Source: Chthoniobacteraceae bacterium (lineage in GTDB: Bacteria; Verrucomicrobiota; Verrucomicrobiia; Chthoniobacterales; Chthoniobacteraceae). Taken from it: a stretch of DNA of 11,804 nucleotides. The stretch spans positions 1 through 11,804 of the forward strand of contig JANNXQ010000164.1 in NCBI GenBank assembly GCA_031409655.1. The letters are read 5' to 3'. The notes beneath the pieces are model-generated. The model had not been told where the DNA came from, did not search any database, and saw only the letters and a program-made list of their open reading frames with translations. Below are positions 1 through 11,804 of the stretch, one piece after another. The stretch's first letter is position 1; each line of letters starts with the position of its first letter. The translations under genes were made by a program, and so were the position numbers.

Positions 1-88
1 GGCTGCGTCCGCCCGTGACCAGGGCGACGGCGTTTTCCTTGAACTGCCGGTCGTAACGCCGACCGGATTTGATGCTGTGATCTGACAT
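1..88 (-). CDS. IS3-family transposase OrfA, N-terminal fragment (HTH_Tnp_1-like), partial
   Basis: Manual translation from ATG at 88 gives MSDHSIKSGRRYDRQFKENAVALVTGGRS..., matching the OrfA start pattern RRY(s/d)xEFKxxAVxLV. It is not in the ORF track because it runs off the window. Confidence 0.85.
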   Translation of the reverse strand, partial: MSDHSIKSGRRYDRQFKENAVALVTGGRS

Positions 89-140
89 GGCTTTGCTTTT
101 CGTCTTTGAAAGCCCTGTCCGCAAAATCGAAGACACTCCA
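1..140 (-). mobile_element. IS3-family insertion sequence, left end (truncated by window edge)
   Basis: The minus strand from 140 reads TGGAGTGTCTTCGATTTTGCGGACA, with the 5'-TG terminus and GGACA core typical of IS3-family left inverted repeats. An OrfA-like ATG follows 52 nt inside. Confidence 0.85.
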
Positions 141-173
141 AACGCCGTTGGCGTTCTCGCCGCGTAACTGTGC

Positions 174-192
174 AAATCGTATAATCCAATAG
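174..192. promoter_or_regulatory. AT-rich island with perfect TATAAT (+, 180-185) inside an imperfect palindrome; candidate -10 box or operator
   Basis: The sequence aaatcgTATAATccaatag sits in a GC-rich background. 176-190 pairs at 5 of 7 positions around base 183. No good -35 is present at 17-nt spacing. Confidence 0.35.
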
Positions 193-246
193 GACGCCCT
201 TGCGCGCTGGGGCCGCAGAGCCCACGGGAATCGCGAGCGATGTGAC

Positions 247-283
247 GAAAGTCCCAAGCTGCCGCGGGCGCGGCGGTGGTCTG
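247..283 (+). promoter_or_regulatory. Bipartite promoter-like motif, copy 1 (GAAAGTCCCAAG-N16-GGTGGTCTG)
   Basis: A near-identical motif occurs at 7702-7665 on the minus strand. Each copy is followed by an ATG exactly 6 nt downstream. Confidence 0.6.
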
Positions 284-289
284 GACGAC

Positions 290-310
290 ATGTCGTTCCT
301 CATTTCATGA
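290..310 (+). other. 6-codon upstream ORF MSFLIS*, stop overlapping the esterase start (ATGA)
   Basis: ATG TCG TTC CTC ATT TCA TGA; TGA at 308-310 overlaps ATG at 307-309. The ORF is seen directly, but its translation is unproven. Confidence 0.4.
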
Positions 311-1878
311 AAGCGGTTTTCTGCGCCGCGCTGGCGCTCGTCGCCTCCGGTGTCTTTTCGTCCGCTGCGGTGCGGCTGCCCGCGGTGATCTCGGATCACA
401 TGGTCCTGCAAGGGGAGGCGTCGGTGGCCGTCTGGGGTTGGGCGGATGTGGGTGAAGCGGTGACGGTCTCGCTCGGTGATCAGGCGCGCTCGACTAAAGC
501 GGACGGAGCCGGGCGTTGGAAGGTGATGCTCGGGAAACTAAAGTCCGCGAGCGAGCCTCAGACGCTGACCGTCCGCGGCACCAATACTCTCACGGTCCAC
601 GACGTCCTCGTGGGTGAAGTGTGGCTGGCCTCGGGGCAGTCGAACATGGAGATGCAGATCAAGGGGAAGCTGCACGGGGCGGTGGACCGGGCGGAGGAAG
701 AAATCGCCGCGGCCAGATTTCCGGCGATCCGGCTCTTCGTGCATGACGAGCCGTATGCCATCTACGAACTGCCGGTCCCGCCATTGCAGCCGTCTGAGGA
801 TCGTCCAGGCAGGTGGCTGGTCTGCTCGCCGGAGACCGTCGCGGGCTTTTCGGCGATCGGTTATTTCGTTGCGCGGGAATTGCATCAGACCCTGGGCACG
901 CCCGTCGGAATCCTCAGCGCGTCGGTCGGCGGGACGCCCATCGAGGCGTGGACCAGCCTCGCGGCGCAGGGAGCGCAGCCGGCGCTCCAGCCGCTGCTGG
1001 GAGACTGGCAAAAGCGCGTGGGGGACTTCGTGCCCGAGCGAGAGCAGCAGACTTTCCTGGAGGCAAAACAGCGCTGGCTGAAAGAACGCGCCGCGGCGCT
1101 CAAACAGCAACAGCCCGCGCCGAAAGCGCCCGCGGCTTTCAAGAATCTCCGCGTGATGACCCCTGGCGCGCTCCTCAATGGAGTGATCGCTCCGCTCGTG
1201 CCTTACACGATTCGCGGCGTGCTCTGGTATCAAGGTGAACGCAACGCGGCGGGTCCCTTCACGCAGCTCTACGGCCGGCAACTGCGGACGTTGATCGCCG
1301 ACTGGCGGGCGCGGTGGGGCGACGAGTTTTACTTTGCGTGGGTGCAGTTGCCCGGCTTTCAGCGCCCGCAAAAACTCCCGAGCGAGCCGACGGGTTGGGG
1401 TGTCACCGTCCGCGATGAAATGCGCAGGGCGCTCGACGTGCCGCGCACGGGCATGGCGGTGACGATCGATCTCGGCGGTGAAAAGGCCGGCCACCCGACG
1501 AACAAAGCCGACTACGCCGCGCGACTCTCGCGGCTCTTGCTGCACGATGTCTATGCGCAGCCGATCGCGATTTGGTCCGGCCCGCTCCTTCGCTCCGCGC
1601 AGCGCGCTGGAGAGAAGATGACGCTCACTTTCGAGCAAGCCGCCGGACTCCGCGCGCAGGAGGGGGAGCTCAAAGGCTTTGCCATCGCAGGCGAGGATCG
1701 GAAGTTCGTCTGGGCGCGGGCAACGATCGTCGGCGACAAGGTGATCGTCTCAAGCGATGCCGTGACCGTGCCCGCCGCGGTGCGCTACGGCTGGGCCGCG
1801 AATCCTACGTGTAATCTGATCAACGCCGCCGGACTCCCCGCCTCGCCTTTCCGCACCGATGAATGGGCCTCCCCGTGA
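307..1878 (+). CDS. Secreted sialate O-acetylesterase family protein (SASA / SGNH hydrolase)
   Basis: N-terminal signal peptide; LPAVISDHMVLQ start; GEVWLASGQSNM (catalytic Ser); GGTPIEAW; GVLWYQGERN; HPTNK (catalytic His); C-terminal VRYGW..NP..NL.N..GLPASPFRTD. Confidence 0.93.
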   Translation: MKAVFCAALALVASGVFSSAAVRLPAVISDHMVLQGEASVAVWGWADVGEAVTVSLGDQARSTKADGAGRWKVMLGKLKSASEPQTLTVRGTNTLTVHDVLVGEVWLASGQSNMEMQIKGKLHGAVDRAEEEIAAARFPAIRLFVHDEPYAIYELPVPPLQPSEDRPGRWLVCSPETVAGFSAIGYFVARELHQTLGTPVGILSASVGGTPIEAWTSLAAQGAQPALQPLLGDWQKRVGDFVPEREQQTFLEAKQRWLKERAAALKQQQPAPKAPAAFKNLRVMTPGALLNGVIAPLVPYTIRGVLWYQGERNAAGPFTQLYGRQLRTLIADWRARWGDEFYFAWVQLPGFQRPQKLPSEPTGWGVTVRDEMRRALDVPRTGMAVTIDLGGEKAGHPTNKADYAARLSRLLLHDVYAQPIAIWSGPLLRSAQRAGEKMTLTFEQAAGLRAQEGELKGFAIAGEDRKFVWARATIVGDKVIVSSDAVTVPAAVRYGWAANPTCNLINAAGLPASPFRTDEWASP

Positions 1879-1900
1879 CCCCGCCGAACCACTCCTAAAC

Positions 1901-3127
1901 ATGAAACCATCCGCCATTCTCACGCCCAGTCGCCTCGCCGCTTGCATCGCAGTTTTCGCCGCGATCCCCGGCGCCCTTGCGGCTGAGCCATTCATTGAAA
2001 AACTCGATCTTTTCAAAGCCGGCGACGGTGGGCACAAGGTCTATCACATCCCCGGCATCGTAGTGACGGCGAAGGGCACGGTGCTCGCCTGGTGTGAAGC
2101 ACGGAAGAAGGGTGGCGATTGGGATGACATTCACATCCTGCTGCGCCGTTCGTCGGACGACGGCAAGACGTGGAGCGAGCCGCAGAGCATCGCGGAGGTG
2201 CCTGGGCCGAAGACGAAGAACCCCTTCTCGCTGCGGATGAAAAACGTCGATCCCAATGACGTGACCTACAACAACCCGGTGCTCATCGCGGATCGCGACG
2301 GCACGGTGCATATGGTCTTCTGCCTCGAATACCTGCGCTGCTTTTACCAGCGCAGCACCGACGATGGGGTGACGTGGAGCACGCCGCTGGAGATCACACA
2401 GACCTTTGAAACGTTCCGGTCGGCGTATGAGTGGAAGGTGCTCGCGACGGGGCCAAATCACAGCATCCAGCTCCGCACCGGGCGGCTCGTGGTGCCGGTG
2501 TGGCTCTCGACGGGCACGGGCGGAAACGCGCATCGGCCTTCGGTCACCGCGACCATCTTCAGCGACGATCAGGGGAAGACCTGGCAGGCGGGCGAGATCG
2601 CGGTGCCCTGCACGGATGAATGGATCAATCCGAACGAAACAGTGGCGGTGGAACTCGCCGACGGGCGCGTGATGCTGAACGTGCGCAATGAGTCGAAGAC
2701 GCATCGGCGGCTCGTGACTGTGAGCAAAGACGGCGCGACGGGCTGGAGCACGCCACGCTTTGATGACGCGCTGCTCGAGCCGATCTGCATGGGTGGACTC
2801 GTGCGCTACTCGCTCGGAAACGGCGGCGGCGCGAATCGCATTCTTTTCTCCAATCCAGACACCCTCGAGCGCGCCGACGGCAATGCCGAGCCGGGCAAAA
2901 ATCGCGACCGGAAGAATGTCTCCGTGAAGCTGAGTTACGACGAAGGCGCAACGTGGGCCGTGAGCAAAACCGTGGAGCCCGGCTGGAGCGCCTACAGCGA
3001 TCTCGCGGTGACGCCGAACGGCATCATCCTCTGCTTCTACGGGCGCGCGGAGAAGGGCGGCTTTGCGGGCGACTGGCTCACGCTCGCGCGCTTCAATCTC
3101 GAGTGGCTCACTGGGAAGCGGGAATAG
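1901..3127 (+). CDS. Secreted GH33 exo-sialidase-like protein (BNR/Asp-box beta-propeller), atypical active site
   Basis: Five Asp boxes (SSDDGKTW, STDDGVTW, SDDQGKTW, SKDGATGW, SYDEGATW), plus NPNE, NVR and AYSDL motifs. Start moved to ATG 1901, which avoids overlap and gives a signal peptide (MKPSAIL...ALA). Confidence 0.9.
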   Translation: MKPSAILTPSRLAACIAVFAAIPGALAAEPFIEKLDLFKAGDGGHKVYHIPGIVVTAKGTVLAWCEARKKGGDWDDIHILLRRSSDDGKTWSEPQSIAEVPGPKTKNPFSLRMKNVDPNDVTYNNPVLIADRDGTVHMVFCLEYLRCFYQRSTDDGVTWSTPLEITQTFETFRSAYEWKVLATGPNHSIQLRTGRLVVPVWLSTGTGGNAHRPSVTATIFSDDQGKTWQAGEIAVPCTDEWINPNETVAVELADGRVMLNVRNESKTHRRLVTVSKDGATGWSTPRFDDALLEPICMGGLVRYSLGNGGGANRILFSNPDTLERADGNAEPGKNRDRKNVSVKLSYDEGATWAVSKTVEPGWSAYSDLAVTPNGIILCFYGRAEKGGFAGDWLTLARFNLEWLTGKRE

Positions 3128-3207
3128 ATCCGCAGATTTCGCAGACTGGCGCAGATCGGGAAGCGCGTGACTTTTTCCTCTGCGAAAATCTGCGCAATCT
3201 GCGGATC
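3127..3207. repeat. REP-like imperfect inverted repeat between convergent genes; possible bidirectional terminator or mRNA-stabilising hairpin
   Basis: Arms 3127-3155 (gatccgcagatttcgcagactggcgcaga) and 3179-3207 are reverse complements at 25 of 29 positions, with a 23-nt loop and three CGCAGA units per arm. Confidence 0.85.
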
Positions 3208-3214
3208 ACTCCGG

Positions 3215-4696
3215 CTACGCCAGCCAGGGCTTCACGACTTTCCCCGCCAAATCGGTGAGCCGGAAATCGCGCCCTTGGAAACGGTGTGTGAGCTTCAGGT
3301 GATCGATGCCGAAGAGGTGCAGCAGCGTGGCGTGGAAATCATTGATATGCACCGGATCGCGGACGATGCCCCAGCCGAGCTCGTCGGTCTCGCCATAGAC
3401 CTGGCCACCTTTGATGCCGCCCCCGGCCATGAAGATGGTGAAGGCATTCGGGTGATGATCGCGACCGCTAACGTTCTTCGTATTCCCCGCGCGATTCTCG
3501 CCGAGCGGCGTCCGGCCAAATTCGCTGCCCCACACGACGAGCGTTTCGTCGAGCAGGCCGCGCTCCTTGAGATCCTTGATCAGCGCGGCGATGGGCTGGT
3601 CGGCCATGCCGGCGTTGAAAGGGAGCTCCTTGTCGAGATTCGAGTGATGATCCCATGACGCGTGGATCACGTTCACGAAGCGCACGCCGCGTTCGACGAG
3701 CCGCCGGGCGAGCAGGCAGTTCGTGCCGAACGAGCGATACTGATTCGGCCCGCCCGCCCGCGCCGCTTTGATCGGCGGGTCTTCGCGCTCCACGCCGTAA
3801 GCCGCGAGCGTCTCGGGCTTCTCGCCTTTCAAGTCGATGAGTTCGGGCGCGGCGGATTGCATTCGGAAGGCGAGTTCGTAAGCGGCGATGCGACTCGCGA
3901 TCTCCGGATCGCGCGCCTGCTCAAAGCGCGCGCGATTCAACTCCGCGAGCGTGTCGAGCCCCGCGCGCTGAAGCTCCGCCGGAAGTCCCGCGGGATTCTT
4001 CAGATTCAAAACCGCATCGCCCTGACTGCGGAAGGAAACGCCGGCATACACCGACGGCAGAAATCCCGATTGACACAGCGACGCGCCACCGCTGGTCCCG
4101 CGGCCATTCGCCAGCACCACGTAGCCGGGCAAATCGCGGGATTCGCTGCCGAGCCCGTAGGTCAGCCACGAGCCAATCGTCGGTAGCCCGAAGGTCGCGC
4201 GCCCGCACTGCATGAGGAGCTGGCCGGGGTGATGATTGAACTGATCGGTGTGCATCGACCGCACCATCAGCAAGTCATCCGCGCAGCTCGCGATGTTCGG
4301 CAGGAGGTCACTGAAATCCATTCCGCACTGCCCATACTTCTTGAAGGTGCGCTGCGAGCCGAGGATGCGCGCGGTCTCCTTTTTGATGAATGCGAAGCGC
4401 ACATTCTTCAGTAGCGAATCCGGCAGTGGCTGGCCGTTCAGTTCGTTCAGCTTCGGCTTCGGATCGAAGAGATCGAGCTGACTCGGTGCGCCCTCCATGA
4501 AGATGAAGATGCAATTCTTCGCCCTCGGCGCGAAGTGCGGCGGCTTCGGGAACAGCGGATCGGCGGAAGCTCCTGGCGCCGCAAGCAGCCCCTCCGATTG
4601 CAGCATTGACGCCAGCCCGAGCATCCCGAGCCCGCTCGCCGCGGTGGTAAAAAAATCTCGCCGCGTTTGTTGGATGGCTTGGTCGATGGGGTGCAT
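3215..4696 (-). CDS. DUF1501 domain protein (alkaline phosphatase/sulfatase-like fold), Tat-exported
   Basis: Twin-arginine signal TRRDFF; family motifs FMEGAPSQLDLFDPKP, CLLARRLVERGVRFV, WDHH, EFGRTP, GRDHHP, FRLTDLAG. It lies directly downstream of the DUF1553 gene, the usual pairing. Confidence 0.93.
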   Translation of the reverse strand: MHPIDQAIQQTRRDFFTTAASGLGMLGLASMLQSEGLLAAPGASADPLFPKPPHFAPRAKNCIFIFMEGAPSQLDLFDPKPKLNELNGQPLPDSLLKNVRFAFIKKETARILGSQRTFKKYGQCGMDFSDLLPNIASCADDLLMVRSMHTDQFNHHPGQLLMQCGRATFGLPTIGSWLTYGLGSESRDLPGYVVLANGRGTSGGASLCQSGFLPSVYAGVSFRSQGDAVLNLKNPAGLPAELQRAGLDTLAELNRARFEQARDPEIASRIAAYELAFRMQSAAPELIDLKGEKPETLAAYGVEREDPPIKAARAGGPNQYRSFGTNCLLARRLVERGVRFVNVIHASWDHHSNLDKELPFNAGMADQPIAALIKDLKERGLLDETLVVWGSEFGRTPLGENRAGNTKNVSGRDHHPNAFTIFMAGGGIKGGQVYGETDELGWGIVRDPVHINDFHATLLHLFGIDHLKLTHRFQGRDFRLTDLAGKVVKPWLA

Positions 4697-4700
4697 GGCG

Positions 4701-7658
4701 TCACTCGCGGGTGATGAATTCGTCGGTGTTCAGGATGATCCGCACGGTGGCGGTCCAGGCGGCGGGCTCGGCTTCTTTGTCCGAAGCTTGTGCGTAGTGG
4801 GTGCGGGCCTGGCCGAGGAGCTTTTTCAATGCGGCGAGCTCGCGCGGCTGTGGGGGGCGGGCGACCGCGAGGCGGAAGGCGCGGGTAAGGCGGGCTTCGT
4901 CGTCGGCGAGCGGTTCGTCGAGGAGGCGTTTGGCCATCGCTTGCGCGGCTTCGGCGAAGGTCTGTGCGTTAAGCGTGGTGAGCGCTTGAAGCGGCGTGTT
5001 GGAGACGCCGCGTTTGATGGCGGCGAGGTTCGCGTCGGGGCAGTCGAAAGTGGTCAGGTCGGGATGCGGCGCGGTGCGTTTGAAGAAGGTGTACATGCCG
5101 CGGCGGTAGCGGTCCTCGCCGGTGGCGTCGGTCCATTTGAAGTTGTTCGCGTAGCTGAGCGCGGCGATCTCCGGTGGCATCGGCGGGAAGACGCTGGCGC
5201 CGCCGATCTTTGGCGAGAGCAGTCCGCTCGCGGCGAGGTGCAGGTCGCGGACGATCTCGCCTTCGACGCGGATGCGGTTCTGGCGCGCGAGCAGTTGATT
5301 GAGCGGATCGATCTCTTCGAGTTCCGGCCGCACTTCCGAACGCTGGCGGTAAGTGGCTGAGGTCATGATGAGGCGGATTATCTCTTTGCGGCTCCAGCCG
5401 CGGGCGATGAATTCGCTGGCGAGCCAGTCGAGCAATTCGGGATGCGTCGGTTTGTCCCCGCGCACTCCGAAATCTCCGAGCGTGCGCACGAGCCCCTCGC
5501 CGAAGAGCTGCGCCCAGAACTGATTCACGATCACGCGCGGCGTCAGCGGATTCTCTGGACTCACGAGCCAGCGCGCAAGGTCGAGGCGATCGGGCGTCTT
5601 TCCGTAGCGCGCCGCAATGGGCGGAAGCACCGCGAGCGTGCCGGGCGAGACTGGATCACCGGGTTGCAGGAACTCTCCGCGATGCAGCACCTTCGTGTCG
5701 CGGGGCTGTGTGCGTTGGGTGAAGGTGCGGACGTCGAGCACGGGCGCGGGCGGCGCTCCGGCTTTGGCGGCGGCCACTTCCGCCGCAGCGGCGCCGGCCG
5801 TGGGATCGACCTTCACCAGCCAATCCACGAGCGTCTCCTTGTTTTCGTTCGTCCACTTTTCCGAGCCGGTGCCGACGAGTCCCCGCACGGCCGGCGGCGC
5901 GATGCTGGTGGTCGATTCGCCGACGAGCGCGACGAGCCGGAAGCGACCGATGGTGTGCTGCCCCTTTCCAAAATGCTGCGCGAGCGAGATCGCGATCTGC
6001 GGCGTCGCCGCGGTGTCGAGCGGGCGGGTGAAGTAGAACCTCGCGTGATGCGGCTTGTCCGTCTGCGTCGCGATGCCCCAGCCCGTCTCCGGCTTCTCAT
6101 CGAGCGCGCCCTCGATCGATGCGCCCTTCTGCGTGAAATCGGCCACGGGTGAATGCAGGCCGACGAGTTCGCCTTTCGCGGCATCGGCGCCGGTGCGCAC
6201 GGTGATCTTTGAAAGGAAGAATTTGCCGTCCGGCGAGCGACCGCAGCCACCTTTCGGCAGAGACGGATCGGGCAACACTTCGAGTTTCACGCCGCTGATG
6301 AGCCCGGGCGGCAGATCGGCGACGATCGCATAATTCTCCTTCAGCGACTGCGCGCCGCTCGCGAGCCACGATCCATCGTCGAGCCGCTGAAACTCCGCTC
6401 CAGCCTCGCTGGCGACGCTCTTCACCTCCAGCGCTTGCTCGCGCGTCTTTTTCCCCTCTGCCGCGCTGAGCCGCGCAGTCATGTCTTTCTCCCAATCGAG
6501 CAAGCTCGCCCCGAGTCCGTCGCGCAGCTTGTCGAGCTTTGCCTCCAGCGGTTTGAGCCGGGCCACGTGCGGCGCGTTCGCGCGTTCGTAGTCGGCAATC
6601 GCGGTCGCACTCGTGGGCATGGTGGCCTTCGTCTCGTCGGCGTTATTGAAGAAGGCGAAGAGCTGGTAGTACTCGCGATGCGTGATGGCGTCGTACTTGT
6701 GCGTGTGGCAGCGCGCGCAGCCGACGGTGTGCGCGAGCCAGACGCTGCCGGTGGTCTCGGTGCGATCGAAGGTGGCCTCGACGCGGAACTGCTCCTGATC
6801 CGTGCCGCCTTCCGTGTTCGTGAGCGTCTGGCGGTGAAAGGCGGTCGCGAGTTTTTGCTCTGCGGTGGCGACGGGCAGCAGATCGCCGGCGAGTTGTTCG
6901 ATGGTGAATTGATCGAACGGCAGATCGCGATTCACGGCGTCGAGGACCCAGTCGCGAAAGCGCCACGCATCGGGCCGCGGCCGGTCCTTTTCGTAGCCAT
7001 CCGAGTCCGCGTAGCGCGCGCGATCCAGCCAGTGGCGGCCCCAGCGTTCGCCGAAATGCGGGGAGGCCAGCGTGCGCTCCACGAGCCGCTCGTAGGCGTC
7101 GGGCGCGGGATCTTTCGCAAAGGCGTCGGCTTCGAGCGGAGACGGTGGCAGCCCGAGCAGATCGTAATACACGCGCCGGATGAGCGTGTAGCGATCCGCC
7201 TCGGCCGCAGGTTTGATCTTCTTCTCCGCCAGCTTCGCGCGGACGAAATAGTCGATCGCGTTCTCGCCCGCCGGGACCGTCGGTTTGCGGACCGGCGCGT
7301 AAGCCCAATGCACCGTCCATTCCGCGCCCGCCGCGACCCACCGCTTCAGCGCCTCGATCTCGGACGGAGCGAGCGGCTTCTTTTTCTTCGGCGGCATCTG
7401 CTCGTCGGGATCTTTCGAGAGGATGCGCGTGATCAGTTCGCTTTTCGCGAGATCGCCAGGCACCACCGCGGTCGCGCCGCTCTCGAGTTCCTTGAAGAGA
7501 TTCTCCCGCGACGTTAGCGCGAGGCCGCCCTTTTTGTCATCGGGTCCGTGGCATCCCAGGCAATGCTCAGCGAAAATGCGCTGCACGTCGGGCTCGGCGG
7601 CGTGAGCCGGAGCGGCGAGCGCGAGCAGGATGGCAGGGAGGAAATGCGGGCGGCGCAT
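4701..7658 (-). CDS. Planctomycete-type cytochrome c protein (PSCyt1 + DUF1549/PSCyt2 + DUF1553/PSD1)
   Basis: Signal peptide; heme motifs CLGCH and CARCH(THKYD); HWAY, GERWGRHWLD, PTHPELLDWLA, SATYRQ, TPLQAL and EFITRE motifs; central coiled-coil plus beta-sandwich insert. Confidence 0.95.
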   Translation of the reverse strand: MRRPHFLPAILLALAAPAHAAEPDVQRIFAEHCLGCHGPDDKKGGLALTSRENLFKELESGATAVVPGDLAKSELITRILSKDPDEQMPPKKKKPLAPSEIEALKRWVAAGAEWTVHWAYAPVRKPTVPAGENAIDYFVRAKLAEKKIKPAAEADRYTLIRRVYYDLLGLPPSPLEADAFAKDPAPDAYERLVERTLASPHFGERWGRHWLDRARYADSDGYEKDRPRPDAWRFRDWVLDAVNRDLPFDQFTIEQLAGDLLPVATAEQKLATAFHRQTLTNTEGGTDQEQFRVEATFDRTETTGSVWLAHTVGCARCHTHKYDAITHREYYQLFAFFNNADETKATMPTSATAIADYERANAPHVARLKPLEAKLDKLRDGLGASLLDWEKDMTARLSAAEGKKTREQALEVKSVASEAGAEFQRLDDGSWLASGAQSLKENYAIVADLPPGLISGVKLEVLPDPSLPKGGCGRSPDGKFFLSKITVRTGADAAKGELVGLHSPVADFTQKGASIEGALDEKPETGWGIATQTDKPHHARFYFTRPLDTAATPQIAISLAQHFGKGQHTIGRFRLVALVGESTTSIAPPAVRGLVGTGSEKWTNENKETLVDWLVKVDPTAGAAAAEVAAAKAGAPPAPVLDVRTFTQRTQPRDTKVLHRGEFLQPGDPVSPGTLAVLPPIAARYGKTPDRLDLARWLVSPENPLTPRVIVNQFWAQLFGEGLVRTLGDFGVRGDKPTHPELLDWLASEFIARGWSRKEIIRLIMTSATYRQRSEVRPELEEIDPLNQLLARQNRIRVEGEIVRDLHLAASGLLSPKIGGASVFPPMPPEIAALSYANNFKWTDATGEDRYRRGMYTFFKRTAPHPDLTTFDCPDANLAAIKRGVSNTPLQALTTLNAQTFAEAAQAMAKRLLDEPLADDEARLTRAFRLAVARPPQPRELAALKKLLGQARTHYAQASDKEAEPAAWTATVRIILNTDEFITRE

Positions 7659-7664
7659 GGCGGG

Positions 7665-7702
7665 CAGACTACCCCGCGCGGGCTTGGCGTCTTGGGAGTT
7701 TC
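7665..7702 (-). promoter_or_regulatory. Bipartite promoter-like motif, copy 2 (GAAACTCCCAAG-N17-GGTAGTCTG), probably leaderless
   Basis: It ends 6 nt before the ATG at 7658 and matches the copy at 247-283 at 11/12 and 8/9 positions. It contains a TAGTCT -10-like hexamer. Confidence 0.6.
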
Positions 7703-7730
7703 TTGCGGAGAGCGCGCGCTCCCTGGCCGC

Positions 7731-9221
7731 CTACTGCGCGAGTCGATTCACCGTGTAACAGACGGTCGGATGCGCGAGGAGGCGGCTGCCATTCGAGATC
7801 AGGCCCACGAGATCGAGCTGATAGATCACGCCAGCTTTCATTTCGCCGAGCACCAGGCGGGCGGTGCGGCCATCTGCGCTCAATGTCACCTTCTTCGGCC
7901 CAACCGCCGTGATGTCACTCTGCGGCGCGCCGTATTGCGAGGAGTACTTGTAGCGGTAGTGCTGCACGCGGTAGCGGGCGGCTTCGCTGGCAAAGGTGGG
8001 TTCGGCAGGCTCGGTGAAGGTGAGCTCGAAGCCGTCGGGTTTTAGATGGATCTCGCGCACTTCAAAGACCGGCTTGCCCGTGGAGACGATGCGTTGCAGC
8101 CCTTCGACCGGGCCGCCCCAGCCGCGCATCGTCTGGCCGACGTAGAGCGCGGTGCCGTCGGGTGAAAAGCACACGCGATTGTTGCCCGCGCGCAGGCCGT
8201 TGTCGTGGATGAGGTACGTGCATGCTCCCTGATATTCGCCGCCGACTTTCTCGAGCATCACCCGCAGGATGCGCTGACCGCTCTCGTCGGGCACGAGCAT
8301 CTGTCCGCCAAAGGGGCCGAACTTTTCCCCCGGCGCGATGAAGATCGGATCGCCGGGCGAGTTCATCATGATGCCGTGCGGAAACTGCACGACCGGCTTG
8401 GTCCGCATGCCGTCGAGCTTCTCGTTGCCTTCCTTGATCGGGTCGCGCTGCGGATTGCCGCGCACGAATTCCTCGTCCCACACGAGCGACGATGGGTGGC
8501 CGTAGAATTTGCCTTTCTCCACGCGATGCAGCGGACTCGTGGGGATGAAGTCGCCCTGATTGTCGGTGACCCAGAGGCTGCCGTCGGGGCCGAGACAGAT
8601 GCCGTTATTCGCGCGAAAGCCGCTGGCCCATGGAATCATCGTGCCGTCGGGTTTCACCTTCACGACCCAGCCGCGATACTCGGCGGCGGAGAAGTTGCGC
8701 CCGCGCCGGCCGACGGGCGAGTAGCGGCCGCGGGTGCGGTCGAAGGTGATGCCGTTGTGCGAGGCGGTGCCGATGTTGATGAACCAATTGCCCTCACCGT
8801 CGGGCACCGGGCCGCTGGCGTGTTCGTGATACGCGCCGCTCAGGCCCCACGCGTCGCAGACGGTATCGTATTGATCGGCCGCGCCGTCGCCGTCGGTGTC
8901 GGTGATGCGCGTGAGTTCGGGGAATTGCGGGACGAGCAGTTGGTTGTCCTTCTCGACGAGGACGCCGAGGGCTTCGTGCAGCGATTGATCGGAAAACACG
9001 CGCCACTCGAAGGCGCCGGGGTCCTTGTTCGGCTTGCCGATGAGGATGCCGGAGCGGCGCGTGACGACGACCAGTTCACCTTTCGAATTGAAGGCCACGC
9101 CACCAATCTCAGGCGCGATGCCGGGCGGGAGTTTGATCTCTTCGACGACGTAGGGATCGTCGGGTCCGGCGAAAGCCAGCGTCGCGAGAAGCAGTGGAAA
9201 AGCGAAGAGGAGGCGTTTCAT
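7731..9221 (-). CDS. Secreted glucose/sorbosone dehydrogenase-like beta-propeller protein (PVC/Bacteroidota type, DUF7133-like)
   Basis: The true start is most likely ATG at 9221 (MKRLLFAFPLLLATLAFA signal peptide), 2 nt after the upstream stop. Motifs: DTDGDGAAD, YHEH, GFRANNG, TDNQGD, FYGHP, FGPFGGQ, RGWG, GFELTFT, YxYxYSSQYG. Confidence 0.85.
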   Translation of the reverse strand: MKRLLFAFPLLLATLAFAGPDDPYVVEEIKLPPGIAPEIGGVAFNSKGELVVVTRRSGILIGKPNKDPGAFEWRVFSDQSLHEALGVLVEKDNQLLVPQFPELTRITDTDGDGAADQYDTVCDAWGLSGAYHEHASGPVPDGEGNWFINIGTASHNGITFDRTRGRYSPVGRRGRNFSAAEYRGWVVKVKPDGTMIPWASGFRANNGICLGPDGSLWVTDNQGDFIPTSPLHRVEKGKFYGHPSSLVWDEEFVRGNPQRDPIKEGNEKLDGMRTKPVVQFPHGIMMNSPGDPIFIAPGEKFGPFGGQMLVPDESGQRILRVMLEKVGGEYQGACTYLIHDNGLRAGNNRVCFSPDGTALYVGQTMRGWGGPVEGLQRIVSTGKPVFEVREIHLKPDGFELTFTEPAEPTFASEAARYRVQHYRYKYSSQYGAPQSDITAVGPKKVTLSADGRTARLVLGEMKAGVIYQLDLVGLISNGSRLLAHPTVCYTVNRLAQ

Positions 9222-9223
9222 TA

Positions 9224-10513
9224 CTAGGGTTCTCCCGAGGACATCCCTTTCTTCAGCACCGAGGGATCGGGTTTGAATGTTTCGCCGGGCTGGAACTTCA
9301 CCAGCAGCATGAAGTGGTCGGCATGGTCCGCAGGAATCTCGAGTGTGTTCTCTTTCCAACTCCCCTGATCGCAGGAAATCTGCGCGCGGATCGCGGGATC
9401 GAAGACGAGGCGCACCACGTCGGGCGGACGCTCGATGCGGTAGTGGATCATGAAGGTGCCTGGGTCGGTGGGCGTGATGTGCTCGTGGATGATCTGCCCG
9501 CCGAGTTCGTAGGTGAACTCCGGATTCCCGCTGAGCACGCGATAGCCGCGGAACTTCGGCTTCCCTTCTCCGAGCCGGATCGGCTGCGCGCCGGCAGCTT
9601 TGTAAACAAGCGTGCCCTCGAGCCATGGCACATAGTCGCTGCCCTTGCGCCCGCCGCCGGTCCCCGCGCCCCAGTAGGGCGACATGTCGAGGAAACCGCC
9701 AGTCCAGGCATAGAGCAGTCGGCACTCCGTCGCATCCCACACGTAGGCAAAGTCCGGCCCGAAGCTCACCGCGATCCCTCCGGGCACGCCGGGGATTGGC
9801 GCCACGTCTTTGCCCTCCACGTCCTGACCGATGGTCGGATTGTAAGGCCGCGCGGGAAGTCCGCGGTCGTGCTGCGCAAGCACGGCATCGCCGAGTCCCG
9901 GGTTCGGCACGAAGGATCGCAGCACATAGGGCCGCAGCCTTGTGCCCAGCGGCTTCGGCGACACGTCGCTGGCCTTGAGCGCATCGACCAGCACCGCGCC
10001 GCTGAGCTTCTCGACGATCGGACTCTCCAGCTTTTCGCCCGCCGGGCGCACGCGCATGATCCCGCGCATCACCGTGCCGTGACCGGGAAAGGAGCAGAGA
10101 TACGGATACTCCCCGGGCTCGGCTGGCGCCTTCAGGTTCAGCGTTTCCACCTGCCCGGGATTGATGATCTTCGTCGCGGCCAGTACGTCCGTGGAGTCTG
10201 GCACAAAGTTCTTCGCAAACCCGCCGTCCGCGAGCCCCATTGCCGCAATCACGATTTCATCCGCCTTCCCGGGCCGCACCAGGAGGAGGTTGTGCGGCAT
10301 GATGCAGGTGTTCTTGAGCGTCAGCGTGAAGCTGGTGCTGGCAGCGACATCGAAACGCGTCGTGGCGTAGCGCAGCGCGCCCGGTATCACCGCGATCTCG
10401 ATCTTCGCAGGCTTGGCCTTCTTCGGTTGGGCTGCGGATTTCGCCGCCGGCGTCTGCGCGTGAAGAGCGCCGCAAGCCAGGACGCAGAGGATCGAGAGAA
10501 AGCGTGGGATCAT
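9224..10513 (-). CDS. Secreted azurin/auracyanin-type blue copper domain protein fused to a C-terminal DUF6797-like domain
   Basis: Signal peptide; type-1 Cu ligands H74 (MPHN), C140, H145 and M149 (YPYLCSFPGHGTVM). The C-terminal half has GIAV...WD..ECRLLYAWTGGFLD and FRGYR....P.F.Y motifs; that domain name is recalled and less certain. Confidence 0.85.
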   Translation of the reverse strand: MIPRFLSILCVLACGALHAQTPAAKSAAQPKKAKPAKIEIAVIPGALRYATTRFDVAASTSFTLTLKNTCIMPHNLLLVRPGKADEIVIAAMGLADGGFAKNFVPDSTDVLAATKIINPGQVETLNLKAPAEPGEYPYLCSFPGHGTVMRGIMRVRPAGEKLESPIVEKLSGAVLVDALKASDVSPKPLGTRLRPYVLRSFVPNPGLGDAVLAQHDRGLPARPYNPTIGQDVEGKDVAPIPGVPGGIAVSFGPDFAYVWDATECRLLYAWTGGFLDMSPYWGAGTGGGRKGSDYVPWLEGTLVYKAAGAQPIRLGEGKPKFRGYRVLSGNPEFTYELGGQIIHEHITPTDPGTFMIHYRIERPPDVVRLVFDPAIRAQISCDQGSWKENTLEIPADHADHFMLLVKFQPGETFKPDPSVLKKGMSSGEP

Positions 10514-10573
10514 TGGAAAGCGGTGGGCAGAATCCTCGCGTGGATCCTTTTGTTAAGGGAATTCGCCGGACAC

Positions 10574-10590
10574 GCTGCGTTTTCCGCAGC
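10574..10590. other. Short hairpin (gctgcg-ttttc-cgcagc) in the ykvA/azurin intergenic region
   Basis: 6-bp perfect stem with a 5-nt loop, 20 nt after the DUF1232 stop. There is no U-tract, so a terminator role is doubtful. Confidence 0.3.
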
Positions 10591-10610
10591 CCGATTCACC
10601 CCAGAGCGAG

Positions 10611-11042
10611 TCAAGCGGGCGGCGCAATCCTCGCCCAGTCCGCGCCCTGATCACGAGCGGCGGCGGCGAACTCCGGCGCGTGCCGAAGGAGCACCGCGGC
10701 GGCCACGGCAGCATCGTCGGTGAACCCGAGCCGTCCCACGGAGTCCGGGATGAGATCGACTTCGCGATCGAGATAAAGCAGGGCAAAAGCCGCTTCGCTC
10801 GCCGCGGCAAAGGTCAGGTCACGCGCGCGGTCGGTGGCAAAGTTTTCGATCACATCCGCGAGGAAGGCGAATTGCTCGGCGGCTTGCGGGAAGCCGGGTG
10901 CTTCGAGATCGCCGAATTTCTCCCGCAACTCCGGCAGCTTCGAAAAGAGCTCATGCACCGTTGCGGGGGTGACTTTGGCGGCGTTGCTCTGGATGAATTC
11001 GGCGAAGTCGCCACCGTCTGGCATGGAGGTCGAGGGATTCAT
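10611..11042 (-). CDS. YkvA / DUF1232 family protein
   Basis: The signature ALLYL...DLIPD....LGFTDDA. An alternative start at 11024 is possible. Confidence 0.88.
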   Translation of the reverse strand: MNPSTSMPDGGDFAEFIQSNAAKVTPATVHELFSKLPELREKFGDLEAPGFPQAAEQFAFLADVIENFATDRARDLTFAAASEAAFALLYLDREVDLIPDSVGRLGFTDDAAVAAAVLLRHAPEFAAAARDQGADWARIAPPA

Positions 11043-11060
11043 TTTTTGGGGCGTTATCCG

Positions 11061-11756
11061 CTACTCCCGCCGCCCGCCGAGGATCAGCGGGAGCAGGTGA
11101 TAGAGGAAGTAGCCGAGCGAGGTGATGAAGGCGGCGACGTAAGTCCAGGCGGCGGCATCGAGGGTCTTGCGCACGCCGCTCATCTCCGCCTCGGAGCCGA
11201 TGAAGCCCATGCCCGCGAGGATTTCCTTGGCGCGGCGCGAGGCGTCGAATTCCACCGGGAGGGTGATCAAGTTAAAGACCATAATGACGCCCCACGCGGC
11301 GGCCATGACCCACATCGCGGTGTGCATCGAGAGGATGCCCGTGAACATGCCGATGAGCGGCAGCCACATCACGATCTGGCTGGCGAAATTCGTTGCGCCG
11401 ACGGCGGCCATGCGCCAGTGCAGCGGCGCATAGGCCTGCGCGTGCTGGATGGCGTGCCCGCACTCGTGCGCGGCGACACCGTAGGCCGCCACGGAATTGG
11501 TCTGGAAGTTGTGCGTCGAGAGCACCAGGCGCTTGTTGGTGGGGTCGTAGTGATCGCCGAGCATTTCATCGTGCGCCACGATCTCCACGTCGCGGATGCC
11601 TGCGCGCTGGAGGATGGCGGCAGCGACTTCCGCCCCGGTGGCGCGCGAAGTGGCCGGCACCTGGCTGTAGCGGTGATAGACGCTTTTCACGCGGGCCGCG
11701 GCCCAGAGTGAAATCAGCATGGTGCCGACAAAGAGGAGAATGGCGAAGAGGCTCAT
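11061..11756 (-). CDS. Putative neutral zinc metallopeptidase, membrane-bound (YugP / Zn_peptidase_2 family)
   Basis: DHYDP, VAAHECGHAIQH (HExxH), TLPVEFDASRRA and AAAWTYVAA motifs, with several hydrophobic helices. Confidence 0.95.
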   Translation of the reverse strand: MSLFAILLFVGTMLISLWAAARVKSVYHRYSQVPATSRATGAEVAAAILQRAGIRDVEIVAHDEMLGDHYDPTNKRLVLSTHNFQTNSVAAYGVAAHECGHAIQHAQAYAPLHWRMAAVGATNFASQIVMWLPLIGMFTGILSMHTAMWVMAAAWGVIMVFNLITLPVEFDASRRAKEILAGMGFIGSEAEMSGVRKTLDAAAWTYVAAFITSLGYFLYHLLPLILGGRRE

Positions 11757-11804
11757 GGTAATTGGTTGTTCGTGTACCGCGACTGACTGGTTGCCTGTTC
11801 GCGT

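Follow-up and report, generated by a model that had tools for sequence, protein, structure and literature searches.

In PVC bacteria, DUF1501 proteins and proteins with PSCyt1, PSCyt2 and PSD1 domains make up modules that are present in many copies per genome, are exported and have no known function (PMC3542564, PMC5615132). A carbohydrate role has already been proposed for them on the basis of CBMs and neighbouring sulfatases (Kamneva et al. 2012, PMC3542564; He et al. 2017, PMC5615132). The main text of the former paper contains neither "sigma" nor "promoter", the latter does not contain "sigma", and neither, as far as these texts go, proposes a regulator.

For ECF sigma factors, a specificity code describes how the residue at the position of RpoE Asn84 sets the -13/-12 bases of the promoter (Todor et al. 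2020, PMC7776599). Mutagenesis in that study ties a lysine at this position to G at -13, and its Dataset S3 gives GA 0.19, GG 0.18 and GC 0.13 for Lys84 and CG 0.62 for Asp84; Verrucomicrobia and the DUF families are absent from its main text. Judged by their descriptions, the closest known groups to the sigma factor considered below are ECF289 (Casas-Pastor et al. 2021, PMC7826278), which is 100% proteobacterial, and ECF226, which includes Verrucomicrobia and for which neither promoter nor context is reported as conserved (PMC7826278); the -35 element is shared and the -10 element differs.

Results

Two convergent operons are headed by a shared two-box motif

The window, 11,804 nucleotides from a 6.85-Mb Chthoniobacteraceae genome (G000), carries two convergent operons, headed by the motif copies that we call sites A and B:

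253..258, + strand: site A -35 box (CCCAAG), part of the predicted ECF promoter of the esterase-sialidase operon (from sequence)
275..282, + strand: site A -10 box (GGTGGTCT), 16 nt past the -35 box (from sequence)
290..310, + strand: 6-codon ORF, out of the esterase frame, its stop overlapping the esterase start (ATGA)
307..1878, + strand: sialate O-acetylesterase-like protein (PF03629) with a signal peptide-like N-terminus
1901..3127, + strand: BNR/GH33 sialidase-like beta-propeller (Pfam BNR_2)
3127..3207, no strand: long hairpin between the convergent operons, an inverted repeat (-45.8 kcal/mol, z -6.4)
3215..4696, - strand: DUF1501 protein with a twin-arginine-like leader (PF07394, E 7e-149)
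4701..7658, - strand: PSCyt1-DUF1549-DUF1553 protein, first gene past site B
7666..7673, - strand: site B -10 box (GGTAGTCT), 17 nt past the -35 box, with an ATG 7 nt on
7691..7696, - strand: site B -35 box (CCCAAG), part of the predicted ECF promoter of the DUF1553-DUF1501 operon

The gene labels of the preliminary description (SASA esterase, BNR sialidase-like, DUF1501 and PSCyt1-DUF1549-DUF1553) were borne out by Pfam, and the two-gene architecture of the DUF pair equals that of the PVC module (PMC3542564, PMC5615132). Compared with the PDB, the DUF1501 protein gave a faint arylsulfatase match alone (E 0.044). In the sialidase-like protein, the Arg of the RIP motif is replaced by His (alignment to 1eur), as in 4 of its 5 orthologs. 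The hairpin is likely a terminator common to both operons.

Both motif copies lie where they had been placed (+ strand 247-292, - strand 7702-7656), with boxes identical at 11/12 and 8/9 positions, spacers of 16 and 17 nt and 6 nt to an ATG. The ATG at 290, however, is not the start of the esterase, which begins at 307; it is out of frame with that gene, so the proposal that both starts are leaderless is not supported. The 6-codon frame is possibly a leaderless coupling ORF, or a product of chance: a comparable overlap of an ORF with a start at equal distance is found at 30 of 3269 operon heads. Leader-ORF coupling was rejected as a regulon trait, as it is seen at just one of the 117 motif sites whose leader is longer, namely site A.

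Sites A and B are identical at 19 of 21 positions, and each is the other's best match among 3267 operon heads, none of which equals the match of either copy; when operon-head regions were paired at random, 7 of 6000 pairs reached at least 19/21 identity. The downstream box followed by 6 nt and an ATG has exactly two copies in the genome, both inside the window, and the 12-mer has three, numbers (2-3 copies) on which a regulon of the exact motif was rejected. Likewise, a strict pattern built from the window occurs at background across 151 family genomes (31 matches vs about 32 in the reversed control). The only part kept in orthologs is CCCAAG-N16/17-GGT, which on this comparison appears to be the functional core. 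The GAAA..T and GTCTG flanks vary; GTCTG had been taken for the core of the -10 box, but orthologs carry GGTATTCT, GGTTTCCC, GGTTCACC and GGTCTCTC. A GAAA-CCCAAG subclass has 9 matches in the genome vs 4 and 4 in controls, and its GAAA is lost in orthologs.

Other accounts of the similarity were tried and discarded. In a sigma-E-like register with GTCTG as -10, the sites have no common -35 at 15-17 nt, and the orthologs have TTCT. Local copying of one promoter into the other is not supported, as neither the flanks nor the spacers can be aligned and no copy turned up with blastn. An RNA element found no Rfam match at E<=1, and there is no shared RNA structure, because site A folds (z -2.0) but site B does not (z +0.6). 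Contigs from four DNA runs, which are not independent, held no variants inside site A where they covered it.

An ECF sigma gene carries the same motif as its own promoter

The same two-box motif heads an ECF sigma gene elsewhere in the genome (C166:3116-3673). Its product, the C166 sigma, has sigma2 and sigma4 domains only and scores above the TIGR02937 cut-off; sigmas of this type occur in 102 of 151 genomes of the family (Chthoniobacteraceae-type Verrucomicrobia). The ortholog of Chthoniobacter flavus Ellin428 is 90% identical to the C166 sigma. De novo motif discovery in the upstream regions of 15 sigma orthologs gave a self-promoter motif, which was recovered at >=8 bits in 23 of 25 held-out orthologs, the 12/13-spacer control giving 14/25. 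When the 42 sigma-domain genes of the genome are compared, the site of the C166 gene scores highest (13.9 bits; runner-up 10.5). A matrix that included the flanking T/A tracts was abandoned; both window sites score below 6 bits with it.

The adjoining gene (C166:3676-4281) encodes a presumed anti-sigma factor of 201 aa, with no Pfam hit, no vWA domain and a single segment of moderate hydrophobicity (1.43, residues 84-102). Its N-terminus is homologous to the vWA anti-sigma of paralogous sigmas (E 6e-8).

These paralogs, 40-45% identical to the C166 sigma, differ from it at one informative residue. At what we take, with the published numbering, to be the position of RpoE Asn84, the C166 sigma and its orthologs have Lys in 45 of 45 matches (G000 and one duplicate counted) and the paralogs have Asp in 6 + 25 matches. 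The -13/-12 bases agree, Lys occurring with G[G/A] and Asp with CG: YTAA-N16/18-CGT lies upstream of 21 of 25 Asp paralogs and the GGT/GAT form upstream of none (0/25; 4 of 29 paralog loci were dropped, their residue pattern being unmatched). Cross-reading is possible because the paralogous sigmas share -35 specificity. The locus follows the published code in the link between residue and -13/-12 bases and in the use of autoregulation for promoter finding, and differs from it in presenting a natural Asp-to-Lys rewiring between paralogs (PMC7776599).

With ECF289 as described (PMC7826278), the C166 system shares the predicted autoregulatory -35 CCCAAGGA (as CCCAAG at sites A and B and in several self-promoters), an A/T-rich upstream element and a single-pass anti-sigma at +1. 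It differs in having G[G/A]T at the spacing where ECF289 has the -10 CGTCTxA, in the affiliation of its relatives (Verrucomicrobiota), in its 201-aa partner without vWA where ECF289 has vWA+DUF3520, and in the Lys that replaces Asp at position 84. ECF226 resembles it in its single-pass anti-sigma at +1, as predicted here, and is linked to it through the N-terminus shared with the paralogs' vWA anti-sigma; unlike ECF226 as reported (PMC7826278), the C166 sigma has a strongly conserved promoter, an apparently dispersed regulon and no vWA domain in its partner.

The promoter class is enriched ahead of DUF1553/DUF1501 operons

We scanned operon heads, derived from gene calls by our own hexamer model (5303 genes), with a matrix from 16 self-promoters of other genomes (L060 and G000 left out). 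At >=8 bits it matched 13 of 43 DUF1553/DUF1501 heads vs 117 of 3408 others (Fisher p 2.4e-9), leaving 30 of the 43 below 8 bits; reverse-strand and wrong-spacer controls on the DUF heads gave 0, 1 and 2. When DUF heads outside the window contig were searched for gapped words without bias, CTAA-N15-ACG and CTAA-N17-GGT ranked highest. The spacer profile peaks at 16-17 and is weak on the reverse strand, so oriented that the sites face the gene start. De novo Gibbs sampling of 42 DUF heads missed the motif and did no better than on random sets. These counts omit or misplace operon heads whose gaps are <45 nt or whose starts were miscalled, such as one (C53) with its site inside an over-long call.

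The enrichment before DUF1553/DUF1501 starts, which had been put forward as a check, was thus found in the genome and again in relatives, where 14 of 52 DUF1553 heads matched and controls gave 2, 2 and 7 (the 7 with a 21/22 spacer; 4 of 59 loci lacked a start and 3 operon-internal ones were dropped). One further genome (G075) had matches at 4 of 20 DUF heads, with controls of 0, 2 and 2 (1 of 30 without start, 9 internal dropped). Outside the family, the simple pattern was found at 0 of 18 DUF heads (5 of 23 internal dropped), and two outside-family genomes picked as controls have no DUF1549 genes. Genome-wide the excess is modest (65 heads vs 37-46 in controls at >=9.8 bits), and therefore about half or more of the single matches are chance.

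The self-promoter match, the replicated enrichment at DUF heads and the agreement of Lys84 with G at -13 together make a real ECF regulon likely, dispersed over about 25-40 operons and, to judge from the matches, dominated by DUF1553/DUF1501 operons. By genus, the C166-type sigma is present in 16 of 29, and DUF1501 is expanded in 15 of the 16 with it vs 2 of the 13 without, although these kin are non-independent.

Among the top-scoring non-DUF targets, many are exported esterases and sugar-oxidation enzymes; held-out paralogs of these families are slightly enriched (5/46 vs 114/3339, p=0.02), and sulfatases are not (4/55, p=0.12). The glycan role suggested earlier for the DUF pair thus gains weak support from the esterase and sugar-oxidation targets but none from sulfatases.

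Site B is conserved and site A is a lineage-specific candidate

The idea that both copies are two-box promoters of ECF type is supported by the self-promoter match, the spacing and the sigma residue. Within this class they are weak members: under three matrices, site A ranks 160, 66 and 177 and site B 99, 31 and 233 of 3451 operon heads, the ranks 177 and 233 coming from a matrix of 39 self-promoters that scores them at 7.2 and 6.5 bits, inside the noise. Both lack the T at -10 position 4 that 36 of the 39 self-promoters have (C in 2, G in 1); site A has G. A site of the B type lies ahead of 6 of the 6 closest DUF1553 orthologs (6.9-11.8 bits), kept although the spacer has diverged, with GGTATTCT at the same -10 distance in G002 and G003, and the G066 sigma ortholog has a self-promoter whose boxes are identical to those of site B. 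Esterase orthologs above E 1e-150 number none in 3 same-genus genomes and 11 in other genera, and a head site precedes none of the 11; a 10.4-bit site at one of them (L238) was discarded, lying inside an 821-aa open frame and not ahead of a gene. Site A is plausible as an ECF promoter of the esterase operon, slightly more likely than not.

We favour the reading that sites A and B belong to a promoter class YYHAAG-N16/17-G[G/A]T, enriched before DUF1553/DUF1501 operons and probably read by the C166 sigma. Of the earlier proposal that one alternative sigma factor reads both sites, the sigma part can now be given a likely name, whereas the two-operon module gives way to a dispersed regulon.

The -10 box of site B also holds a TAnnnT hexamer at -13 (TAGTCT; TATTCT in G002/G003), a hexamer that peaks genome-wide at -13/-12 before ATG (48 and 54 of 2665 heads vs about 10) and that is created by exactly the deviation of genus g1 from the ECF consensus. 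Site B might then be a leaderless housekeeping (sigma70/RpoD) promoter with TAGTCT as -10, CCCAAG the site of another factor or of an overlapping second promoter, and site A an unrelated or chance look-alike. This is unlikely: the TTG that housekeeping promoters show here at -35 is absent from site B (a consensus scan 17 nt upstream found no TTG-type -35, the sequence there being CAAGAC), in other genera the orthologs lack TAnnnT, showing GGTT/GGTC instead, and still retain CCTAAG/CCCGAG at 16-17 nt, and there is no TA in site A. The ECF explanation would also accommodate a dual promoter at site B. CAAG + TAnnnT was rejected as a general promoter class, showing no positional peak.

Rather improbable, in turn, is a real class whose members A and B are read by another sigma, either the paralogs with vWA anti-sigma (C103, C112/C113 fragments) or a second Lys84 sigma (C187:97570). 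CTAAG, the usual -35 of the paralogs, is frequent in DUF heads, and positions 4-6 of the window -10 boxes do not match the C166 self-promoter; the paralogs, however, combine Asp84 with CGT, a form found in 0 of 43 DUF heads, C187:97570 differs in its sigma4 helix and its self-site is poor (6.4 bits), and the G066 ortholog's own promoter shares both boxes with site B.

The preliminary description saw in 307-7658 a single functional acid-sugar unit of four genes under a dedicated two-target regulon. In its favour are the mutual best match of A and B and fragments of synteny: the sialidase ortholog of G001 is still convergent with a DUF1501 ortholog, that of G019 lies behind another DUF1501, and the esterase ortholog of G022 follows another DUF1553-DUF1501 pair. 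But gene order is not kept in relatives. In G001 the esterase is missing and the DUF1553 ortholog sits on a separate contig with no DUF1501 after it; in the stretches fetched from G002, G018, G022 and G024 the DUF pair stands without sialidase or esterase; of the 11 esterase orthologs, 8 follow a different sialidase, and none of the 11 has the head site; the five sialidase orthologs reach at most 5.3 bits; and the motif class has dozens of further members. Synteny thus largely refutes the four-gene module, and the reading as a whole is very unlikely. That both sites are chance matches without promoter function is hardly credible, despite low scores under the largest self-promoter matrix and the many windows scanned, given the conservation of site B before 6/6 orthologs and the enrichment of the class at DUF heads.

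Discussion

In the mechanism that we propose, a predicted single-pass membrane anti-sigma encoded next door would keep the C166 sigma inactive until an envelope or periplasmic signal made it free the sigma. The freed sigma would amplify itself via its own promoter and activate some 25-40 dispersed operons, including about one third of DUF1553/DUF1501 operons, with other exported enzymes also among its targets. Site B would be an old, conserved member of this regulon that gives the DUF pair a near-leaderless transcript, and site A a lineage-specific candidate before an esterase placed here by G000 alone.

More tentatively, a Chthoniobacteraceae-specific sigma may have arisen as a duplicate of an ECF sigma with vWA anti-sigma, one Asp-to-Lys change shifting its -10 from CGT to GGT/GAT, and may act as a master switch for periplasmic oxidative glycan processing. 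Its targets would include the expanded DUF1553/DUF1501 set, DUF1592, exported esterases, PQQ-type and Gfo/Idh/MocA oxidoreductases, DUF1080 and ThuA hydrolases, with the esterase-sialidase operon recently wired in by this genome.

The local four-gene story adds little of value. Among gene families of Planctomycetes and Verrucomicrobia that still lack an explanation, the DUF1501/PSCyt modules rank with the largest, and this genome alone has 34 DUF1549 genes. The system illustrates how the published specificity code sets two paralogs apart in nature, and a promoter is now proposed for relatives of ECF226, a group reported without a conserved one. With a named sigma, an anti-sigma and a promoter consensus, a DUF family of unknown function becomes experimentally accessible through a predicted switch.

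Two related motif copies head the convergent operons

The window, contig C164 of a 6.85-Mb genome (63% GC), carries two convergent operons, whose genes were identified by gene calling and Pfam:

307-1878, + strand: SASA esterase
1901-3127, + strand: BNR sialidase-like protein
4696-3215, - strand: DUF1501 protein
7658-4701, - strand: PSCyt1-DUF1549-DUF1553 protein

A strong hairpin separates their 3' ends. A sequence check found the motif copies reported in the preliminary description in place at the head of each operon (site A, 247-292, + strand; site B, 7702-7656, - strand). The two sites are identical at 19 of 21 positions, a level of identity found in 7 of 6000 random operon-head pairs, and none of 3267 other operon heads matches either site as well. 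Since the ATG at 290 starts an ORF of six codons that is out of frame and overlaps the esterase start, the leader symmetry of the two sites is only partial.

Further features were observed in the window. In the sialidase-like protein, His replaces the first catalytic Arg (YHIP), as it does in four of five orthologs, and the protein may therefore act on a substrate other than sialic acid. Positions 1-141 (minus-strand ORF from 88) form the end of a repeated IS-like element, which has matches on eight other contigs, lacks a Pfam match for its ORF and is presumably of the IS3 family, judging by the N-terminal peptide. This element sits inside a REP-like repeat, an intact form of which lies at C259:49331-49412 of the same genome; directly past the REP remnant, a perfect TATAAT (180-185, + strand), without a TTG -35, could act as a second esterase promoter. 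A weak site of the same type as A and B (10527-10561, - strand; 4-9 bits by matrix) lies ahead of a cupredoxin/DUF7133-like operon (10513-7731).

The motif core is conserved and points to a candidate ECF sigma factor

In two same-genus genomes the DUF1553 ortholog is preceded by CCCAAG-N17-GGTATTCT, 7 nt from the ATG and with a different spacer sequence; in four further genomes the ortholog has CCTAGC, CCTAAG or CCCGAG 16-17 nt ahead of GGTT or GGTC. The core is thus CCCAAG-N16/17-GGT, and not the 12-mer plus GTCTG originally proposed, which the orthologs do not keep. The strict window-derived pattern occurred at background frequency over all 151 family genomes, which is what a single form of a degenerate motif should show. 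A relaxed pattern revealed a third copy in the genome under study, ahead of an RND membrane-fusion gene and shared with a relative (G002), and a near copy on contig C177 that precedes another DUF1549 gene; in the relative G066 it matched immediately ahead of an ECF sigma gene.

The ortholog of this gene in the genome under study (C166:3116-3673; 66% identical, 185 aa), here called the C166 sigma, has sigma2 and sigma4 domains only, and its closest named relatives are from Chthoniobacteraceae. The next gene encodes a protein of 201 aa that has a single hydrophobic segment and shows homology to vWA anti-sigmas at its N-terminus. De novo sampling of 15 ortholog upstream regions recovered a T-rich run, YYHAAG, 16-17 nt and GGTTAT. 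With the self-promoter matrix, 23 of 25 further sigma orthologs scored at least 8 bits, and one wrong-spacer control also reached 14 of the 25 because of A/T tracts. The best site among the 42 sigma-domain genes of the genome belongs to the C166 sigma. Orthologs are present in 102 of 151 family genomes and 16 of 29 genera; 300 genomes of the phylum yielded nothing but paralogs 36-45% identical.

At the position that we take to correspond to RpoE Asn84, the residue is Lys in 45/45 ortholog matches and Asp in 31/31 paralog matches. The position was set by alignment to SigW and the residue numbers of PMC7776599. In Dataset S3 of PMC7776599, the -13/-12 bases preferred with Lys are GA, GG and GC, and those preferred with Asp are CG. 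Self-promoters of the Asp paralogs carry YTAA-N16/18-CGT in 21 of 25 cases and the GGT/GAT form in none of the 25. The GGT/GAT boxes agree with this independent code, which tells the Lys and Asp sigma types apart.

According to PMC7826278, ECF289 has a -35 of CCCAAGGA, a -10 of CGTCTxA and a vWA anti-sigma, and is confined to Proteobacteria; ECF226 extends to Verrucomicrobia, and no conserved promoter is reported for it. The C166 system works like both; it differs from ECF289 in -10, partner and taxon, and ECF226 is a candidate group for it. In paralogs with vWA anti-sigmas (ECF226-like; L323-L351, L095-L099) the self-promoter, YTAA[G/T]-N16/18-CGT, is clearly conserved, though ECF226 is reported to lack one.

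Strength of the two window sites

Sites A and B are weak members of the promoter class. Among 3451 operon heads, B ranked 99 and A 160 with a matrix of 16 self-promoters, 31 and 66 with one including B's orthologs, and 233 and 177 with one of 39 self-promoters. At the fourth -10 position neither site has the T that is usual there; adenine is found at this position in two self-promoters, L060 (both boxes identical to site B) and L227.

Going by conservation, site B quite likely functions as a member of the class. Its sequence also has TAGTCT at -13, the peak position of this genome's housekeeping leaderless -10, and so may be a dual promoter. Conservation gives site A no support: esterase orthologs included none from the same genus, 0/11 had a head site, and 8/11 lay behind a different sialidase. 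Signal-peptide heads scoring 9-11 bits numbered 20 versus 11 in controls, so that about 45% are in excess. Site A lies 110 nt downstream of the IS-like repeat inserted in the REP-like element, a lineage-specific arrangement. Its closeness to site B raises our estimate that it would be functional from just under even to slightly above.

Genome-wide, the top-ranking upstream words include no Shine-Dalgarno signal; the leaders are rich in C and T, and the signature of leaderless sigma70 promoters can be seen (TTG near -37, TAnnnT at -13/-12).

A probable dispersed regulon

The idea that 307-7658 forms one functional module of four genes is very improbable, as gene order is not conserved in relatives. 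G001 has convergent sialidase and DUF1501 orthologs but lacks the esterase and carries DUF1553 on another contig; in G002, G018, G022 and G024 other neighbours flank the DUF pair; and in G003 the sialidase is located elsewhere. G001 is the closest relative, and there the orthologs of DUF1553 (90%) and DUF1501 (97%) lie apart on C479 and C444, each beside other genes. In G022 and G019, other DUF pairs are followed by esterase or sialidase orthologs, an arrangement that fits a loose functional neighbourhood.

Using 16 self-promoters of other genomes (L060 and the genome under study excluded), 13 of 43 DUF1553/1549/1501 operon heads reached at least 8 bits versus 117 of 3408 other heads (p = 2.4e-9; reverse-strand and wrong-spacer controls 0, 1 and 2). 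An unbiased word-pair search of the DUF heads found the same CTAA...GGT geometry; Gibbs sampling on them did not recover the motif. In relatives 14/52 DUF1553 heads passed (controls 2, 2, 7), and in G075 4/20 (controls 0, 2, 2); outside the family, the simple pattern occurred in 0/18 heads, and 2/18 barely reached 8 bits. The excess over controls gives a regulon of about 25-38 heads.

Two other motifs were seen at DUF heads. The palindrome CTCAC-N8-GTGAG, upstream of three DUF1553 operons (C187:3575, C8:3132, C70:26082) and seven heads in all, is likely the operator of another regulator. A TTTGTCCA box, common to two other ECF genes (C172, C266) and two DUF1553 heads (C126, C144), may mark a second ECF class serving other DUF operons.

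A Pfam search of the 40 top-scoring non-DUF heads returned three GDSL esterases, two each of PQQ-type propellers, PSCyt3/DUF1592-type proteins, ThuA-like proteins and sulfatases, and one each of DUF7133 haem protein, DUF1080, Gfo/Idh/MocA, DUF6807, xylose-isomerase-like barrel and BNR; S12, resolvase, transposase and MgtE look like noise. Heads with a crude signal-peptide call were about 2.5-fold enriched among motif sites (p = 1e-5) and held-out paralogs of sugar-related families weakly so (p = 0.02); sulfatase heads were not enriched.

Descriptions of the DUF1501/PSCyt module in PMC3542564, PMC5615132 and PMC4452313 give no regulator in the parts available. Searches on DUF1553 + DUF1501, DUF1501 and ECF/Verrucomicrobia/regulon returned, in the text accessible, no description of the promoter class or regulon; Datasets S1-S2 of PMC7776599 and the ECF group tables may hold the motif. 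Among the 16 genera that have the sigma, 15 show an expansion of DUF1501, against 2 of the 13 that lack it; as these genera are kin, the pattern is compatible with a link and no proof of one. The proposal of one alternative sigma factor activating both operons was largely right, apart from the four-gene module, and can be extended: the factor is probably the C166 sigma, with a dispersed DUF1553/DUF1501 regulon.
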